Assembly: GCA_965248355.1 (NCBI GenBank)
Contig: OZ252098.1
Coordinates: 3,520,001 to 3,584,000, forward strand
Length of the DNA stretch: 64,000 nucleotides
Source of the DNA: Candidatus Latescibacterota bacterium
GTDB taxonomy: Bacteria > Latescibacterota > UBA2968 > UBA8231
Reading direction: 5' to 3'
Shown: positions 1 through 64,000 of the stretch, one piece after another
Layout of the letters: every line of letters starts with the position of its first letter
Position numbering within the stretch: position 1 is the stretch's first letter
Notes under the pieces: model-generated
The model's database searches: none
Told to the model about the DNA's origin: nothing
Seen by the model: only the letters and a program-made list of their open reading frames with translations
Made by a program: the position numbers and the translations under genes

Positions 1-1037
1 CATTCGATCACCTCCCGGGCGTAGCCGAAGAGCGCCGGGTGGCCGCCGGTGTGCAGGAACACCACGGGACCGTCCTGCTTCGTCAGTTGGCCCTGGCGCA
101 CGTGGGAGAACAAGGCCGACATGGCCTTGCCCGTGTAGACCGGATCCAGCAGCACCCCCTCGGTGCGGGCCGTGGTGCGGACCGCCTCGAGGCAGGCCTC
201 GGTGGGGATCCCATATCCCTCGCCGACGAAGGACTCCTCGTTGTCGAAGTCGCCGGCCGAGAGCTCCACCTCCAGGCCGATGCGGCGGGCCCCCTGGGCG
301 GCCAGGCGGCGCATCTCCTCGTGGCGCCGGGGGTGGTTCTCGATGGGGGTGAAGCCGCGCACGTGGATGCCGCTGCCGAGGAACTTCAGGCCGAGCACGA
401 CGCCGGCCTGGGTGGTGTCGCAGGCGGCCACGTACAGGAACCGCGGCTCGATGCCGAGCTGCCGCGACTGCCGTACTACCTCCAGAGCCGCCTCGGCGTA
501 GGCCAGGGCGTCGAGGTCGACCGTCTCCTCCGTGCGCGGCACGTAGACCTTGCGGCCCTCGGCGCGCAGCTGGCTCGCCTTGTCGTCGAGCGCCCGGGCG
601 TGGGACCCGCGGCAGGACTCGTGGTGGACGGTCATCCGGGCGCCGAGAAGGCGCATCAGCAGGTGGTTGCCCTGGATCTCCTCGTGGTCGATGCCGCGCA
701 CCGGCCGCAGGACCAGGTGCAGCTCGAGGCCGAGGCGGGCGCAGGCGGCCGACATCTGCCGGCAGTAGTTGGACTGCACGGCGGCGCCGGTGACGATCGC
801 CTCGGCCCCCTGCTCCAGGGCGTCGGCCAGGGAGAACTCGAGCATGCGCGTCTTGTTGCCGCCGAGGGCCAGGCCGGTCAGATCGTCGCGCTTGATGAGG
901 ATGTCGGGTCCGCCGAGCTCGGCGCTGAGACGGGGCAGGGGCTCCAGCGGCGTCGGCCGCACCGACGCCAGCTGCACGCGGGGCAGGGTGGCCAGCGCGG
1001 TCTCGAGCTCGCGCTCGCGCTCGGGGGTCATGTTCAT
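1..1037 (-). CDS. D-cysteine desulfhydrase / ACC deaminase family PLP enzyme (3' end runs off window)
   Basis: Manual translation: PTPLEPLPRLSAELGGPDILIKRDDLTGLALGGNKTRMLEF...GAAVQSNYCRQ...LDPVYTGKAM...FLHTGG. ATG overlaps the upstream TGA (ATGA). Absent from the ORF track because there is no stop in the window. Confidence 0.9.
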   Translation of the reverse strand, partial: MNMTPERERELETALATLPRVQLASVRPTPLEPLPRLSAELGGPDILIKRDDLTGLALGGNKTRMLEFSLADALEQGAEAIVTGAAVQSNYCRQMSAACARLGLELHLVLRPVRGIDHEEIQGNHLLMRLLGARMTVHHESCRGSHARALDDKASQLRAEGRKVYVPRTEETVDLDALAYAEAALEVVRQSRQLGIEPRFLYVAACDTTQAGVVLGLKFLGSGIHVRGFTPIENHPRRHEEMRRLAAQGARRIGLEVELSAGDFDNEESFVGEGYGIPTEACLEAVRTTARTEGVLLDPVYTGKAMSALFSHVRQGQLTKQDGPVVFLHTGGHPALFGYAREVIE

Positions 1038-2146
1038 CGTCCTTTCGGCCAGTCCCTGGGCGGCCGCTTCGGCAGCTTCGACTGGCGGTGGCACGCCTCC
1101 ATCACCGCCATCTGCACGCGCACCTGGCGGGGGGTGATGTGGAGCTCCTCTCGGCCGCGCAGAACACTATGAAGGTGATCGTAGAACCGGCGCGACATCC
1201 ACCCGAAGGAGTTGGCCTGGGCCTTCGTCGGCGTCCAGCTCTTCTCGGTGAACTTCAGCTCCTCGCGGCAGTAGGCCCGGTCGGGGAGAGGCGAGCGGAT
1301 GAGCCGCCGCTTCGGCGCCGTTTTCTCATCGAAGTACCGCCAGCGCAGGCCTCCGTCGCCGCCGCTCAGGCCGCCCCGCGTCCCCTGGACGGTGATCGTC
1401 TCCCCCGGGTAGGCGTCGCAGCTCGAGATCTCCAGGTCGATCACGGGAGCGCCCTTCCTCCGGAGCACCACCTTCACGTAGTCCTCGGCGTCGCCGGAGG
1501 TGTTGGCCCGGTCCATGGCGCAGAACACCTCCTCAGGCTTCTGGAAGCCCTGCAGGCAGACGGCCCAGTCGAGGAAGTGGGGACCCGTGTTGAGCAGGTT
1601 GCCGCCTTTGAACTCCTGCAGCGTCTGCCAGTCCCAGCGGCGGGCGAAGCCGCTGGCCGTGATGCGCACCTGCAGGATGCGCCCGAGCACGCCGGAGTCG
1701 ATGACCTCCAGGGTCTTGAGGAACAGGGCCCGGTAGCGGGACTGCTGAAAGGGGGCCAGCACGCGCCGGGCCCGGCCGGCGGCGGCGATCATGCGGTCGA
1801 GCTGGGCCACGTTCCAGGCGGCGGGCTTCTCGCAGACCACGTCGTGGCCGGCCTTGAGGGCCTCGATGGTGACCGGCGGGTGGAGGTGCGAGGGCAGGGC
1901 GTTGACGATCAGGTCGAGGTCGTCGCGGGCCAGCAGGTCGCCGTGCTCCCGGTAGCTGTCGCAGCCGAAACGGGTCTCGGCGTGGCGGCGGCGCTCGGCG
2001 AGCAGGTCGGCCACGGCGGCGATGCGGTACTTCCGGGGCGACTGCTCGAACCAGCGGCAGTGGATGCCGTAGCCGCTGCGGCCCTGCCCCAGGACGCCGA
2101 CTCGCAGGGGTCCGGTTGTGCGGCGGCGTGGGTTGGCAGCGGACAT
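1034..2146 (-). CDS. Gfo/Idh/MocA family oxidoreductase
   Basis: GVLGQGRSG Rossmann motif, VVCEKP, GGNLLNTGPHFLD. Confidence 0.9.
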   Translation of the reverse strand: MSAANPRRRTTGPLRVGVLGQGRSGYGIHCRWFEQSPRKYRIAAVADLLAERRRHAETRFGCDSYREHGDLLARDDLDLIVNALPSHLHPPVTIEALKAGHDVVCEKPAAWNVAQLDRMIAAAGRARRVLAPFQQSRYRALFLKTLEVIDSGVLGRILQVRITASGFARRWDWQTLQEFKGGNLLNTGPHFLDWAVCLQGFQKPEEVFCAMDRANTSGDAEDYVKVVLRRKGAPVIDLEISSCDAYPGETITVQGTRGGLSGGDGGLRWRYFDEKTAPKRRLIRSPLPDRAYCREELKFTEKSWTPTKAQANSFGWMSRRFYDHLHSVLRGREELHITPRQVRVQMAVMEACHRQSKLPKRPPRDWPKGR

Positions 2147-2244
2147 GGAAGGCAAGACTACGAACGGCCGCTGGCCGCAGCCACCCGGCGGGTGCCCCGC
2201 GCGCCTCCGTTGCCGGCGGTGGGCGCCGGCTTACCTTACCCCGC

Positions 2245-2964
2245 ATGATCCAACGCCTCGATGACGTCGCCCTCTCCACGGGGGAGCCCGTGGCCCTGTT
2301 CCCCGGAACCCCGCGGCGGACGCCGTGGCCGCAGCTGGATCTGCTCGACCTGCCGGCTGGAGCGGTGCACGACGCCCACCCGGCCCCCGACGTGGAGTGC
2401 GGCTACCTGCTGCTGCGGGGAACGGCGGCGGTGGAGCCTGGCGGCGGCGGCGAGCCTGGGGTCGCAGAGGCGTCCGCCGCTCTCCTGTGCGGGGTGGGCG
2501 CGCCCCACCGGCTGACGGCCGGAGGCGGCGGAGCCCGCCTCATCGCCATCGGGGTGAGCGGCGCCGACCCGCGCCGCGGGCGGTTCCGGAGCGAGTCCTT
2601 CGCCCGCGAGCGGCTTCCCTGGCGCGACGCCATCCACGGCGGCGGCGGACGCATCGCCACCCGCCACCTGTGGGGGCCGGAGGACTTCGCCAGCAGCTGG
2701 ACCTTCGTCGACCACGCCGTCCTGTCCCGGGGCAGCTCCCTGGGACGCCACTACCACGAGCACATGGAGGAGTTCTTCGTGGTGTTCTCGGGAGCCGGGG
2801 ACATGACGATCGGCGACCGCACCTTCCGCATCGGTGCCGGCCACGTCACCCTGCAGCGCCATGCCGAGGGCCACGGGCTCCTCAATCCCTGCGAGGAGGA
2901 CCTCGACTTCGCGCGCGTCGCCGTGGCCGCGGAGGGCGAGGCCTTCACCACCATCGATCTGTAG
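2245..2964 (+). CDS. Cupin-domain protein (probable bicupin)
   Basis: HYHEHMEEFFVVFSGAG...GHGLLN cupin motifs; degenerate N-terminal cupin (HPAPDVECGYLLLRG...PHRL); ATG at 2245. Confidence 0.75.
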   Translation: MIQRLDDVALSTGEPVALFPGTPRRTPWPQLDLLDLPAGAVHDAHPAPDVECGYLLLRGTAAVEPGGGGEPGVAEASAALLCGVGAPHRLTAGGGGARLIAIGVSGADPRRGRFRSESFARERLPWRDAIHGGGGRIATRHLWGPEDFASSWTFVDHAVLSRGSSLGRHYHEHMEEFFVVFSGAGDMTIGDRTFRIGAGHVTLQRHAEGHGLLNPCEEDLDFARVAVAAEGEAFTTIDL

Positions 2965-2979
2965 ATCCGGAGACCTGAC

Positions 2980-3948
2980 ATGACGAGCACCACCGATACC
3001 GCCCGCCGCATGGCCGATGCCGCCCTGGCCTTCCTCGACGCCCTCGACGAGGACCAGCGGACCATGGCGCGCCTCGACTTCGCCGACGAGTCCGAGCGCA
3101 CCAACTGGCACTACATCCCGCGCGAGCGCGCCGGCCTGCCGATCAAGGACATGGACGCCGTCCAGCGGGCCCGGGCGCTGGACCTCGTGGCCACGGGGCT
3201 GAGCACGCCGGCCCACCAGCGGGCCCGGACGATCATGGCCCTGGAGTCGGTGCTGGGCGGGCTCGAGGGGCGGGGCCGCCGGTTCCCGCGCGACGAAGAC
3301 CTCTACTACGTGAGCCTCTTCGGCCAGGTCGGCGGCGGCGGCCCCTGGGGCTGGCGCTTCGAGGGCCACCACATCTCGCTGAACAACACCATCGCCGGCG
3401 GCCAGGTGTCGGCGGCGCCCCTGTTCTTCGGCGCCAACCCCGCCGAGGTCCGCCACGGCGAGCTGGAGGGACTGCGGGCCCTGGCCGCCGAGGAGGACCT
3501 GGCCCGCGACCTGCTGTCCCAGCTCGACGGCGAGCAGCGGGGGGCGGCGGTGATCTCCGACCAGGCGCCGGACGACATCCTGACCCGCAACGCCCCGCGC
3601 GTCGGCGGCGAGGTGGCGGCCGAGGGGCTGGCCGCCGGGGACATGAGCCCCGGCCAGCGGGAGTTGCTCGAAGCCCTGGTGCGCGTCTATGTCGAGCGCC
3701 AGCCGGAGGCCCTGGCCGGGATCCAGCTGCGGCGGCTGCGCCAGGGGGACCTGCAGGCCGCCCAGTTCGCCTGGGCGGGTTCGACCCGGCGCGGCCAGGG
3801 GCACTACTACCGCGTCCTGGCGCCGGCTTTCCTGGCCGAGTACGACAACACCCAGAACGACGCCAACCACATCCACGCCGTGTGGCGCGATCTCGCCGGC
3901 GACTTCGGCGGAGATCTCCTGCAACGGCACTACGCGCAGAGCCACTGA
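2980..3948 (+). CDS. DUF3500 family protein
   Basis: RTNWHYIPRERAGL, WGWRFEGHHISLN, EYDNTQNDANHIHAVWRD...DFGGDLLQRHY. Confidence 0.9.
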   Translation: MTSTTDTARRMADAALAFLDALDEDQRTMARLDFADESERTNWHYIPRERAGLPIKDMDAVQRARALDLVATGLSTPAHQRARTIMALESVLGGLEGRGRRFPRDEDLYYVSLFGQVGGGGPWGWRFEGHHISLNNTIAGGQVSAAPLFFGANPAEVRHGELEGLRALAAEEDLARDLLSQLDGEQRGAAVISDQAPDDILTRNAPRVGGEVAAEGLAAGDMSPGQRELLEALVRVYVERQPEALAGIQLRRLRQGDLQAAQFAWAGSTRRGQGHYYRVLAPAFLAEYDNTQNDANHIHAVWRDLAGDFGGDLLQRHYAQSH

Positions 3949-3975
3949 TCGCGCGGACACCGGAGGAGAGATCCC

Positions 3976-4788
3976 ATGAGCACGATCGGCGCCATCCACC
4001 ACAACTGGCCGGGGTACGACCTGGAGGGCTTCGCCCGGCGGGCGAGCGAGATCGGCTTCGAGTCCTGCGAGCTGCAGATCCGCGACATCTGGGACCAGGC
4101 CGACGACGACGGCGGCCGCCGCGCCGAGGCGGTGCGGGCCATGCTCGACCGCCTCGGCCTGCGGGCCTCGGCCGTCTCCGCGGGCAACGACTTCATCCAG
4201 GCGGACCGGGACGACTTCGAGGCCCAGATCCGCCGCTACCGGCGGGTCTGCGAGATCATCCCGAAGACCGGCACCGACATCGTGCGCTCCGACGGCGGCT
4301 GGGACCGCGGCGGCCAGGTCCCCCGGGAGCGCTGGGACGGCATGATGCTGGAGGCCTTCCAGCGCTGCGCCGAGTTCTTCGAAGAGCTCGACGTGCGCAT
4401 CGCCCTGGACAATCACGGGGTCTCCACCAACGACGGCGACTGGCAGGTCCACCTGATCGAGCGCGTCGGCTCCGACCGCCTCGGCGTCAATCTCGACACC
4501 ATGAACTACCGCTGGTTCGGCCACGACCTGGACCGCATCGACCACTTCTACGAGATCGTCGCCCCCCACACCTTCCACACCCACATCAAGGACGGCACCG
4601 GCTCCCGCTCCGAGTACAAGGGCGCCGCCCTCGGGGAGGGGGAGATCCACCTGGAGCACGCCGTCCGGTGCCTGCGCGACGCCGGGTACTCCGGCGCCTG
4701 GACAGCGGAGTACGAGGGCCCCGAGGGCGAGGGCGGGATCGGCTACGAGAAGTGCTTCCGGTGGCTGCGGGAGAACGTGCCGGAGTAA
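3976..4788 (+). CDS. Sugar phosphate isomerase/epimerase (xylose isomerase-like TIM barrel)
   Basis: ALDNHG, VNLDTMN, HTHIKD, LGEGEI, AEYEG metal-binding pattern. Confidence 0.85.
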   Translation: MSTIGAIHHNWPGYDLEGFARRASEIGFESCELQIRDIWDQADDDGGRRAEAVRAMLDRLGLRASAVSAGNDFIQADRDDFEAQIRRYRRVCEIIPKTGTDIVRSDGGWDRGGQVPRERWDGMMLEAFQRCAEFFEELDVRIALDNHGVSTNDGDWQVHLIERVGSDRLGVNLDTMNYRWFGHDLDRIDHFYEIVAPHTFHTHIKDGTGSRSEYKGAALGEGEIHLEHAVRCLRDAGYSGAWTAEYEGPEGEGGIGYEKCFRWLRENVPE

Positions 4789-4806
4789 GCCCCCGGCCCG
4801 AAGGCG

Positions 4807-7800
4807 TCAGTCCGCCTTCGCCACGTCCTCGATCGCCCGCTCCAGCCGCGCCGCCGAGACGCGTTCGGCCGTGCCCAGCTCCTGGGCGAAGACGGAGACC
4901 CGGAACTCCTCCACCAGCCAGCGCAGCGCCTCGGCCCGCCGGCGCCGCTCCGGCGAGGCCCCGTCCAGGCCTTCGCGGACCTTCTTCCAGGCCTGGCCGA
5001 AGGGAGCCACCTGGGCCGCCTTGGCCCCGTCCCGGCCGGCGTCGGCCTGAAAGCGGTCGGCGCGCACCCTCACGGCCTTGAGATAGCGCACCAGGTGCGG
5101 CAGGCGGTCGAACTCGAGTCCCGCCAGGAAATCCGCCGGCAGCAGGCGCTCGAGATCCTCCTTCAGCCCCGGGTAGGGACGCGGGTGGGCGATCAGCCCG
5201 GACCTCAGGTCCAGGATCTCCCGCATCAGGTCGAGGAAGCGCTGCGACAACCCCTCCAGCCGCTCCCGGGAGCGGGCCACGCGGGCCTCGAAGCGCTCCC
5301 GGGTCAGGGGGAAGACGCCGCCTTCCTGGAACAGGTAGCGGGCCAGGTGCTCGTAGGCCTGCAGCCGTCCGCCGGCCAGGGCCCGCAGATCCATCAACTC
5401 CCGCCGCAGCCAGACCGTCTCGTCCTTCAGGGCCAGCTCGCAGAGCCGCTGGAAGCCCGCCGGAGTGGCGGCGCGCGCCTCCTCGCGGTCGGGGAAGAGG
5501 CGCACGTGGACGGCGTTCTGCTCGAGCACCAGACCCGGGAAGGCGAACACGGGCACGCCGGAGACCCGGGTCACCTCAAGACGCTCGGGGAGGTCCACGA
5601 AGTCGAAGTCGACCACGTCCTCCCGCTCCCAGCGGCCGGCGGCCTCCCGCCAGGCGTCGAGCTGCACGGCGCCGGCCCCCGCCGGCCGGTCGAGCTGTCC
5701 GGACAGGGCCGCCAGGTCCCGGCCCGCGGCCAGGGTGGCGCGGCCGTCGCCCTCGACCTCCACGCGCAGGCGCAGGTGCTCGGGCACGGCTGCCAGATTC
5801 CAGTCGGCGCGGCGCACCTGCAGGCGCCAGTGCTCCTCGATGTAGTGCTCCAGGGCGCTGAGGAAGGCGCCGTCTCCGTGGGCGGGCTTCAGGTCGGCGG
5901 CGATCCGGCGGGCCGTGGACGGCACCGGCACGAAGCGCTTGCGCAGGGCCTTGGGCAGGGAGCGCAGCAGGGCGGTGACGCGCTCCTCGAGCAGCCCGGG
6001 GACCAGCCAGTCGAGGACCTCCGGCCGCACCGCGTCCACCAGGCGGTAGGGCAGGTGCAAGGTGATGCCGTCGGCCTCGGTTCCCGGCTCGTGCCGGTAG
6101 GAGAGGGCCAACTGCTCCCCCACCACGTCGACGGCCTCGGGAAACGCCTCCGTGTCGACGGGAGTGCCGGTGGCGCCGAGCAGTTGCTCTTCGCCGGCGA
6201 ACAGGAAGTCGTCGCGGCCTCCGCGCTCCCGGATCACCCGGTTCAGATCGTGGACCGAGGCCGTGCCCTCCGGCAGCAGCCCGGCGTAGAAGTCGTGCAG
6301 GGCGTCGTCGAGGTCGACCTGGGGGCCCTGGCGCCGGCGGCTCTGCCAGACCTCGAGCCGCTGGTGCAGGCGGCGGTTGTGATCGAGGAAGCCGTGGGCG
6401 ACACTGTCGATCTCCCCGGCGATCAGGCCTTCCCGCAAGAAGATGTCCCGCGCCTCCCGCGGGGCGATCCGGCCGTAGCCGACGCGTCGCTCGGCGACCA
6501 CGAGACCGTGGAGACGGACGGTCTCGTGCGCGAGGACGCGGCCGTCGGAGCGGCTCCAGTGGGGGTCCCGGCAGCTGGACCGGCACAGGTGCTCCCCCAG
6601 ATCCAGGATCCACTCGGGCCGGATGGCGGCGCAGGTGCGCGCGTAGAGCCGGTTCGTCTCCACCATCTCCGCGGCCACCACCCACTCCGCCCCCACAGCG
6701 GCGGCCTCCGCACCCGGCCCCTCCGCCGCCGGCGTCTCCACCCGGCGCTGCCTCGACTCGGAGCGCTGGAACAGCCCCGAGCCGGGAAAGAGCATCGCCC
6801 GCCGCCCGCGGGGCGCCGCATAGAGGTTGCGGTCCTCCCGGCGGGCCACGTGGCTGAAGAGCCCGGTGAGCAGGCAGCGGTGCACGGCCTCGTACGCCGC
6901 CTCGCCTCCGGGGCCGTCCTCGTCGAGCGGGAAGCCGCCCAGCTCCCGCAGGTTGGCGCGCACCTGCGCGTGGATGTCCCGCCATTCGCGCATGCGCAGG
7001 TAGGAGAGGTAGTGCTGCCTGCAGAACCTGCGCAGCTGCGACTGCGTGCCCTGCTCCAGCCGCTCGTGGCAGGCGCGCCAGATGTTGAGCAGGGTGAGGA
7101 AGTCGGAGCGCGGATCGACGAACCGCCGGTGAGCGAGATCGGCCTTCTCCTCCTCCTCGGCCGGGCGCTCGCGCGGATCCTGGACCGAGATGCCGGCGGC
7201 GATGACCAGCACCTCCGCCAGGCTGCCCTCGGCGCGGGCCTGCAGGACCATGCGCGACACCGCCGGCGAGATCGGAATGCGGGCCATGTCCCGCCCCAGG
7301 GGGGTGAGGCGGCGGTCCCGGTCGATGGCGCCGAGCTCCTCCAGCAGCTGGTAGCCGCCGCGGATCGCGGCCTCGGAGGGCGGCTCGAGGAAGGGGAAGC
7401 TCTCGACCGTTCCGAGCTCCAGGTCGAGCATGCGCAGGATCACCTCGGCGAGGTTGGCGCGCTGAATCTCCGGCTGGGTGTGCTCGGGCCGCGCCTGGAA
7501 GTCCTCCTCGCCGTAGAGACGGACGCAGATCCCGTCCTCGACGCGGCCGCAGCGCCCCTTGCGCTGCTCGGCCGAGGAACGGCTGATCTCCTCGATGGGC
7601 AGCCGCTGGGTCTGGGTGCGCGGGTTGTAGCGCGAGATGCGGGCCAGCCCGGTGTCGACGACGTAGCGGATGCCGGGGATGGTGAGGGAGGTCTCGGCGA
7701 TATTGGTGGCGATGACGATGCGCCGGCCCGTGTGGGCGCCGAAGACGCGGTGCTGCTCGGCGGCGCTCAGGCGCGAGAACAGGGGCAGGATCTCGACGCC

Positions 7801-8802
7801 GCCCGGCCCCTGGCGCCGCGCCTCCAGCCTTGACGACAAGAGGTCGCGGGTCTCGCGGATGTCGCGCTCCGCCGGCATGAAGACGAGCACGTCGCCGCGG
7901 GTGGACTCGGCCATCAGCCTTTCGCAGGCGGACACGGCCCCGTCGGTGTACGAAAACCCGCCTTCCTCCCCCTCCAGCAGCTCCTCCAGCGGCCAGTGCC
8001 GGACCTCGACCGGGTAGACGCGGCCCGACACCTGGATGACGGGGGCGCCGTCGAAGGCCCGGGAGAAGCTCTCGGTGTCGATGGTGGCCGAGGTGACGAT
8101 GATCCGGAGATCGGGACGGCGGGCCCTCAGCGTGCGCAGGTAGCCGAGGAGGAAGTCGATGTTCAGGGAGCGCTCGTGGGCCTCGTCGATGATCAGGGTG
8201 TCGTACTCGAGCAGATCGCGGTCGGAGCGGACCTCGGCCAGCAGCAGGCCGTCGGTGACGAACTTCACCAGCGTCTCCGGCGAGGTGCGGTCCTGGAAGC
8301 GGATCCTGGCGCCCACCTGCCGCCCCCACTCGACGCCGAGCTCCTCGGCCAGCCGCCGCGACAGGGAGGTGGCGGCGACCCGCCGGGGCTGGGTGACGGC
8401 GATGCGGGCGTCGCGCCCGCGGCCGGCGAGCAGGCAGATCTTGGGGATCTGGGTCGTCTTGCCCGAGCCGGTGTCCCCGGCGACGACGACGACGGGATGC
8501 TCCCGGACGGCGGCCTGGATCTCGTCCGCGCGCCGGCTGATCGGCAGCGGCTCCGGGAAGTCGATGGTCATCGACTCCAGGGCCCGCAGGCGCAGGGCGC
8601 GGGTCCTCCGCGAGCGCTCCGCGCGCTCGGCGATGTGGTCGAGATCGCGGACCAGGCGCCGGGGCGGCCGGCCGCGGGACAGGGCTTCCCGCAGACGCCG
8701 GAGACGGCGGCCCAGGCGCACGCGGTCGGACATCATGCAGCCCTCGAGGCTGTTCTCGAGATCGGCCAGTCTCTCGTCGGGTGGGGGGGCGGCGGAGCTC
8801 AT
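4807..8802 (-). CDS. hrpA: ATP-dependent RNA helicase HrpA
   Basis: GDTGSGKTTQIPK, TQPRR, DEAHERSLNIDF, SAT, QRKGRCGR; C-terminal EEFRVSVFAQELGT. Confidence 0.97.
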   Translation of the reverse strand: MSSAAPPPDERLADLENSLEGCMMSDRVRLGRRLRRLREALSRGRPPRRLVRDLDHIAERAERSRRTRALRLRALESMTIDFPEPLPISRRADEIQAAVREHPVVVVAGDTGSGKTTQIPKICLLAGRGRDARIAVTQPRRVAATSLSRRLAEELGVEWGRQVGARIRFQDRTSPETLVKFVTDGLLLAEVRSDRDLLEYDTLIIDEAHERSLNIDFLLGYLRTLRARRPDLRIIVTSATIDTESFSRAFDGAPVIQVSGRVYPVEVRHWPLEELLEGEEGGFSYTDGAVSACERLMAESTRGDVLVFMPAERDIRETRDLLSSRLEARRQGPGGVEILPLFSRLSAAEQHRVFGAHTGRRIVIATNIAETSLTIPGIRYVVDTGLARISRYNPRTQTQRLPIEEISRSSAEQRKGRCGRVEDGICVRLYGEEDFQARPEHTQPEIQRANLAEVILRMLDLELGTVESFPFLEPPSEAAIRGGYQLLEELGAIDRDRRLTPLGRDMARIPISPAVSRMVLQARAEGSLAEVLVIAAGISVQDPRERPAEEEEKADLAHRRFVDPRSDFLTLLNIWRACHERLEQGTQSQLRRFCRQHYLSYLRMREWRDIHAQVRANLRELGGFPLDEDGPGGEAAYEAVHRCLLTGLFSHVARREDRNLYAAPRGRRAMLFPGSGLFQRSESRQRRVETPAAEGPGAEAAAVGAEWVVAAEMVETNRLYARTCAAIRPEWILDLGEHLCRSSCRDPHWSRSDGRVLAHETVRLHGLVVAERRVGYGRIAPREARDIFLREGLIAGEIDSVAHGFLDHNRRLHQRLEVWQSRRRQGPQVDLDDALHDFYAGLLPEGTASVHDLNRVIRERGGRDDFLFAGEEQLLGATGTPVDTEAFPEAVDVVGEQLALSYRHEPGTEADGITLHLPYRLVDAVRPEVLDWLVPGLLEERVTALLRSLPKALRKRFVPVPSTARRIAADLKPAHGDGAFLSALEHYIEEHWRLQVRRADWNLAAVPEHLRLRVEVEGDGRATLAAGRDLAALSGQLDRPAGAGAVQLDAWREAAGRWEREDVVDFDFVDLPERLEVTRVSGVPVFAFPGLVLEQNAVHVRLFPDREEARAATPAGFQRLCELALKDETVWLRRELMDLRALAGGRLQAYEHLARYLFQEGGVFPLTRERFEARVARSRERLEGLSQRFLDLMREILDLRSGLIAHPRPYPGLKEDLERLLPADFLAGLEFDRLPHLVRYLKAVRVRADRFQADAGRDGAKAAQVAPFGQAWKKVREGLDGASPERRRRAEALRWLVEEFRVSVFAQELGTAERVSAARLERAIEDVAKAD

Positions 8803-8867
8803 GCGACTGGAAGGTAGGGGCCGGCGATGTACCTGTGAATGGCGATGCCTTCGTACCTTAGCGGGAC

Positions 8868-10109
8868 ATGCATGAGTTCATCGATACCCTGACGGGATGG
8901 CTCGCCGGGCACCCGCTGGGGAGACAGGTGGTGTACACCGCCGGGCTCTTCCTGGTGGCGTGGGGCGCCCATCTGCTGGCTCGCAAGGTCCTCCTGCGCT
9001 CCGTGACCCACCTGATCCGGGCCAGCAGCACGAAGATCGACGACGTGCTCCTGGACCGGGGGGTGCTGAACCGCGCCGCCCTGCTGCTCCCAGTGCTCGT
9101 CTTCTACTACGGCGCCGGCGTCCTGCCCGGCTCGAGGGAGACGGTCCTGCAGGTGGTCAACGCCGCCCTGCTCATGGTGGTGCTGCTCGTGGCGGGAGCC
9201 CTGATCGACGCCCTGCAGGAGGCGATGGCCGACTACGACGCGCGCACCGAGGTGCCGATCAAGAGCTACGCCCAGATCCTCAAGATCGCCCTCTACGTCA
9301 TCGGCGGCCTGATGACGGTGGCGGTCCTGACGGGGCGGTCCCCGTGGGTGCTGCTCTCAGGCGTCGGCGCCCTGATGGCCGTGATCATCCTCGTCTTCCG
9401 CGACACCCTCCTGTCGCTCGTGGCCAGCTTCACCATCGCCTCCAACCGGCTGGTCAAGGTGGGCGACTGGATCGAGGTCCCCACCTTCGGAGCCGACGGC
9501 GACGTCATCGACATGGCCCTGCACACGGTGAAGGTGCAGAACTGGGACAAGACGATCACCACGATCCCGACCCACAAGCTGGTGGACGTCTCCTTCAAGA
9601 ACTGGCGCGGCATGCAGGACAGCGGCGGGCGCCGGATCAAGCGCGCCATCCACATCGACATGCACTCGATCCGGTTCTGCGATCCGGAGATGCTGCAGCG
9701 ATTCGAACGCTTCGAGCTGATCCGCGGCTACCTGAGCGCCCGCCGGAAGGAGGTGGAGCAGTTCAACGCCGAATCGCGGATGGACGCTTCGGAGCTGGTC
9801 AATGGCCGGCACCTGACCAACGTGGGCACCTTCCGGGCCTACGTGGCCGCCTATCTGCGCAGCCACCCGCGCATCCGCCAGGACATGACCTTCCTGATTC
9901 GGCAGTTGGCGCCGACCGGGCAGGGGCTGCCCCTGGAGATCTACGTGTTCACCAACACCACGGTGTGGGCCGAGTACGAGGACATCCAGTCCGACGTCTT
10001 CGACCACCTGCTGGCGGTGGTGCCCCGCTTCGGGCTGCGCGTCTTTCAGGAGCCGGCGGGGTCGGATTTCGCGGCCCTTGCACACATCGACGCCGCGGGC
10101 ATAAGGTAG
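8868..10109 (+). CDS. Small-conductance mechanosensitive channel (YbdG/MscM type)
   Basis: N-terminal TM helices; GDWIEVP..GADGDVIDMALHTVKVQNWDKTITTIP; NWRGMQDSGGRRIKR. Confidence 0.92.
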   Translation: MHEFIDTLTGWLAGHPLGRQVVYTAGLFLVAWGAHLLARKVLLRSVTHLIRASSTKIDDVLLDRGVLNRAALLLPVLVFYYGAGVLPGSRETVLQVVNAALLMVVLLVAGALIDALQEAMADYDARTEVPIKSYAQILKIALYVIGGLMTVAVLTGRSPWVLLSGVGALMAVIILVFRDTLLSLVASFTIASNRLVKVGDWIEVPTFGADGDVIDMALHTVKVQNWDKTITTIPTHKLVDVSFKNWRGMQDSGGRRIKRAIHIDMHSIRFCDPEMLQRFERFELIRGYLSARRKEVEQFNAESRMDASELVNGRHLTNVGTFRAYVAAYLRSHPRIRQDMTFLIRQLAPTGQGLPLEIYVFTNTTVWAEYEDIQSDVFDHLLAVVPRFGLRVFQEPAGSDFAALAHIDAAGIR

Positions 10110-10163
10110 GGCCCGAGGAACGGACGTACGGCCCAAGGAGTCTGAGCGGGGTGAGATGAGAGC

Positions 10164-10736
10164 ATGAGAAGGAGCCGCCACAAGACCTTCGAGGTGTACG
10201 CCGTCCCAGGGCGGCTGTTGGCCCTGGCCATCCTCGGTCTGGGGCTCCTCCTCCCGGCGGAGGCGCCCGCGGCGTCGAAGGCCCAGTTCACCCTGCCGGC
10301 CATCGACGGCGAGCAGTTCTCCCTGCGGGAAGCGCTGAAGGAGGGGCCGGTGGTCCTCGACTTCTGGGCCACGTGGTGCAAGCCCTGCATCAAGGGGCTG
10401 CCCAAGCTGCAGGAGATCGCCCAGGAGTACGGCGAGCGCGGAGTGGGGGTGTACACCGTGAACGTCGACGGACCCCGCAATCAGCCCAAGGTGAGGCCCT
10501 TCCTGAAGCGCCACCGGCTGGAGCTGCCGGTCCTGCTCGACCACTCGAGGCAGGTGATGAAGCAGTTCCAGATACCCGCGGTTCCGGCGACCATGATCAT
10601 CTCCACCGAGGGCGAGGTGGTGTACAAGCACTTCGGGTACAAGCCGGGAGACGAGATCCGCCTGCGCGCCAGGCTGAAGGAGTTGCTGCAAGAGGCTGAA
10701 ACCGACTCCACGAAAGGGGGAGCCGATGAGGGTTAG
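10164..10736 (+). CDS. TlpA/ResA-like periplasmic thiol-disulfide oxidoreductase
   Basis: Signal peptide, LDFWATWCKPC active site, cis-Pro AVP loop, HFGYKPGDE. Confidence 0.93.
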   Translation: MRRSRHKTFEVYAVPGRLLALAILGLGLLLPAEAPAASKAQFTLPAIDGEQFSLREALKEGPVVLDFWATWCKPCIKGLPKLQEIAQEYGERGVGVYTVNVDGPRNQPKVRPFLKRHRLELPVLLDHSRQVMKQFQIPAVPATMIISTEGEVVYKHFGYKPGDEIRLRARLKELLQEAETDSTKGGADEG

Positions 10737-11616
10737 AGGTATTCTCCGGAAGGGGCGGGTCGCCTGCGCGGCCATCGCCCTCACCGCTTCACACATGGGC
10801 GGAGCGAGCGAGGCCGAGGCCCAGGCGACGGCCGGCGACCCGGCCCCCGCCTTCGAGCTCGAGACCGTGGACGGACAGCTCGTGTCGCTTGGTGACTTTC
10901 TCGGCGAGAAGGTCGTCTACATCAACTTCATCGGGAACACCTGACCGTTCTGCATCGCGGAGGCCGCGAGTTCCGAGGCAATATGGCAGAACTACGGGAG
11001 CGATGGCTTCACCGCCCTCGGCATCGATCTGTGGGACGCGAGGGCCTCCAACGTCAAGTCCATCTGGGTCGACGACGGCCTGGCGTCCTACCCGATGCTG
11101 GTCAACGGCTCGGGGGTGGCCCGGGACTACGGCGTGGTCCAGGACTACTACTTCGTCATCGATCACGAGGGGATCGTCCGTTACCGGTCGCCCGACGCAA
11201 GGCTTGGGAACCGCTTCAATGACGGGGAGATCCGCGATGCCATCGACGATGCCCTGGCCGATCTCGCCGCCGCCCTGGAGGTCGTCGAAGTGGAGGAGGA
11301 GCCGGAGGTGATCACGGCGGTTTCGTCCGCCCCCCAGGTGCCCGACGGGTTCGAGCTGGGCGCCTATCCGAATCCCTTCAACGCGGAAACGACCCTCTCC
11401 TTCACGGTGAGCACGGCGGGCCCGCTGGTCCTGACCCTGTCCGATCTCCAGGGGCGCATCCTGCGCGACTGGTCCGGACACTACGGGACCGGGAGCCACT
11501 CCCTGACCTGGGACGGACGCGGCGAGAGCGGTGAACCCGTCGCCTCCGGGGTCTACGTCGCCACCGCGCGCCAGGGGGCCGCGGCCATCACCCGAAAGGT
11601 CACCCTGCTGAAGTAG
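10726..11616 (+). CDS. Putative selenoprotein: exported thioredoxin-fold redoxin (UPFC, Sec73) fused to a FlgD-Ig/T9SS type A-like C-terminal domain, 296 aa
   Basis: ORFs 10726-10944 and 11095-11616 are in the same frame. Reading through TGA (10942-10944) gives KVVYINFIGNT-U-PFCIAEAASSEAIWQNYGSDGFTALGIDLWD...YPMLVNG..VARDYGV..YYFVIDHEGIVRY with no other stop. Tail YPNPFN...WDGRGESGEPVASGVY...RKVTLLK. Confidence 0.85.
10955..10969 (+). promoter_or_regulatory. Candidate bacterial SECIS hairpin
   Basis: TCGCGG-AGG-CCGCGA perfect 6-bp stem starting 10 nt after the UGA; G-containing apical loop. Confidence 0.6.
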
Positions 11617-11634
11617 GGAGGAGCGGTCCCGCTC

Positions 11635-13185
11635 CTACAGCACCTTGCTGATCAGGCGCAACTCGAGGCCCTCGAAGCCCAACACCTCGTAGCAGCTGCC
11701 CCCGGTGCAGGCCAGCCCCGTCCTCCGCCGGCCCGCAAAGGCGTCCAGCGTGTGGGCCTCGCGGAACCTCCAGCTGGCGCCGAGAGCCCCCCAGTACGTC
11801 GCCCCCGACTCCGAGGCCCCGGCCTCCAGGGGGTCGTTGGACCTCTGCAGCTGCAGCGACCACGTCCACGCCGGATAGCGGCTGACCTCCACGATGGCCA
11901 GCAGGTTCTCGTGGGGGAACTCACTCCGGCCGAAGCGCCGGTCCACGTCCTGCAACTGCAGGTCGGCGCTGACGGCGTGGCGCCCGCCGGCGGACCACTC
12001 CCAGCGCGTGCCGGCGGTCAGGCGCCGCTCGTTCTCGAGGATGCGGTTGCGCGTATAGTCGAGGAACAGCTGTCCGTGGAGGACCTCGCCCACCGGGGAA
12101 TCCAATTGCAGGAAGTACTCCCGCAGCGACTTCTCCTCGCCGGGGCGCGAACCCCGGCGGGTGGCCAGGTTCCAGGCGGCGATCAGCCCGACCTGGCGGG
12201 GCAGGGCCCAGGTGAGCTCGGCCTGGACCCCGGTCTCGTCGTCGGCCAGCAGGGCGTGGGTCTCCCGGTTGAGCAGGAAGGCCTCGTGCTCCCGGATCAG
12301 GGTGGGCGGGTTGTTGATGCTCGCAAAGGCGAAGTCGTGGTAGTCCTTCCGTTCCAGGCTCAGCCCCCAGTCCCCGCCCGTCAGGGTGGCGGCCAGGTAG
12401 AGGGCCCGCGGGCGCTTGCTGTCCAGGGAGAACCAGCGGCCCGGGGCGGGATCGAGCTGGGCGTACTCGCCGTAGAGATCGCCGTACCAGCCACCCAGTC
12501 CGAGCCCTTCCAGGAGCGACCCGAAACGGAACTCCCCATGGGTGGTGGCGGCCAGCTCCTCGCGCCCGTCGAAGGAGAACTCCATCAGCGCCGCCCCGAT
12601 CTCGATGTCGCGGCTCAGGCGGGCGCCGACGGCCCCGCCGGAAACGCGGCCCCGGCGCCGTTCCAGACCCTTCAGCCCGGGGGCCAGCTCGCTGTTCACG
12701 GGGGTGCCGCGCAGCCACAGCACGTCCACCTTCCCCCGCCGGGCGCGCACCTCCACGCCATCAAGGTCGCGCACGATCTGGTAGCGGCGGCGGGCGACGC
12801 GGTCCTCGGTGACGACGCCCGGAAGCTCGAAGGCGTGCAGGAGGAGTCCGCGGCCCACCAGGGTGTAGAAGTGTCCGGCCGTCGCCTCGAGGCCGCCGTG
12901 CCGGTAGGAGAGGGATCGCTGCGCGAGGTGAGCGTAGTCCCGGCCGTCTCCGCTGGAGCGGAAGGCCTCGCTTCGGGCGCTGGCCAGGAATCCCGAGGAC
13001 TCGAAACCGAGGTTCACCTGCTGGTACACGGCCCGCAGATCGGCCGGCTCCGCGTCGGGAAGGTTGCCGAGCTGGTATTCGTGGTGGGCCGTGAGCCGCA
13101 CCTGGCCGTGGAGGGGGCCGGCCGCCAGCAGGGCGGCCGCCAACAGGGCGAGGAGCCCAGGGCTGGCGCGACAAGGAAGGGTCAT
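11635..13185 (-). CDS. DUF6029-like outer-membrane beta-barrel protein with C-terminal CxxxxC
   Basis: Signal peptide; GHFYTLVGRGLLL; INNPPTLIREH; alternating beta-strand pattern; C-terminal GRRRTGLACTGGSCYEVLGFEGLEL. Confidence 0.75.
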   Translation of the reverse strand: MTLPCRASPGLLALLAAALLAAGPLHGQVRLTAHHEYQLGNLPDAEPADLRAVYQQVNLGFESSGFLASARSEAFRSSGDGRDYAHLAQRSLSYRHGGLEATAGHFYTLVGRGLLLHAFELPGVVTEDRVARRRYQIVRDLDGVEVRARRGKVDVLWLRGTPVNSELAPGLKGLERRRGRVSGGAVGARLSRDIEIGAALMEFSFDGREELAATTHGEFRFGSLLEGLGLGGWYGDLYGEYAQLDPAPGRWFSLDSKRPRALYLAATLTGGDWGLSLERKDYHDFAFASINNPPTLIREHEAFLLNRETHALLADDETGVQAELTWALPRQVGLIAAWNLATRRGSRPGEEKSLREYFLQLDSPVGEVLHGQLFLDYTRNRILENERRLTAGTRWEWSAGGRHAVSADLQLQDVDRRFGRSEFPHENLLAIVEVSRYPAWTWSLQLQRSNDPLEAGASESGATYWGALGASWRFREAHTLDAFAGRRRTGLACTGGSCYEVLGFEGLELRLISKVL

Positions 13186-13267
13186 CGATCTCTCATCCGC
13201 GGACTCCGTCCCTCCCAGGGTACGCCTGCCAGCCGCCCGGACTCAAATCGCCCACCCCGGGTTCTCC

Positions 13268-14974
13268 TCAGGTCCGCGTCCCTTCCATGAGAATCCGCGC
13301 CACCTCCGGCCTGGTGAACTCCATGGGCGGGACCTGTCCCTTGGCCAGCATGTCGCGCACCTGTGTGCCGCTCAGATTCACGCGTTCCTCCGCGCCGTGC
13401 GGGCAGGTCTTCATGGAGGCCATGCCCTCGCAGCGCTTGCAGAAGAAGGAATGATCGAAGAACAGCGGGGTGATGCCCAGGTCGGCCGGGGGCAGGCTCC
13501 GCAGCAGGTCCTGCGCCTCATAGGTTCCGTAGTAGGACCCGACACCGGCGTGATCCCGTCCGACGATGAAGTGCGTGCAGCCGTAGTTCTTGCGGACGAG
13601 GGCGTGGAACACGGCCTCGCGCGGTCCCGCGTAGCGCATCGCCGCAGGCAGGACCGACAGATGCACACGGTCGGACGGGTAGTAGCCCTCCAGGAGGGCC
13701 CCATAGCAGCGCATCCGGATGTCGGCGGGGATGTCGTCCGGCTTGGTCTCTCCCACAAGGGGGTGCAACAGCAGCCCGTCGACGATCTCCAGGGCCGCCT
13801 TCTGGATGTACTCATGGGCGCGGTGGACGGGATTGCGGGTCTGAAACCCGACGATCGTCCGCCAGCCTCGCTCGGCGAAAGCGGCGCGCGTCTCGGCCGG
13901 GTCCTGCCGGTGGGACAGCAGAGCCGCCTCGAGGTCCTCGCGCTCGATGGCGGTGACCGCTCCGCCGATCAGCGCGTCATGCTGCCGGTAGACGGAGGCC
14001 ACGCCGGGGTGCGCTTCCTCCTGGGTGCCGAAGACGCTCTGCGCCTCGACCCTCTTGTCGTACGGATAGACCTCGTCAACCGTGATGACGCCGACGAGGC
14101 GGCCGGCGGGGTCGTGCAGGGCGGCTTCGTCGCCCCTTTCGAGTCCCGAGGCCGCTTCCCAGGGCGCGGACAAGGTGATCGGCAGGCTCCACAAGGTGCC
14201 GTTCGCGAGCCGCATCTCGCGCACCGTGCGCTCATAGTCGCCCCGGCTCATGAAGCCGGCCAGCGGGCTCATCGCCCCGACGGCGATGAGGTCGAGGTCA
14301 GCGGACTCGCGGGGAGAAAGCCCGAGGCGGGGCAGGGCCGAGGCCCGGGCGCGAATCTCCTGCGCCTCCTCCGGCGAGGCCAGTCGGTGGATGAGAGCGC
14401 CCCCGTGGGGCGCGATGGCCGTCATGGTGGCCGTGCCCTGTGGCGCGAATCCCCTCTCCTTCAGCGCGGACAGGACCTTGCCGAGGCTCTCCTCGATGGT
14501 CTCCTCCTCCGTGTTGACCAGGACCTCAGGGCTTGGCGGCGCCTCATACGGGTCCGAGACACCGGTGAAATTGGGAATCTCGCCCTTGAGCGCCTTCTCA
14601 TACAGGCCCTTCACGTCGCGCCGCACCAGCTCATCGAGCGAGGCGTGGACATGAACCTCGATGAAGCGGCCGATCTCCCGCCGCACCTCGTCGCGCACTT
14701 CGCGGTACGGCGAGATGGCCGAGACGATGCTGACCACGCCGTTGCGCGTGAGGAGGTTGCTGACGAATCCGATGCGCCGGATGTTGGTGTCGCGATCCTC
14801 CTTGCTGAAGCCGAGTCCCTTGCTGAGGTTCGTGCGGACCACGTCGCCGTCGAGCAGCTCGCAGTTGATACCCCGCTCCCCGAGGACCGCGAGCAACCGC
14901 TCCGCGATAGTGCTCTTGCCCGCGCCCGAAAGGCCGGTAAACCAGACCGTCACTCCCTGCGGATCTGTCGTCAC
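13268..14974 (-). CDS. cysC-sat: Bifunctional adenylyl-sulfate kinase (N-terminal CysC) / sulfate adenylyltransferase (C-terminal Sat)
   Basis: [32 protein letters not shown] (CysC); [36 protein letters not shown] (Sat). Confidence 0.95.
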
Positions 14975-15004
14975 CTTGTTTCCTCCCTTGTCCGGGTTCG
15001 TGTT

Positions 15005-15772
15005 CTATGGTGTGGCGATGCCGGCGCCGTTTCCGGGCGGGATCGCAGTCCTCGAGATGTGGATGCCGCACTCCACCTTGTCCCCGAAATCGGACCAGCG
15101 GCCGGCTCTGCGGTCCTCGCCGGGCCGGACGGCGCGGGTGCAGTGGGTGCAGCCGATGCTGGGATACCCGCGGTCGTGCAGGTCGTTGTAGGGCACGTCG
15201 TTCTCGCGAATGCAATCCCAGATGTCCTCCTCCGTCCAAGTCGCCAGGGGGTTGATCTTGACGAGGTTGAACTTGATGTCCCATGCGACGATGGCGACAT
15301 CCTTGCGCCTGGTGCCCTGATCACGGCGCAAGCCGGCCATCCAGGCGTGCTGCCCGGCGAGGGCCTCCTCGCTGGGCCCGACCTTGCGGATCTCGCAGCA
15401 GAGATCGGGGTCGACCTTCCAGAGTTCCGGGCCGTGCCGTGCCGCCTGTCGCTCGACGGAAACGTCCGCCTTGAAGGCCATGGGACGGATTCCGTAGCGG
15501 CGCGCGGCCCGGTCCTTGAGGGCGTGTGTCTCCGGGAAGAGAAAGCCCGTATCGACGTAGAAGACGGAGACGGCGGGATTGATCTCCATGGCCATGTCGA
15601 GCAGGACCATGCCGGAGACACCGCCAAAGCTGCAGGCGAGCGTGATGTCCGGGAAGAAGGTCTCCAGGGCCCAGCGCACGATCTCCCGCGGGTGGGCGTC
15701 CTCCAGCTCGGCTCTGACCTGTCCAAGCCTCTCCTCGGTCCATTCCGTCCTCAGCGCTCCAATGTCCGCCAT
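15005..15772 (-). CDS. cysH: Adenylyl-sulfate (APS) reductase, CysH family, [4Fe-4S] type
   Basis: DTGFLFPET, LCCEIRKV, GYPSIGCTHCT, RAGRW, ECGIH. The CC + CxxC pattern indicates the Fe-S APS-reductase type. RBS GGAGGG upstream of ATG 15772. Confidence 0.92.
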   Translation of the reverse strand: MADIGALRTEWTEERLGQVRAELEDAHPREIVRWALETFFPDITLACSFGGVSGMVLLDMAMEINPAVSVFYVDTGFLFPETHALKDRAARRYGIRPMAFKADVSVERQAARHGPELWKVDPDLCCEIRKVGPSEEALAGQHAWMAGLRRDQGTRRKDVAIVAWDIKFNLVKINPLATWTEEDIWDCIRENDVPYNDLHDRGYPSIGCTHCTRAVRPGEDRRAGRWSDFGDKVECGIHISRTAIPPGNGAGIATP

Positions 15773-15803
15773 GTCTTCCGCTCTCCCTCCGTATCTGGCT
15801 GGC

Positions 15804-15843
15804 AAGAAAAAACCCGCCCCCCTTGGCTGTCGGGGGGCGGGTT
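15804..15843 (-). terminator. Intrinsic terminator (attenuator) upstream of cysH
   Basis: Minus strand AACCCGCCCCCC-gacagccaa-GGGGGGCGGGTT-TTTTCTT: 12-bp stem plus U tract, ending about 30 nt before the cysH ATG. Confidence 0.85.
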
Positions 15844-15900
15844 CGTGCGCTTCTTCCTGGTTGATCAGGCGTGCCGCGCCGCTGTGTCAGTGAGGCCGGC

Positions 15901-16020
15901 TTACGTCGCTCGTCCGGCCTCCCGCCCCTGGATGGGCGTACAACAACACGAGCAGGTCACCGCGGCGCGGGGCGCCAGGGCAATCGCTGAGCAGTCAGGT
16001 ATGTGGAATTGCGCGTTCAT
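15901..16020 (-). CDS. Cysteine-rich leader peptide, 39 aa: MNAQFHIPDCSAIALAPRAAVTCSCCCTPIQGREAGRAT
   Basis: ATG to TAA ORF with TGC-TCG-TGT-TGT-TGT run, lying between a sigma70-like promoter and a terminator ahead of the cys genes. Confidence 0.8.
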   Translation of the reverse strand: MNAQFHIPDCSAIALAPRAAVTCSCCCTPIQGREAGRAT

Positions 16021-16043
16021 CGTCTCACGATCCGCTTCAACGC

Positions 16044-16071
16044 AAAATAGGCGACCGGCCTATGCTGTCAA
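16044..16071 (-). promoter_or_regulatory. Sigma70-like promoter of the cys leader, with overlapping inverted repeat
   Basis: TTGACA-16 nt-TATTTT on minus strand; ATAGGC-N5-GCCTAT at 16047-16063. Confidence 0.65.
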
Positions 16072-16252
16072 TGCGTCGACGCTGGCCGCGCCCTCACCGC
16101 CCAGCTCGCTGCCGAAGAGGGCCTGCCTTGAGCAACCGCCTGCTGCGCCAGGCGCGCCGAATCCTCCTGCCAGGTGCCCTCGCTCCAACGACGGCCAGCC
16201 TGCACTGGTGCGCGCCCCCTGAATCCCTCCGGCAAGGCAGCATGACCCTGTC

Positions 16253-17383
16253 ATGTTTGCCCTGATCTTCCTGGCCCTGCTGGGCTCCGTCCATGCCTAT
16301 TCGGGCTGGCGGCTCATCCCCCATCTTCCTCCCCCGGCTCACTTCGGTGCCGCATCGGTGTTGGTGCTCCTCCTGTTGCTGCCCCTGTTGCTCTTCCGCC
16401 TGCGGTCCCGTCCACATCTGGCCTGGCTCACGGATCCCCTTGCCTGGGTGGCCTATCTGGGCATGGGTCTCTTCACCGTCTGCTCGACTCTGCTGGTCCT
16501 GCGCGACGTGGGAGCCCTGCTCTGGGGCCTGGTCCATCCTGTCGGCGCGGGGCTCGACGCCCGCCTCGACCTGGTCACCTTTGTCCTGGCCCTGGTGGTA
16601 ACGGGCTATGGCTGTTACCAGGCCCGACGCACGCCGGTGGTCCGCCGGGTCGAGATCCCTATTGCGGATCTCCCGCCCGCATTGGTGGGGCTGCGCATCG
16701 TGCAGATCAGCGATCTCCACGTGGGCCCCACCATCAAGGCCCCTTTTGTGGAGCGCGTTGTCACCCGCGTCAACGAACTGCGGCCCGACCTGATCGCCTT
16801 CACCGGCGATCTCGCCGACGGCGCCGTCGAACGACTCGCCCCTCATACGGCCCCCCTGGCCCAACTCACCGCTCCCCTCGGGATCTATTTCTGTACCGGC
16901 AACCACGAATACTACTCGGGCGTGGAGAGCTGGACCGAACAGGCCCGCCGACTCGGATTCGATGTCCTGATCAACGAAGCACGCCACATCGACTGCGGGG
17001 ACGGGCGCATCGCCTTGGCCGGCGCCACCGACTTCAGCGCCGGCGAGCTGGTCCCCGGCCACGCTTCCGATCCGGCCAAGGCCCTTGCCGGGAGCGACGG
17101 CGCCCACGTGCGAATCCTGCTCGCCCACCAGCCGCGCAGCATAGAGGCGGCCGCCACCGCCGGTTGCCACCTGCAACTGTCGGGGCACACCCACGGCGGC
17201 CAGTTCGTGCCGTGGAAGTACACCATCCTTCTGCAACAGCCCTATATCGCGGGACTGCACAAGGTTCGCGGCACCTGGATCTACGTCCACCGGGGCACCG
17301 GCTACTGGGGGCCCCCGCTGCGGCTCGGCGCCCCTTCCGAAATCGCGCTCCTCACCCTGAGCCGGGCGCCGCCGACCGGTTAA
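16253..17383 (+). CDS. Membrane-anchored metallophosphoesterase (YkuE-like)
   Basis: N-terminal TM helices; SDLHVG, TGDLAD, GNHEYY, LAHQP, SGHTHGGQ. Confidence 0.92.
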   Translation: MFALIFLALLGSVHAYSGWRLIPHLPPPAHFGAASVLVLLLLLPLLLFRLRSRPHLAWLTDPLAWVAYLGMGLFTVCSTLLVLRDVGALLWGLVHPVGAGLDARLDLVTFVLALVVTGYGCYQARRTPVVRRVEIPIADLPPALVGLRIVQISDLHVGPTIKAPFVERVVTRVNELRPDLIAFTGDLADGAVERLAPHTAPLAQLTAPLGIYFCTGNHEYYSGVESWTEQARRLGFDVLINEARHIDCGDGRIALAGATDFSAGELVPGHASDPAKALAGSDGAHVRILLAHQPRSIEAAATAGCHLQLSGHTHGGQFVPWKYTILLQQPYIAGLHKVRGTWIYVHRGTGYWGPPLRLGAPSEIALLTLSRAPPTG

Positions 17384-18126
17384 CCGCCAGCTGTCGCCGC
17401 CCGCTCTCCCGTCCACTGGCGCAGGGCGGCGTCCAGCGCCACCCGGTGCACGGCCGCCCGTTTCTCCAGCGGCCACTCCGTCGGGGTTTCGAAGATGCAG
17501 GCGCGGGAAGCGTGTCCGTGCAGGACATAGGGGGCCAGCCCTACCTGTCCCCAGGACGGGGAGATCTCGTAGACACCCGGTGATAGGGGCCTGCTGTCCT
17601 CGCCGCTGTCCGGGTCGATGGAAGCCCGCTCCGCCACCTCGGCAATGACGGCGGGTCCCACCGCGGAGCCCTGCCGCAGGCCCTCGTACATGTAGAAGCC
17701 ATTGGCCTCCCAGTCTTCATGGCAATCGACAAAGGCGTCCACCCGACACCCCTCCAGCACCTTCTTGACCAGTTGCACCTCGGGCACGTCGCTGCCCTCG
17801 AAGGAGCGGTTGATATCCACTCCGGCCCCGTTGTCGCGGGTGCCGCGCACGTAGCCCACGGGATTGACGCAGGGCATGGCCGTGAACTCCACCTGCCCGA
17901 GCCACGGTTCCATGTCCTCTTCGACGAAGCGCAGGACCGCCTCCACCCCGGCGGGCTCGTCGCCGTGGACCCCGGCGGTCAGGAAGACCCGCAACCTCCG
18001 GGGCCGGCCCGCACGGATGCGGAGAATCGGGTGGCCCTCGACCGTCCCGATCGTCTCCACGGTCCGGCCCGGGCTGGCCAGAGCTTCCACCCGGCGCACG
18101 ACCTGATCGTAGGACCGCTCTGTCAT
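17380..18126 (-). CDS. M14 family zinc carboxypeptidase-like / succinylglutamate desuccinylase-like protein
   Basis: AGVHGDEPAG, CVNPVG, DINRSF, DCHED, FETP. Confidence 0.85.
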   Translation of the reverse strand: MTERSYDQVVRRVEALASPGRTVETIGTVEGHPILRIRAGRPRRLRVFLTAGVHGDEPAGVEAVLRFVEEDMEPWLGQVEFTAMPCVNPVGYVRGTRDNGAGVDINRSFEGSDVPEVQLVKKVLEGCRVDAFVDCHEDWEANGFYMYEGLRQGSAVGPAVIAEVAERASIDPDSGEDSRPLSPGVYEISPSWGQVGLAPYVLHGHASRACIFETPTEWPLEKRAAVHRVALDAALRQWTGERAATAGG

Positions 18127-18139
18127 TTGTGGGGCCGTG

Positions 18140-19534
18140 CTACCCCGCCACCTCGGCCCGGTTGAAGGCCCACAGGGCGAAGAAGAAGGCCAGGGCCGTC
18201 TCCAGCACCAGGACGAGGATGGGCGCCACGCCCGCGGCCACGCTCTCCTCCAGCGGCAGGGGGACTTGCTGGAAGCGCGGGATGTGGCGCGGGTCCAGCT
18301 CTTCCCGGGACATGTAGTCGCCGAGGAACAACACGTGAGGTGAATCCGCGTCGGCCGCGTCGCGGGCCCTCAGGAAGTCGCGCAACGTCTCCCGGTAACC
18401 CCATCCCTGGCGGGCGAAGCTGCGGAAGCGCTGGATGCCGTTGCGCAGCAGGGCCTCAAGGGAATACTGGAAGGCGTAGCCCGGGGAGAGCAGGTTCACC
18501 GTCCGGGCGACCTCGAACTGCCGGATCTCCTGGTCCAGCGCCTCCCAGCGAATCCGGTCCTTCCCTTTCTCCATCTCCTGGATGCGTCGTGCATAACGCT
18601 TCTCCAGGGCGTAGTCGTCGGCCCGGGCCAGCTCCAGGGGGCGGGGCTCGATCCCTTCCCGCTGCAGCGCCGCCCGCACCTCGTTCTCGTGGGTGTCGAT
18701 CTCTTCCCAGATGCCGTCCGGGGATTTCACCGCCGTCACCGCCGCCAGGTATGACGTCTGCGGAATGACGACCATGAGCACGGTCCAGGCGGTGACGAGC
18801 AGCACCAGGGAGGAGGCCGAGCTGCGGGCCAGGGCCGAGACCCCGGCGGCCAGCAGCAGGAAGAGGGCGATGAAGATCGCCGTTCCCAGCAGGAAGAAGG
18901 CGTAGCTCGACCAGATCGCCCCGTCCGGTTCCAGCACTCCGCCGAGGACCAGGATGAGCAGGCTGAGCAGGCTGCCCACCGCGGTGGCGGCCAGCAGGGT
19001 GACCAGGTGGGCGCCGACCTTGGCCAGCAGGAAGCGGCCCCGGGACAGGGAGTTGGTCAGCACCAGCAGCAGGGTGCCGTTCTCCCGCTCTCCGCAGACG
19101 GCGTTGTAGGCCAGGACGACACACAGGAAGGAGAGCACGTAGCGCACGATGACGGCCCAGTCCACCACCTCGAAGCGGCGCATCCACCGGTTGGTGGTGC
19201 GCGAGCTGGCGAACCCGGGAATGGCGCCCGATGCCGGGTTGACGTACATGGCGTACCGGAACCAGTCGGAGCCGGCCTCGGCCATGAACTCGGTGCCCAC
19301 CTCGGCGCCCCGGATCTTGTAGCTGGTCGCGGCGGCGTCCCCCGTGGTCTCCACCCGCCCGTAGCGCTCCTCGTTGAGCTTGGTGATGCGCGCCACTTCC
19401 TCGGAGAGGTTACCCGTCTTCATGGTGTAGATGACGCCATTCGCCCCGAAGAACATCAGCAGGATGATCAGGCTGATCTGGAAGCGCAGGGACAGGAGAT
19501 TGTCGCGCAGCTGGTGGAGGAAGATCGGTCCCAT
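18140..19534 (-). CDS. ABC-2 type transporter permease
   Basis: YNAVCGERENGTLLLVLTNSLSRGRFLLAK; multiple TM helices with large extracytoplasmic loops. Confidence 0.85.
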   Translation of the reverse strand: MGPIFLHQLRDNLLSLRFQISLIILLMFFGANGVIYTMKTGNLSEEVARITKLNEERYGRVETTGDAAATSYKIRGAEVGTEFMAEAGSDWFRYAMYVNPASGAIPGFASSRTTNRWMRRFEVVDWAVIVRYVLSFLCVVLAYNAVCGERENGTLLLVLTNSLSRGRFLLAKVGAHLVTLLAATAVGSLLSLLILVLGGVLEPDGAIWSSYAFFLLGTAIFIALFLLLAAGVSALARSSASSLVLLVTAWTVLMVVIPQTSYLAAVTAVKSPDGIWEEIDTHENEVRAALQREGIEPRPLELARADDYALEKRYARRIQEMEKGKDRIRWEALDQEIRQFEVARTVNLLSPGYAFQYSLEALLRNGIQRFRSFARQGWGYRETLRDFLRARDAADADSPHVLFLGDYMSREELDPRHIPRFQQVPLPLEESVAAGVAPILVLVLETALAFFFALWAFNRAEVAG

Positions 19535-19550
19535 GAGAGCAGCTCCGGAG

Positions 19551-21113
19551 TCAGCGCGGATCGTAGCGCAGGAAACGCGAGATGGTGATCAGCACGGCCA
19601 GGCCGAAGCTCAGGACCAGGATGACGAGGCCCGGCATCATCACGCCGAAGGAGGCGGCCAGCGATCGCTGCCAGCGGCCTCCGAAGCGGGGCATGTCCGT
19701 CAGGTCCAGCCCCACCGCGCCCGCGGACCGGCCCTGTTCCCGGGCCTCCGCCCAGGCCATGCGCTGTCTCATGAAGGGCGCGTCGGCGGCCAGCATCGCC
19801 TCGGTCACCGACGCCGGATCGGCGATCATGGGCTCCTGGCCTTCCGGGTCGTCGCTGAACCAGCGGCGGCTGGAAAAGGCCTCCTTGCCGCGCAGGTACT
19901 CGATGTAGGTTCGGCGGTAGTCCCGGCCCTCCCCCACCAGGTGGAAGCGGTCGTCCAGGGTGGTGCGCGCCAGCAGGTAGGAGAGCACCTGGTAGTTGGT
20001 GAAGGGCGAGAGGATCGACCACTCGTCGACCAGATGGCTCATCCGCGCCAGGGGCCCCCAGTTGGCCCAGTGGTATCGGTACCGGCGGTCGGCCAGCTCC
20101 AGGCGCTTGTCCATGGCGAAGGCGTTCCTCCGCTGCATCCACTCGTATCCGCGGGGATGTGCGTAGCGCAGCACGCCGCGGCGCTCAAGCCCCTTGAGGT
20201 AGGCTTCGGGCGGCGAAGGGTGCCTCTCCTCCCACTCCTCCATCGTCTTCTCGAACTCGTTCCAGAGTTGCCGGTTCTGTTCGCGGAACTCGTCGGCCGG
20301 CGGGGCCTTCACGCCGTAGCGGCTCAGCGACGGCAGGACGTTGATGTATCCCACGCCGCCCACCAGCCAGGCGAAGAGGCAGATGATCAGGGCCGTGTCC
20401 GTGCCGCGCACCAGGGAGGAGACCATCAGGCTCAGGGCGAAGACCTGGCCGAGGAACAGGCAGGAGAGGAGGAAGAAGACGCCCAGGCGCACCCAGTCGT
20501 CGCCGGCCAGATGAATGTCGGGGTGGCCCACCAGGATGAGCAGGGAAAGGACGAAGGCCAGGGCGAAGGGGATCCACAGGGAGATCATGCCGCTCAGCAG
20601 CTTGGCCAGGACCACGTGGCCCCGCGGTACCGGGTTGACGAGCAGCTGCTTGAGCGTGCCCCTCTCCCGCTCCCCGCAGATGCCGTCGAAGCCCAGGACC
20701 ACGGCCAGGAAGCTGAGCAGCACGGCCACCACGGTGGCGAAGTCGATCTGCACCAGGATCCTCATGAAGTTGCTGTCGAAGCTCTCCGCCAGCTCCCAGG
20801 CCGACACGGGCACCTGGTCCAGGCGGATCCAGATCGACTGTCCCGCCGTGCTCACCACCCCCCGGCAGAGGATGGCCAGGGGCTGGGGCGGCACCACGAC
20901 GCGGGGGCCGACCTGGGAATAGACGGCCACCTCCTCCAGGTTCTCCTCGATCTCCCGTATCTCCCTCTCGTAGACATCCACGTTGCGTGCATAGTCCACG
21001 GTGCCGATGAAGGTCGTCAGCACCGACAGGACCACTGTGAAGGTCACGGCCACGCCCAGGCGCAAGGTGAGCAGGTTGGTCAGCAGCTCCTTGCGTACGA
21101 GGGTCCAGATCAT
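19551..21113 (-). CDS. ABC-2 type transporter permease (paralog of neighbour)
   Basis: MIWTLVRKELL; FDGICGERERGTLKQLLVNPVPRGHVVLAKL; C-terminal FLRYDPR. Confidence 0.87.
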   Translation of the reverse strand: MIWTLVRKELLTNLLTLRLGVAVTFTVVLSVLTTFIGTVDYARNVDVYEREIREIEENLEEVAVYSQVGPRVVVPPQPLAILCRGVVSTAGQSIWIRLDQVPVSAWELAESFDSNFMRILVQIDFATVVAVLLSFLAVVLGFDGICGERERGTLKQLLVNPVPRGHVVLAKLLSGMISLWIPFALAFVLSLLILVGHPDIHLAGDDWVRLGVFFLLSCLFLGQVFALSLMVSSLVRGTDTALIICLFAWLVGGVGYINVLPSLSRYGVKAPPADEFREQNRQLWNEFEKTMEEWEERHPSPPEAYLKGLERRGVLRYAHPRGYEWMQRRNAFAMDKRLELADRRYRYHWANWGPLARMSHLVDEWSILSPFTNYQVLSYLLARTTLDDRFHLVGEGRDYRRTYIEYLRGKEAFSSRRWFSDDPEGQEPMIADPASVTEAMLAADAPFMRQRMAWAEAREQGRSAGAVGLDLTDMPRFGGRWQRSLAASFGVMMPGLVILVLSFGLAVLITISRFLRYDPR

Positions 21114-21196
21114 GCGGCTCTTTCCAGATGGCAACGGTGCCGCCGCCCCAGGTTCCGTTGCGCCGGGAAACCCTGATCCCGGCGATCAAAGGGTCG

Positions 21197-22714
21197 CTAT
21201 TCGAGGTAGAGCAATCCCCGGCTGTGCACGCCGCCGGGGTGGACCAGGCGCGCCAGATAGACTCCCGCCGCCACCGCCGATCCGCGCTGGTCCCGGGCGT
21301 CCCAGTGCACCCGGTGGGAGCCGGCGGACTGGAACTCGTCCACCAGGACCCGCACCGGTTGGCCGAGCATGTTGTAGATCTCCAGGCGCACGTGTCCGGG
21401 GGCGGCCAGCCGGTAGGGAATCCAGGTGGAGTTGTTGAAGGGGTTGGGTGAATTGGGCTCCAGGCCGCTGGAGACGGCAGCCTCTTGCGCTCGCGCCTCC
21501 CTGGCCGCCCCTGGCTCGACCTTGCCCCGCAGGGCCTGCACCTCCGCGGCCGTCAGCGCCCGGTCGTATATCCAGAGATCGTCCAGCGACCCGTCCAGGA
21601 CCTGGTTCGGGTCGAAGTCCCCGCCCAGCCGGTCCTGCTCCTGGCCGATGATCAGGCCGCCCTCCTCGACCGTCAGCGCTCTGTACTCGAGGTCTCCGCA
21701 AAGGTCGGTCTGGCCCACGCCGTCCACGTAGAAGGCGGCGTTCCCCTCGGCGGCGTTGCGGACCACGACGATGTGATGCCACTGCCCGTCCGCGATCGGC
21801 GGGATGTCCACGTCACACCACCCGTAGTGGTGACCCTGCGTCCCGTGCGAATAGAAGCGGAGGATTCTCTGGCTCAATAGGTAGACGATGTGCTCGTTGT
21901 CCTTGCTCCGGTTGGCGGCGCTCACGATGGCCTGGCTGCCGGACTTGGTGGTCCTGAGCCAGAAGGAGATGCTCACGTCCCGCAGGCCGTCGAGCACCTC
22001 GTGGGGCAGATCGATGCGATCCTGCGTCCCCTGGAACACCAGGGCCCCGGCCTCGTTGCCGAAACGATCCTCCCCGGCATCCGGACCGGAGAGGGTGCCG
22101 TGATAGGCGTTGACACTCGCGTCCCGGGCGTCTCCATCGAGGGGATAGTGGGCTACCAGTCTCCCCCCGGGCCCGGCCGGGAGCCGCCGCACCAGGCCTG
22201 AATCCAGTACCAGTTCCAGCGCCTGGCGGCGGTTGCGGTTTATTGGGATGCTGCTCCAATGCCTGACCACCTCGCCGGCGGGATTGAGCGCCCGGGCCTG
22301 GTAGTACCCGCTGACAAAGGACCGGTCAGCGGCGGGAATGGTCAGTACCAGCCGGCCGGATGCGTCGGTGACGCCGCTCCAGGCGTAGTCGGGCGGCCGG
22401 CCGGAGATGGAACGGGAAAGCTCGATGGTCAGGCCCGAGACCTCACCGCCCCGGAGGGTCACCTCGATCACGGTGACATCCTGGACGGCCATCGGCGCCG
22501 CCCATGCGGCGGGTCCATCGATCACCAGGGAGACCGCCAGCAGAAACGAGCGGACTCCGAATCCGTGCTCGCCTGTTGGTTGCGCTCCCGGGCCGGAAGT
22601 ATCCCCGCGAACCGTCCGCGAAGGCCCCGTGGGGCGCGCACCTGGTGATGGGAGCCGCCGTCGGGCGGACCGGCCGGACCCGGCAGGCGCACTCGTAGAC
22701 CACTCACGCAGCAT
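21197..22714 (-). CDS. Secreted LamG-like jellyroll protein with FlgD-Ig/T9SS-like C-terminal domain (start uncertain)
   Basis: LVAHYPLDGDARD...DRFGN..GAL.F; DGQWHHIV; IIGQEQD.LGG; GSLDDLWIYDRALT; NSPNPFN...WDARDQRGSAVAAGVY; RBS AAGGGAG before ATG 22714. Confidence 0.8.
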   Translation of the reverse strand: MLREWSTSAPAGSGRSARRRLPSPGARPTGPSRTVRGDTSGPGAQPTGEHGFGVRSFLLAVSLVIDGPAAWAAPMAVQDVTVIEVTLRGGEVSGLTIELSRSISGRPPDYAWSGVTDASGRLVLTIPAADRSFVSGYYQARALNPAGEVVRHWSSIPINRNRRQALELVLDSGLVRRLPAGPGGRLVAHYPLDGDARDASVNAYHGTLSGPDAGEDRFGNEAGALVFQGTQDRIDLPHEVLDGLRDVSISFWLRTTKSGSQAIVSAANRSKDNEHIVYLLSQRILRFYSHGTQGHHYGWCDVDIPPIADGQWHHIVVVRNAAEGNAAFYVDGVGQTDLCGDLEYRALTVEEGGLIIGQEQDRLGGDFDPNQVLDGSLDDLWIYDRALTAAEVQALRGKVEPGAAREARAQEAAVSSGLEPNSPNPFNNSTWIPYRLAAPGHVRLEIYNMLGQPVRVLVDEFQSAGSHRVHWDARDQRGSAVAAGVYLARLVHPGGVHSRGLLYLE

Positions 22715-22761
22715 GAGTTGCTCCCTTGGGAGAACCTGCCGGGCGTCCGTGGTTGGCCTGC

Positions 22762-23406
22762 TCAGTTCGACCCCGCCCAGCGCACACCCTGGGTGATGAG
22801 CGTCTGCATGGCAGGGCGGCGGAAGGTGTCGGCGGTGTGGCCCAGGGTGGTGTAGAACACGCGGCCCTCCTCGTAGGGCCTGACCCAGGCCATGGGATGG
22901 TCCTTGCCGCTCCACTCGGCGGTGGCCAGGATCCGAATGCCGGGATCCCAGGCGGACATGTAGATCTCGTCCTCCACCTCGAAGTCGGAGAGACCCCGGG
23001 TCACGGGATGAGAGGGGTCCGCGATGTTGACGGTGAAGGTCAGGCCGGGGGGATGCCAGTTGGCGTGGCCTCCGAGGAGATCTACGGCGCGCGTGTCGAC
23101 CCACCAGGCGGTGCCGTGAACGCCCACCAGGCCCCTGCCGCCGGCGACGAACTCGAAGAGCCCGTCTTCCTGGGCGGGTGTGAGGTCGCGCTCCCTCGCG
23201 ACTTCCCCGTCCGGCCTCTGCACGGCGCGCGTGAACCCGGTGCCGAACACGCAGACATGGAACTCCTGAAGCGACGGAGAGGTGAGTATGGCCTTGTCCT
23301 TCTCCAGCTCCACCTCCAGGTCGCCTGCCGAATCGAGAAACGCGCGGATCACCTCGGCGCTCTGGTCGAAGCCGTGGTTCTCGCCTGACAGAACCAGAAT
23401 CCTCAT
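22762..23406 (-). CDS. ThuA-like (class I glutamine amidotransferase-like) domain protein
   Basis: GRGLVGVHG, HPVTRGLSDFEVEDEIY, PMAWVRPYEEGRVFYTTLGH. Confidence 0.88.
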   Translation of the reverse strand: MRILVLSGENHGFDQSAEVIRAFLDSAGDLEVELEKDKAILTSPSLQEFHVCVFGTGFTRAVQRPDGEVARERDLTPAQEDGLFEFVAGGRGLVGVHGTAWWVDTRAVDLLGGHANWHPPGLTFTVNIADPSHPVTRGLSDFEVEDEIYMSAWDPGIRILATAEWSGKDHPMAWVRPYEEGRVFYTTLGHTADTFRRPAMQTLITQGVRWAGSN

Positions 23407-23451
23407 CGCGTCCTCCCCGGATGCAGGCCGGCCTGCGTGCCCGGCATCCCT

Positions 23452-23481
23452 TTGACATGGTCGCTGCCCCGAACCTAAAAT
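23452..23481 (+). promoter_or_regulatory. Sigma70-like promoter
   Basis: TTGACA-18 nt-TAAAAT upstream of the ankyrin gene. Confidence 0.6.
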
Positions 23482-23588
23482 CCGCGCTGGACCACCGCCA
23501 GGGTGGTTTTTCCTTGCCGGCTGCACCGCCCCGCGGCCGGATGTGGTATCCATCGCGCGCTCCGGCATTCCGCCACCAAGGGAGCTTC

Positions 23589-25076
23589 ATGTCCACCGAT
23601 CCACCCGGCGGCACCGGTCCGTCGAGCCAGGCCGGGACATCGCTGCGGGAGCGGGCCGACCGGTTCGCCGATCTGGCCTGTCTGTCCTATTTCGGCACCG
23701 ATCACGTCAGCCGCCGCGAGCAGGCCGCCCGGCTGCTCGCCGAGTCTCCGGAGCTCACCGCGGTGAGCTGCCATGCCGCTGCCGCCGCCTTCGACCTGGA
23801 AGCCCTGAGAGAGCATCTGGCCCGGGATGGCGGCGCCGCCGTCGCCGCCGGAGGGCCGCGGGACTGGCCGCCCCTGCTCTACGTCTGCTACAGCCGCATC
23901 CCCGAGGCCCCGCACCGCGACGCCGTGACCGCCGCGAAGGTGCTGCTCACCGCGGGCGCCGCCGGGGATACGTGCATTGTCGCCGAGGAGTTGGGCGGCT
24001 GGCGCTGGACGGGTCTCACCGGAGCCATGGGTGAAGGGGAGGACGGCCTCCTCCAGCAGCCGCCCCATGCGAGGGCGCGGGAACTGGCCGGGATCCTGCT
24101 GGACGCAGGCGCCGATCCGAATGATTCGCAGGGGCTCTACAACACCATGTTCACGCCGGACAACCAGTGGCTGGAGCTGCTCCTGTCCCACGGGCTGAAG
24201 GCCTCCGACGTCGTCGACCCGGACGGGGACCCGCCGATCAGGACCCTGGACTACCAGCTGTCCCAGGCGGTGAAGATGGGCAACCTGGAACGGGTGTCGC
24301 TCCTGCTCGAGCACGGCGCCGACATCGACGCCACCGACATCTACAACGGCCGCTCCAACTACGAGAACGCCCTGCTCCACGGCTATCCCGAGATCGCGGA
24401 GATGCTGGCCGGGCACGGCGCCGAGATCCGGGAGCTGTCCCTCGAAGACCGGTTCACCGCCGCCGTGATGAGCGGCGACGAGAGCGGGGCCGGAGAGCTG
24501 CTGGAGGCCGAGCCCGGCCTGATCGAGAACCCGGCCCTGCTCCAGGAAGCGGTCAACAACCCCGCGGCGACCCGGTTGCTGCTGGAGCTGGGCGCCGATC
24601 CGAACGCGCCGAAGGTGAATGGCCGCGCCCCCCTCCACGAGGCGGCCTGGTCCGACAACGCCGAGGTCGTCCAGCTCCTGCTGGCCCGTGGAGCGCGCTG
24701 CGAGATCCGCGAGCGCGAGCACAATGCCACGCCGGTGGGCTTCGCCAACCACGCCGGCAACTTCGAGCTGCGCGATCTGCTGCTCGAACACAGCCGGGAC
24801 GTCTTCGACCTGGCGGCCTTCGGCCGGGCCGGCCAGCTGGCCGACCTCCTGGCTTCGGATCCGGCCCTGGCCAGGGCCCGCGGCGCCGGGGGCCACACAC
24901 CGGTCCACGCCGTCAAAGGGGGGCCCGCTTGCGCACGGATGCTCGACCTGCTGCTCGCCCACGGCGCCGACATCGAGGCGGCGGCCAACGACGGCGCCAC
25001 GCCCCTTTCCTCGGCCCTCGAACGCGGCGACGAGGCGCTCGCGGCGCTTCTGAGGGCTCGCGGCGCCCGGGAATGA
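23589..25076 (+). CDS. Ankyrin-repeat protein
   Basis: Repeated LLEHGADID, LLELGADPN, GRAPLHEAA, GATPLSSA; WPPLLYVCYSR. Confidence 0.9.
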   Translation: MSTDPPGGTGPSSQAGTSLRERADRFADLACLSYFGTDHVSRREQAARLLAESPELTAVSCHAAAAAFDLEALREHLARDGGAAVAAGGPRDWPPLLYVCYSRIPEAPHRDAVTAAKVLLTAGAAGDTCIVAEELGGWRWTGLTGAMGEGEDGLLQQPPHARARELAGILLDAGADPNDSQGLYNTMFTPDNQWLELLLSHGLKASDVVDPDGDPPIRTLDYQLSQAVKMGNLERVSLLLEHGADIDATDIYNGRSNYENALLHGYPEIAEMLAGHGAEIRELSLEDRFTAAVMSGDESGAGELLEAEPGLIENPALLQEAVNNPAATRLLLELGADPNAPKVNGRAPLHEAAWSDNAEVVQLLLARGARCEIREREHNATPVGFANHAGNFELRDLLLEHSRDVFDLAAFGRAGQLADLLASDPALARARGAGGHTPVHAVKGGPACARMLDLLLAHGADIEAAANDGATPLSSALERGDEALAALLRARGARE

Positions 25077-25133
25077 GGTATCATTAGTTCCGCCAGGCCG
25101 CCGGCCGACGGCGGCCCCACGGGGAGAATCGAG

Positions 25134-26009
25134 ATGGCCAAACGCGATGTAGACTTCGATCCCACCGAGGGGATCGGCTTCATGAACGTCGACGACATCG
25201 ACTACGGGGCCATGACCCTCGGCGAGAAGATGCGCCACCTCGAGGTCGAGGGGTACGTGGTCCTTCCGGACGCGCTCGACGCCGCCCACATGGAGCGGAT
25301 CAATCAGGAGATGGCGGCCGCGCCCATGGGGACCAAGGACTACAGCGACTGCCAGACCTTTCACCGGGAGCCCCAGTGGTACAGCCCGGCCGTGGCCGAG
25401 ATGATCGCCAACCCCCCGGTAGTGGAGCTCCTCGAGGCCCTGTGCGGGGAGGACATCGTCTTCACCCGCGGGCTGTTCACGCGGACCCTGGCCGGATCGC
25501 CCCCCATCTCCCTGCACACCGACGGTCAGCCCTTCGGCTCCTCGATCTTCGGGTACGAGGGCAGTTCCCCCAGGCTGCTGCGCGTGCTCTACTACCTCGA
25601 CGACCTCACGCCGGAGCGGGCGCCCCTGCGCGTGCTGCCGCGCTCCCACCTCTCCTATCACGCCGACGCCAACCCGTACGTCCGCTACAAGTCGCACCCG
25701 GGGGAGCTGACCATCTGCGCCAGTGCGGGCACCGCCGTCCTCTTCCCCGTCAACATCTTCCACGGCACCCATCCCAACCGGGACGACTCGCTGCGAACCC
25801 TGATTCAATTCGGGTACCGTCCGGCGTGGGCGGGTCCCATCCAGCCCATGGAGGAGTGGGATCCCGAGCTGGTCGCCGCGGCGCCGGCCGTGGCCCGGCG
25901 CTTTCTGCGGAGCCTCAACACCTCCGGAGTCGACTGGGAGCAGCCTCACAAGCCCGTGGGCATGAGGTCGGAGGCGCCGGCCATCGCTCCCGAGCGATGG
26001 GAACGGTGA
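25134..26009 (+). CDS. Phytanoyl-CoA dioxygenase (PhyH) family Fe(II)/2OG oxygenase
   Basis: EGYVVLPD, LHTDG (HxD), YYLDDLT...LRVLPRSH, FHGTHPN. Confidence 0.88.
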   Translation: MAKRDVDFDPTEGIGFMNVDDIDYGAMTLGEKMRHLEVEGYVVLPDALDAAHMERINQEMAAAPMGTKDYSDCQTFHREPQWYSPAVAEMIANPPVVELLEALCGEDIVFTRGLFTRTLAGSPPISLHTDGQPFGSSIFGYEGSSPRLLRVLYYLDDLTPERAPLRVLPRSHLSYHADANPYVRYKSHPGELTICASAGTAVLFPVNIFHGTHPNRDDSLRTLIQFGYRPAWAGPIQPMEEWDPELVAAAPAVARRFLRSLNTSGVDWEQPHKPVGMRSEAPAIAPERWER

Positions 26010-26056
26010 ACCCTCCGCCGACCCTCGACGGGACCTGAGAAAGCACCGCGCCGCCG

Positions 26057-27037
26057 ATGCTCCGGATAGCCCTCATCGGTTGCGGCGCGAAAGCCGACCC
26101 CTACGTCACGGCCGCAAAGCGGGTCCCCGACCTGGAGATCACGGCCGCAGCCGACCTGGACTCCGATCGGGCGGCCCGGGTGGTCCGCTCCGCCGGTTTC
26201 CACCTCTGGGCGGCGTCCCTCGGCGAGCTGCTCCACACCGCCGCCGAAGCCTTCGACGCCGTCATCGTCACCACCCCTCCGGCGACGCGGGCCTCCCTCG
26301 TTCAGCAGGCGGCGCGGGCCGGCAAGCACGTCCTGGTCGAGCCGCCCCTGGCGGCTGGCGCGGAAGAGGCCGAGCGAGTCACCGCGGCCGCACGCGCCGC
26401 CGGGGTTCGGCTCATGCCCGCCCACGAGGACCGCTTCCGGGGCGACGGCCGCGCCGTCAAGGCCAGCCTCGACCAGGGGGAGCTGGGGCGGCCGGGCCTG
26501 CTTCGCATCCACCATTGGGTCCCGGGCTCGGAAAACGGCAACGCCGCCCCCCGCGCCCTGGCGGCCCTGGACCTGGCCCTGTGGATGTTCGACGGCCTGC
26601 CCACCCACGTCCATGGGTCGGCGCGGCCCTGCGGCGCGGCCACCCTCTCCGAGGCCGAGTACCTCCAGGTCCACCTCGGCTTCGAGGGCGGGGGCATGGC
26701 GCTCATCGACCTGACGCGCACTCTTCCGGCCGGCGACGGGTACCGGTCCCTGGCCCTCATCGGGTCGCTGGGGGCCGCCCACGCCGACGAGCATCACAAT
26801 GTTCAACTGCTCTACGGCGGAGGCCGGGCGCAGGCGGTGCTCACGGAGGCCGATGAATCGGTGCCGGCCCTGGTGCTCGCGGAATTGGCCGCGGCCGTCG
26901 CCGACGGACGGGATCCCTCCGTGGCAGGCGAGGACGCAGCGGCCGTGCTGAGAGTCGCGGAGGCCGCGGCCTCCTCGTGGGCCGCCGAGGCCGCCTTCAG
27001 GCGTGGGAGTGCGGAAGGACGATATGACCTCGCCTGA
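26057..27037 (+). CDS. Gfo/Idh/MocA family oxidoreductase (degenerate motifs)
   Basis: RIALIGCG, AGKHVLVEPPLA, GELGRPGLLRIH. Confidence 0.8.
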   Translation: MLRIALIGCGAKADPYVTAAKRVPDLEITAAADLDSDRAARVVRSAGFHLWAASLGELLHTAAEAFDAVIVTTPPATRASLVQQAARAGKHVLVEPPLAAGAEEAERVTAAARAAGVRLMPAHEDRFRGDGRAVKASLDQGELGRPGLLRIHHWVPGSENGNAAPRALAALDLALWMFDGLPTHVHGSARPCGAATLSEAEYLQVHLGFEGGGMALIDLTRTLPAGDGYRSLALIGSLGAAHADEHHNVQLLYGGGRAQAVLTEADESVPALVLAELAAAVADGRDPSVAGEDAAAVLRVAEAAASSWAAEAAFRRGSAEGRYDLA

Positions 27038-28079
27038 AGTGCTTCCGGTCCTGGTCATGGGCGGCGTGAAGCACCTCTACATCGTGAACGGCCTGGCGGC
27101 TCACCCTCGGTTTGAGCTGGCCGCCCTTACCGACGAGGAAGATGCGCCGGACTGGGTGCACGAACGCAACGAGGCCGCGGCCGCCGCCTTCGGCCTCCCG
27201 TACGAGCGCGGCGTGTCCGCGGCCATCGCCCGCTACCGGCCACGGGTAGCCTGTGTCAGCCCGGAGGTCGGGCGCCACGCAACCCTGAGCGTGAGGGCTG
27301 CCGAGGCGGGGCTGCACATCGTCCAGGACAAGCCCATGGCGCTGACCCTGGCGGAGTGTGACCGTGTGGTGGCGGCCGTGGAAGAGGCGGATGTGCGGTT
27401 CCTCATGTGGAACCGGAACACCTTCCCCTCCATCCTGCAGGCGTGCGAGGTCCTGGCCGGCGGCGGCATCGGAGATCCCCGCGCCGTCCACGTGGACTTC
27501 TTCTTCGCCAAGGATGCCGGTGTCCTGCTGGGCTCCGGCGAGCCGGAGGAGATCCCGGCCGGCCAGGAGGTCCTCGGAGAGCTGACCGTCGAGGGGATCT
27601 ACCCCATGGCCTACATCCACGGGCTCCTGGGCGTCCCCGTGCGGCGCGTCTTCGCCCGCACCACCGCCCACTTCTTCCAGCGCCACGCAGACCGCGGCGT
27701 GGAGGACCTGGCCTCGGTGACCTTGGAGATGGAGGACGGGACCCTGGGCTCCGTGTGCATCGGCCGCATCGGGGAGCCCGCTCACCCCAACATCGGCGAG
27801 CTGCGGCTGCACATCCTGGGAACCAGGGGAGCCCTCGTCCTAGCCGAGCCCCGGCCCGAGGTCTCGGTCTATGCCAGGGCACTCAAACCCGAGGACCACC
27901 GCCAGCGGCGAGTGGGCGTCGACTACGAGCGCCGCCTCCTGGACGACTTTGCCCGGGCCATCGACACCGGGTCCGACACCCTGGTGACCGCCCGCGACAG
28001 CCGGGCCATCGCCGCCACCGTGCTCGCCGCCGTCGAGTCAGGGCGGACCGGGCGGGCTGTGGATGTGCCGCGGGGTTGA
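27024..28079 (+). CDS. Gfo/Idh/MocA family oxidoreductase
   Basis: AGLHIVQDKPMA, GIGDPRAVH, VEDLASVTLEMEDG, ESGRTGRAV. Confidence 0.85.
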   Translation: MTSPEVLPVLVMGGVKHLYIVNGLAAHPRFELAALTDEEDAPDWVHERNEAAAAAFGLPYERGVSAAIARYRPRVACVSPEVGRHATLSVRAAEAGLHIVQDKPMALTLAECDRVVAAVEEADVRFLMWNRNTFPSILQACEVLAGGGIGDPRAVHVDFFFAKDAGVLLGSGEPEEIPAGQEVLGELTVEGIYPMAYIHGLLGVPVRRVFARTTAHFFQRHADRGVEDLASVTLEMEDGTLGSVCIGRIGEPAHPNIGELRLHILGTRGALVLAEPRPEVSVYARALKPEDHRQRRVGVDYERRLLDDFARAIDTGSDTLVTARDSRAIAATVLAAVESGRTGRAVDVPRG

Positions 28080-28091
28080 CCTCCGCCGGTA

Positions 28092-28110
28092 TGTGTAATA
28101 TGTATACACA
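28092..28110. promoter_or_regulatory. AT-rich inverted repeat, probable toxin-antitoxin operator
   Basis: TGTGTA-N7-TACACA downstream of TTGACC and upstream of the antitoxin ATG. Confidence 0.55.
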
Positions 28111-28136
28111 GACTCACAAGGAAGGCGGAGGTAAGG

Positions 28137-28412
28137 ATGGCCAGGGTTCAACTCGTGATCCCCGATGAGGACCGTGATCACTTCGTCCATCAGGCGCGGA
28201 GCGAGGGCATGACCCTGAGCGCCTGGCTCAGGACCGCTGCACGCCAGCGCCTCGAAGAGCAGCAGAGATCCCACCCCTTCGAATCCCCGGATGATGTCGA
28301 GGGGTTCTTCCGCGCCTGCGATGCATTGGAAGGCCCCGGGGGGGAACCGGATTGGGAGCAGCACCTGGCCGTCATCGACGAATCGCGAAGACGGGACGCA
28401 TCCGGCACGTGA
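28137..28412 (+). CDS. Antitoxin (RHH/CopG-like, VapB)
   Basis: 91 aa, MARVQLVIPDEDR...ARSEGMTLSAWLRTAA; stop overlaps toxin start (GTGA). Confidence 0.8.
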   Translation: MARVQLVIPDEDRDHFVHQARSEGMTLSAWLRTAARQRLEEQQRSHPFESPDDVEGFFRACDALEGPGGEPDWEQHLAVIDESRRRDASGT

Positions 28413-28801
28413 TCTTCGTGGATACGAACGTCTTCATGTACGCCGTGGGCCGTCCCCATCCCCTCCGCGATCCGGCGCGGGAGTTCTTCAGCGAGTGCAT
28501 CCGCTCCCGCACCCCTCTGTGTACCTCGGCTGAGGTGCTGCAGGAACTCGCCCACGCCTACCTGCCCGTTGCACGGAAGCAGACCCTCGACGCGGCTCTG
28601 TCGTTGATCGCCAAGTCCCGGGTGGAGGTGTGGCCCCTGGAACAGGAGGACGTCGTCCTGGCGCGCCAACTCCACGAGCAGCATCCCACCCTTGGCGCCC
28701 GGGACCTCTGCCACCTGGCCAGTTGCCGCCGCCGCGGCATCAGGGACGTCCGGACCTTCGATCAGGCCCTCGGGGTCGTCCTCGGAGGGATGGCACGGTA
28801 A
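28409..28801 (+). CDS. vapC: PIN-domain VapC toxin
   Basis: MIFVDTNVFMY, EVLQEL, ARDLCHLA, TFDQAL acidic PIN residues. Confidence 0.9.
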   Translation: MIFVDTNVFMYAVGRPHPLRDPAREFFSECIRSRTPLCTSAEVLQELAHAYLPVARKQTLDAALSLIAKSRVEVWPLEQEDVVLARQLHEQHPTLGARDLCHLASCRRRGIRDVRTFDQALGVVLGGMAR

Positions 28802-28874
28802 GGCGAACTCAGCCGACTGGATGATCGCCGGCGGTTCAGGAAGCAGGCCGGACGGTCGGGACAGCCACACCGCG

Positions 28875-28994
28875 CTACAGCAGCTTGCGGATCCCCTCCA
28901 TGGCTGAGCGCCGGGCGCGGTTTCGGATCAGCGGGCCCGGTCCCCGCGAGGCGGCGGAGAACAAGCTGAGCAGCGAGAGCAGCCTGTACAGCAT
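28875..28994 (-). CDS. Possible 39-aa basic amphipathic small protein
   Basis: MLYRLLSLLSLFSAASRGPGPLIRNRARRSAMEGIRKLL; fills the gap between tRNA and vapC; RBS weak. Confidence 0.35.
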   Translation of the reverse strand: MLYRLLSLLSLFSAASRGPGPLIRNRARRSAMEGIRKLL

Positions 28995-29060
28995 CGTATC
29001 ATGGCTGCCTGTCAGAATAGGGGGGGGATTGCCCGATCCGGGCAGGTTGCATCGTGAGCT

Positions 29061-29136
29061 TGGTGGAGCTGAGGGGAATCGAACCCCTGACCTCCTGAAT
29101 GCCATTCAGGCGCTCTCCCAACTGAGCTACAGCCCC
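29061..29136 (-). tRNA. tRNA-Ala(GGC)
   Basis: GGGGCTGTAGCTCAGTTGGGAGAGCGCCTGAATGGCATTCAGGAGGTCAGGGGTTCGATTCCCCTCAGCTCCACCA; 76 nt, G3:U70, encoded CCA. Confidence 0.98.
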
Positions 29137-29150
29137 CCAGGAAGGCCCAG

Positions 29151-29179
29151 AACGTAACCCCCGCCTGTTCTAGCGTCAA
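29151..29179 (-). promoter_or_regulatory. tRNA promoter
   Basis: TTGACG-17 nt-TACGTT followed by a GC-rich discriminator. Confidence 0.65.
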
Positions 29180-29206
29180 CGGCCGCAGGCACCTGCGGCC
29201 GCTCCC

Positions 29207-29778
29207 TTACTGGTTCAGCGAAATGCCCAGGCCGATGTCGGAGCCGTACTCGTCCCGCTCCGAGGAACTGGGCCCGATGGACAGCAGGGTGAGGACCAGC
29301 CGGGCCCCGGTGGAGGCGTCGTATCCGGAGGCGGTGCGGATGCGAAGCGTCCCCAGGGCCTGGGTGCCGGTCACCGAGGTGGTGAGGCTGGCCCCGAGAA
29401 CCCGCAACTCCGCACCGGTTACCACCACCCCGTTCGGAACCGGGGTGACGAAAGGCGTCTCCAACGTGGCCTCGGCGTTGGCCAGGTCGAAGGCGGCCGG
29501 GGGCTCGGCTTCCAGCCTTATGTCGAACTGGCGCACTTGGTCGGCGCCGTCGACCTCGAAGGTGAGGGTGATCTCCTGCCCGGGTCCCGAGGCATCGAGG
29601 CCCTCCCCGACGATGCGGAAGCGCTCCGCGAAGGAGCCGGACAAGTCGGCCGTCAGGCGCAGGCCCGCCTCCCCGACCGGGGCGATGACCTCTACGGGGC
29701 TGGAGGGGTTGGCCTTGGGATCCTCTTCGGAGCAGGCGGACAGCCGGCGAGGCTTGCGAGGGCGAATCGAAGCAACAC
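29207..29778 (-). pseudogene. Lipoprotein with beta-sandwich (cohesin-like) domain, 1-bp frameshift in the signal peptide (or sequencing error)
   Basis: AAGGAG-6 nt-GTG gives MLLRFALASLAG; the adjacent frame continues LSAC-SEEDPKANP; length 572 nt, one short of 191 codons. Confidence 0.6.
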
Positions 29779-29847
29779 GGAATGCTCCTTGCTCGGTCCA
29801 CTGCACTTCCGGCAAGAAGATCGCCAGCCAACCCCGGACTGGCAAAG

Positions 29848-30645
29848 TCAGCGGCAGGCCCTCCCGACCGACCACGAAGGCGTTGCGCCGAGTTGGTGGT
29901 GGGTGCGCAGATGCACGCCCATGCGCAGGCTGCGGACCCCGGCCCCCAGGCCGAAGCCGTACTGGCGCGGCCGGTCGAGCCCGTCCAGCGTCATCGCCGC
30001 TCGTCCCCCGAGGGGCAGAGTCAGACCCACCTCCGGCCGGGCGGCCGTGCCCCGCCAGCGGACCCCCAGGGAAAGGGTGCCCTCCGGGCCCTCGTGGCGC
30101 AGTCCCACCGAAACCCTCCGCTCCAGCAGGTCCCCCGAGGCGCCGTGCCACCACCCCTCCACCTGCCATCCGCCAATGGCGCCGGCGCGGACCCCCAGGA
30201 CCGGCACCCGTGCTCGCCAGGCCGGCTGGCCGGTCCGCGTCAGCCGCACCTCCAGCACCCCGGCGCCGAGGTCCAGCCCGCGGGTCAGGGAAGCGGCCAC
30301 CCCCGCCAGGATCGCCTGCTCCCGGTGCTGAGGAGGCCCGCGAACGGCCAGTCCGAAGCCGGTCCGTGCCCGACCGATGCCGGGGGCCGCTACGAGAAGG
30401 TTGTGGCCGGCCAGCTCCTGCAGCCCGAAGGGGCGGTCGTGGCCGACATGTCCGCAGACGGCGGCCGTGGCCGAGGCCAACCGGGCGGGGTTGGCCCCCA
30501 GCCGCTCCGGTGCCGCCAGCGGATCGGCGAAGGGACCCCGCTCAAAGGCGCCGCCGGCCACCGCCGCGGTGCCGAGCAGCAGCGCACCGATCCACAGCGG
30601 AACGCGGGGCGAGAGAAATGGGCAGGGGGCCACGGGGGAGGCCAT
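29848..30645 (-). CDS. Hypothetical outer-membrane protein, distantly PorV/FadL-like
   Basis: Signal peptide, NPARLA, RPFGLQELA, C-terminal RTHHQLGATPSWSV strand. Confidence 0.5.
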   Translation of the reverse strand: MASPVAPCPFLSPRVPLWIGALLLGTAAVAGGAFERGPFADPLAAPERLGANPARLASATAAVCGHVGHDRPFGLQELAGHNLLVAAPGIGRARTGFGLAVRGPPQHREQAILAGVAASLTRGLDLGAGVLEVRLTRTGQPAWRARVPVLGVRAGAIGGWQVEGWWHGASGDLLERRVSVGLRHEGPEGTLSLGVRWRGTAARPEVGLTLPLGGRAAMTLDGLDRPRQYGFGLGAGVRSLRMGVHLRTHHQLGATPSWSVGRACR

Positions 30646-30748
30646 GCAAGTCCCGGGCCACGCCTTCTCCTCGAGGGCCTCCGCCGGCCCCGGTCACGAC
30701 GGTGTCACCCGGTGCACACGGCCCTGGGGCCTGGGAGACCCGTTCCCC

Positions 30749-31522
30749 TCAGGCGGCGGCCCCCTTGCGCACGGTGAAGCGGTCCTCGTACTCGCCGCGG
30801 CGGAAGCGCTCCAGGTCGAGGTCGCCGGGCACGTAGTGCCAGGCCGTGGAATAGCGGGTTCGCTCCGGGTCGTCGTTGTCGGCGGTGCCGTGCAGGAGGT
30901 TGGCCGAGAACAGGACCACCGTCCCCGCGCGGACGGCCAGGTCCACGGCGCGGGCCTCGTCGACCTGGGTCCAGGAGCCGTGCATGCCCTGCTCCCGCTG
31001 GTGATCGACGATGACGGCCTCGTGGTGGCTGCCGGGGACAACCCGCAGGCAGCCGTTGCGCCGGTCGGCGTCCTGCAGATAGATGCCGCAGGACAGGATC
31101 CGCCGGGAGTTGGTGCCGAAGTAGAAGCTGTCCTGGTGCCAGTGGGTGGAGGTTCCGCCGCCCGGGAGCTTGGGGAAGAACTTGGTGCCGAAGACATCCA
31201 CCTCCCCGGAGCCGAGCAGCTCGGCGGCCCGGTCGACGATGGCGGGCTCACCGGCCAGGTCGAGGATCCTCGGCTCGGCGACGCAGACGCCCTGCACCTT
31301 GTGCAGCAGTCCCGGCAGGGGCCGGCCGTCACCGTCCAGCTCCAGGCTGAAATGCCCTTCCGGCTCGCTCAGGGCGCGGCCTCGTGCGACCAACTCGTCG
31401 AGCACCGACTGGTAGTGGGCGAGTCGCGCCCCTTTCAGCAGACCCTCGAAGACCAGGTACCCGCGGTCGCGAAACTCCTGCCTCTCGGCTTCGGTGAGCA
31501 CCGGCAGACCTCCCTTCTTCAT
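30749..31522 (-). CDS. Phytanoyl-CoA dioxygenase (PhyH) family protein
   Basis: FRDRGYLVFEGLL, HWHQDS, NGCLRVVPGSH, LLHGT. Confidence 0.92.
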   Translation of the reverse strand: MKKGGLPVLTEAERQEFRDRGYLVFEGLLKGARLAHYQSVLDELVARGRALSEPEGHFSLELDGDGRPLPGLLHKVQGVCVAEPRILDLAGEPAIVDRAAELLGSGEVDVFGTKFFPKLPGGGTSTHWHQDSFYFGTNSRRILSCGIYLQDADRRNGCLRVVPGSHHEAVIVDHQREQGMHGSWTQVDEARAVDLAVRAGTVVLFSANLLHGTADNDDPERTRYSTAWHYVPGDLDLERFRRGEYEDRFTVRKGAAA

Positions 31523-32035
31523 CTATAGCCCCCAGCGGACCGACACGCGGATTCCGGGCGGCCCCGGGTTTGCGGCATCGACCTGGAAATCCTCCAGGTG
31601 GGCGTCGACGTAGGCGTCCAGGGCGGACAGGGTAGCGGTTACGAGATAGAGCAGGACCCGCGTATTGCGTCGGGCGGCGCGATTCTCGTGGTCCTGCGGG
31701 GTGGGTGCGTCTCCCACGCGGGCGCTCTCGACGATGGCGGAGGTGAGCCAGCCGGCGCCGGCACCGGCGAAGAGCAGAGCCTTCAGCCCGTGGCCGGTGG
31801 CGGCCTGGCCCCATCCCGGCAGCACGGCCGAACGCACCAGGACGGCGCGCGGGGAGAGCCGCCCGTCGTCCTGCCGCACGGAGTCGACCGCTGCTTTCGC
31901 CACGGGTCCGGCCTGCCGCACGGAGTCGGCCTCGGCCTTCATCGCAGGTGCGGACTCCTGGGCGCCAACCGGCAGCGTCGTCAGCAGCAGCACCAGGACT
32001 CCGGCAGGCCCGCAGCCCGGCTCAGCCCGGGCCAC
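31523..32035 (-). CDS. DUF5683-like membrane protein (start uncertain)
   Basis: SPRAVLVRSAVLPGWGQ, SALDAYVDAHLEDF. Confidence 0.75.
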   Translation of the reverse strand: MARAEPGCGPAGVLVLLLTTLPVGAQESAPAMKAEADSVRQAGPVAKAAVDSVRQDDGRLSPRAVLVRSAVLPGWGQAATGHGLKALLFAGAGAGWLTSAIVESARVGDAPTPQDHENRAARRNTRVLLYLVTATLSALDAYVDAHLEDFQVDAANPGPPGIRVSVRWGL

Positions 32036-32978
32036 CGGTCTCCCCCCCGCCCAGGCGCTCTCCGGGGCACAGTGGATAGCCCCGGGCAAAGGCCTGTCCC
32101 GACATCCGCGGCCGGCCGGCCGGCTGCACCTCGGTCAGACGCAGGGAGCCGTCAGCGCAGGCCACGACCACGCCGTCCTCCGAGCTGCAGCGGAGCACCT
32201 GGCCCGGCGGCGCCCCGCCCGGGGCCGGCTCCGCCGACTCGACGCGATGCACCTTGAGCACGCCCCCGGCCCACTCGGTGAAGGCCCCCGGCACCGGGTT
32301 GGCGCCGCGCACCCGGTTGCGCACACGCAGAGCCGGCCACCCCCAGTCGAGGCGGCCGTCCTCGCGGGTCAGCCGGGGAGCTCTCGACACTCCCTCTCCC
32401 GCCTGGGGCCGCGGCTGCAGGCGGCCTTCCTCCATCCCGTCGAGGGACTGGACCAGCAGCCGGGCGCCTTCGACGGCCAGCCGCGCTTCGAGCTCGCCGC
32501 CGGTCTCGACCTCGCCGATGGCCACCCTCTCCTGCAGCAGGATGTCGCCGGCATCGACGCGCCGGTTCAGCAGGAAGGTGGTGACGCCGGTCTCGGTACA
32601 GCCGTCGAAGAGGGCCCAGACGATGGGCGCGGCCCCCCGGTAGGCGGGCAGCAGGGACGGGTGCACGTTGACCGAGCCCAGCCGGGGCACGCGGAGCAGC
32701 CGGTCCGGAAGGATGGAGTAGGCGACCACGGCCAGGACGTCCGGGGCGAGGGCTCTCAACTCTTCGGCCAGTTTCGCGTCACGGGGGGAAGCCGGCTGCA
32801 TGACCGCGAGGCCGAGATCGATGGCCGCGGTCTTGACCGGAGGGGGCCGGATCCGGCGCCCTCGGCCGGCGGCGCGATCGGGATTGGTGACCACGGCGGC
32901 CACCTCGTGGCGGCTGGCGGCCAGCCGCCGCAGGGAGGGAACCGCGAAGTCGGGATTGCCGAGGAAAACGACCTTCAG
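32022..32978 (-). CDS. fmt: Methionyl-tRNA formyltransferase
   Basis: KVVFLGNPDFAVPSL, VVTNPDR..GRGR, NVHPSLLPAYRGAAPI, VDAGDI, VQPAGRPRM; probable CTG start. Confidence 0.95.
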   Translation of the reverse strand: MKVVFLGNPDFAVPSLRRLAASRHEVAAVVTNPDRAAGRGRRIRPPPVKTAAIDLGLAVMQPASPRDAKLAEELRALAPDVLAVVAYSILPDRLLRVPRLGSVNVHPSLLPAYRGAAPIVWALFDGCTETGVTTFLLNRRVDAGDILLQERVAIGEVETGGELEARLAVEGARLLVQSLDGMEEGRLQPRPQAGEGVSRAPRLTREDGRLDWGWPALRVRNRVRGANPVPGAFTEWAGGVLKVHRVESAEPAPGGAPPGQVLRCSSEDGVVVACADGSLRLTEVQPAGRPRMSGQAFARGYPLCPGERLGGGETGGPG

Positions 32979-33313
32979 GACTTGGACTCGCCCTCGTCGC
33001 GCACGCGCGACACGGCGGAGCGGGACATCTCCACGCGGACATTCTCGGCGATCTTCACCGCGATGACCTCGTCCTTCAGGCTGAGTATCACGCCGTGGAG
33101 GCCGCCGCTGGTGACGATCTTGTCCCCTTTTTTCAACTCGGAGATCATCTTCTGCTGCGCCTTCTGCTTCTTGATCTGCGGCCTCAGGATCAGGAAGTAG
33201 AGGACCACGAACATCAGCACGTAGGGGAGAATGACCAGAGGCGTGCCGCCTTGGCCTTCGCCGCCGCCGCCCATGGCGTGGGCGGGCTCCGCAAGGAGGA
33301 AGAGCAGGGTCAC
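32975..33313 (-). CDS. yajC: Preprotein translocase subunit YajC
   Basis: YFLILRPQIKKQK...LKKGDKIVTSGGLHG. Confidence 0.95.
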   Translation of the reverse strand: MTLLFLLAEPAHAMGGGGEGQGGTPLVILPYVLMFVVLYFLILRPQIKKQKAQQKMISELKKGDKIVTSGGLHGVILSLKDEVIAVKIAENVRVEMSRSAVSRVRDEGESKS

Positions 33314-33358
33314 TTCGGGCCTTTCGTGAGGGAGGACTCTTGAGGAAAATAGACCGTC

Positions 33359-35398
<2,040 letters not shown>

Positions 35399-36055
35399 CT
35401 AGGAGCGGGCTCCCCCGTAGGCTGCCTTGATCGAGGACCAGGTCGTTCCGCCGGCCGGCTTGGGGCTCTCGTTCTCGCCGCAGTCCGTGGAGAGGGGATC
35501 GTCCAGCCAGCGCACGATTCGCCAGAGGTCGTCGTCGCCGCGGCGCATCTTGAAGGTCATCACCTGGTCGACCGCGAAGCCAACGTCCGGCTGCTCGAGC
35601 AGCCGGATCACCACCCGACCCCGGAAGACCTCCCAGTCCTCGTCGGGGTGCCCGTCCGGATCGTCCTCGTGGCTCTTTGGATGATCGCGGCCCAGCTCGG
35701 TGGAGCGCCGGGACTGGTGGAAGGTCCACTCGATGGTGCGGTAGATGTCGAAGATCCCCTGGGACGAGCCGTCCCGCGGGCCCATGATCCGCAGCTCCTC
35801 CTCCTTGCCGTAGGCGAACTCCAGATCTCCCCTGCAGTCGATCTCGGTGAACCAGAAGCCATCGTCGAGGAGGGTCTCGTAGAGATCCTTGTCGCGTTCG
35901 TTGAAGGCTCTCTCCAGGTTCGACATCACCACCTGGGCGGTGGTCGCCTCGGGCGCCGGCGGCTCTTTGTCCCCCGGTCTCACAGGCGGCGCGAAGGGGT
36001 TGTCGCAGCCGGCCAGGAGAATCCCGGTCAGGGCGATCACGAGTCGGGGTGCCAT
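35399..36055 (-). CDS. Lipoprotein, NTF2/SnoaL-like fold
   Basis: MAPRLVIALTGILLAG-C lipobox; VMSNLERAFNERDKDLYETLLDDGFWF; WRIVRWLD; C-terminal TTWSSIK. Confidence 0.75.
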   Translation of the reverse strand: MAPRLVIALTGILLAGCDNPFAPPVRPGDKEPPAPEATTAQVVMSNLERAFNERDKDLYETLLDDGFWFTEIDCRGDLEFAYGKEEELRIMGPRDGSSQGIFDIYRTIEWTFHQSRRSTELGRDHPKSHEDDPDGHPDEDWEVFRGRVVIRLLEQPDVGFAVDQVMTFKMRRGDDDLWRIVRWLDDPLSTDCGENESPKPAGGTTWSSIKAAYGGARS

Positions 36056-36071
36056 GGGTCTCCTCCTCTTC

Positions 36072-36833
36072 CTACTGGGCGAACTCGCCGCGCAACTCGG
36101 TGAAGGTGCGCTCCGAGGACGGCTCGCGGAAGTCCTGCCAGCGACGGATGGACCATTCGGGGTTCTCGTCGCTCTTCGTCGCCAGGTCGATCTGCATGCG
36201 GCCCCGCACCTCGAAGACGCGCGCCACCTGCTCCTCGCCCGGCTGGGTGGTGAAGTCGATGATGTACGGGAAAATATACGTCTCCTCTTGGGAATCGTCC
36301 GGGTCCAGCCTCTGCTCGTCGCGGTTGGCATCGTACCAGCGGCTGATTCTGATACGCTGGAAGTTCTTGCGGTCGAGGAGGTTGAAGGCGAAGCGGCGCT
36401 CCTCCTCGCGGGTCCACAAGGTGTCCGTATCCGGAGGATCGGGATCGTACCCCGAGGGCAGGTCGTAGACCTCCCTGTAGAGTTCCAGGCCGGCGAGTTC
36501 CGGCGCGAAGAGGAAGTCCTCCGAAAGCTGATCCACGTACTGGAGCGGACTGAAGCCCTCGAAGGCTTGGCGCAGGTTGAGGACGACGGCCACCGACGTC
36601 GTCGGCTCCCGGAGGAACAACCGGTCGCCGCTCGGGCACTCCGGAAGACGCGTCGAGAATGGACTCGATGGATCCGCGGCGGCCTCGTCGCCGGCGTCGT
36701 TGCAGCGGGGGAAGGCGGTCAGATCCGTGTCCTCCGCGCAGAGGCACTCCACCTCGGCGCCCTCCTCGAGGCTGCAGGCGGCCAGGACCCACACGGACCC
36801 GAGCACCAGGAGGAACCGTATGCCGCAGCTCAT
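36072..36833 (-). CDS. Lipoprotein, paralog of neighbour with Cys-rich N-terminus
   Basis: VLAA-C lipobox; VVLNLRQAF...YVDQLSEDFLF; WTREEE; WSIRRWQD; TFTELRGEF. Confidence 0.75.
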   Translation of the reverse strand: MSCGIRFLLVLGSVWVLAACSLEEGAEVECLCAEDTDLTAFPRCNDAGDEAAADPSSPFSTRLPECPSGDRLFLREPTTSVAVVLNLRQAFEGFSPLQYVDQLSEDFLFAPELAGLELYREVYDLPSGYDPDPPDTDTLWTREEERRFAFNLLDRKNFQRIRISRWYDANRDEQRLDPDDSQEETYIFPYIIDFTTQPGEEQVARVFEVRGRMQIDLATKSDENPEWSIRRWQDFREPSSERTFTELRGEFAQ

Positions 36834-37876
36834 CCCGGCAACTCGGACAGCGGCACCAGGGTGAAGCACAGGGCCAGAAGGATGAAGCACAGGATCCCTA
36901 TCATCCGCCGGCGCCTGTCGAGGGGGAGGCCGGGGTGGTACGGAGGCGGGTGCCGGCGGCCGACGAGGGCCAGCAGCAGGGCGATCAGCAGCCACCCGGG
37001 CCAGCCCCTGGGCAGGTCCCAGACGACCGACATCACTCCGTAGACGCCCATGGCCAGCAGGGTGGCGAAGCACAGCCGGCTCAGGCCGCGGTGACGGTCT
37101 CCGAGCAGGGCGTAGGCGATGTGTCCCCCGTCGAGCTGGCCCACGGGCAGCAGGTTGAAGGCGGTGATCACGAGGCCCACCCAGCCGGCGAAGGCGACCG
37201 GGCTGAGGAGGACGATCCGGTCGTCGCCGGCGGCCGGCAGCAGCCAGGCCGAGAGCCCCTCGAAGAGCAGCGGCGAGCCCAGCTGCAGAACGCCGGGGCG
37301 CAGATTCCCCGGCAGCTCGAGGAAGTAGCCGGGCTCCACGACCCGGGACATGGGCAGCCCCACGAGGCAGGCGGCGACGGCGACCACGAGACCCGCCAGG
37401 GGCCCGGAGGCGCCGATGTCGAGGAGGGCGCGCTTGTGCGGGATCGGCGAGCGGATTCGGATCACGGCGCCGAGCGTCCCCAGGGGAGACAGGTACGGCA
37501 GGGGGATGAAATAGGGCAGGGAGGCCTTCACGCCCCAGCGCCGGGCGGCGAAGTAGTGCCCGAACTCGTGCACGGTGAGAATGCCGAGGAGGGTTGCCGC
37601 GAAGGGCCAGCCCTCCACGAGGTGAACGAGCTGGTCGAGCTCCGTCAACGGATCGACACCCTGCTGCATGGCGCCGGCGACCATCATGGAGAACAAGGTC
37701 AGCAGGAACAGCAGCACGTGAGTGGAGGGCCGGTGAGAGGTCGGGGACGGTCGTCGCCTCTCCTCGGGCCAGACCGCACCGGCCCCATGGCCGGGGAAGT
37801 ACCGGGACGTTCCGTGCCAGTCCGGGGAGCGCTCCGGCCGGGGGGGCGGGGTCGGCTCCCTCCGCCACCACCTCAT
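36830..37876 (-). CDS. Site-2 protease (M50 family)
   Basis: VHEFGHY, DIGASGPLAG, NLLPVGQLDGGH. Confidence 0.93.
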   Translation of the reverse strand: MRWWRREPTPPPRPERSPDWHGTSRYFPGHGAGAVWPEERRRPSPTSHRPSTHVLLFLLTLFSMMVAGAMQQGVDPLTELDQLVHLVEGWPFAATLLGILTVHEFGHYFAARRWGVKASLPYFIPLPYLSPLGTLGAVIRIRSPIPHKRALLDIGASGPLAGLVVAVAACLVGLPMSRVVEPGYFLELPGNLRPGVLQLGSPLLFEGLSAWLLPAAGDDRIVLLSPVAFAGWVGLVITAFNLLPVGQLDGGHIAYALLGDRHRGLSRLCFATLLAMGVYGVMSVVWDLPRGWPGWLLIALLLALVGRRHPPPYHPGLPLDRRRRMIGILCFILLALCFTLVPLSELPG

Positions 37877-37878
37877 CC

Positions 37879-38796
37879 TCAGGACCCCCTCCTGACCAGG
37901 CTCACCCGGTGGGCCTCCCCGAGTCCGTCCCCGAAGGGCAGGAAGGCGTAGTCCAGCCGCCAGAGGCGGGCCGACAGGCCCACCCCGAAGGCCAGGTTCC
38001 CCGTGCCGGCGGTGCCGTATCCGGTGCGCACCACCAGGCGCGGCGACAGGCTCCACTCGGCTCCCAGGTGCAGACTCGCGTCGGCGTCGCGGCTGGTCCC
38101 GATGTCGGCGGCGGCGGTCAGGGGCCCCCGCGCCAGGGCCGCGCCAACGCGGGCCTGCAGAGGCAGCTCCGTCGCCTCCCGGTCCAGCTCGTTCATCCGG
38201 CCCAGATTGCGCAACGCCGCCCCGAACGACCACGGACCCCTCCCGTACAGCAGACCCAGATCGACGGCCAGGCCCGAGGCGGCCTCGACGTCGATGGACT
38301 GGCGCACGAGCTTGCCGCCGATGCCCAGCCGCAGGCGCTCGCCCCACGGCCGGGACCAGGCGGCCCCCGCCGTCCACTCGTAGAGGCCGAACTCTCCGAG
38401 AGGCTCCCGGGTCGGGCCCAGGCGCCGCTCCAGGCCCCCTGCATGGGCCATGCGCACGTCGAGGGCCAGCACGTCGCCCGCGGCTCTCGGCCACAAGGCC
38501 GCGGCCTGCTCGTGGCGCATGCCTCCGATCCACTCGGTGTGGCTCAGCACCGCCGACCGCACCGGCGCCAGGGCCGCGGGGTTGAGGCTGGCCGCCGCCG
38601 GATCGGAGAGGGCCGTCGCCGCTCCCCCGAGAGCCGCGGCCCGGGCCCCGGCGCCCTGGCGGAGGAATCCCAGGCCGCTGTCGGCGTCGATGCCCCCGGG
38701 CAGCCAGCAGGCGCAGGCCGCGATCAGGACCGCCCGGCCGCCCCGGGCCGGAAGGGGCTCCGGCCTGGGAAGACGTCTCGCCGGCGAAGGCTTCAA
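37879..38796 (-). CDS. PorV/PorQ-like outer-membrane protein
   Basis: FLRQGAGARAAALGGA.TA...NPAALA; DYAFLPFGDGLGEAHRVSL; TTG start overlaps upstream TGA. Confidence 0.8.
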   Translation of the reverse strand: MKPSPARRLPRPEPLPARGGRAVLIAACACWLPGGIDADSGLGFLRQGAGARAAALGGAATALSDPAAASLNPAALAPVRSAVLSHTEWIGGMRHEQAAALWPRAAGDVLALDVRMAHAGGLERRLGPTREPLGEFGLYEWTAGAAWSRPWGERLRLGIGGKLVRQSIDVEAASGLAVDLGLLYGRGPWSFGAALRNLGRMNELDREATELPLQARVGAALARGPLTAAADIGTSRDADASLHLGAEWSLSPRLVVRTGYGTAGTGNLAFGVGLSARLWRLDYAFLPFGDGLGEAHRVSLVRRGS

Positions 38797-39755
38797 GGCA
38801 GTTGACCCACGAGGGTGAGCACGGTCCGGGCGCCGGCGCCGATCTCGTCCGCCACGTACGCGTAGTGGACCTGGAAGGCCTCGATGCGCATGGGCCGGAC
38901 GGTGGCGCCGAAGGCGGGCCGCCCCAGGCCGCCGCCCTCGCCGGCGCGGTGCAGTCCGCCGCGCAGGGTGAGCAGATCGCTCACCCGCCATTCGAGACCG
39001 AGGTGGCCGCGCAACTCCCGGCCTCCCGCCGGATCGAGGATCTCGGCATCCACGGCGGCCGTCGACCCGGGGCGGAAGGTGTGCGACACCCCGACGAGGA
39101 GAGCCGATCGCAGGGCCTCCTCGGAGACGCTGGTCTGATCGGAGGGTTGCTTCACCGTCCAGGAGAGCTTGTCCAGCAGGTTTCTCGCGGTCGCGCCCAG
39201 GGCCGTCCGGGAGGACAGCCGCCAGCGAAGGCCGAGGTCGACGCCGCGGCCGCTGGCGGTCGAGGTACCGCTCCCCGGCACCTCGATGCGATGTCTGAGG
39301 ATCTTCAGGCTCGCACCGAGCTGCAGCGGCGCGAGGGGGCGCAGTCCGAGGCCGAAGATCACCGCGTCTTCGGCGTTGTCCAGGTCCCCGGCGATGACCT
39401 CCCCGGAACCGCTGCGCGCCTGCAGCCCGCCGACCCCGGCGTGCAGCCACGCCAGGCCGAAGGCCAGGCCGCCGCGCGGATTCATGGCGGCCGCAAGTCC
39501 GGACCGGGTGCGATCCAGGGACATGGGCTGGTACGAGGCCAGCATCCCCTTGCCGGTCGAGGTGGCCAGTCCCGCGGGGTTGTAGAGCACGGCCGCGGGC
39601 CCCTCGGCGGCCGCCGCCTGGGCGCCGCCCAAGCCGAGGGCGCGGGCCCCGAGGCCGGTGTCGAGGAAGGCGCCCCCGAGGCGCCCGGCGCCGGCCGGGG
39701 CCGCCGCCAGGCACAGGATCAGAACCCCGAGAGGAAAGCGGGAGCCGCGCGGCAT
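38793..39755 (-). CDS. PorV/PorQ-like outer-membrane protein
   Basis: GAFLDTGLGARALGLGGA...VLYNPAGLA; C-terminal HYAYVADEIG..TVLTL. Confidence 0.8.
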   Translation of the reverse strand: MPRGSRFPLGVLILCLAAAPAGAGRLGGAFLDTGLGARALGLGGAQAAAAEGPAAVLYNPAGLATSTGKGMLASYQPMSLDRTRSGLAAAMNPRGGLAFGLAWLHAGVGGLQARSGSGEVIAGDLDNAEDAVIFGLGLRPLAPLQLGASLKILRHRIEVPGSGTSTASGRGVDLGLRWRLSSRTALGATARNLLDKLSWTVKQPSDQTSVSEEALRSALLVGVSHTFRPGSTAAVDAEILDPAGGRELRGHLGLEWRVSDLLTLRGGLHRAGEGGGLGRPAFGATVRPMRIEAFQVHYAYVADEIGAGARTVLTLVGQLP

Positions 39756-41440
39756 CAGTCCAGGACCACCACGTTGCCGAAGGCCCGGCTGCCGGCCCCG
39801 GTCTCGACTCGAAAGAAGTAGACCCCGTTGGCCACCGGGTCGCCGTCGTCGTCGCGGCCGTCCCACGACTCCCGGTGGTGACGCCCGCCGGGGCGGGGTT
39901 CGCCGTCGACGAGGGTGCGCACCTTGCGGCTGGAGAAATCGAAGATGTCGACGCTCACCCGGTCCTCCTCGGCCAGGCTGTAGACCACCGTGCACCTCTG
40001 CCCGCGGGACGGGGCGAAGGGGTTCGGGGCGGCGTAGGTCCTGGCCCCTCCGGCGTCCACCAGACCGCCCTCTCCGATCACCTCCCCGGAGTCCACGGAG
40101 CGCGTGCGCACCGGGAAGCTGAGTATCGTCCAGGTCCGGCCGCCGTCGAGGGAGCGGCCCAGACCGTTGTCGGCGCCGGCCCAGAGGGCGACCCTCCCGT
40201 CGGGGAGGGCGAAGCGCTCGACGCCGACGAAAGGGGCCAGCAGAAGCTCCTGGTTGAGGAAGTCCTCCACCGGCACCTCCACCCAGCTCTCCCCGTGGTC
40301 GGGGCTCAGGAGCAGGCCCTCGTCGGTACCCGCCCAGACCGAGTCGGCGGCGAAGGCGAAGTCCCAGGCGAAGGTGGGCCCGGAGAAGGCCCAGGTGGCG
40401 CCGTCGTCCTCGGTGCGGTTGATGGCCCTGAGCTGTCCGGGGCCCTGGGTGACGTCGGCACCCACCCAGACGACGGAGCTCCCGTCGGGCCGGATCTCGC
40501 GCTCCACCGCCAGGCCCCAGTTGCCGGAGAGGTTGTCCGGGAGGGGTTCGCCGGAGGCGTCCAGCCGGGGCCGGTGGACCGTCCAGGTGCGGCCGAAGTC
40601 GAAGCTGGAGGCCACGCCGTAGGCGGTGCCGATCCACACGGTGTCGCCGTAGGCCGCGACGGAGAAGGTGCGGTGGAGCCGCGCCAGGGCGCCGACGCTG
40701 TCGGCTTCGGCCTGGGCCCTGGCGACCGCGTCCTCGGGAGCACCGGCCTCTCTCAGGCTGTCGAGGCGAACCCGGAAGCGGGTGTTGTTGTAGACGATGC
40801 TGTCCTGCCCGCCCGGGAGCACCCGCTCCCAGGTGCGGCCGAAGTCGGTGGAACGCACCGAGGCGCCCGCAAAGAAGGTGGCCCAGACGGTGTCGCCCTC
40901 GACGGCCAGGCCGAAGCAGGCGTTCTGGATCGGTGTCCGCGGGCCCCGCTCGAATCCGGGGCGCAGGGTGTCGAAGAGGGCCTCGTTCGAGATCCGCTGC
41001 CACCTGGCTCCGCCGTCCGTGGACCAGGACAGGCCGCTGCCAGTCTGCTGGCGCACCCCGCCGGCCAGCACGGAATCGAAGAGGGTGGCCGCCCACACCG
41101 TGTCTCCGTGCGCGGCCAGGGCGCTCACGGGGCCCCGGCCGAGGCCGTGCTCCTCCGTGAAGGTGACCCAGTGCCCGGCCTCGAGCCCGTCCCCCCGGGC
41201 CGGGTCCAGGCGTGCCAGGCCGCTCTCCGTGGCCACCCACAGGTAGCTCCCGCTCCAGACGACGTCGGTGATGCTGTTGCCGAGCATGCCCGTCGACGGG
41301 GGTGGCTCGGCCTCCTGAAGAAAGCCTGCGGGAACGCCGCCGTGGCCGGGCGTCGAGGCCAAGGCCAGGGCGCACAGGCACGGGAGCGTGGTGGATCGGA
41401 GAAGGCGGACGGGTGAAGGCCCCGGGCGGGCGTCAGGCAT
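39755..41440 (-). CDS. Secreted Asp-box/BNR beta-propeller protein with FlgD-Ig/T9SS-like tail (PorZ-like architecture)
   Basis: Repeated STDGGARW, STDFGRTW, SFDFGRTW, SPDHGESW, SLDGGRTW; YAAPNPF...WDGRDDDGDPVANGVYF. Confidence 0.8.
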   Translation of the reverse strand: MPDARPGPSPVRLLRSTTLPCLCALALASTPGHGGVPAGFLQEAEPPPSTGMLGNSITDVVWSGSYLWVATESGLARLDPARGDGLEAGHWVTFTEEHGLGRGPVSALAAHGDTVWAATLFDSVLAGGVRQQTGSGLSWSTDGGARWQRISNEALFDTLRPGFERGPRTPIQNACFGLAVEGDTVWATFFAGASVRSTDFGRTWERVLPGGQDSIVYNNTRFRVRLDSLREAGAPEDAVARAQAEADSVGALARLHRTFSVAAYGDTVWIGTAYGVASSFDFGRTWTVHRPRLDASGEPLPDNLSGNWGLAVEREIRPDGSSVVWVGADVTQGPGQLRAINRTEDDGATWAFSGPTFAWDFAFAADSVWAGTDEGLLLSPDHGESWVEVPVEDFLNQELLLAPFVGVERFALPDGRVALWAGADNGLGRSLDGGRTWTILSFPVRTRSVDSGEVIGEGGLVDAGGARTYAAPNPFAPSRGQRCTVVYSLAEEDRVSVDIFDFSSRKVRTLVDGEPRPGGRHHRESWDGRDDDGDPVANGVYFFRVETGAGSRAFGNVVVLD

Positions 41441-42263
41441 AGGTGGCGGAGCGTTCGTTCAGCGCGTCCACGGCCTCGCAGCCGATGCCGCAGTCGCCGA
41501 TCCGCGGCCCCTTCGGTTCGCCGTGGCTGTCGGAACCTCCGGACATGAGCAGGCCGTAGCGCCTGGCGATGTCCCGGTAGTGCTCGATCTGGGGCGGCTG
41601 GTGGGAGGGGTGGTAGACCTCGACGCCATCGAGGCCGGTATCGACCAGCTCGGCGATCACGGTCTCCGGCACCGCCAGGCCGGGATGGGCGAGAACGATG
41701 ACGCCGCCGAGCTCGTGAACGAGGCCGATCACCTCGGCGGCCGGGCTGCGCGGCTTCGGCACGTCTGCGGGGCGGCGGTCACCGATGAAGCGCTGGAAGG
41801 CCTCCTCCTTCGTCGGCACCGCCCCGCTGGCGACAATCGCCGCGGCGATGTGGGGGCGTCCCAGCGGCCCGCCGGCGGCCCTCAGCAGCACCTCCTCGAA
41901 GGTGACCTCCACCCCGAGCTGGTTGAGACGCCGGACGATGGCCTCCCCGCGGTCCAGGCGGCGCTGGTGGAGGAGCTCGACGTAGGAGCCCAGGCGTTCG
42001 TCGCGGTAGTCGATGAAATAGGCCAGCAGGTGCAGCTCGCGGTCGTTGACGTGGGCGCTGAGCTCCGTTCCCGGAACGATCTGCACCCCGAGTTCCCGGC
42101 CGGCCGCAGCGGCCTCCGCGATCCCCTCGACGGTGTCGTGGTCGGTCAGACTCAGCACCCGGACCCCGGAGGCGGCCGCCTCCTCCACCACTTTGCGGGG
42201 TGAGCGCAGCCCATCGGAGCAGGTCGAATGGGTGTGCAGGTCGGCGAGATTGTACTGGACCAC
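41433..42263 (-). CDS. PHP-domain phosphoesterase (YciV/TrpH-like)
   Basis: DLHTHSTCSDG, LTDHDT, GRPHIA, LAHPG, GGSDSHG. Confidence 0.92.
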   Translation of the reverse strand: MVQYNLADLHTHSTCSDGLRSPRKVVEEAAASGVRVLSLTDHDTVEGIAEAAAAGRELGVQIVPGTELSAHVNDRELHLLAYFIDYRDERLGSYVELLHQRRLDRGEAIVRRLNQLGVEVTFEEVLLRAAGGPLGRPHIAAAIVASGAVPTKEEAFQRFIGDRRPADVPKPRSPAAEVIGLVHELGGVIVLAHPGLAVPETVIAELVDTGLDGVEVYHPSHQPPQIEHYRDIARRYGLLMSGGSDSHGEPKGPRIGDCGIGCEAVDALNERSATYA

Positions 42264-42427
42264 GAGGGCATCCTCGCATGAATTCAGGCGGGCGGGAGGG
42301 GCCGGGGATCCTCGCGCGGGCGAGCAGAGGAAGATAGCGTCCCGGCTGGTCGCGCGCGCGGGGCGCCCACTCCGTCACGGACTGCCCCGGGGCCGGACGG
42401 TTCCCCGTTCCTGGAACCCGCGCCCGC

Positions 42428-44266
42428 TCAGCTTCCGGGGTGCAACGGCAGTACGACGTGCGATGGATGGGCGGGGCTGTGCAGGATGGTCTGCTGGGCG
42501 ATCTCCCAGCGGCGCTCGAGGCCGAGGGCCCCCCCGGTGTTGGGGTTCACGTCGAAGCGCGGCCAGTTGCTGCTGCTCATGTCCAGGCGGATGCGGTGGC
42601 CCCGGCGAAAGACGTTGGAGGTCGGATACAGGTGGAACACGAACTCGTACGGGGTCTCCGGCTCCATCAGCTCCGGCCGCGTCCAGCCGTTGCGGTAGCG
42701 GGCTCGGATGATGGAGTCGGTGATGTTCATGGCGTAGCCGTCGGGGTAGTCGCAGGACGGCGGATGGACGTCGATGAGCTTGGCGGCGAAGTCGGTGTCC
42801 CGCGCCGACGAAGCCGCCCAGAGATGCATGACGATGTGGCCGGTGACCTCCGTGTCCTCTCCCAGCTCCGGCGTCTGGAAGGTGACCACGTCCGGCCGGG
42901 TGTTCAGCGGCAACTCGTTCACGCACCCGAAGAAATCGGGCCGCCCCCGCTGGTCGAAGGCGCCGGGCCGGATGATCGTGTCGGCGGCCGAGATGCCGCC
43001 GCCCATGGTGGGCACGGGATCCCGGGGATCGAAGGTGTAGCCCGTCGAGGGCGCTTCCTGCGCTGTGGGCTCCTCGAGGGACAGCCCGCCGCCGGCGCGC
43101 AGGAACCAGGGCGTCTCCACCGTCCCGGGCAGGGGCCAGTCCGGCTCGCTCCGCCAGTAGCCGCCGTGATCCAGGCGGCGGTCGTAGTCGTGCTTGTTCA
43201 TCCGCTGGCTGCCGGTGCCCATGGTGAAGATGCGCACCGGAGACCAGTCGGCGAACTCGGTCTTCAGACCCTTGAGGTAGTGGTCGAACCAGGCCAGGCG
43301 CAGGTCGTTCTGGTTGATCTGCGAGTGGGTCCCGAAGTCGACGTCCCCCGCGTGGGTCACCTCGTACCCGCCGTGCGTCCAGGGGCCCATGAGCAGGACC
43401 TGCGGGGAGCGCTTGATGGCGCTGAGCTTCCTGTAGCTCGCGGGGGTGTTGCGGGCGTAGGAATCGTACCAGCCGCCGAGGTAGAGGGTCGGCACGTCGG
43501 AGTGCTCGTCGTAGTACTCGTCCATGGCATAGCCCCGCTGCCGCCAGTAGTCGTCGAACTCCCCGTGGGTCAGGATGTCGATGGCCCACTGCTCGTAGGA
43601 CGGCAGCCTGCGCAGCACCGTGGCCCCCTTCCTGAGCGGAAACTGGCGAACGATGTCGGGCATGTCCCGGGTGAAGGCCTTCATGATCTCGGCCTGAAGG
43701 CCCGGATCGGCCATGGCCTCCTTGCTGGTCATGGCCATGCGGAAGGCGTAGACGTGGAAGCGCTGCTCCAGGGCGCCGTTCTGGCGCATCGAGCCGTGGT
43801 AGTAGTTGGAGGCGCCCACCGCCACGATCATGGTCGACAGGTGCGAGGGCGCCAGGGTCGCCAGGGCGCTCTGATCGCTGCCGGCGTACGAGCCTCCCAT
43901 GGTGCCGACCTGGCCGTCGCTCCACTCCTGGACTCCGAGCCACTGGACGGTGTCGTGACCGTCCGGCGCCTCCCGGGCGAAGGCGTACCACTCGCCCTCC
44001 GAGGCGAAGCGGCCGCGAACGTCCTGGATCACGGTCACGTATCCCCGGCGTGCGAAGTACTCCGCATTGCTCACCTGCCGGGGCGCCGCCTTGTCATAGG
44101 GAGTCCGCTCGAGGAGGACGGGAAAGGACCCGGCCGCGGCCTCGCCGCCCACCGAGGGAAGGTAGATGTCGGCAGCGAGCCCCACGCCGTCGCGCATGGG
44201 GACCATGACATTCCTCCGGCAGGTCACGTCGTAGGCGATGGGGGAACCATGATATGGAGCCGTCAC
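42428..44266 (-). CDS. CocE/NonD family hydrolase
   Basis: VPMRDGVGLAADIY, QDVRGRFASEG, GGSYAG nucleophile, GPWTHG, SSNWPRFDVNPNTG. Confidence 0.93.
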   Translation of the reverse strand: MTAPYHGSPIAYDVTCRRNVMVPMRDGVGLAADIYLPSVGGEAAAGSFPVLLERTPYDKAAPRQVSNAEYFARRGYVTVIQDVRGRFASEGEWYAFAREAPDGHDTVQWLGVQEWSDGQVGTMGGSYAGSDQSALATLAPSHLSTMIVAVGASNYYHGSMRQNGALEQRFHVYAFRMAMTSKEAMADPGLQAEIMKAFTRDMPDIVRQFPLRKGATVLRRLPSYEQWAIDILTHGEFDDYWRQRGYAMDEYYDEHSDVPTLYLGGWYDSYARNTPASYRKLSAIKRSPQVLLMGPWTHGGYEVTHAGDVDFGTHSQINQNDLRLAWFDHYLKGLKTEFADWSPVRIFTMGTGSQRMNKHDYDRRLDHGGYWRSEPDWPLPGTVETPWFLRAGGGLSLEEPTAQEAPSTGYTFDPRDPVPTMGGGISAADTIIRPGAFDQRGRPDFFGCVNELPLNTRPDVVTFQTPELGEDTEVTGHIVMHLWAASSARDTDFAAKLIDVHPPSCDYPDGYAMNITDSIIRARYRNGWTRPELMEPETPYEFVFHLYPTSNVFRRGHRIRLDMSSSNWPRFDVNPNTGGALGLERRWEIAQQTILHSPAHPSHVVLPLHPGS

Positions 44267-44339
44267 TGTGCGCTCTCCTGTGGACGGGTGGTCCCGGATC
44301 GTGGCGCTCCCCACGGACCCGGGAGGCGGTACCGGGGGA

Positions 44340-45836
44340 TCAGCCCCCGGCGGCCGCCGGGTCTTCGGGCCGCAGGGCGCGGAACCGACCGTAGGCCTCG
44401 TCCCAGCGGCCGTCGTCTCCGGACGGGGTGAAGGTCCGGGGCTCGAAGGAGGCGCGCACCACGGCACGGATGTCGCCGGCCGAGCCGAGCCGGCCGAGAC
44501 CGAGGGCCTGCACGAGGAGGTTGCCGATCGCCGTGGCTTCCGCCGGCCCGGCGACGACCGGACGGCCGGTGGCGTCGGCGGTCAGCTGGCAGAGCAAGGT
44601 GTTGCGGATGCCTCCGCCCACCACGTGGACCGGCTCCAGGCGCCGGCCCAGGACCTCCTCGAGGCGCTCGAGGACCCAGCGGTACTTCAGGGCCAGGCTC
44701 TCGAGCAGACAGCGGATGACGGCGCCCTCGCCGGCGGGCTCGGGCTGTCCCGTCTCCCGGCAGAACGCGGCCACCCGGCCGGGCATGTCCCCCGGCGGCA
44801 GGAAGCGCCCGTCGTCCGGATCGACGAGGGGACCGAACCCCGCGGCCTCCTCCGCGGCCCGGGCGAGCTCGCCGTAGGAGAGATTGCGGCCGGCCGCCGC
44901 CCAGGTCCGGCGGCACTCCTGCACCAGCCAGAGGCCCATGATGTTCTTCAGGAACCGGAAGGTGCCGCCCACGCCGCCCTCGTTGGTGAAGTTGTACCGC
45001 AGGGCTCCCGCCGAGAGCTCGGGGGCCCCCAGCTCGGCCCCCATGAGGGACCAGGTTCCGGAGCTGATGTAGGCGAAGTCCGGACCTTCGGCGGGGACCG
45101 CCGCCACCGCGGCGCCGGTGTCGTGGGTGGCCGGCGCCACCACGGGGATCCCCGAGGCCAGGCCGCAGTCGCGGGCGACCGTGCCCAGCAACGGTCCGAT
45201 CCGCGTGCCCGGGGGAACGATCTCGGGCAGGATGCGGTGCGGGAGGCCGAGGGCCTCGAAAAGCTCCGTGGACCAGCGTCCCCGGCGCGGGTCGTAGAAC
45301 TGGGTCGTGGTGGCGTTGGTGAACTCGCAGACCCGCTCCCCGGTGAGGAAGTAGTGCAGCAGGTCGGCCATCATCAGCAGGCCGTGGGCGGCGCCCAGCT
45401 GCGGAGCGGACTCCTCCTGCATGGCCAGCAGCTGGAAGAGGGTGTTGATCGGCAGCAGCTGCACGCCCGTGGCTGCGAACAGCCGCTCCCGGGAAACGCG
45501 CTCCAGGGCCCGCTCCAGCACCCCCTCCGTGCGCGGGTCCCGGTAGTGGCGGGGGTTGTCGAGCAGGGATCCGTCGGCGGCCAGCAGGCCGAAGTCGACG
45601 CCCCAGGTGTCGACGCCCACCGAGGAGATCCCGGCGCCCGCCGCCGCGGTCAGCCCGCGTTTGATCTCCTCGTGCAGGCGCAGCACGTCCCAGTAGAGCC
45701 GGTCGAAGACGGCGGTAGCCCCCGTGGGAAACCGGTGCAGCTCCTCCAGCTCCAGGCGCCCGCCGTCGAAGCGGCCGAGGATGGCGCGGCCGCTCTCGGC
45801 GCCGAGATCGAAGGCCAGGAGCGGATCGCCGGTCAC
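44340..45836 (-). CDS. rhaB: Rhamnulokinase (FGGY family)
   Basis: AFDLGAESGR, DTWGVDF, HYRDPRT, THDTGAAV, SSGTWSLMG, NIMGLWLVQEC. Confidence 0.9.
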   Translation of the reverse strand: MTGDPLLAFDLGAESGRAILGRFDGGRLELEELHRFPTGATAVFDRLYWDVLRLHEEIKRGLTAAAGAGISSVGVDTWGVDFGLLAADGSLLDNPRHYRDPRTEGVLERALERVSRERLFAATGVQLLPINTLFQLLAMQEESAPQLGAAHGLLMMADLLHYFLTGERVCEFTNATTTQFYDPRRGRWSTELFEALGLPHRILPEIVPPGTRIGPLLGTVARDCGLASGIPVVAPATHDTGAAVAAVPAEGPDFAYISSGTWSLMGAELGAPELSAGALRYNFTNEGGVGGTFRFLKNIMGLWLVQECRRTWAAAGRNLSYGELARAAEEAAGFGPLVDPDDGRFLPPGDMPGRVAAFCRETGQPEPAGEGAVIRCLLESLALKYRWVLERLEEVLGRRLEPVHVVGGGIRNTLLCQLTADATGRPVVAGPAEATAIGNLLVQALGLGRLGSAGDIRAVVRASFEPRTFTPSGDDGRWDEAYGRFRALRPEDPAAAGG

Positions 45837-45891
45837 GGGCGGTCCGGATCCCGGCGCCGGTCTCGTGGCACGATGCGTGCACCGGGCGACA

Positions 45892-46170
45892 CTAGAGGTA
45901 GTTCAGGCCGAGTTCGGCGATCAGCTGGCGGGTGGGGTTGTGCAGCAGGGAGCAGATGAGGGCGACGCCGAACTCTCGCTGCAGCCCGGCGGCGTAGGAG
46001 GACTGCTCGTCGCGGTAGTTGAGCCGCTGGAAGCCCAGGACGGTGTCCTTGAACTGGTCGGTGCGCTCACAGATCACCAGCTCGGCCAGCTCGGAATGGC
46101 GGAGGGCTTCCTCGACGTAGTCCTCGCCGAAGATCTCCTCCAGGGCCGTGCGCAGCTGACGGTGAAGCAT
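45892..46170 (-). CDS. Hypothetical protein, 92 aa
   Basis: ATG with RBS, typical codon usage, collinear with neighbouring genes. Confidence 0.75.
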   Translation of the reverse strand: MLHRQLRTALEEIFGEDYVEEALRHSELAELVICERTDQFKDTVLGFQRLNYRDEQSSYAAGLQREFGVALICSLLHNPTRQLIAELGLNYL

Positions 46171-46179
46171 CGGTGCCCC

Positions 46180-46452
46180 TCAGAAGGGGTAGACTTCGTC
46201 CAGGCGGCGGAGGGTGCGGCTGCGGGCCTGGCTCTCGGCAGACTTGCCGGCCACGCCTGACTCCGGGACCCGCGCCCGGTCCACGGGCATCTGGATCACC
46301 GGGCGCCGCAGCCAGGCCAGCAGGACGAGACCGGCGTCGAGGGGCGCCGGCGGCCGCAGCTCCAGGCGGAAGACGAGGACGGCGCCCAGGAACCGCCCGA
46401 GCACCGAGCGGCGGGCGGGAGCGCTCCGGAGCTCCGCGGCGGCGGTGCTCAC
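46180..46452 (-). CDS. Hypothetical protein, 90 aa
   Basis: GTG overlaps purC stop (GTGA); MSTAAAELRS...RTLRRLDEVYPF fills the gap exactly. Confidence 0.55.
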   Translation of the reverse strand: MSTAAAELRSAPARRSVLGRFLGAVLVFRLELRPPAPLDAGLVLLAWLRRPVIQMPVDRARVPESGVAGKSAESQARSRTLRRLDEVYPF

Positions 46453-47438
46453 GCCGGCTCCCCCTCGAGGGCGAAGAACGGCTCGATCGCCCTTTCGATG
46501 CGGTCCTTCACGCTGCCGTCCTCCCCCACGTCGGGCTCGAAGGTCTGTCCCGTGACCCGCTCGAAGAGGTCTAGGTAGCGCTCGGCGACCTCGATGCGGA
46601 TCTCGTCGTCGAGGGTTGGAATGTGGCCGTCGGAGATCCCCTTGTCCTTCAGCCACAGGCGGAGGAACTCCTTGTCCAGGCTCTCCGGCTCGTCGCCGCG
46701 TCCATGGCGCTCCTCGTAGCTCTCCAGGATCCAGTAGCGGGAGGAGTCGGGCGTGTGAATCTCGTCGGCCACCGCGATCCGCCCCTCGGGGGTGCGGCCC
46801 ATCTCGTACTTGGTGTCCACCAGGATCAGCCCCTGCTCGGCCGCCAGCTGCTGCCCGCGGGCGAAGAGCTCCAGGGCGATCCCCTCGATCCGGCGCCAGG
46901 TCACCTCGTCGACGAGGCCGCCCTCGACGATCTGCTCCGGCGAGATCGGCTCGTCGTGGTCCTCGGACTTGGTGGTGGGAGTGATGATGGGCTCCTCGAA
47001 GGGCTGGTTCTTGGCCATGCCGTCGGGGAGCCGGTTGCCGCAGAGTTCGCGCACGCCGCGCGCGTAGTGGGTCCAGGCCGAGGTCTCGGTGCTGCCCGTC
47101 AGGTACCCGCGCACGACGACCTCCACGGGGAACATGTCCAGCTCCCGGGCCACGGTGACGCTGGCGTGCGGCACCTGGAGCACGTGGTTGGGCACGATGT
47201 CGGCGGTGCGCTCGAACCAGTACTGGGCGATCCGGTTGAGGACCTGGCCCTTCAGGGGAATCGTGCCCAGGACGTGATCGAAGGCGCTCTGCCGGTCGGT
47301 GGTGATCAGGATGCGGCGGTCCGCCAGCCGGTAGATGTCCCGAACCTTGCCCTTGTGGTAGGAGTCGGACCAGCGCTCGAAGCGGGCCTCGATCAGGCAA
47401 TCGTCAAGCAGGTTGCGGAGCTGTTCGCGGCTGACCAC
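46449..47438 (-). CDS. purC: SAICAR synthase (long type)
   Basis: KGKVRDIY, TDRQSAFD, IPLKGQVLN, LVDTKYEMG, DEIHTPDSSRYW, SLDKEFLR. Confidence 0.96.
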   Translation of the reverse strand: MVSREQLRNLLDDCLIEARFERWSDSYHKGKVRDIYRLADRRILITTDRQSAFDHVLGTIPLKGQVLNRIAQYWFERTADIVPNHVLQVPHASVTVARELDMFPVEVVVRGYLTGSTETSAWTHYARGVRELCGNRLPDGMAKNQPFEEPIITPTTKSEDHDEPISPEQIVEGGLVDEVTWRRIEGIALELFARGQQLAAEQGLILVDTKYEMGRTPEGRIAVADEIHTPDSSRYWILESYEERHGRGDEPESLDKEFLRLWLKDKGISDGHIPTLDDEIRIEVAERYLDLFERVTGQTFEPDVGEDGSVKDRIERAIEPFFALEGEPA

Positions 47439-47629
47439 CAGGGGGCCTCCGTCGGGTGCGGGTGAGCGGGTTCGGTGAAGGTATCCCGGCCCCTGAAGCC
47501 CGTCAACGAGGGCATCTTGCCTTTCGCTTTCGGGGCGTCGTATGTTACCCCGCGAGCCCGTCGGCGGCGGCGCCCAGGCGCTTCCGGACGGGCTTTCCGC
47601 AACTGCACCACCTACGCCTGGAGGCCGAA

Positions 47630-48112
47630 ATGGTACGGGGGCTGCTGCTCACACTCACGCTGGCGGCGGGGTTGACGGGATGCGGCAGGGAGGCGGAGAT
47701 CGCCGAGCTGAAGCAGTACGTCAAATCGATCCAGAAGTTCCACTCCTTCAACGAGCGCGTGGAGCGGACGATCCTGCGTTTCGACGATCCAAGCCTGGCG
47801 GTGACCGATGTCGACATCGAGGCGGCGCGAGCCATGCTCGACGAGTACGCCGACGCCGTGAATGCCATTCCGGAGCTCGACGACCGTACCATCCGAAACA
47901 TCCACGACCTCTACGAGCGCGCCTTCCAGAGCGCCCGGCTGCTGGCGCGGGACGAGACCGGTGACACCCGGCGGCAGGCCCACTCGGTCGCCATCGGCCT
48001 GCGCAACCTGCGCCGCGACATCGAGCAACGTTTCTACCCGTCGTTGATCGTGCTGCTGGCCCGGGAGAAGCTGGAGGGCGGGGAGTACGAACTGAGTTGG
48101 CCGGACCTTTGA
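47630..48112 (+). CDS. Hypothetical helical lipoprotein
   Basis: GGAGG RBS; MVRGLLLTLTLAAGLTG-C lipobox. Confidence 0.75.
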   Translation: MVRGLLLTLTLAAGLTGCGREAEIAELKQYVKSIQKFHSFNERVERTILRFDDPSLAVTDVDIEAARAMLDEYADAVNAIPELDDRTIRNIHDLYERAFQSARLLARDETGDTRRQAHSVAIGLRNLRRDIEQRFYPSLIVLLAREKLEGGEYELSWPDL

Positions 48113-48403
48113 TCCTGGCCGAATCCGCCGACGTCGAAGACTACCGGCCGCTCAGGGCCGGGATAGAGGGGATCCGGATTCCGGGACATTGACATTGAGT
48201 CTCCCGTGGCCGGGAGTCCCCCCCCACGGCGCCCCCGCACCCATCTCGATCTCTTCACCGGGCGCGTCCCCGGTCCGGCCATCCGCGCCGACCCGGTGAG
48301 GACAGTCCGCCCCCCCTCCGCGCCAGTTGCGCCAATCTGTCTGGGTGAGACCAGGATTCCGGGAATGGAAACCCGCCGCTGAGGTGGAAGTGGCCGCCGC
48401 GGG

Positions 48404-49957
48404 TCAGGCGCCGGCGGCTGAGCGAAGTCCCCTTCCATCCCTGGGCCTCGTGCCGAGCCGCCGCAGGCTCGAGAGACCCAGCCACGGCTGCAGGCCGGAG
48501 AGGATTCCGGTGTACAGGAATCCCGCGTGGAACAGCACCAGGAAGGGGATCCCCAGGTAGAGCTCCACCTCCCAGGCGCGGAGGATGACGAACACGAAGT
48601 AGCCCGCCATCCCCAACTCCGCCAGGGCCACGATGGTCTTCGAGCCGGCATACTTCGCGCCGGGAAGGGAACCAGTGCCGACCCCGTACTTGGGCGTCCG
48701 CTGGAACCCGGTCCTGTATCCCAGCAATCCCTCGAGCACGGCGCGGGCGTTGTTGAGGCACAAGCTGATGCCGATGGCCATCAGCAGCGGCAGGTACTTG
48801 ATGGAGCTCTTCCAGTCCTCGTACAGGGCCCGCTGGGAGACCAGGTAGTAGCTCCCGATGGCCATGGTCGCCATGGAGAACAGGGGCAGGTCGATGAGGA
48901 ACAGGCGGTGCTCCCAGGGCATGGACTTGCGGATTTCCAGAACCGGCAGCATCAGCACCGCCATGAGCAGCATCAGCACGTAGCAGATGTTCGCTGTCAG
49001 GTGCACGGTCGCCTCCACCTTGACCTTCAGGGGCAGGCGCGCCCGCCACACACGGGGCAGGATCTTGCGGGCGGTCTGCACCGCGCCCTTGGTCCAGCGG
49101 TGCTGCTGGGACTTGAAGGCGTTGATCTCCACCGGCAGCTCAGCCGGCACCTCGATGTCGGGCAGGTACAGGAACCTCCAACCGGCGAGTTGCGCGCGGA
49201 AGCTCAGATCGAGGTCCTCGGTGAGGGTGTCATGCTGCCAGCCGCCAGCGTCGACGATCGCCTGGCGCCGCCAGAGTCCGGCGGTGCCGTTGAAGTTGAA
49301 GAACCGGCCCGACCGGTTCCGCGCCGTATGCTCGATGACGAGATGGCCGTCGAGGAAGATCGACTGGATGCGGGTGAGCACGGAGAAGCGGCGGTTGAGA
49401 TGACCCCAGCGCATCTGCACCATGCCGATCCGTTCGTCGGCGAAGTGGTGGATCGTCTTCTTCAGGACGTCGGCGGGCGGCACGAAGTCGGCGTCGAGGA
49501 GGAAGATGAAGTCCTTGCGGGTCCGGGACAGGCCGGCGGCCAGGGCGCCGGCCTTGTATCCCTCGCGGTTGTCCCGGTGCAGGTAGCGCGCGTCCACCCC
49601 CTGCTCCCGCAGGCGCTCGACGGCGGCCACGGCCCGCTCCCGGGTCTCGTCCGTGGAATCGTCGAGGACCTGGACCTCGAGCCGGTCCTTTGGATAGTCG
49701 AGCCGGCCGATGCTGTCCACCAGACGGTCGACGACGTGATACTCGTTGTAGATGGGCAACTGCACCGTCACCCCGGGCAGCTCCTCGAAGCGCCGCTCCG
49801 GCGCCGGGATCTCCCGGCGGTGGCGGTAGTAGAGGCGCAGCATGAACCACCGGTGAAATCCGTACAGGCTCAGCAGGGCGACGGTGCCGCAATAGAGGGC
49901 GAGGATGGCGATCTGAGCCGCCGTCAAGGCGCCCGGTCCGTGAATCGTCTCTGCCAT
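48404..49957 (-). CDS. GT2 processive glycosyltransferase (cellulose synthase-like, CslA-like)
   Basis: [37 protein letters not shown]. Confidence 0.93.
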
Positions 49958-50031
49958 GGTCTCCCCTCAGGGGCCGTGCGGGAGCGTGGGCCGACCGCGA
50001 TCAGAAGGATCGCTCGCCCCTCGGCATCGCC

Positions 50032-53000
50032 TCAGGGCCGGGCCCTTTCAGGCCTCCCGTGGCAATGCTTGAACTTCTTGCCGCTGCCACAGGGACAGGG
50101 CTGGTTGCGCCCCACCTTCGGTTCGGCCCGCACCGGCGTCTTCCTCGCCGGTCCGCCGCCCTCGCTGCCGGCCGTTGCCAGCCCCTGGTCCCGGGGCCCG
50201 CCTGACGGACGTCCCAGGGGAAGCCCGTCGGCCACGGGCTCGCCCTGCTCCGGGGGAGCCGCGGGACCGGCCGGAAGACCGCGGAAACCGAGGTTGGTCG
50301 CCTCGCGGTGGATGTCGCTGAGCTGACCGCGCCCGACCCGCCCTCGCCGCTCCGGCACCGGTCCGGCATCGAAGCGCAGCTGGAACAGATTGCTCAACGA
50401 CTCGGTATCGATCCGCCCGATGAGGCTCTCGAACATCTCGAAGGCCTCCTTCTGGTAGACCAGCAGCGGATCCTTGCCGCCCACGCCGGCAAACCCGACC
50501 CCTTCCTTCAGCTCGTCCATCTCGTAGAGGTGTTCCTGCCAGCAGGTGTCGATGGTGTGCAGCAGGATGGCCTTCTCCACCTCGTTGAAGGTCCTCTCGT
50601 CGACGACCTGGCGGCGGTGCTCGTACGCGTCCCTGGCGGTCTCGAGCAGCCGCGCCTTCAGGTCGGCGGCCTCGACGCCGTCGCGCTCGGCGACCTCCAC
50701 CGGGAAGGGCGTGTAGAACCGGCTCGAGAAGTCGGCGGCCAGGTCTTCCCAGGTCCATTCGGAGGAGTGCTCGTTGGGCTGCGCGTGGGCGGCGGCCAGG
50801 CCGGAGACCGTCTCGGCGATGATGTCCAGCACCTGGTCCCGGGCGGAGTCCCGCTCGAGGATGTCGCGGCGGCGGTTGTAGATCACCTGGCGCTGCTGGT
50901 TCATCACGTCGTCGTACTTCAGCAGGTGCTTGCGGATCTCGAAGTTGCGCGCCTCCACCTTCTTCTGGGCCCGCTCGATGGAGCGCGTCACCATGCGGTG
51001 CTCGATGACCTCGCCCTCCTCGGCGCCGAGGCGGTCCATCACCGAGGCGATGCGCTCCGAGCCGAAGAGCCTCATCAGGTCGTCCTCGAGGGACAGGTAG
51101 AACCGCGAGCCTCCGGGGTCGCCCTGGCGTCCCCCGCGGCCCCGCAGCTGCCGGTCGATGCGCCGCGCGTCGTGCCGCTCGGTGCCGATCACCTGCAGGC
51201 CGCTCGGATTCTCGGTGAGCTCCTCGGCCAGCGGCCGGCCTCCCACCGGATCCTCCAGGGTCGTCTCCGACTCGATGATGCTGCGATCGATGTGCACGAC
51301 CCCGGGATTCAGCTTGATATCGGTACCCCGCCCGGCCATGTTGGTGGCGATGGTCACCGTGCCCGGCTGGCCGGCATCGGCCACGACCTGCGCCTCCTTG
51401 TCGTGGAAGCGGGCGTTGAGCAGCTGGTGCCTGATCCCCTTGCTCTTCAGCATGCGCGACAGCAGCTCGGAGATCTCCACCGAGATCGTGCCCACGAGCA
51501 CCGGCAACCCGCGCTCGTGAAGCCAGCCGATCTCCTCGATGATGGCGTTGTACTTCTCGCGCTTGGTGCGGAAGATCTGGTCCTCGTGGTCGACGCGGCG
51601 GATCGGCCGGTGGGTGGGAATGACGACCACGTCGAGCTTGTAGATCTCCCACAACTCGGCCGATTCGGTCTCGGCCGTGCCGGTCATGCCGGCCAGCTTG
51701 CGATACATGCGGAACAGGTTCTGCAGGGTGATGGTGGCCACCGTCTGCGTCTCCTGCTCGACCCTGACGCCCTCCTTGGCCTCCAGGGCCTGGTGCAGCC
51801 CGTCGGCGAACCGCCGCCCGGGCTGGGGGCGACCGGTGGACTCATCGACGATGACGACCTTCCTGTCCTCGGTCACCATGTACTGCACGTCGCGCTCGAA
51901 GAGGGTGTAGGCGCGCATCAACTGGTTGATGTTGTGCACCGCCTCGGTGCGCTGCTGATGGTCGCGATAGGCCTCGTCCTCGGCCGTGCGCCGCTCCTCC
52001 TCGCCCAGCGATTCGTCCTTTCGGATGCGGCCGATCTCCTCGCTCACGTCGGGCAGCACGAAGACGGCCTGCTCGTCCGGCGACAACAGGTCGCGGCCCT
52101 TGTCCATCAGGTCGAGGGTGTGGCCCTTCTCGTCGACCGCGTAGTACAACTCGTCGTCGATCTCGGTCATGCGCTTGTCGCGCATGAAGTCGGCCTCGAC
52201 GCGGCCGATGAGGCGCTTTGACCCCTCCTCCTGCAGCAGCTTCATGAGACGCCGGTTCTTCGGGGCGCCGCGCACGGCGCGCAGCAGGGCGATACCCGCC
52301 TCGTACTCGTCCCCGCCTTCCTTGCGCTTGCTCTCGGCCTCGGCCACGAGCTTGTTCACGAGGTTCGTCTGGGCCCGCAGCAGCCTCTCCACCATCGGCT
52401 TGAACTCGGCGTAGCGGCTCGTCGCCTCGGGCACCGGGCCGGAGATGATCAACGGCGTGCGGGCGTCGTCGATGAGGTTGGAGTCGGCCTCGTCGACGAT
52501 GGCGTAGTTGAACTCCCGCTGCACCATGTGCTCGCGGCGGGTGGCCATGTTGTCGTAGAGATAGTCGAACCCCACCTGGTCCTTGGTGGCATATAGGATG
52601 TCGGCCCGGTACGCCTCGTACCGGGTGGCCGGCCGCCAGACGAAGTCCTCGGGGGCGGACTCCGGCGCCGGCAGCAGGTAGGCCTCGGCGCCGCCGGTCT
52701 GGCGCTGGTCCTGGATCACCCCCACGGACAGGCCGAGGAAGCTGAAGACCCCGCCCATCCACATGGCGTCGCGCTTGGCCAGGTAGTTGTTGTGGGTGAT
52801 CAGGTGCACGCCGCGGCCCGGCAGCGCGTTGAGGTACAGGGGCATGGTGGCCACCAGGGTCTTGCCCTCGCCGGTGGCCATCTCGGCGATCTTGCCCTGG
52901 TGCAGCACGGTGCCGCCGAAGAGCTGCACGTCGTAGGGCACCATGAACCACTCCTCGAGCCCCGCGACACCCTCCCAACTGCGCCCCGCGAGCCGGCGGC

Positions 53001-53349
53001 AGGCCTCCCTGACCACGGCGAAGGCCTCGGCCTGGATCTCGTTCAGGGCCTCTTCCTCGACCGAGTGGATCTCCTCGTTGAGGGCCTGGTGGCGATCGTT
53101 GCGGTCTTCGCGCTCCTCCGGCTCCAGGTCGCCGCGAAGCCGCTGCTCGATCTCCTCGATCTCGACGGCCCGGGCCCCGACGCGATCGCGGATCACCTCG
53201 CGGAACCGCACCGTACAGGCGAACAGCTCGGCGTCGGACCGCGATTGCAGCCGCGCCACCTCGTCGTTGATCTCGCCGATGGCCGGCGCGGCCTTCCTGA
53301 ACTCCCGCTCGCCCTGGGAGCCCAGAAGTCTTTTCAGTGAACCCAGCAT
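50032..53349 (-). CDS. secA: Preprotein translocase ATPase SecA
   Basis: [45 protein letters not shown]-terminal [13 protein letters not shown]. Confidence 0.98.
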
Positions 53350-53535
53350 GTGTCTATGGGCCGGCTCGGTGTGGTCGGGACGGGGATCGGGATGCTCGCT
53401 GCCGGGCGCCCGGCGAGGAATCGGGAAAGATACTCGGCGCTGCGGGCGCCGGCCACCGACCGTTCTTCGGCGGCCCTGCGGGACGGACCGGGCCGGGTGG
53501 ACCGTGCTGCCGGCCGCCAGGTTCCACCAGGCGGG

Positions 53536-53994
53536 TCACAACCGGATGCCGCGGGCCCTCGCGATCCCGTCCAGCACGCCGTTGACGAAGGCGTGGGACT
53601 TGCCGCCGCCGTACGTGCGCGCCAGTTCGACCGCCTCGTCGATGGCCACGCGAGGGGGAACGTCATCGAAGTAGAGCAACTCGGCGGCCCCGAGTCGGAG
53701 CACGAGCCCGTCGAGGCGGGCGATGCGGTCGCTGTGCCAGTTGGTGGCGGTGGTCGAGATCAGGTCATCGAGCTCCCGGGCGTGCTCGACGGCCGTCCGC
53801 GCCAGGCGGCTGGCGAACTCGACGTTCTCCCGCCGCAGAGCGGCGGCCGTGGCGCGCTGGTGGAAGGCCTCGTCGAGCTGCCCCGGTGACGCCAGTTCCC
53901 AGTAGAGAACCTCGAGGGCCAGCCGCCGGGCACCGGTGCGGCTGTCCGGCAGCGCCTCCTCTTCGACCCCCCACTCGGCGTCGGCGCCGGTCAA
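53536..53994 (-). CDS. nusB: Transcription antitermination factor NusB
   Basis: RTGARRLALEVLY, VPPRVAIDEAVELARTYG, FVNGVLD. Confidence 0.95.
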   Translation of the reverse strand: MTGADAEWGVEEEALPDSRTGARRLALEVLYWELASPGQLDEAFHQRATAAALRRENVEFASRLARTAVEHARELDDLISTTATNWHSDRIARLDGLVLRLGAAELLYFDDVPPRVAIDEAVELARTYGGGKSHAFVNGVLDGIARARGIRL

Positions 53995-54000
53995 GGCCTC

Positions 54001-54468
54001 TCAGTCCAGACCGGCCATCAGATCGGCCATTTCGATGGCGTTCATCGCGGCGTCCCACCCCCGGTTGCCGGAGCGCACGCCGGCGCGGTTGACGGCCTGC
54101 TCCACGTCGTCGGCGGTGATCACCCCGAAGGTCACCGGCGTGCCGCTGTCGAGACCAACCCGGGCGATGCCGCGAGCGGCTTCGCCCGCGACGAAGTCGA
54201 AGTGGGGGGTCTCGGAGCGTATCACGGCGCCGAGGCAGATGATCACGTCGAAGCGCCCGGTCCCCGCCAGCCTGCGCGCCACCAGGGGCAGCTCGAAGGA
54301 TCCGGGGACCCAGGCGATCTCGACGTTGTCCTCGGGACAGCCGTGGCGCCGCAGGCAATCCAGGGCGCCGTCGAGCAGCTTGCCCGTGATCAGGCTGTTG
54401 AAACGGGCCACGACGATGGCAAAGCGCCGGCTGCCGGCCTCGAGCTTGCCCTCATGCACTCTCGGCAT
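54001..54468 (-). CDS. ribH: 6,7-dimethyl-8-ribityllumazine synthase
   Basis: [30 protein letters not shown]. Confidence 0.97.
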
Positions 54469-55714
54469 CGGGATCCTCTCGTTCGGAGAGCAAGTTGACG
54501 TGCCCCATGCGGTCTCGCTTGGTGCGCAGGTAGCGGATGTTGTGCCGGTTGGGCTCCGCCGCCAGCGGCACCTGCTCGACCACGGTCAGCCCGTAGCCGT
54601 CGAGGCCGACGCGCTTGCGCGGGTTGTTGGTCAGCAGGCGCAGCTGCCGCAGGCCGAGATCGTACAGGACCTGGGCGCCGATGCCGTAGTCCCGGACATC
54701 GGCGGGCAGGCCCAGGGCATGGTTGGCCTCGACCGTGTCGAGACCCTGGCTCTGCTGCAGCTCGTAGGCCTTCAGCTTGTGGATCAGCCCGATGCCGCGG
54801 CCCTCGTGACTCTGGATATAGACGATCACGCCCCGGCCCTCGGCGGCGATCAGCGACATGGCCCGCTGCAGCTGCTCGCCGCAGTCACACAGATGCGACC
54901 CGAGGGCGTCGCCGGTGACGCAGCAGGAGTGCATGCGCACCAGGGTCGGGCCGCCGTCGGAGACATCTCCCATGGCGAGGGCGATGTACGGACTGCCGTC
55001 GACCAGGGAGCGGTAGGCATAGGCGGTGAACTCGCCGTGCCGGGTCGGCATGGAGGCGCGAGCCTGCAGCTCGATCAGCTTCTCGGACCGCCGCCGGTGG
55101 GCGATCAGATCGCGGATGGTGGCGATCTTGAGACCGTGCCGAGCGGCGAACTCGAGCAGGTAGGGTGTGGAGGCCAGCTCCCCGTCGGTGTCGAGGACCG
55201 AGGCCAGGACCGCCACCGGCTGAAAGCCGGACACCCGGGCCAGATCGACGGAGGCCTCGGTGTGACCGGCCCGCCGCAATACGCCGCCAGGTTGCGCGGC
55301 GATCGGCGTCACGTGGCCCGGCTGCACGAAGTCCGCCCCCCGGCTGCTCGGATCGGCCAGACGACGGATGGTGAGCGTGCGCTCCTGGACGGAGACGCCG
55401 GTGCCCGCCACCTCGCGGGCGTTGACCGAGGTCATGTAGGCGGCGCCCCGGGGGCCGGCCCCCCCTGGACGCGCCAGCTCCAGACCCGAGGCCTCGAGAC
55501 GCTCGCGATCGGCGGCGACGTAGACCGGCCCCCCGGCGTGGCGGGCGATGAAGTTGACCGAAGCGGAGTCGGCGAGCTCGGCGATCATGACCAGCTCCCC
55601 CTCGCCGACGAGATCGGAGCCGTCCACGTCGACGGCGCGCTCGTCCACCAGCACCACCATGCGGCCGGCGGCCAGCTCCTCGATGATCTCCTCGATGGTG
55701 TTGAAATCAGGCAC
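54452..55714 (-). CDS. ribBA: RibBA fusion: GTP cyclohydrolase II with degenerate DHBP-synthase domain
   Basis: [23 protein letters not shown]...[30 protein letters not shown]. Confidence 0.9.
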
Positions 55715-55748
55715 GGTCAAAAAAGCCCGGCACGAGGCCGGGCCAGGA

Positions 55749-56402
55749 TCAGGTGTATCCCAGGTCCCGGAGAGCATCGAGGGTGAGGCCGCCCCGGCCG
55801 GGGGATCGGCCGGCCTCCAGAAGGCGCTCCACGTAGCGGGCGACCACGTCGATCTCGAGGTTCACCCGGGCGCCGGCGCGGATCTGCGAAAGGTTCGTAT
55901 GTACTAATGTATGCGGTATGATAGCGACGGTAAAGGTGCCGTCTGGTGCGACCCCGGCGAGGGTCAGGCTGATCCCGTCGACGGCGATGCATCCCTTGGC
56001 CGCGAGATAGCGTGCGAGCTCCGCCGGGGGAGCCGCCTCGAGGACCGTGTCGCCGCCCGCCAGGTCGAGTCGGCGCACGGTGCCGACACCGTCGACGTGA
56101 CCCAGGACCAGATGTCCGCCCAGCCGGTCGGAGGAGCGCAGGGAGCGTTCCAGGTTCACGGGCGATCCCGGCCGCAGCTGTCCCAGGGTCGTACGCCGCA
56201 AGGTCTCGGCCACGGACTCGACGCGGAAGCTTCCCTCCTTCAGGTCCACCACGGTTTGGCAGGCCCCGTTGATGTTGACGCTGTCGCCGGGCTTCAGGTC
56301 CTCGCAGACCCTCGGGGCGGCGATCTCCAGGCGCTGCAGATCCTCCCCCGGGCGCTCGACCCGGCGGACGGTGCCCACTTCCTCGATCAGCCCGGTGAAC
56401 AC
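55749..56402 (-). CDS. ribE: Riboflavin synthase alpha chain
   Basis: GTG start MFTGLIEE, NGACQTV, GGHLVLGHVDG, VNLEID. Confidence 0.96.
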   Translation of the reverse strand: MFTGLIEEVGTVRRVERPGEDLQRLEIAAPRVCEDLKPGDSVNINGACQTVVDLKEGSFRVESVAETLRRTTLGQLRPGSPVNLERSLRSSDRLGGHLVLGHVDGVGTVRRLDLAGGDTVLEAAPPAELARYLAAKGCIAVDGISLTLAGVAPDGTFTVAIIPHTLVHTNLSQIRAGARVNLEIDVVARYVERLLEAGRSPGRGGLTLDALRDLGYT

Positions 56403-57484
56403 GGGTAGACCACCCTCCCGGTATAGAGCAGGTCCTCTCCAAGGCGGCGGGTACGCACCTGCTCGAGAGCAGGCGTCTCCTCCAGGGTCTTCACGCCCAG
56501 ATCCCCGACTCCGGCCAGGGCATCGCCCCCCAGCAGGCGGGGGGCGATGTAGATCATCACGCGGTCCACGGCCCGGGCCCTCAGGGCCGCACCCGCCAGC
56601 GTGCGTCCACCCTCGAGAAGAACGCTGGTGAGCCCCGCCTGGCCCGCCCGTGCCCACAGGTCGGACAACCCGACGACCCCCTCCTCGTCCGGCAGCGTCC
56701 AGACCTCCACGCCCCGCTCGGAGAATCGCCGGCGAGCCGGCTCCGGTGCCGATGCCGCCGTGGCCAGGATCGGTTCCCGGCCGCCGAAGACCTTCGCCGA
56801 TGGCCGGCAGCGCAGGCCTCCGTCCACGACGAGGGGCCGTGGGTCGCGGCCCCTCGTGTGGCGCACCGTCAGGGCCGGATCGTCGGCAAGCACCGTGCCG
56901 GCGCCCACGGCCACGGCGTCCACCCAGGAACGCCAACGGTGGGCGTGGCGCCGCGCCGGCTCGCCGGTGATCCACCGCGAGGCCCCCGAGGCGGTGGCGA
57001 TGCGCCCGTCGAGGGACTGGCCCAGCTTGAGCACCACCAGCGGCCGTCCGGTGCGGCGGTGGTGCAGGTAGGCGGCGTTCTGCTCCTCCGCCTCGGCCGC
57101 GCGGGAGCCCACCTCGACCCCGATGCCGGCCTCCCGGAGCCGGGAGAAACCCCGGCCGTTGACCCGCGGGTCGGGATCCTGCAGGGAGCAGACCACCCGC
57201 CGGATCCCGGCGGCGGCCACCGCCTCGGCGCACGGCGGAGTGCGGCCCTGAAAGGAGCACGGTTCCAGGTTGCAGAACAGGGTGCCGCCGAGGGCCCCCT
57301 CGCCGGCGGCCCTCAGGGCCTCGATCTCGGCATGGGGCCCCCCGAGCCGTCGGTGCCAGCCCTCGCCGGCGACGGCGCCTGACGCGTCGACGACGACGGC
57401 GCCCACCATGGGATTCGGGCTCACCTTGCCGCGGCCACGGGCGGCCAGGGCCAGGGCCCGGCCGAGTGCCTTGGCCTCATCCAA
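56387..57484 (-). CDS. ribD: Riboflavin deaminase/reductase RibD
   Basis: SPNPMVGAV, PHAEIEAL, LEPCSFQGRTPPC, SLDGRIA, EGGRTL. Confidence 0.95.
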   Translation of the reverse strand: MDEAKALGRALALAARGRGKVSPNPMVGAVVVDASGAVAGEGWHRRLGGPHAEIEALRAAGEGALGGTLFCNLEPCSFQGRTPPCAEAVAAAGIRRVVCSLQDPDPRVNGRGFSRLREAGIGVEVGSRAAEAEEQNAAYLHHRRTGRPLVVLKLGQSLDGRIATASGASRWITGEPARRHAHRWRSWVDAVAVGAGTVLADDPALTVRHTRGRDPRPLVVDGGLRCRPSAKVFGGREPILATAASAPEPARRRFSERGVEVWTLPDEEGVVGLSDLWARAGQAGLTSVLLEGGRTLAGAALRARAVDRVMIYIAPRLLGGDALAGVGDLGVKTLEETPALEQVRTRRLGEDLLYTGRVVYPCSPG

Positions 57485-57492
57485 CCGGGGAA

Positions 57493-59541
57493 CTACTCGA
57501 CTTCCACGAGAACGCGGGCCACGCCCACGTTGTCGAGGGCGTCCCAGGCCTGCACCGAGATGACGTGCTCTCCAGGCTCCAGGTCCTGCTCCCGGAAGGT
57601 GGCCGCCTCCCGCCGGCCGTCGAAGACCCCGTCGTCGGGGGCCAGACGGATGCCCGCGTCGTCGTAGTCGACGCTGTAGCGGGCTCCGTGGACTGCGGTG
57701 ACGGCGTCCTCGATCTCCGCGTGGAGGAGGATCCCGCCGTTCTCCCGGCTCGCCCTCAGACGGACGCGGGGCGGGGTGTTGTCGATCGGGAAGGGATGAC
57801 TCACGTAGTCGTCCTCGAGGGCCAGCTCCAGGGGGTTGTCCGGGGCGTCCGAAGCGACCACCCGCAGCTGCGTCGTGCCCTCGGGCATGCTCTCCGTGTC
57901 CCAGAACAGGGTGGTCTGGGCGATCCGGTCCTCCACCAGCTTCCACTCCCGTTGATCCTCGCCGCGCAGGTAGACACGGTAGCTGAGCTCGTCCCCGTTC
58001 GGATCCTGCGCCTGCCAGCGCACGAGGCGCAGGCTCTTGCTCCGAGGCAGTCCCCGGTTGCCGTCCCGGGGGCCGTTCTGCGGCGGCGGCGGCGGGCCCT
58101 GGCCCTGGGGATTGCCGCGATAGGCGAAGGTGGTCACCTCGGAGATGCGGGGAGGCAGGTTGGTCGGCCGGGCCGCCATCGACACTCGTCTCACCCGGGG
58201 CGTGCGCTCGGGGTCCCGGGACGACAGGACCAGACGGTATTGCAGGTAGCGCGCCGGGGGGCTGGATATGGCCGTGCCGGATTCGGTGACCGTCTCGGAC
58301 CACTCGCTCCAGGTCTCGTCCGGCGTGGCCGTGTTGCCCGAGCGGGTTCGGAGAAAGAGTCGGGTGCGCTCGGGGACCGAGGCCTCCCACTCCACGGTCC
58401 CCCAGTGTCCGTGGCTGCCGAGGTCTTCCACCGGGGCGTCGAAGAACCCGCTGTCGGCGGCGCTCGGGGTCAGGCGGGACAGGCGTCCCGTGAGCCCGTC
58501 GCCGACGATCCAGTCGCCGTCCCGCAGCAGAAGCGCGTTCGGCGACAGGGAATCGGCCGCGGCGAGGCGCTCTCCGAGCCGTCCCTCGGTGTGCACGCGC
58601 AACAACTGCGCCGGCTCCCGCAGGACCGCCGCCAGCCAGCCGTCCCCGCCGTCGGCGAGACCGGCCCAGACCCCCGGTCCGCGCCAAAGGGGGTAGGAGC
58701 CCCCGCCCGGATCGACTCGGAGCAGGGTCGCCAGCGACTCCGGGCTCCCGCCCTGCGCCTCCGGGGGCGTGGTGACCAGGGCCGCGAAGAGGGTGTCGCC
58801 CATGGCGACCAGGTGGGTGACCTCTTCGGCGTCGGTCTCAATCACGAGGCGGGCTCCGGATCCGGTGAGCTCGTAGATGCGGGCCCGGGCCTGGGGGCTG
58901 GGGGAGTCCTCTCCCGTACCGGAGACGGCGGTGCCGGCGTACCAGCGCGAGCCGGCGACGGCCAGGGCGCGCACGTGATCGCCGGTACGGCCCTGAAACA
59001 GGGTGTCCACCTGGTCGCCGGCGATGCGCAGCACGCGGGCCGGTCCGCCGGCGGCGACGAGCAGGCGGCCCCGGCGATCGAGGGCCAGGTCCCAGACATA
59101 GCGGCTCCCCGAGGCCGTCTCCGAAGCCACCTCGCCGTTCGGGGCCAGGCGGTAGACGAGACCGTCGGGAGAGGTGCCGGCGAAGAGCCCGCCAGCCACC
59201 GGCTCGAGGGCGTGCACGCCGACCTCGGGCGAGTCGAAGAGCAGCCGGGGCGTCGCCTCCTTGCCCGATAGACGGAAGATGCGCCCCTCGTCCCCGGTGC
59301 CGACCCACAGATCGGCATCGTCGGTCGCCAAGGTCCAGATCCGGCGGGCATCGACCTCGGCCAGCGGGGTCAGGACCGGTCCGAGAGCCAGCTCACCGTC
59401 GGAGCTCAGGGAGATGCCGACACCGGTGCCGGACTCGAAGTCGGCGAAACGGGCCTGATGGCGGATGACCGGATCGACGCTCCAAACAGGGACGGCCAGC
59501 AGGCAGACCAGCAAGTGGGTTCGACGGATCAGTGGACTCAC
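57493..59541 (-). CDS. Exported beta-propeller plus Ig-like domain hypothetical protein
   Basis: Signal peptide; repeats WVGTGDEGRIF, FAGTSPDGLVY; TRSGNTATPDETWSEWS; WQAQDPNGDEL; GTG overlaps upstream TGA. Confidence 0.75.
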   Translation of the reverse strand: MSPLIRRTHLLVCLLAVPVWSVDPVIRHQARFADFESGTGVGISLSSDGELALGPVLTPLAEVDARRIWTLATDDADLWVGTGDEGRIFRLSGKEATPRLLFDSPEVGVHALEPVAGGLFAGTSPDGLVYRLAPNGEVASETASGSRYVWDLALDRRGRLLVAAGGPARVLRIAGDQVDTLFQGRTGDHVRALAVAGSRWYAGTAVSGTGEDSPSPQARARIYELTGSGARLVIETDAEEVTHLVAMGDTLFAALVTTPPEAQGGSPESLATLLRVDPGGGSYPLWRGPGVWAGLADGGDGWLAAVLREPAQLLRVHTEGRLGERLAAADSLSPNALLLRDGDWIVGDGLTGRLSRLTPSAADSGFFDAPVEDLGSHGHWGTVEWEASVPERTRLFLRTRSGNTATPDETWSEWSETVTESGTAISSPPARYLQYRLVLSSRDPERTPRVRRVSMAARPTNLPPRISEVTTFAYRGNPQGQGPPPPPQNGPRDGNRGLPRSKSLRLVRWQAQDPNGDELSYRVYLRGEDQREWKLVEDRIAQTTLFWDTESMPEGTTQLRVVASDAPDNPLELALEDDYVSHPFPIDNTPPRVRLRASRENGGILLHAEIEDAVTAVHGARYSVDYDDAGIRLAPDDGVFDGRREAATFREQDLEPGEHVISVQAWDALDNVGVARVLVEVE

Positions 59542-61241
59542 TGGCGGACCTTCGGATGCACCTCGAGGGTGAGGGCCTGCTCGCCGCGCAGCACCAAGCC
59601 AGCGGGCACCCGTCGTTCCGTCAGCACCCGCGAGGCCACGGGGCGGGTCGCGCCCGCCACCGGCGACTGCGACAGCAGCCGGCGGACGGAAGGGGGCGGC
59701 GCGGGCAGCTCGCGGCCGTCGACGCTCAGACCGGCCTCCGCAACCGTCAGCTGCACCACGAGCTCGTCCACCCGTCGAGGCCGGTTCAGACGCCGCAGCA
59801 GCTCCTGGGAGGTCGCCGGCGGGCCGGCTCCCAATCGGTCCTCCTCCCAGCCGTTGGCCGAGCGCGCCGAGCCGATCCGCACCCGCACTTCCCCGGCCGC
59901 GCCAGCGGGAACCCGCACGGGCACATCGAGGATCCGCTCGGGGCCGCGGTACGGGGTCAGCCGCACCGAGACGGTGACCTCGTCCCCGGCGTGGACACGG
60001 GGACGCTGCAGACTCGCCCCGGCGAGGCGGGCGACGCGGACCTCCTCCTCCCGCACCTCGGCCCGGACCCGCACTGCGGCCAGACCGATGTCCTCGAAGG
60101 AAGAGCGCGCCAGGGCCCGCAAGGGCAGACCGGCGTCGATGGCGGCGCCGATGGTCGCGTCGATCCCGCTGTACATCTGGTCCCAGGTCACCTTGCGGCC
60201 GTCGCTCAGCTCCATGTCGAGGGTCAACTCGATCGAGGTCTCGCCCACCGCCTTGGACGTGGACTCGAGGGCTCCCATCAGCGCCGACTGGATCAGACCG
60301 GCGGTGAAGAACCGGTGCCGGGCCACCTTGAACCGGAACTCCCGCTCCGGGCCTTCCGGGGCTACGGCCACCTCCACGGGCAGCACGTCGGCCCGCTCGC
60401 CCGTGAGCCCGGCGATCCCGCCGAAGCGATCCTGGCGCACGGCGCCGACGGTGCTCGTGGCCGCGGCGAGCTTGAAGGAGCGGAACCGGTGGTCGAGGAC
60501 GCCGAAGATGTGCGCGCCCGTCATCGGCAGGTCGATGGCGCCGCTGCCGACGAAGTCGTGGCCGAAAGCGACGAGGCGGTCTCCCTCCACGTGGGTCACC
60601 GTGCCGATGCCGACGATGCTCAAGTCCCCGCCAACCAGTTGCACCCCCACGGCGCTGCCCGGCTGGAGCGCCGGGGTCTCCCGGGACGAGTCGTCGCCGG
60701 CCGGAGACAGGAAGGGCTCCAGGCCGAGAGGAGCCAGGACCTCCGTCATGCGTTGGGTCGTTCCACGGCCGACGCCCGACACCCACACGGGCGCTGCCAG
60801 ACGGACGAGGCCCCGCGGCCTCTCCGGCGAGGGGGCCCCGGAGGATCCCCGCGCCGGAGGCGACATGTCCCGCTCCATGACCGCGAGCATCTCGTGGATG
60901 GGGGTCAGCAGCCCGACGGGCTCATCGGCCGCGGACCAGCCCCAGGCCACGGCCCCGGCCAGGCGGCCTTCCACGTACACCGGGCTGCCGCTCATGCCGG
61001 CCACCAGACCCGTCTCCTCGAGCCCCAGTCCCGACAGCCGGACGAGGATGAGATCCCGTCCGGGCAGCATGGAGTTGTGCTCCACCCCCAGGATCTCGAC
61101 GCCGAAGGTGTCGATGCGGGTGCCTTCGATGACGGTGAGGCCGTATCCGCGCATTCCCCGGGTCAGCTCCGCCACCGGAGCCAGGTCGACCCCCTGCGCC
61201 GGGGTGTGACACAGGAAGACCGGGGCCAGAGCCGGGAGCAC
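59538..61241 (-). CDS. SpoIVB peptidase S55 domain protein (start uncertain)
   Basis: GMRGYGLTVIEG, VAGMSGSPVYVEGRLAGAVAWG, AFGHDF, QDRFGGI. Confidence 0.88.
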   Translation of the reverse strand: MLPALAPVFLCHTPAQGVDLAPVAELTRGMRGYGLTVIEGTRIDTFGVEILGVEHNSMLPGRDLILVRLSGLGLEETGLVAGMSGSPVYVEGRLAGAVAWGWSAADEPVGLLTPIHEMLAVMERDMSPPARGSSGAPSPERPRGLVRLAAPVWVSGVGRGTTQRMTEVLAPLGLEPFLSPAGDDSSRETPALQPGSAVGVQLVGGDLSIVGIGTVTHVEGDRLVAFGHDFVGSGAIDLPMTGAHIFGVLDHRFRSFKLAAATSTVGAVRQDRFGGIAGLTGERADVLPVEVAVAPEGPEREFRFKVARHRFFTAGLIQSALMGALESTSKAVGETSIELTLDMELSDGRKVTWDQMYSGIDATIGAAIDAGLPLRALARSSFEDIGLAAVRVRAEVREEEVRVARLAGASLQRPRVHAGDEVTVSVRLTPYRGPERILDVPVRVPAGAAGEVRVRIGSARSANGWEEDRLGAGPPATSQELLRRLNRPRRVDELVVQLTVAEAGLSVDGRELPAPPPSVRRLLSQSPVAGATRPVASRVLTERRVPAGLVLRGEQALTLEVHPKVRQ

Positions 61242-61328
61242 GCCGCGGAGCAGCCGCCCGAAGGGCTTGGCCGGTTCTCGTAACTGATTGTACCCCAAAG
61301 AGGTGCGCCTTCGAATAGGGAGCCGGTT

Positions 61329-61417
61329 AATGTACCTGGCCACCCCCGTCGCGTCAATCGCAGGAAGGTCGATTGCGCCGGGGCCCGTTGACACCTCGCG
61401 AGCCCGAAGGGCATTCT
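61329..61417. promoter_or_regulatory. Divergent sigma70-like promoters (S55-rib operon and ftsY)
   Basis: Minus strand TTGACG-17-TACATT (61357-61329); plus strand TTGACA-18-CATTCT (61388-61417). Confidence 0.55.
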
Positions 61418-61549
61418 GTAGCGCCTTCCGGCTCGCTGCTGCGGACCTCTACGGAGTTGCCGTCCCCTGGAGTGGATCATGCGCCCTGTGGCCGGCCCCG
61501 CCATCGAAGCGGGACATCCCGGGATCCGAGGCTGAGGGGGCCTCCCGCC

Positions 61550-62458
61550 TTGCAGGGGTTCTTTCACCGCATCCGCGCCGGCCTGTCGCGCACGCGCTCG
61601 GCCGTGGTCGAAGCCGTCGCCGAGGCCGTTGGAGACCGCCGGCTCGACGGCGATCTCCTCGACGAAATCGAGGAGATCCTGATCTCGGCCGACGTGGGCA
61701 TCGACACCTCGGCGGCCATCGCCGAGGGGCTGCGCACCCGCGTCCGGGACTCCACCGGGGACGTCTTCGAGCTGTTGGCCGCCGAGCTGGAGGGGATCTT
61801 CGGCCCGGGGGAAGGCTTCGACGCCAGGCACCTTCCGGCCCGCCCCTACGTGATGCTGGTGGCCGGGGTCAACGGCGCCGGCAAGACGACGACCGTCGGC
61901 AAGCTCGCCCAGCGCTACGCGGGCGAGGGCCGCAAGGTGATGGTGGCGGCCTGCGACACCTTCCGCGCCGGCGCCGTGGCCCAGTTGCAGGTGTGGGCCG
62001 AACGCGCCGGCGCCGAGATCGTGTGCTCCCGGCAGGGCGCCGATCCGGCGGCCGTCGCCTTCGACGCGGCCCGGTCGGCCAGGGCGAGGGGCGCGGACGT
62101 GCTCCTCGTCGACACGGCGGGGCGCCTGCACACCCACGTGAACCTGATGGAAGAGCTGAAGAAGATCCGCCGGTCACTGGCCAAGTCACTCGACGGGGCG
62201 CCCCATGAGAGGCTTCTCGTCCTCGACGCGACCACCGGCCAGAACGCCCTGGTACAGGCCCGGGAGTTCCACTCGGCCCTCGACCTGACGGGCCTGGCCC
62301 TGACCAAGCTCGACGGCACCGCCCGCGGCGGCATCGCCTTCGCCCTGCGCCGCGAGCTGGAGGTGCCGATCCGTCTGCTGGGCGTGGGCGAAGGCCTCGA
62401 GGACATGCAGCCCTTCCACGGTCCGGAATTCGTCCGCGCCCTCCTCGATCGTGATTGA
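61550..62458 (+). CDS. ftsY: SRP receptor FtsY (short, NG-domain only)
   Basis: GVNGAGKTTT, DTFRAGA, DTAGRLH, DATTGQNA, TKLDGTARGG; TTG start after GAGGGG. Confidence 0.96.
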   Translation: MQGFFHRIRAGLSRTRSAVVEAVAEAVGDRRLDGDLLDEIEEILISADVGIDTSAAIAEGLRTRVRDSTGDVFELLAAELEGIFGPGEGFDARHLPARPYVMLVAGVNGAGKTTTVGKLAQRYAGEGRKVMVAACDTFRAGAVAQLQVWAERAGAEIVCSRQGADPAAVAFDAARSARARGADVLLVDTAGRLHTHVNLMEELKKIRRSLAKSLDGAPHERLLVLDATTGQNALVQAREFHSALDLTGLALTKLDGTARGGIAFALRRELEVPIRLLGVGEGLEDMQPFHGPEFVRALLDRD

Positions 62459-62510
62459 GCCGGCCGCCGAATGGCCCTCGCGACGGCGCGGCCCCGGAAC
62501 GGTGGAACGA

Positions 62511-62540
62511 TTGACAGGTTTTGCAGTGCAAAGTTAGACT
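62511..62540 (+). promoter_or_regulatory. gltA promoter with palindrome in the spacer
   Basis: TTGACA-18-TAGACT; TTTGCA-G-TGCAAA at 62520-62532. Confidence 0.6.
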
Positions 62541-62580
62541 GGTATCCGACTCCCCCCTACCACCACCAGAAGAGGCTCCG

Positions 62581-63867
62581 ATGCCGGAAACGGTCAACCT
62601 GCAACTGGGCGAACAGAAGATCGATCTTCCCGTCGTCGTCGGCAGCGAGAACGAGCACGCCATCGACATCAGCAAGCTGCGCGCTCAGACCGGTTACATC
62701 ACCCTCGACGAAGGCTACGGCAACACCGGCTCCTGCCAGAGTTCCATCACCTTCATCGATGGCGACCAGGGCATCCTCCGCTACCGCGGCATCCCCATCG
62801 AGAATCTGGCCGAGCAGAGCTCCTTCATCGAGACAGCCCACCTGCTGATCTGGGGCCGGCTGCCCACCCGGGAGCAACTCGACAGCTTCAGCAGCCACCT
62901 GACCCATCACCAGTTCCTGCGCGAGCAGCTCCGCCAGCACTTCGAGGTCTTCCCCCCGGGCTCGCCGCCCATGGCGGTGCTGTCCGCGGTGCTCAACTCC
63001 CTGGCCTGCTTCTATCCCGAGCTCCTCGACGCCGAGGACGAGAAGGTCTTCGACGAGGCGGCGGCGAGGCTGATCTCGAAGGTGCGCACCATCGCCGCCT
63101 ACTCCTACAAGCACGACATGGGCCACTACCTCGTTTACCCGCACCCGGAGAAGAACTTCTGCGAGAACTTCCTGCACATGATGTTCTCCGAGCCCTACCG
63201 GGACTACGAGCCCGACCCGGCCCTGGTCCGGGCCCTGGACGTGCTGCTGCTGCTGCACGCCGACCACGAGCAGAACTGCTCCACCTCGACGGTGCGCATG
63301 GTGGGCAGCTCCGGGGCCAACCTCTTCGCCTCGGTGGCGGCGGGCGTCTCGGCCCTGTGGGGCCGCCTTCACGGCGGGGCCAACGTGGCCGTAGTGAGCA
63401 TGCTCGAGTCGATTCTCGAGCAGGGGATCCCGGTGAAGGACTACGTGCAGCAGGTGAAGGACAAGAAGGCGGGGATCCGGCTCATGGGCTTCGGGCACCG
63501 GGTCTATAAGAACTTTGACCCGAGGGCCCGGATCATAAAGGAGCAGGCGGAATCGGTGCTGGCCAAGATCCACCGGGACGATCCGCTGCTGGGGCTGGCC
63601 GAGGAGCTGGAGGGAGCCGCCCTGGCGGACGACTACTTCAAGGAGCGCAGCCTCTATCCGAACGTCGACTTCTACTCGGGCGTGATCCTCCGCGCCCTGG
63701 GCATTCCGACGAGCATGTTCACGGTGATGTTCGCCATGGGCCGCATGCCCGGCTGGATCGCCCAGTGGTACGAGGACCGTTTCGTCACCAAGGGTCGTCT
63801 CCACCGGCCGCGGCAGGTCTACACCGGCCCCAGGGAGGTCTGCTACGTGCCCCTGAGCCAGCGCTAG
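62581..63867 (+). CDS. gltA: Citrate synthase (type II)
   Basis: HADHEQNCST, LHGGAN, MGFGHRVYKNFDPRA, YPNVDFYSG. Confidence 0.97.
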   Translation: MPETVNLQLGEQKIDLPVVVGSENEHAIDISKLRAQTGYITLDEGYGNTGSCQSSITFIDGDQGILRYRGIPIENLAEQSSFIETAHLLIWGRLPTREQLDSFSSHLTHHQFLREQLRQHFEVFPPGSPPMAVLSAVLNSLACFYPELLDAEDEKVFDEAAARLISKVRTIAAYSYKHDMGHYLVYPHPEKNFCENFLHMMFSEPYRDYEPDPALVRALDVLLLLHADHEQNCSTSTVRMVGSSGANLFASVAAGVSALWGRLHGGANVAVVSMLESILEQGIPVKDYVQQVKDKKAGIRLMGFGHRVYKNFDPRARIIKEQAESVLAKIHRDDPLLGLAEELEGAALADDYFKERSLYPNVDFYSGVILRALGIPTSMFTVMFAMGRMPGWIAQWYEDRFVTKGRLHRPRQVYTGPREVCYVPLSQR

Positions 63868-63910
63868 CCCGGCCGCCGGCAACGGCCATCCCAGTCCAGG
63901 AGCGCCACCG

Positions 63911-64000
63911 ATGCGCACCAAGAAGCTCGGACGGACCGGCCTCGAGGTCTCCATCGTCGGCCTCGGCACCGCCTTTCTCGGTATTCCCCAGGCCAACGAG
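63911..64000 (+). CDS. Aldo/keto reductase (5' fragment)
   Basis: MRTKKLGRTGLEVSIVGLGT, with AGGAG RBS. Confidence 0.8.
   Translation, partial: MRTKKLGRTGLEVSIVGLGTAFLGIPQANE

Follow-up and report, generated by a model that had tools for sequence, protein, structure and literature searches.

The window, a stretch of 64,000 nucleotides, carries three adjacent genes whose products each contain a redox-type pair, as the initial annotation had proposed: WCKPC in a TlpA-like protein, UPFC in a redoxin read with selenocysteine, and C493-x4-C498 in a DUF6029 barrel protein (Table 1). The start of the redoxin gene overlaps the TlpA gene by 11 nt, and the barrel gene is convergent with the redoxin gene across a gap of 18 nt. 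With the barrel gene pointing at the other two, the three do not form a single operon in this strain. An Rfam scan of the window returned a tRNA as its only match.

Table 1. Genes and sequence features at the locus (positions in the window)
Feature	Position	Strand	Description
TlpA-like gene	10164-10736	+	190 aa, WCKPC; TlpA/ResA-type thioredoxin-fold reductase
Selenocysteine redoxin gene	10726-11616	+	296-aa single frame if TGA is read as Sec; AhpC/TSA-like fold
TGA read as selenocysteine	10942..10944	+	In-frame; Sec/Cys alternation; selA, selB and tRNA-Sec in genome
SECIS-like hairpin	10955..10969	+	6-bp stem, 3-nt loop, G at position 2, 16 nt after TGA
DUF6029 barrel gene	11635-13185	-	516 aa, outer-membrane beta-barrel, 24 strands predicted
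C493-x4-C498 site	11692..11709	-	Predicted beta-hairpin 490-494/497-501, between last two barrel strands
cysH and fused cysC-sat	13268..15805	-	Adjacent in this strain, outside the conserved module
cysH	15005-15805	-	Same strand as barrel gene

The TlpA-like protein exceeded the Pfam cut-offs for AhpC-TSA (85.7 bits) and Redoxin (76 bits) and scored below the cut-offs of the named NCBIfam equivalogs. As a TlpA/ResA-type protein should, it combines a Redoxin fold and a WCxxC motif with a hydrophobic, signal-like N-terminal stretch and a proline (the cis-Pro loop) that is invariant in the family alignment; it has no lipobox or export tail, and is predicted to be periplasmic. The redoxin domain matched AhpC-TSA (59.9 bits) and bears the motif NTUPFC, in which U73 and C76 form the UxxC pair. 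This protein also begins with a signal-like stretch. The barrel protein, previously described only as DUF6029-like, is a full member of PF19494 (57.6 bits against a gathering cut-off of 27), and its top Atlas matches were DUF6029 (0.98). Apart from C5 in the signal-peptide region, its only cysteines are C493 and C498, the CTGGSC pair singled out at the start.

In 32 of 40 loci from the host phylum, an in-frame TGA occupies the first cysteine position of the CxxC motif of the redoxin, and 77 loci of the Bacteroidota group have Cys (73) or Sec (4) at the same position. The genome encodes selA and selB, both over cut-off, and tRNA-Sec. The hairpin behind the TGA agrees with the rule, given in passages of PMC13188914, that a SECIS element lies 16-37 nt downstream with a G at the start of its loop. 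Covariation in this hairpin amounted to 24 double-change cells, a value reached in 0/500 shuffles and above all slid controls, the closest being 22 at +2. Because most phylum loci share the TGA, homologs have Cys there and the Sec machinery is present, the codon is not a chance occurrence, and its reading as selenocysteine, already made in the initial annotation, is well supported by the sequence data. On the basis of PMC13188914, the use of Sec marks the redoxin as a likely site of redox catalysis.

We surveyed the gene neighborhoods of DUF6029 homologs. TlpA adjoined the barrel in all 40 phylum loci (38 genomes), through convergent, tandem and divergent layouts, and in 75 of the 80 Bacteroidota-group loci, all five misses being contig ends. 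A second redoxin lay near the barrel in 32/40 phylum loci (UxxC) and 77/80 Bacteroidota-group loci (mostly CxxC); no such redoxin was found nearby in the other 8 phylum loci. Cultured, non-pathogenic marine isolates carry the trio in its cysteine version, among them strains of Carboxylicivirga, Saccharicrinis, Labilibacter and Aliifodinibius. TlpA, barrel and redoxin are one conserved module across several phyla, and the statement in the initial annotation that DUF6029 genes often neighbor TlpA-like genes holds. Barrel-linked TlpAs, that of the host included, carry a DxPR motif (73/75 and 36/40, read by eye) that occurs in 0/8 other thioredoxin-like matches of this genome (also read by eye), and by this motif they are a distinct subfamily.

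Across 76 genomes of the host's family, whose relatives and linked genes are not independent observations, barrel and redoxin occurred together in 52, neither in 23, the redoxin alone in 1, and the barrel alone in none. Before counting, weak matches in 5 genomes of family f1 (E above 1e-4, positions 137-218) were dropped as non-homologous. A PF19494 search of 5 barrel-negative genomes gave no match, but neither did the controls, so that this search does not show absence. Three family f3 genomes, as well as G013 and G055 (fragmented), have the redoxin but yielded no barrel. Additional, unlinked copies of the redoxin are present in many genomes, and the redoxin is therefore not tied to the barrel locus. 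Distance-matrix correlations among the three proteins (r 0.78-0.89) were set aside, being explained by shared ancestry.

TlpA and the barrel also occur as one polypeptide. Protein searches returned four TlpA-DUF6029 fusions, and in one clade 23 of 42 metagenome loci encode a single-frame fusion. Among the readable upstream T9SS proteins of this clade, about half lack a CxxC domain. In 20/42 loci an exported Ig-like domain is encoded that has an invariant C-x4-C pair of its own; an Omp28 domain accompanies it in some cases and is absent in others. Among the other loci, 0/40 and 0/80 had the Ig-like domain, and this genome gave no match for it. Its identity with nDsbD was not established: one of 23 members matched DsbD_N (PF11412; E 0.0015), and there was no significant PDB match. 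The exported partner is swappable for another thioredoxin fold. A CxxC protein of the Omp28 type that ends in a T9SS tail adjoins a distant barrel, and such proteins appear in part of the fusion clade. T9SS cohesin proteins replace the redoxin in two loci.

At its C-terminus the redoxin scored 29.5 for TIGR04183, the T9SS type A sorting domain (cut-off 23), and stayed below the cut-off of Pfam Por_Secre_tail (15.9 against 27). SprA and PorV are encoded in the genome, over cut-off, as expected if the redoxin is T9SS cargo, and the protein is predicted to be exported by this route; a T9SS tail is evidence of export, not of surface retention. In the phylum and Bacteroidota-group loci, the second redoxin is nearly always tagged: it bears a T9SS tail, a lipobox or an EF-hand-like tail. 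In relatives, the EF-hand/dockerin-like tails are a putative export signal only. Among the 77 Bacteroidota-group loci, the T9SS-tail form was present in 32, the lipobox form in 57 and neither in 4. Just past the lipid cysteine, 49/57 lipobox redoxins are net acidic, as is the Bacteroidetes surface-export signal in the part of PMC5080379 consulted. By contrast, none of 75 TlpAs from the Bacteroidota-group loci has a lipobox or tail.

In the structural model, the barrel is predicted to be a pore of about 24 strands with the cysteine pair on the facing strands of a hairpin, which by strand count would be an outer-side loop. Of 197 homologs complete at the C-terminus, 194 keep CxxxxC and 166 have no further cysteine after residue 35; in the homolog P0176 both cysteines are lost. 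Conservation peaks in the loops 107-137, 284-316 and 488-503, and invariant charged residues are numerous on strands and loops. A model of the natural fusion P0076 (pLDDT 89.7, pTM 0.75) again gave 24 strands and the hairpin; as four rows cover its TlpA domain and pTM is blind to docked versus free TlpA, it was not used as evidence. A sequence search of the PDB with the barrel profile gave 0 matches at E 10.

We then considered the sulfate-assimilation genes upstream of the barrel gene on the same strand. The 82-nt gap from the cysC-sat stop (13268) to the barrel gene was confirmed, and a promoter- or terminator-like site was not found in it. RNA contigs (two runs, one study) cover tlpA, the redoxin gene and parts of the barrel gene; one of them bridges the barrel-sat gap and another both convergent gene ends, and the contigs carry no strand information. 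Transcription may continue from sat into the barrel gene in this strain. However, sat or cysH stands beside the barrel in 0/40 phylum loci and 1/80 others (cysH only, on the opposite strand), and in 5/5 relatives checked these genes lie elsewhere, about 2 Mb off in two same-genus genomes with long contigs. The functional tie hinted at in the initial annotation is thus rejected; the sulfate genes are bystanders.

The remainder of that proposal, a relay of electrons from TlpA through the barrel dithiol to the exported redoxin, gains from the co-occurrence of the trio, the near-invariant barrel cysteines, the TlpA-barrel fusions and export tags confined to the redoxin. We tentatively favor the reading, at somewhat short of an even chance, that the DUF6029 barrel is an outer-membrane thiol/selenol conduit across the FCB group, with a hairpin swinging in a 24-strand pore between a dedicated, DsbD-fed TlpA and interchangeable surface folds (Sec/Cys AhpC/TSA-like and Omp28). 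A DsbD/CcdA membrane domain is encoded 2.2 Mb from the module, and such a protein would keep TlpA reduced. TlpA would then dock on the barrel at its periplasmic opening and exchange with C493/C498, a step that we consider probable. The hairpin, which would tuck into the pore alongside the other two conserved loops, could face either side. It would fill the role of nDsbD, in which a cysteine pair outside the thioredoxin fold mediates between two proteins that have that fold. Given that exchange, there is a slightly better than even chance that the exported redoxin accepts the electrons, which it would spend on surface disulfides or oxidants. Gene linkage points to an electron route from periplasm to cell surface.

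Other arrangements of the same parts were weighed against this conduit. The barrel may be a redox-gated or thiol-assisted channel, its hairpin switched or maintained by TlpA. Its solute would be a small species (thiol, disulfide, selenium or metal) that the exported redoxin makes or consumes, and the two redoxins would exchange no electrons through the barrel. Such a channel would account for a near-absolute TlpA-barrel linkage, with fusions, alongside a looser third partner; the barrel shares with solute channels an abundance of invariant charged residues in its strands and loops, and its fold matches are channels and ushers. It is nevertheless unlikely, if still a credible contender: the surroundings of the barrel in 120 loci hold no conserved transporter, TonB or metabolic gene, and the commonest family beyond the barrel and the thioredoxin-fold cluster reached 14/120, and the mutual replacement of unrelated thioredoxin folds as exported partner is left unexplained. 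That the neighboring proteins are clients, with TlpA and the barrel reducing or reshuffling the disulfides of T9SS cargo and surface lipoproteins while these are exported or afterwards, would fit their near-universal export tags, the Ig-like domain of the fusion clade, the two cohesin loci and the roughly 100 T9SS-tail matches in the genome. We regard such quality control as decidedly unlikely, since the Ig-like domain was found in that clade only and near-complete relatives lack the entire module, which is therefore not core secretion machinery.

Cysteines paired across strands in an outer loop may have a purely structural role. TlpA would then be a maturation or repair factor only, with the redoxin an independent surface enzyme clustering alongside, in keeping with the predicted placement of the pair on facing hairpin strands and with redoxin copies that are unlinked or lie in genomes where no barrel was found. 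But 23 reductase-barrel fusions, together with a third thioredoxin fold retained through inversions and across phyla, exceed the needs of one-off maturation, and we judge this improbable. Hardly any weight is left for DUF6029 as a polysaccharide export porin or a sulfate-assimilation component. The only paper found that names DUF6029 (PMC9603273) proposes polysaccharide export, from HHpred similarity to DUF6029 of Wzi-barrel-like matches near OPX genes, and our fold search returned Wzi (Z 14.6) and AlgE (Z 14.8). Those porins, however, are 18-stranded and would have OPX, Wzx or Wzy neighbors; about 24 strands were modeled here, and crude ORF clustering of the 120 loci, in which OPX was not searched by name, gave no conserved neighbor family but redoxins. 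A sulfate role draws on cysH and cysC-sat upstream in this strain and founders on the locus counts above.

To our knowledge, known routes across the outer membrane use heme wires. In porin-cytochrome conduits (MtrCAB; PDB 6r2q), a large barrel likewise sits between periplasmic and outer redox proteins, and MtrB appeared in the barrel fold search as a generic large-barrel match (Z 11.7, rmsd 5.8, 377 aligned, 8% identity). Unlike MtrCAB, the module would use thiol/selenol chemistry and is without heme motifs: no CxxCH was found in the three proteins, and no cytochrome family among the conserved neighbors of the 120 loci. The best fold matches were the fimbrial ushers FimD/PapC (Z 18.9, rmsd 4.8, 363 aligned, Foldseek TM about 0.5), whose likeness is one of barrel size only, in line with a 24-strand pore; identity was 10-12%, and our barrel has neither plug nor chaperone-binding domains and no pilin genes. 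The redoxin shares fold and motif with the Prx-like thiol:disulfide oxidoreductase selenoproteins (PF00578, UxxC; PMC13188914 Table 1), but bears a T9SS sorting tail. It lacks the cis-Pro typical of TlpA-type proteins, and its redox domain reached no NCBIfam cut-off. The passages found in that paper mention neither DUF6029 nor Omp28.

The literature searched gave no answer to how thiol/selenol enzymes outside Gram-negative cells are re-reduced, and the module is a concrete, testable candidate for this task. Should one of the rival readings hold instead, a barrel with a dedicated or fused reductase would still be undescribed in that literature. The closest relatives of the proposed conduit are the DsbD cascade and the CcdA/TlpA/ResA pathways, in which thioredoxin folds likewise exchange through a non-thioredoxin pair and with which it shares a TlpA/ResA-type member. 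In DsbD, electrons pass from tmDsbD to cDsbD, nDsbD and then CcmG/DsbC, the nDsbD pair being Cys103-Cys109 (PMC3137068, in the part consulted). Known cascades of this type use a helical domain to cross the inner membrane, and their last step is periplasmic. In the present case, a profile search found no DsbD domain in the three proteins, which places them outside the DsbD type itself; the pair is C-x4-C rather than C-x5-C and lies in an outer-membrane beta-barrel, the last partner is export-tagged, and the exchange is one that we infer. If the conduit exists, it would give a large unstudied barrel family a redox role, offer a rationale for the export of thioredoxin-fold proteins and selenoproteins by FCB bacteria, and extend the DsbD cascade to the cell surface.

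The initial annotation placed three redox-pair genes side by side in the window and took one product for a DUF6029-type barrel; both assignments held (see the table). The host likely belongs to Candidatus Latescibacterota, the source recorded for one homolog at 46% identity. In the selenocysteine (Sec) redoxin, a signal-like N-terminus precedes an AhpC/TSA-like domain that carries UPFC, and the C-terminal T9SS type A sorting domain scores above the NCBIfam cut-off. The MscS gene on the far side of tlpA adjoins the module in two same-genus loci only, among 20 loci examined.

Coordinates of the module, its surroundings and related features
Feature	Position	Strand	Remarks
TlpA/ResA-type redoxin, 190 aa, WCKPC	10164-10736	+	gene call and profile match
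Sec redoxin, single 296-aa frame if TGA at 10942 is Sec	10726-11616	+	11-nt overlap with tlpA
DUF6029 (PF19494) member, 516 aa, cysteines C5, C493, C498	11635-13185	-	
cysH and fused cysC-sat		-	upstream of barrel gene, same strand, gap 82 nt
cysC + sat, single 568-aa frame	13268-14974	-	APS kinase first
Variable site	13186-17380		barrel gene to peptidase-like gene at 17380
cysH leader, sigma70-like promoter (10/12)	16071-16044	-	overlapped by hairpin
cysH leader, second hairpin	16063-15947	-	
HrpA-like helicase (-), MscS channel (+)	4807-10109	-/+	upstream of tlpA
Two tandem PorV-family barrels	37897-39671	-	
Second thioredoxin-fold gene	G000:C1:3214380-3213991	-	this genome; TGA at first position of xxC motif

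The initial annotation gave DUF6029 genes as frequent neighbours of TlpA-like genes in FCB bacteria, and our survey bore this out. TlpA adjoined the barrel in all 40 phylum loci (9-17 kb, 38 genomes, chosen for long contigs and spread from about 100 barrel matches), in convergent, tandem and divergent layouts, and was found in 75 of 80 Bacteroidota, Balneolaceae and Rhodothermales loci (the best 80 among 289), the five misses being contig ends. A UxxC redoxin lay near the barrel in 32/40 phylum loci, and the same family in 77 of those best 80, with the upstream side cut in the three misses. No further neighbour family occurred in more than 14 of the 120 loci by crude clustering of 1202 ORFs. 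Protein searches yielded four TlpA-DUF6029 fusion proteins, and TlpA and barrel shared one reading frame at 23 of the 42 metagenome loci of that fusion clade; two of these loci are identical in sequence, and many of the others were cut or had separate genes. DxPR was common to barrel-linked TlpAs (73/75, 36/40 and 2/4 fusion proteins) and occurred in none of eight other thioredoxin-like matches of this genome, and a lipobox or export tail was found on 0/75 barrel-linked TlpAs. Judged by sequence, TlpA and the barrel are one unit. The trio is a real, conserved and unstudied module; no description of it was found in the literature searched, which comprised titles and abstract openings in a collection with few subscription papers.

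An AlphaFold2 model of the barrel (35 sequences, pLDDT 84, pTM 0.79) has about 24 strands by manual count and places C493 and C498 on opposed strands of a small hairpin, which lies between the final two strands of the barrel. A natural TlpA-barrel fusion, when modelled, gave the same picture of strands and hairpin, and its pTM carries no information on TlpA-barrel contact. No solved structure related to the barrel was found by sequence search; its top fold matches were the ushers FimD (Z 18.9) and PapC (Z 18.1) at 10-12% identity, followed by many porins, and such matches to a predicted model tell barrel size, not function. Conservation of the cysteines, which had been set as a check, was nearly complete: two protein searches gave 222 homologs, of which 197 extend to the C-terminus; 194 of the 197 matched C-x4-C, the other three being one with the pair by eye, one apparently frameshifted, and one (P0176) lacking both cysteines. 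P0176 and the barrel gene of genome G021, broken by stops, are instances of barrel decay. Conservation was highest in three loops, 107-137, 284-316 and 488-503 (the hairpin), and among charged residues on neighbouring strands. Because both termini of such barrels are periplasmic, these three loops would lie on the outer side, and their conservation hints at a fold into the pore lumen.

The genome encodes Sec machinery (tRNA-Sec, selA and selB), and TGA stands at the identical site in 32/40 phylum loci (L070 among them). The hairpin 16 nt past the TGA has a 6-bp stem and a loop with G as its second base, which fits the SECIS consensus in the available passages of a 2026 selenoproteome review (PMC13188914), which catalogue Prx-like UxxC proteins and, as far as found, mention neither DUF6029 nor Omp28. 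In an alignment of 29 distinct sequences, 78% of the cells of the tested stem were paired and 24 were double changes, a count matched by 0/500 shuffles; slid-control stems gave 7-22 double-change cells versus 24, counts that kinship among sequences inflates. At the level of sequence, the TGA can safely be read as Sec. In Bacteroidota-group homologs the site is Cys in 73/77 loci and Sec in 4/77. The second thioredoxin-fold gene is likely a further selenoprotein.

By its sequence signals, the exported partner is export-tagged and swappable. Redoxins of 77 Bacteroidota-group loci included 32 with the T9SS-tail form, 57 with the lipobox form and 4 with neither, three of the last being cut or misparsed by our rough classification rule. 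Most redoxin lipoproteins (49/57) have a net negative charge following the lipid cysteine, in agreement with the surface-export signal described in the accessible part of PMC5080379. In two other families of the phylum the tail is EF-hand/dockerin-like, with a putative export role; such a repeat replaces the T9SS tail in Sec redoxins of L042, L045, L051-L054, L057, L065, L066 and L070, some of which stand in tandem arrays together with Cys forms. Other variants were Bacteroidales lipoproteins with the redoxin domain twice in tandem (L075, L077, L086, L088, L107, L128, L138, L139, L142), and adjacent lipoprotein and T9SS copies in Balneolaceae. Two copies in genome G059 (L046, L047), whose Sec frame stops 65 residues past U, are cases of decay. 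Next to one distant barrel within the phylum, a T9SS-tailed Omp28-type protein with CxxC takes the place of the redoxin, a type also present in 8/26 fusion-clade loci with the upstream gene read.

In 20/42 fusion-clade loci an exported Ig-like domain was encoded that bears an invariant C-x4-C pair; the domain was not found in this genome. This unnamed domain (L151-L188, e.g. L163:3745-4422), single or doubled, has an invariant W-x4-C-x4-C whose cysteine spacing mirrors the barrel hairpin, and its hosts are T9SS proteins immediately upstream of the TlpA-barrel genes. It matched DsbD_N weakly (1/23 members, E 0.0015), and structurally similar domains occur in T9SS and Omp28 clusters.

The initial annotation also suggested that the barrel gene may share a transcript with the sulfate-assimilation genes upstream. 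We reject a link to these genes because sat and cysH were near the barrel in 0/40 phylum loci, and among the best 80 of 289 Bacteroidota-group loci a single one had cysH and none had sat; because sat lies away from the module in five genomes checked, four same-genus and one other (about 1.85 and 1.98 Mb away on the same contig in relatives G006 and G007); and because the region upstream of the barrel gene varies from genome to genome. RNA contigs of one study cover the genes and carry neither strand nor shared-transcript information. The variable site holds cys genes and a metallophosphoesterase here and unrelated genes in G006 and G007. cysC and sat are two adjacent genes in 4/4 same-genus genomes; the fusion looks real, because DNA contigs of two studies match across the junction without difference. 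No Rfam family matched the cysH-leader hairpins.

The genome encodes a DsbD/CcdA membrane domain, SprA and PorV; five PorV matches exceeded the cut-off, and about 100 T9SS-tail matches were present. By analogy, DsbD would reduce TlpA, which would dock at the periplasmic mouth of the barrel and reduce the hairpin, and the hairpin would recharge the exported Sec redoxin. Exchange between TlpA and the hairpin is probable, and the whole relay from DsbD is plausible and unproven, a reading we hold tentatively. Barrel and redoxin co-occur in 52/76 genomes of the host's family by our count, with neither in 23 and the redoxin alone in one. Counted against the relay are a redoxin present with no barrel match in three genomes of family f3 and two fragmented genomes, where a barrel-negative search is unable to show absence; extra unlinked redoxin copies in many genomes; no nearby redoxin in 8/40 loci, whose genomes have a match elsewhere (three weak); and about half of the fusion-clade upstream proteins lacking CxxC.

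Among rival readings, a redox-gated solute channel is unlikely, and disulfide quality control for secreted proteins, to which the export-tagged partners could point, we rate somewhat lower. A structural disulfide, for which the opposed hairpin strands of the model might be read, is improbable. The one paper found to name DUF6029 (PMC9603273, seen in part) proposed a role in polysaccharide export because HHpred showed a resemblance to barrels of 18 strands; our model has more strands, and this role or one in sulfate assimilation is very improbable.

To our knowledge, the other routes by which electrons cross the outer membrane are heme conduits. The proposed relay would resemble the DsbD cascade, in which, according to the portion of PMC3137068 available, thioredoxin folds exchange via the non-thioredoxin pair Cys103-Cys109 of nDsbD; here the barrel hairpin would be the non-thioredoxin cysteine pair between thioredoxin folds.

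Follow-up and report, generated by a model that had tools for sequence, protein, structure and literature searches.

A probable exported UxxC selenoprotein with a T9SS-type tail, divided in annotation by an in-frame TGA

Introduction

Bacterial selenoproteins with a UxxC motif are known from Prx-like, Redoxin and TlpA-like families (PMC13188914, Table 1). The Prx-like thiol:disulfide oxidoreductases (PF00578, 'Prx-like 1' of GOS) and the Redoxin family (PF08534) share the fold of the protein described here and carry Sec at the first position of UxxC. Both families have abundant Cys homologs, as is the case here (PMC13188914, Table 1; GOS table). The proteins of the TlpA/ResA/CcmG (DsbE) group are alike in export and in a CxxC motif at the start of helix 1. 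T9SS type A cargo of Bacteroidota has the same layout of a signal peptide, a functional domain and a C-terminal β-sandwich of the TIGR04183/PF18962 type.

The gene examined here lies in a window of 64,000 nucleotides, which is the whole stretch of DNA that was analysed. We assign positions 10726-11616 to one gene for an exported selenoprotein with a T9SS-type tail, with a probability of about 0.8. The selenoprotein is a real and fairly ordinary member of a known bacterial class that was cut in two by annotation.

Results

Organization of the gene

The gene occupies a single frame on the plus strand, from an ATG at 10726 to a TAG at 11614-11616, and the TGA at 10942-10944 is its sole break. A sequence-only reading of this DNA had proposed that two ORF fragments share one frame and are separated by this TGA, and the coordinates and the frame are as claimed. 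Its further statement that 50 codons past the TGA are open is correct as to openness but too short, the actual number being 223 codons without any stop. By codon count the read-through product has 296 amino acids, and the TGA is codon 73 in the context I-N-F-I-G-N-T-U-P-F-C. Public records divide the gene into a 72-aa 'hypothetical protein' and a 'T9SS type A sorting domain-containing protein', as had been expected of gene callers. The features of the region are as follows.

10164..10736, plus strand: TlpA/ResA-like thiol:disulfide oxidoreductase gene with a W-C-K-P-C motif (Pfam AhpC-TSA 3e-24, Redoxin 3e-21).
10712..10722, plus strand: purine-rich stretch resembling a Shine-Dalgarno sequence, 3 nt 5' of the ATG at 10726, recognized by reading and of presumed function.
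10726..11616, plus strand: probable complete selenoprotein gene of 296 codons, with signal peptide, UxxC redoxin domain, acidic linker and T9SS-type C-terminal domain.
10726..10821, plus strand: predicted Sec-type signal peptide, residues 1-32, identified by inspection (basic N-region, hydrophobic core, A-E-A before Q33).
10831..11193, plus strand: thioredoxin-fold TlpA/ResA-like (Redoxin / AhpC-TSA) domain, residues 36-156, from Pfam, PDB matches, AF2 and Foldseek.
10942..10944, plus strand: in-frame TGA, probably read as selenocysteine U73, the first residue of U-P-F-C (10942-10953).
10955..10969, plus strand: candidate bacterial SECIS core TCGCGG-AGG-CCGCGA with a 6-bp stem and an AGG loop, which fits the bSECIS constraints.
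11365..11601, plus strand: predicted T9SS type A C-terminal sorting domain (FlgD-Ig-like β-sandwich), residues 214-292 of 296.
11635..13185, minus strand: gene for a predicted DUF6029 outer-membrane β-barrel (Pfam DUF6029), convergent with the selenoprotein gene.

In the 64-kb window, five in-frame TGAs are flanked on either side by coding-like open frames, and a UxxC context is found at 10942 only. Three of the other four are ordinary gene boundaries. At the TGA at 46180 (minus strand) the upstream part is of low complexity, and the arrangement looks like a gene start following a stop.

Domain structure and active site

A single Pfam AhpC-TSA domain bridges the TGA (residues 37-153, E 3e-16, score 59.9 against a gathering score of 26), as does a single Redoxin domain (56 against 26.6). 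PDB sequence matches are to TlpA, ResA and CcmG proteins (3or5 at 1e-7), and these alignments agree with the earlier proposal that the TGA stands at the first Cys of a CxxC motif. Since the domains bridge the TGA, the PDB alignments place it on the CxxC cysteine and its UxxC context is the only one of its kind in the window, a single coding region is supported beyond chance.

The AF2 model has an overall pLDDT of 88.3 and values above 94 in the redoxin domain. It predicts a strand at residues 63-69, followed by U73 and a helix at 74-78, which would place UxxC at the N-terminus of helix 1 of a thioredoxin fold. The best Foldseek matches are ResA, TlpA and CcmG, with a TMt of 0.82-0.86 and an rmsd of about 2 Å for ResA. 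The fold is thus modelled as TlpA/ResA-like, and model and structure matches bear out the UxxC redoxin that had been suggested from the letters of the DNA. In one pairwise sequence alignment the cis-Pro loop V-P-A-T of the neighbouring TlpA aligns with Q-D-Y-Y, so that the present protein may lack the cis-Pro typical of TlpA proteins. None of the NCBIfam models for ResA, DsbE or TlpA is reached, and no NCBIfam model for a whole redoxin type attains its cut-off for this protein; the best score is that of ResA (37 bits, cut-off 170), which points to a separate subfamily.

Assignment as a true peroxiredoxin was rejected. The PxxxTxxC motif is absent: the T adjoins U, the residue four places before it is not P, and a CxxC of the resolving type takes the motif's place. 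Peroxiredoxin models of NCBIfam give weak scores.

Export and sorting

The N-terminus resembles a signal peptide, as the sequence-only reading had stated; this is a judgement by inspection, and AF2 gives residues 1-30 a pLDDT of about 50. The proposed sorting tail, described as FlgD-Ig/T9SS-like, was also recovered. It scores 29.5 bits with NCBIfam TIGR04183 against a curated cut-off of 23 and passes Pfam FlgD_ig marginally (27.9 against 27). It is modelled as all-β with a pLDDT of about 95. A TIGR04183/PF18962-type domain thus ends a protein that begins with a signal peptide recognized by inspection.

The same domain could also have another role. The protein may be a genuine selenoprotein that stays in the periplasm, with its C-terminal Ig-like domain serving as a binding or anchoring module, for example for the DUF6029 barrel, rather than as an export signal. 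T9SS components were not recognized among the window ORFs, and no literature was found that pairs type IX secretion, Gemmatimonadota and the C-terminal domain. The sorting-domain matches of this protein are barely above cut-off, and a complex in the periplasm would account equally well for the close association with a periplasmic TlpA and an outer-membrane barrel. Against this stand the passing of the TIGR04183 cut-off and the recurrence of the domain in the family, where PF18962 is matched in 59 of 70 members and CHU_C in 15 of 70. The domain is also at the extreme C-terminus, as T9SS requires, and a second protein with such a domain is encoded in the window at 39758-41458. We therefore regard a periplasmic location as possible but rather doubtful, and prefer the sorted selenoprotein.

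Decoding of the TGA

The candidate SECIS hairpin begins 10 nt past the TGA, has a UGA-to-loop spacing of 16 nt and a folding energy of -8.0 kcal/mol. The bSECIS model requires a loop of 3-9 nt with G at either its first or its second position, a stem of at least 4 bp, 16-37 nt of spacing and an energy no higher than -7.5 kcal/mol (PMC13188914, section 5). The hairpins of the window and of L001, an ortholog of 41% amino acid identity from Gemmatimonadota, satisfy this model at its lower limits, 16 nt being the minimum spacing. In a second relative, L002, the hairpin is 2 nt closer to the TGA and fails the spacing requirement.

The hairpin by itself is not beyond chance, because its fold is no better than that of shuffled sequences (z-scores -0.5, -0.6 and 0.0) and because 155 of the 1170 TGA triplets in the window, which is GC-rich, are followed by a hairpin that passes the same criteria (13%). 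A consensus fold of three sequences shows no compensatory pair change. An Rfam search at gathering thresholds found only a tRNA-Ala, and in E-value mode over 10880-11080 it gave two matches at chance level, with no family that fits the hairpin.

Conservation is more informative. The hairpin is nucleotide-identical in L001; 28 of the 30 nucleotides from the TGA onward are conserved between the two genes as against 53% gene-wide, and the most conserved stretch of 10 codons begins at the TGA. Where residues are identical in this pair, the third bases agree in 8 of 9 codons near the UGA versus 45 of 108 elsewhere (Fisher p = 0.007). The earlier suggestion of a SECIS thus holds as to position, fit to the bSECIS model and identity in L001, but such hairpins are common by chance. 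At the level of sequence we take the hairpin as supportive evidence only, and its exact conservation in L001 as the stronger argument.

Genes selA, selB and selD were not found among the 52 ORFs of the window or 48 ORFs in the flanks of L001-L003 and L017, nor was a tRNA-Sec found in the 64-kb window, L001, L002, L003 or L017.

The UGA might also be read through without selenocysteine, by a near-cognate tRNA that inserts Trp, Cys or Arg or by a suppressor tRNA. UGA-C is a leaky stop context, and in the window, L001 and L002 the TGA is followed by C. TGA is, however, the main stop in this DNA. It terminates 26 of the 38 Pfam-supported window ORFs, from which it follows that the genetic code is standard. 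The Cys column in the homologs forms a classic Sec/Cys pair, the SECIS-like hairpin is kept at the nucleotide level, and leakage would yield very little product from a gene that is kept across lineages. Such decoding is very unlikely, and selenocysteine is the preferred assignment for codon 73.

Conservation in relatives

The sequence-only reading had called for homologs with Cys or a conserved TGA at codon 73, and both kinds exist. Read in DNA, the TGA is present in the same column in L001 and in L002, and a Marinimicrobia homolog, L003, has TGT (Cys) there. L002 is an imperfect witness, having a TAG two codons upstream of the TGA, transposase genes around it and no partner genes. A scan of the genome collection gave these three full-length relatives among at least 79 loci. 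The close relatives are known as proteins only, so that their stop at codon 73 is seen while its identity as TGA was read in L001 and L002 only. In these protein data every one of the 12 clusters of N-terminal fragments (49-72 aa, identity 78-96%) terminates with G-N-T, at the same codon, and all 20 C-terminal relatives that were aligned (identity 34-86%) start past residue 77. The best 46 family matches never cover more than 74% of the query.

In the wider family the column of the TGA holds Cys in 79 of 115 relatives of up to 400 aa, so the in-frame UGA aligns with Cys in homologs, and in orthologs the UGA is kept with a conserved coding region downstream. On the family tree the Sec or N-truncated rows cluster, with 5-6 label changes versus 24.5 when labels are shuffled and 0 of 500 shuffles as low, and the clustering persists when only columns past residue 105 are used. 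By these comparisons the stop at codon 73 is conserved and not accidental.

Two separate products, as gene callers and NCBI annotate them, would be a secreted peptide of 72 aa and a C-terminal domain protein translated from an internal start; candidate ATG, GTG or TTG codons are indeed present 3' of the TGA. Such a division would separate strand 1 of the thioredoxin fold from its active-site helix and leave the downstream piece with a secretion tail but without a signal peptide. The predicted starts differ among relatives (residues 79, 95, 98, 113 and later), and all 79 relatives with Cys in the column are single ORFs. This division is extremely unlikely to reflect what the cell makes. A nonsense pseudogene, in which a CxxC redoxin was killed by a mutation of TGC or TGT to TGA and the downstream part decays, is the default reading for an in-frame stop and matches the damaged appearance of L002, but it can be dismissed almost outright in view of the same stop in every one of the 12 clusters of fragments and in an ortholog of another lineage that is 41% identical, the 223 open codons conserved in all 20 aligned relatives, a GC3 of 0.89-0.90 on either side of the TGA and truncated forms that make up coherent clades.

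Discussion

Proposed mechanism and gene context

The mechanism that we infer for the single exported selenoprotein has the following steps. SelB and tRNA-Sec would decode the UGA at codon 73 as selenocysteine, directed by the stem-loop that lies 10 nt further 3' inside the coding sequence. The product would be a TlpA/ResA-like oxidoreductase of the thioredoxin fold with U-P-F-C as its CxxC centre. Its Sec-type signal peptide would guide the unfolded chain across the inner membrane and presumably be cleaved, after which the protein could fold in the periplasm. There the type A sorting domain may hand it to a type IX-like pathway for release or attachment to the surface. The enzyme would cycle between the selenol/thiol and the selenenylsulfide state, and could reduce or exchange disulfides or possibly act on other oxidized substrates. 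Selenium would offer a more reactive nucleophile and an easier recovery from over-oxidation in an oxidizing compartment.

The gene context suggests possible partners. The upstream TlpA-like gene (motif context F-W-A-T-W-C-K-P-C) shares its last 11 nt with the start of the selenoprotein gene, and between its product and the corresponding neighbour in L001 the identity is 56%; the NCBIfam ResA subfamily model matches at 2e-27, under its cut-off. Co-transcription of the selenoprotein with this periplasmic TlpA-like reductase is probable, and a genetic link to the DUF6029 barrel is indicated by the same DUF6029 neighbour in L001 and L003. The three-gene module of TlpA-like protein, selenoprotein and DUF6029 is kept in three lineages with shuffled gene order. 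The search for sigma-70 promoter and intrinsic-terminator patterns over 9900-13400 found none. The AF2 model of DUF6029 is a barrel of about 26 strand elements that matches usher pores and porins, and it contains an invariant C-x4-C hairpin Cys pair, C493 and C498. A TlpA::DUF6029 fusion protein (P0345) exists.

The three linked genes could form a thiol-disulfide relay that spans the outer membrane, as an outer-membrane counterpart of DsbD. In such a relay the C-x4-C hairpin of DUF6029 would receive reducing equivalents from the periplasmic TlpA-like reductase, a partner that P0345 carries in fusion with the barrel. The barrel would pass them on to the T9SS-sorted seleno-redoxin at the surface, or serve as its export or docking pore. 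The catalytic nucleophile exposed at the surface would then be selenocysteine, selected for its resistance to irreversible oxidation outside the cell. The proposal is built on the synteny in three lineages, the P0345 fusion, the invariant Cys pair and the barrel model only, and we consider it improbable.

The locus is a clean example of a selenoprotein split by automatic annotation. The same truncation recurs in about 46 related clusters, so that with a family model many entries from Gemmatimonadota-like genomes and related ones of the FCB group could be corrected. The locus further suggests that these little-studied bacteria carry out redox reactions dependent on selenium in their envelope or at their surface, and it would place selenocysteine among T9SS-type cargo. 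DUF6029, to which no function is assigned, gains a context as part of a redox module with a TlpA-like partner.

Relation to described proteins

The novelty of the locus was overrated in the sequence-only reading, because the UxxC Prx-like/TlpA-like class has long been known and the 2008 ocean-metagenome list already contains a protein with the same tail. This is JCVI_READ_1309069 ('#Prx-like 1', supplementary file 3, PMC2398784), which reads F-F-S-P-G-U-P-V-C and then I-W-Q-E-Y, and has a Y-P-N-P-F-N tail that ends in L-Y-L-K. Its architecture appears to be the same as that of the present protein, a likeness judged by eye only. The Prx-like 1 papers do not remark on the tail as a secretion signal. 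With the context F-x-G-x-x-U-P-x-C rather than W-U/W-C, the present protein is unlike the Prx-like 1 and Redoxin families.

The GOS 'Prx-like 2' group (distant SelP-N-like, F-T-U-G-T-C) also combines UxxC with a start that resembles a signal peptide. In the 2008 file (PMC2398784), all but the first of the first 11 of 22 occurrences of P-N-P-F-N fall in the Prx-like 2 block. Several Prx-like 2 reads in this portion thus carry the same C-terminal domain, which suggests that Sec redoxins with such a tail are not unique. Prx-like 2 is a different redoxin family from that of the present protein and has a different motif.

Iodothyronine deiodinase-like selenoproteins (PF00837) have a thioredoxin/Prx-like fold with Sec in the active site, and the motif around their U is similar to the present one locally. 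A deiodinase-like identity, to which this local likeness had pointed, was rejected: PF00837 gives no match at E <= 0.01, NF038285 (deiodinase_rel) reaches 20.3 bits against a cut-off of 250, and no deiodinase is among the structure matches listed by Foldseek.

Compared with TlpA/ResA/CcmG, the protein has Sec for the first Cys, G-N-T-U-P-F-C instead of W-C-x-P-C, and an added C-terminal sorting domain. Etrx1 and Etrx2 of Streptococcus pneumoniae offer a parallel in location: these proteins of TlpA-like fold (4hqz, rank 39 in Foldseek) are exposed beyond the cytoplasmic membrane, where they reduce surface methionine sulfoxide reductase. They differ in being Gram-positive, lipid-anchored and Cys-based proteins without the C-terminal domain. 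From the T9SS type A cargo of Bacteroidota the protein is set apart by being a selenoenzyme and by its host, which is of a Gemmatimonadota-like lineage. A literature search that paired selenoprotein with type IX secretion found nothing relevant, its sole match being a paper on rabbit nutrition. On the sequence comparisons made here, what appears to be new in this otherwise known class is the explicit link to T9SS together with a conserved module that joins the selenoprotein to a TlpA-like gene and a DUF6029 barrel.

Gene structure and protein fold

The two annotated ORF fragments lie in one frame, as the sequence-only reading had claimed, and are split solely by a TGA, past which the frame stays open to a TAG. 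Translation of this frame yields a read-through product of the predicted 296 residues, containing I-N-F-I-G-N-T-U-P-F-C.

Features of the probable selenoprotein locus
10726–11616 (+): selenoprotein ORF, ATG 10726 to TAG 11614–11616, sole interruption TGA 10942–10944 (U73)
10164–10736 (+): TlpA/ResA-like gene with W-C-K-P-C, 11-nt overlap with the selenoprotein ATG
3 nt upstream of ATG 10726: Shine-Dalgarno-like purine-rich stretch, read from sequence
10955–10969: hairpin TCGCGG-AGG-CCGCGA, 3' of the TGA, present as described earlier

The TGA is spanned by a single AhpC-TSA domain (residues 37–153, E 3e-16) and by a single Redoxin domain, so the two fragments are halves of one fold. The PDB sequence matches are TlpA/ResA/CcmG-type proteins and align U to the first Cys of CxxC, the position that had been proposed for it. 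An AlphaFold model from a 70-row family alignment (mean pLDDT 88.3) has a thioredoxin fold with strand 63–69, then U73 and helix 74–78; a long helix (166–188) is followed by a disordered acidic linker and an all-beta domain at residues 211–294. The top Foldseek matches are ResA, TlpA and CcmG (TMt 0.82–0.86), with 1-Cys and Bcp-type peroxiredoxins just behind and no deiodinase among the matches listed. The redoxin part reaches no NCBIfam model at its cut-off. In a pairwise alignment with the neighbouring TlpA, Q-D-Y-Y of the selenoprotein stands opposite that protein's cis-Pro. The protein is therefore a distinct subfamily of the TlpA/Prx-like clan.

The export signals of the earlier reading were recovered at both ends. 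By inspection, the N-terminus resembles a Sec-type signal peptide, with A-E-A ahead of Q33. The C-terminus passes the models for a T9SS type A sorting domain (29.5 bits versus a cut-off of 23) and FlgD_ig (27.9 versus 27). Across the 70 family rows the tail matches PF18962 in 59, FlgD_ig in 36 and CHU_C in 15; AhpC-TSA and Redoxin match 62 rows, and the remaining 8 fit the 8 N-truncated rows. At 39758–41458 (-) lies the gene of another protein that combines a FlgD_ig/T9SS-type C-terminal domain with BNR/Asp-box repeats, so such sorting tails recur in the genome.

A simple pseudogene was rejected in view of the coding-type GC3 (0.89–0.90) on both sides of the TGA. A recoded genome was rejected because TGA terminates 26 of the 38 Pfam-supported ORFs in the window. 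Five in-frame TGAs in the window have coding-like flanks, and the one at 10942–10944 is alone in having a UxxC context. One of the other four, at 46180–46182 (-), lies between the genes for SAICAR synthase and FGGY kinase and was rejected as a selenoprotein site: the sequence upstream of it is of low complexity, a C/U redox motif is absent, and the frame resembles a small gene beginning after the stop.

Conservation of the stop in relatives

Searched by word index against 5.8 billion proteins, the read-through product gave 97 matches, the best 46 of which are all 162–231 aa long and reach no more than 74% query coverage (E ≤ 7e-21, 33–100% identity). All 20 aligned C-terminal relatives drawn from these 46 start after residue 77, at predicted starts that differ, and all 12 N-terminal clusters found with the 72-aa N-terminal piece (78–96% identity) terminate exactly at G-N-T. 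Longest contigs of 2808, 23235 and 1011933 are common to several N- and C-terminal fragments, and these matching lengths suggest that both halves lie on the same contigs. The pieces carry separate NCBI names, 'hypothetical protein [Gemmatimonadaceae bacterium]' and 'T9SS type A sorting domain-containing protein'; public annotation therefore splits the gene, as had been foreseen for gene callers.

At the DNA level, at least three full-length relatives were present among 79 loci listed from species-representative genomes, where the common sorting-domain pattern dominated. Codon 73 (the U column) holds either the conserved TGA or Cys, the two states that the earlier reading had proposed to look for.

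Full-length relatives and their U column
L001, Gemmatimonadota: 41% aa identity in the alignment, 40% in the best tblastn segment; TGA; F-G-F-N-U-P-F-C-I-A-E-A-A
L002, Latescibacterota: 35% aa identity in the best tblastn segment; TGA
L003, Marinimicrobia: 33% aa identity by tblastn and alignment alike; TGT (Cys); G-H-G-C-P-F-C

L002 has an additional stop, a TAG that precedes the conserved TGA by two codons (10154–10162), is flanked by IS1595-type and DDE transposase genes and is without TlpA and DUF6029 partners, for which reasons it is probably a decaying copy, unless the TAG is an assembly error.

When 1.84 billion representatives were searched exhaustively with HMMER, many single-ORF relatives of 245–290 aa came up. 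Among 115 aligned relatives (listed matches of up to 400 aa, rows counted from the printed alignment), the U column holds Cys in 79, usually within [LIV]-x-F-F-G-[YN]-x-C-P-x-C; 33 start downstream and do not have this region, and 3 are otherwise. The family tree comprised 60 Cys forms and 29 Sec or N-truncated forms (89 rows), after exclusion of multi-domain proteins, anything longer than 300 aa, very short pieces and some 20 more Cys rows. The Sec/truncated label changes 5 times on this tree, compared to 24.5 times with shuffled labels (none of the 500 shuffles came as low), and 6 times when only columns after residue 105 are used. So few changes indicate that the truncated forms represent a coherent lineage rather than contig-end accidents.

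The SECIS candidate

The bSECIS model in the part of a 2026 review consulted requires a stem of at least 4 bp, a loop of 3–9 nt with G within its first two positions, a UGA-to-loop spacing of 16–37 nt and an energy of at most -7.5 kcal/mol (PMC13188914). With 6 bp, an AGG loop, a spacing of 16 nt and -8.0 kcal/mol, the hairpin in the window lies at the lower limits of this model but passes, as does the identical hairpin of L001. In L002 the TGA is kept but the hairpin lies 2 nt nearer to it and fails the model. No hairpin fitting the model was found in L003, the Cys form. On its own this test is weak: 155 of the 1170 TGA triplets in the window also pass. Fold energies were no better than those of shuffles, Rfam gave no match for the hairpin, and no compensatory changes were seen among the three sequences.

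The nucleotide conservation of the hairpin region with L001 is a stronger argument for a SECIS element than the fold test. The L001 gene has a GC content of 56% versus 67% in the window, and the two share 53% of nucleotides overall; yet across the entire gene their best-conserved 10-codon stretch begins at the TGA (28 of 30 nt identical). Near the TGA, 8 of 9 identical residues also keep the same third base, versus 45 of 108 in the rest of the gene (Fisher p = 0.007). In the alignment of listed relatives, residues past the second Cys vary freely in Cys forms.

Gene neighbourhood

A DUF6029 gene adjoins the pair of TlpA-like and redoxin-CTD genes in three lineages.

Gene order
Window: TlpA-like (+), selenoprotein (+), DUF6029 (-, 11635–13185)
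L001: DUF6029 (-, 7817–9436), TlpA-like (+), selenoprotein (+)
L003: Cys form, TlpA-like, DUF6029 (+, 11229–12845), on one strand with overlapping ends

Between the window and L001, the TlpA-like neighbours share 56% identity, more than the selenoproteins do; the window's neighbour and the selenoprotein share just 25%. Seven DUF6029 matches have contig sizes equal to those of selenoprotein fragments, which by size alone would link them. P0345, from the DUF6029 search, joins a signal peptide, a TlpA-like domain and DUF6029 in one fusion protein. The TlpA-like part shares 44% identity with the TlpA neighbour in the window (E 5e-32), whereas P0345 matches the selenoprotein over no more than 43 residues, of which 16 are identical.

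Sulfate-assimilation enzymes such as APS kinase/ATP sulfurylase and PAPS reductase also act on selenate. Genes for a fused APS kinase/ATP sulfurylase and a PAPS reductase lie just past DUF6029, at 13268–15886 (-). Farther off, a PIN-domain gene at 28295–28798 (+) adjoins the window's only tRNA, tRNA-Ala (GGC), at 29061–29136 (-).

The AF2 model of DUF6029 (pLDDT 84, pTM 0.79) is a large barrel of about 26 strand elements, best matched by the usher pores FimD/PapC (TM-score about 0.5, high rmsd) and then by porins, which points to a generic large outer-membrane barrel. Two Cys, C493 and C498, are invariant in a 39-row alignment and sit on a short hairpin close to the C-terminal end. DUF6029 has been compared to Wzi-type barrels by HHpred (PMC9603273).

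Comparison with known selenoproteins

Window 10726–11616 is very probably a genuine, mis-annotated selenoprotein gene. A literature search combining 'selenoprotein' and 'type IX secretion' found nothing relevant, and no discussion of the tail as a secretion signal was found in the parts of PMC13188914 and PMC2398784 consulted. Predicted families in the former include 'Prx-like thiol:disulfide oxidoreductase (PF00578, UxxC)', 'Redoxin family protein (PF08534, UxxC)', 'Thiol-disulfide isomerase-like (cd02966, UxxC)' and 'UGC-containing TlpA family', and the outer-membrane selenoproteins recorded there are a TonB-dependent receptor and an MtrB/PioB-type barrel (PMC13188914). The protein is a new subfamily member of this long-known UxxC Prx-like/TlpA-like class, with a T9SS-type tail.

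A likeness, judged by eye, is found in a '#Prx-like 1' read of the 2008 GOS paper, with F-F-S-P-G-U-P-V-C, then I-W-Q-E-Y and a C-terminal Y-P-N-P-F-N domain (PMC2398784). Supplementary file 3 of that paper contains P-N-P-F-N at 22 places, of which the first 11 lie, except for the very first, all in the 'Prx-like 2' block. Several of these ocean-survey reads end in the same P-N-P-F-N-type sorting domain, so selenoproteins with a T9SS-type tail may be common in marine FCB-group bacteria and may never have been remarked on.

Follow-up and report, generated by a model that had tools for sequence, protein, structure and literature searches.

A probable cysteine-sensing transcription attenuator upstream of the cysH-cysC-sat operon in two bacterial phyla

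Introduction

The control of sulfate assimilation is usually ascribed to transcription factors or riboswitches. The classical leader-peptide attenuators are trpL, hisL, leuL, thrL and pheL of E. coli, and comparative work on attenuation has reportedly come from the Lyubetsky group. Attenuation at leuL is summarised in the accessible text of PMC5314783. For cysteine, leader peptides were first predicted in Actinobacteria and, according to the available part of PMC1262725, without terminators. The mycobacterial examples, polycysteine leaderless sORFs termed the 'Cys ribulon', are the ones for which attenuation through Cys codons was shown experimentally, at the level of translation; as the accessible part of the report describes, stalling at consecutive Cys codons relieves the repression of cysteine-pathway genes and two Cys codons suffice (10.1101/834739). 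A terminator-type element, uORFC-8-2, is described in the available text of PMC8632094 as a prediction that occurs exclusively upstream of cysS, in Rhodobacterales (Alphaproteobacteria).

Here we analyze a leader within the window, by which we mean the whole stretch of 64,000 nucleotides. We conclude that it is very probably a classical ribosome-mediated transcription attenuator which senses charged tRNA-Cys and controls cysH-cysC-sat. Like the E. coli attenuators it consists of a promoter, a short ORF with cognate codons that overlap the protector, an antiterminator and a terminator in front of pathway genes. In contrast to them, the amino acid sensed here would be cysteine, the genes under its control serve sulfate activation and reduction, and the protector is a predicted three-way junction with an additional hairpin at the stop codon. 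As far as the published descriptions can be compared, the leader shares with uORFC-8-2 a uORF, tandem Cys codons within a stem, a terminator with U tract and the proposed ribosome-mediated attenuation, whereas uORFC-8-2 has two Cys at positions 14-15 and the present element precedes cysH-cysC-sat in two other phyla (PMC8632094, available text). The logic of Cys codons joining a repressing duplex is also found in the Cys ribulon. In the dissected mycobacterial case, however, the duplex hides a Shine-Dalgarno site, whereas the cysH Shine-Dalgarno site in the window lies 3' of the terminator; moreover, the accessible text describes the mycobacterial leaders as leaderless, without conserved terminators and present at several loci (10.1101/834739), in contrast to the leaders described here, most of which have a short 5' UTR and which combine an intrinsic terminator with a single locus per genome. 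The initial annotation had placed Cys-rich leaders mainly in Actinobacteria. This holds for the mycobacterial cases (10.1101/834739), but a terminator-type element has also been predicted before cysS in Rhodobacterales, as far as the available text of PMC8632094 shows.

Results

All elements of the leader are located on the minus strand. A sigma70-type promoter, TTGACA-16-TATTTT, lies at 16044..16071 (TTGACA at 16071-16066, TATTTT at 16049-16044); it is the one promoter-like site between 15400 and 16600, where shuffled sequences contained a mean of 0.0. It is followed by a leader ORF of 39 codons, MNAQFHIPDCSAIALAPRAAVTCSCCCTPIQGREAGRAT (15901..16020; ATG at 16020, TAA at 15903-15901), with a ribosome-binding site that scores -7.0 compared with -10.4 for cysH. 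Folding predicts a small hairpin within the ORF, 5' of the Cys codons (15964..15976), which is retained in Dehalococcoidia although the encoded residues shift from RR to LS. The sensor codons C-S-C-C-C, TGC TCG TGT TGT TGT (15940..15954), double as the 5' strand of a predicted helix P1 with its 3' strand at 15872..15885 (duplex -18.9 kcal/mol); the fifth Cys of this leader is codon 10. Hairpin P2 (15923..15938; -8.4 kcal/mol) pairs CGCCC at 15938-15934 with GGGCG at 15927-15923. The antiterminator strand GGGGCGGG (15921..15928) is complementary to CCCGCCCC at 15841-15834 in the 5' arm of the terminator. The stop codon is enclosed by hairpin P3 (15892..15921; -18.2 kcal/mol), formed by GAGGCCGG at 15921-15914 and CCGGCCTC at 15899-15892, which is a candidate pause hairpin. 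The intrinsic terminator (15804..15843), recognized by sequence and fold, comprises a 12-bp hairpin at 15843-15811 and a U tract; the hairpin reaches -27.4 kcal/mol, counting two A-U pairs contributed by the U tract, and six U follow. A standard terminator scan with a loop limit of 8 omitted this hairpin because its loop has 9 nt. Promoter, 39-codon leader, Cys run, pairing strands, stop hairpin and terminator, all of which the initial annotation had claimed, were each found again at these positions.

The same annotation had called three TGT codons in a row unusual. The run is present within 15954-15940, but it is not rare by itself, since the genome contains 43 such runs. TGT accounts for 443 of 3673 Cys codons when a heuristic set of long ORFs of the host genome is counted. 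Four Cys within five codons were found in only 40 of 28,543 short ATG frames of the host genome, and only 3 of the 61 strong terminators in our own scan have a perfect upstream complement of the 5' arm of at least 8 nt within 130 nt. In the window these features coincide, stand in front of cysH and are conserved. Rfam covariance models gave at best 19.8 bits with the leader, and no family, T-box and SAM riboswitches included, reached its gathering score; the Rfam leaders show no sequence match, and the best of them, Thr_leader, scored 14 bits where its cut-off is 55. No T-box was found in the host genome.

The gene behind the terminator had been claimed to be cysH, and this identity is backed by matches above cut-off to NCBIfam NF002537 and TIGR00434 (APS/PAPS reductase, 15005..15772, minus strand). 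Its strong ribosome-binding site at 15790-15783 is located 3' of the terminator and outside it, and the distance between the U tract and cysH is only about 30 nt. The last gene of the operon encodes, according to domain matches, a fusion of APS kinase and ATP sulfurylase of 568 aa (cysC-sat, 13268..14974, minus strand). Most proteins in its 90% cluster likewise have APS kinase fused N-terminal to ATP sulfurylase, and cysC and sat are separate genes in the congeners G002, G006 and G007 and in Dehalococcoidia. The operon is extended by sulfite reductase in Dehalococcoidia, whereas it ends after sat in the window and in three checked congeners; the sulfite reductase-like gene of the host genome is located elsewhere and has no such leader. 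Directly after the sulfate operon the window contains a gene (11635-13185, minus strand) for a protein of 516 aa, which starts like a signal peptide and matches no NCBIfam family.

A homologous leader precedes cysH-cysC-sat at 24 further loci, 4 in congeners and 20 in Dehalococcoidia, which gives 25 with the window; these loci are kin and not independent samples. Among 60 relatives, four congeners have a CysH 73-75% identical to that of the window, and the leader is present in 4/4, with Cys runs of 7, 6 and 6 codons and CCRC. A scan of species genomes yielded 24 loci, 19 of them in Dehalococcoidia (Chloroflexota) with 74-81% CysH identity to the window, and the homologous leader was found in all 19; the likeness is plain, as in ALARRAAVTCSCYMPVPGREAAR versus ALAPRAAVTCSCCCTPIQGREAGRAT. 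G233, counted among the 20 Dehalococcoidia, carries an additional, more divergent leader. Since the search of the host phylum covered 168 genomes and the class Dehalococcoidia alone has more than 350, the two groups belong to different phyla. All 25 loci have an open frame of 27-39 codons starting with ATG, a similar promoter, the GGGCG strand, the stop hairpin and a CCGCC(CC)/GGCGG terminator with U tract. The Cys run spans 2 to 7 codons with mixed codon usage (31 TGC and 38 TGT), and 17 of the 20 leaders from Dehalococcoidia contain two Cys only. The stop codon varies between TAG, TAA and TGA, the N-terminus is not conserved and the rest of the peptide is poorly conserved. In many Dehalococcoidia the leader's ribosome-binding site is weak (-0.5 to -4.8 kcal/mol). 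The ATG lies 23-25 nt past the -10 box in 21/25; the leader of G002 alone is near-leaderless, with 9 nt. A Met codon follows the Cys run in 21 of the 25 leaders (L037-L055, L198, L004), possibly as an added sensing of methionine or as a constraint of helix P2.

The comparison of cysH upstream regions among relatives, which the initial annotation had suggested, therefore showed a Cys leader kept at 25 loci of two phyla; the stems, which it expected to covary, are near-invariant and show little covariation. Two-sided changes were seen in one of 18 pairs, a proportion as high in 243 of 500 shuffles. A strand that binds two partners covaries with difficulty, but the helices then have support from their invariance only. 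In 16 aligned sequences 95.5% of cells in the antiterminator pairing are paired, and the 4-bp core of P2 is kept in 14 and lost in G233. For P3, 99% of cells are paired and one pair shows a two-sided change. G233 retains CCGCCCC, of which the terminator pairs only five bases and the antiterminator all seven, in this one case. Junction and loop bases vary freely across the leaders. P1 was not recovered in the RNAalifold consensus, because the alignment does not register it.

The distance from the last Cys codon to the GGG codon of the antiterminator strand is 12 nt at 6 and 15 nt at 19 of the 25 loci. A distance of 12-15 nt is roughly the reach of the ribosome beyond its A site, or one footprint. 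This constant gap, whatever the length of the Cys run, is the strongest point for the mechanism. For folding with a model ribosome we used the transcript up to just past the 5' arm of the terminator and held unpaired 18 nt upstream and 12 nt downstream of the A-site codon. The antiterminator formed (P>0.5) in 25/25 leaders with the ribosome on the first Cys, in 25/25 on the last Cys and in 2/25 at the stop. In a codon walk, one or two codons past the last Cys sufficed for it to drop to about zero, a fall that is partly due to the construction of the model. The outcome depends on the footprint chosen: with 15 nt the last Cys fails in 7/25, including the window, and with 9 nt the stop position of the window gives 0.95. 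When the completed hairpin was included at equilibrium, the terminator of the window won despite the stalled ribosome (P=1.0), so that read-through requires kinetic precedence of an antiterminator that forms first and lasts. Terminators are shorter in most Dehalococcoidia, and there the terminator is disfavoured at equilibrium as well once the ribosome stalls at the first Cys (P<0.5 in 17/20). Without ribosome, 18 of the 25 homologues have an unfinished transcript in which the antiterminator is favoured, with 0.03 in the window; the protector is thus not uniformly dominant. In nearly all members the Cys codons close a junction when the full leader folds without ribosome, and the terminator follows.

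This three-way junction is closed by P1, the 3' segment of which is the region after the stop hairpin. In the window one of 300 shuffles gave a P1 as good; across 17 distinct pairs the shuffle fraction was at most 0.02 in 9 and 0.03-0.13 in 8. In the host genus each P1 strand pairs best, or nearly so, with its cognate partner, which does not hold for 6 of 12 distinct types from Dehalococcoidia. The CGCCC/GGGCG pairing proposed initially as the protector does exist as a hairpin; it is probably one arm of the larger junction closed by the Cys codons. The complementarity of GGGGCGGG, the proposed antiterminator, to CCCGCCCC was confirmed, the strand is kept at 25 loci, and folding of the alternative structures with the model ribosome yields the proposed switch.

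According to the attenuator model, a ribosome would clear the Cys codons when cysteine is plentiful and would cover GGGGCGGG while the 5' arm of the terminator is synthesized. After release of the ribosome the RNA would fold into the three-way junction and the terminator, and transcription would end near 15805. When cysteine is short, the ribosome would stall at a Cys codon and melt P1 and P2. GGGGCGGG would then be left free just past the leading edge and could capture CCCGCCCC before the 3' arm exists. With the antiterminator formed, the polymerase would continue into cysH.

The host genome contains further candidate attenuators. At G000:C1:4475939-4476095 (plus strand) a Trp-rich leader, MTDNRTDNPRRWWWRFWSYETGQGCVHP, and a 13-bp terminator precede a trpE-like gene, as in a candidate classical Trp attenuator. 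At G000:C1:1516630-1516815 (plus strand) a uORF that is near-leaderless and has one Tyr codon, MESPAPTTVTDRRYRRSGAIRTGGTER, and a terminator precede a tyrS-like gene; 9 nt of this leader are complementary to the arm of the terminator, and the start of the uORF resembles that of the Cys leader of G002 (MIATPAPTT...). Given these candidates before trpE and tyrS, the machinery of the host fits attenuation.

The element appears specific to this type of cysH. A covariance model, R1, was built from the leader loci, and only 20-23 candidates per genome were scored with it. Strong matches occurred only at known cysH loci, in 8/151 Dehalococcoidia and 5/132 genomes of the host class, with a single match in the host genome; six weak matches (23-30 bits) were rejected as terminators without a Cys leader. 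An exact pattern search in 76 genomes of the order returned the 5 known loci and one chance match within a gene. A pattern scan of metagenomes gave at least 118 stretches; among the matches listed none has a terminator 3' arm with U tract downstream, and the pattern was too loose to speak on distribution. A triple-Cys pattern was likewise uninformative, with 184-804 matches in each of five genomes. In the host genome the 600 nt upstream of each of 12 PALP-family genes, of the sulfite reductase-like gene and of two cysS genes contained no comparable leader, so that neither cysS carries a Cys leader; both cysS genes score above the family cut-off (G000:C1:1118585-1120009 and 3941366-3942724).

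No such leader was found at 22 host-class loci with other types of cysH, although 3 of these tell nothing, cysH being internal there, and the survey took L023 on the incorrect strand and passed over L028 and L029. The same was true for 20 native cysH loci of the host family (heuristic scan, 2 of them short), for 10 more distant cysH loci of Dehalococcoidia, only 5 of which show the operon start, and for 2 cysH loci of Acidimicrobiales. Several cysH genes that lack the leader (L006, L013, L030, L200, L202, L205 and L206) carry just upstream, at the promoter, a box that is rich in AT and roughly palindromic. This suggests a repressor site, perhaps Rrf2/CymR-like; attenuator and operator seem to be alternatives at cysH genes.

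The CysH type of the window occurs in only 5 of the 168 genomes of the host phylum, and other CysH proteins of this phylum are at most 48% identical to it. In a quick tree of 81 CysH rows the five proteins of the host genus group together (SH-aLRT 95) inside the leader-bearing branch of Dehalococcoidia (98), apart from the other CysH of the host phylum. The idea of two separate acquisitions within the host genus found no support, because the five fall into a single group. In other assemblies, contigs of equal length again carry CysH next to host genes, which argues against a chimera. In the simplest reading, drawn from the sequences, the leader and the three genes were probably acquired together from Dehalococcoidia.

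RNA contigs were available from seven metatranscriptome runs of two studies; these runs had been chosen with this region, and the contigs lack strand, true ends and level. Contigs confined to the leader are present in six of the seven, ending at about 15835-15857: 15835-16023, 15846-16013, 15847-16008, 15857-16013, 15848-16040 and, in run X8, about 15842-16025 as read from the distances in the difference table. Run X7 has no leader contig. Four other runs contain all sampled words of 15300-16300. The leader-only contigs are a weak hint at a short terminated transcript. That cysH is uncovered in X3, X4 and X6, and that the leader contig of X8 has a depth of 70.5 compared with 3-5 on the cysH/cysC contigs, is not counted as evidence, because contig depth cannot rank parts and the runs were chosen with this region. 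A strain variant in X1 and X8 carries a 3-nt deletion in the Cys run, with one Cys codon fewer and the frame kept; it breaks one pair of P3.

Discussion

The initial reading as an attenuator of the trp/his type is backed by the leader conserved at 25 loci, the fixed gap and the folding with a model ribosome. The conserved multi-helix fold with near-invariant bases and the weak ribosome-binding sites of many leaders would also suit an RNA switch that binds a ligand or protein, with a riboswitch-like three-way junction acting on the same terminator and the Cys codons as a by-product of P1. We regard such a switch as very unlikely: all 25 leaders keep an open ATG frame, TGC and TGT interchange, the run of 2 to 7 Cys is lengthened or shortened by entire codons, the bases of junction and loops are free to vary and no Rfam gathering score is reached. 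About equally improbable is that the ORF is an independent small gene, whose product would be a Cys-rich peptide that binds metal or thiols, with a constitutive terminator of its own, cysH being reached by leak-through or from another promoter. Any short transcript would fit the leader-only contigs, and the terminator of the window is strong (-27.4 kcal/mol), but neither the length of 27-39 codons nor the N-terminus nor the number of Cys is conserved, and those residues that are conserved coincide with paired RNA. Moreover, no second promoter-like site was found between 15400 and 16600, the gap to cysH is only about 30 nt, and a peptide gene leaves the conserved complement of the antiterminator unexplained.

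A ribosome-mediated attenuator could also respond to a broader signal, such as a shortage of Met or Ser, a general slow-down of translation or an arrest by the nascent peptide. The Met codon after the Cys run in 21/25 leaders points in this direction, as does the finding that a modelled stall in the codons just 5' of the run likewise frees the antiterminator. However, Met is absent from this position in the window and three congeners, the four congeners carry Arg or Cys in place of Ser, and Cys is the sole residue common to all leaders; in addition, the modelled permissive range shuts at the last Cys or one codon past it, which in Dehalococcoidia is before the Met. We therefore consider this explanation the least probable of the alternatives and retain the attenuator that senses charged tRNA-Cys.

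The mechanism of this attenuator is classical, and a textbook mechanism limits the surprise, but for this operon, and in these lineages, the arrangement seems not to have been described before. A search that was thin on subscription literature turned up no report of a Cys attenuator with a terminator in front of cysH, and the accessible portions of PMC13236596, PMC2965389, PMC11109978, PMC8079986 and PMC5314783 contain nothing on such an arrangement at cysH. Likewise, the searchable papers gave no experimental demonstration of a trp-style cysteine switch with the full anatomy of terminator and antiterminator. The leader is compact (about 270 nt) and free of host factors, and the relatives provide a natural series of 2, 3, 4, 6 and 7 Cys codons; it therefore lends itself to direct tests with a reporter and might be used for sensing cysteine. 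Taken together, the locus offers a clear case of a cis-regulatory RNA that apparently crossed phyla together with its operon. On balance we favour the view that a self-contained, ribosome-operated cysteine switch, in which the Cys codons close the junction protector, moved with its genes, stayed functional in the new host and was retuned there, the Cys run having grown from two to up to seven codons.
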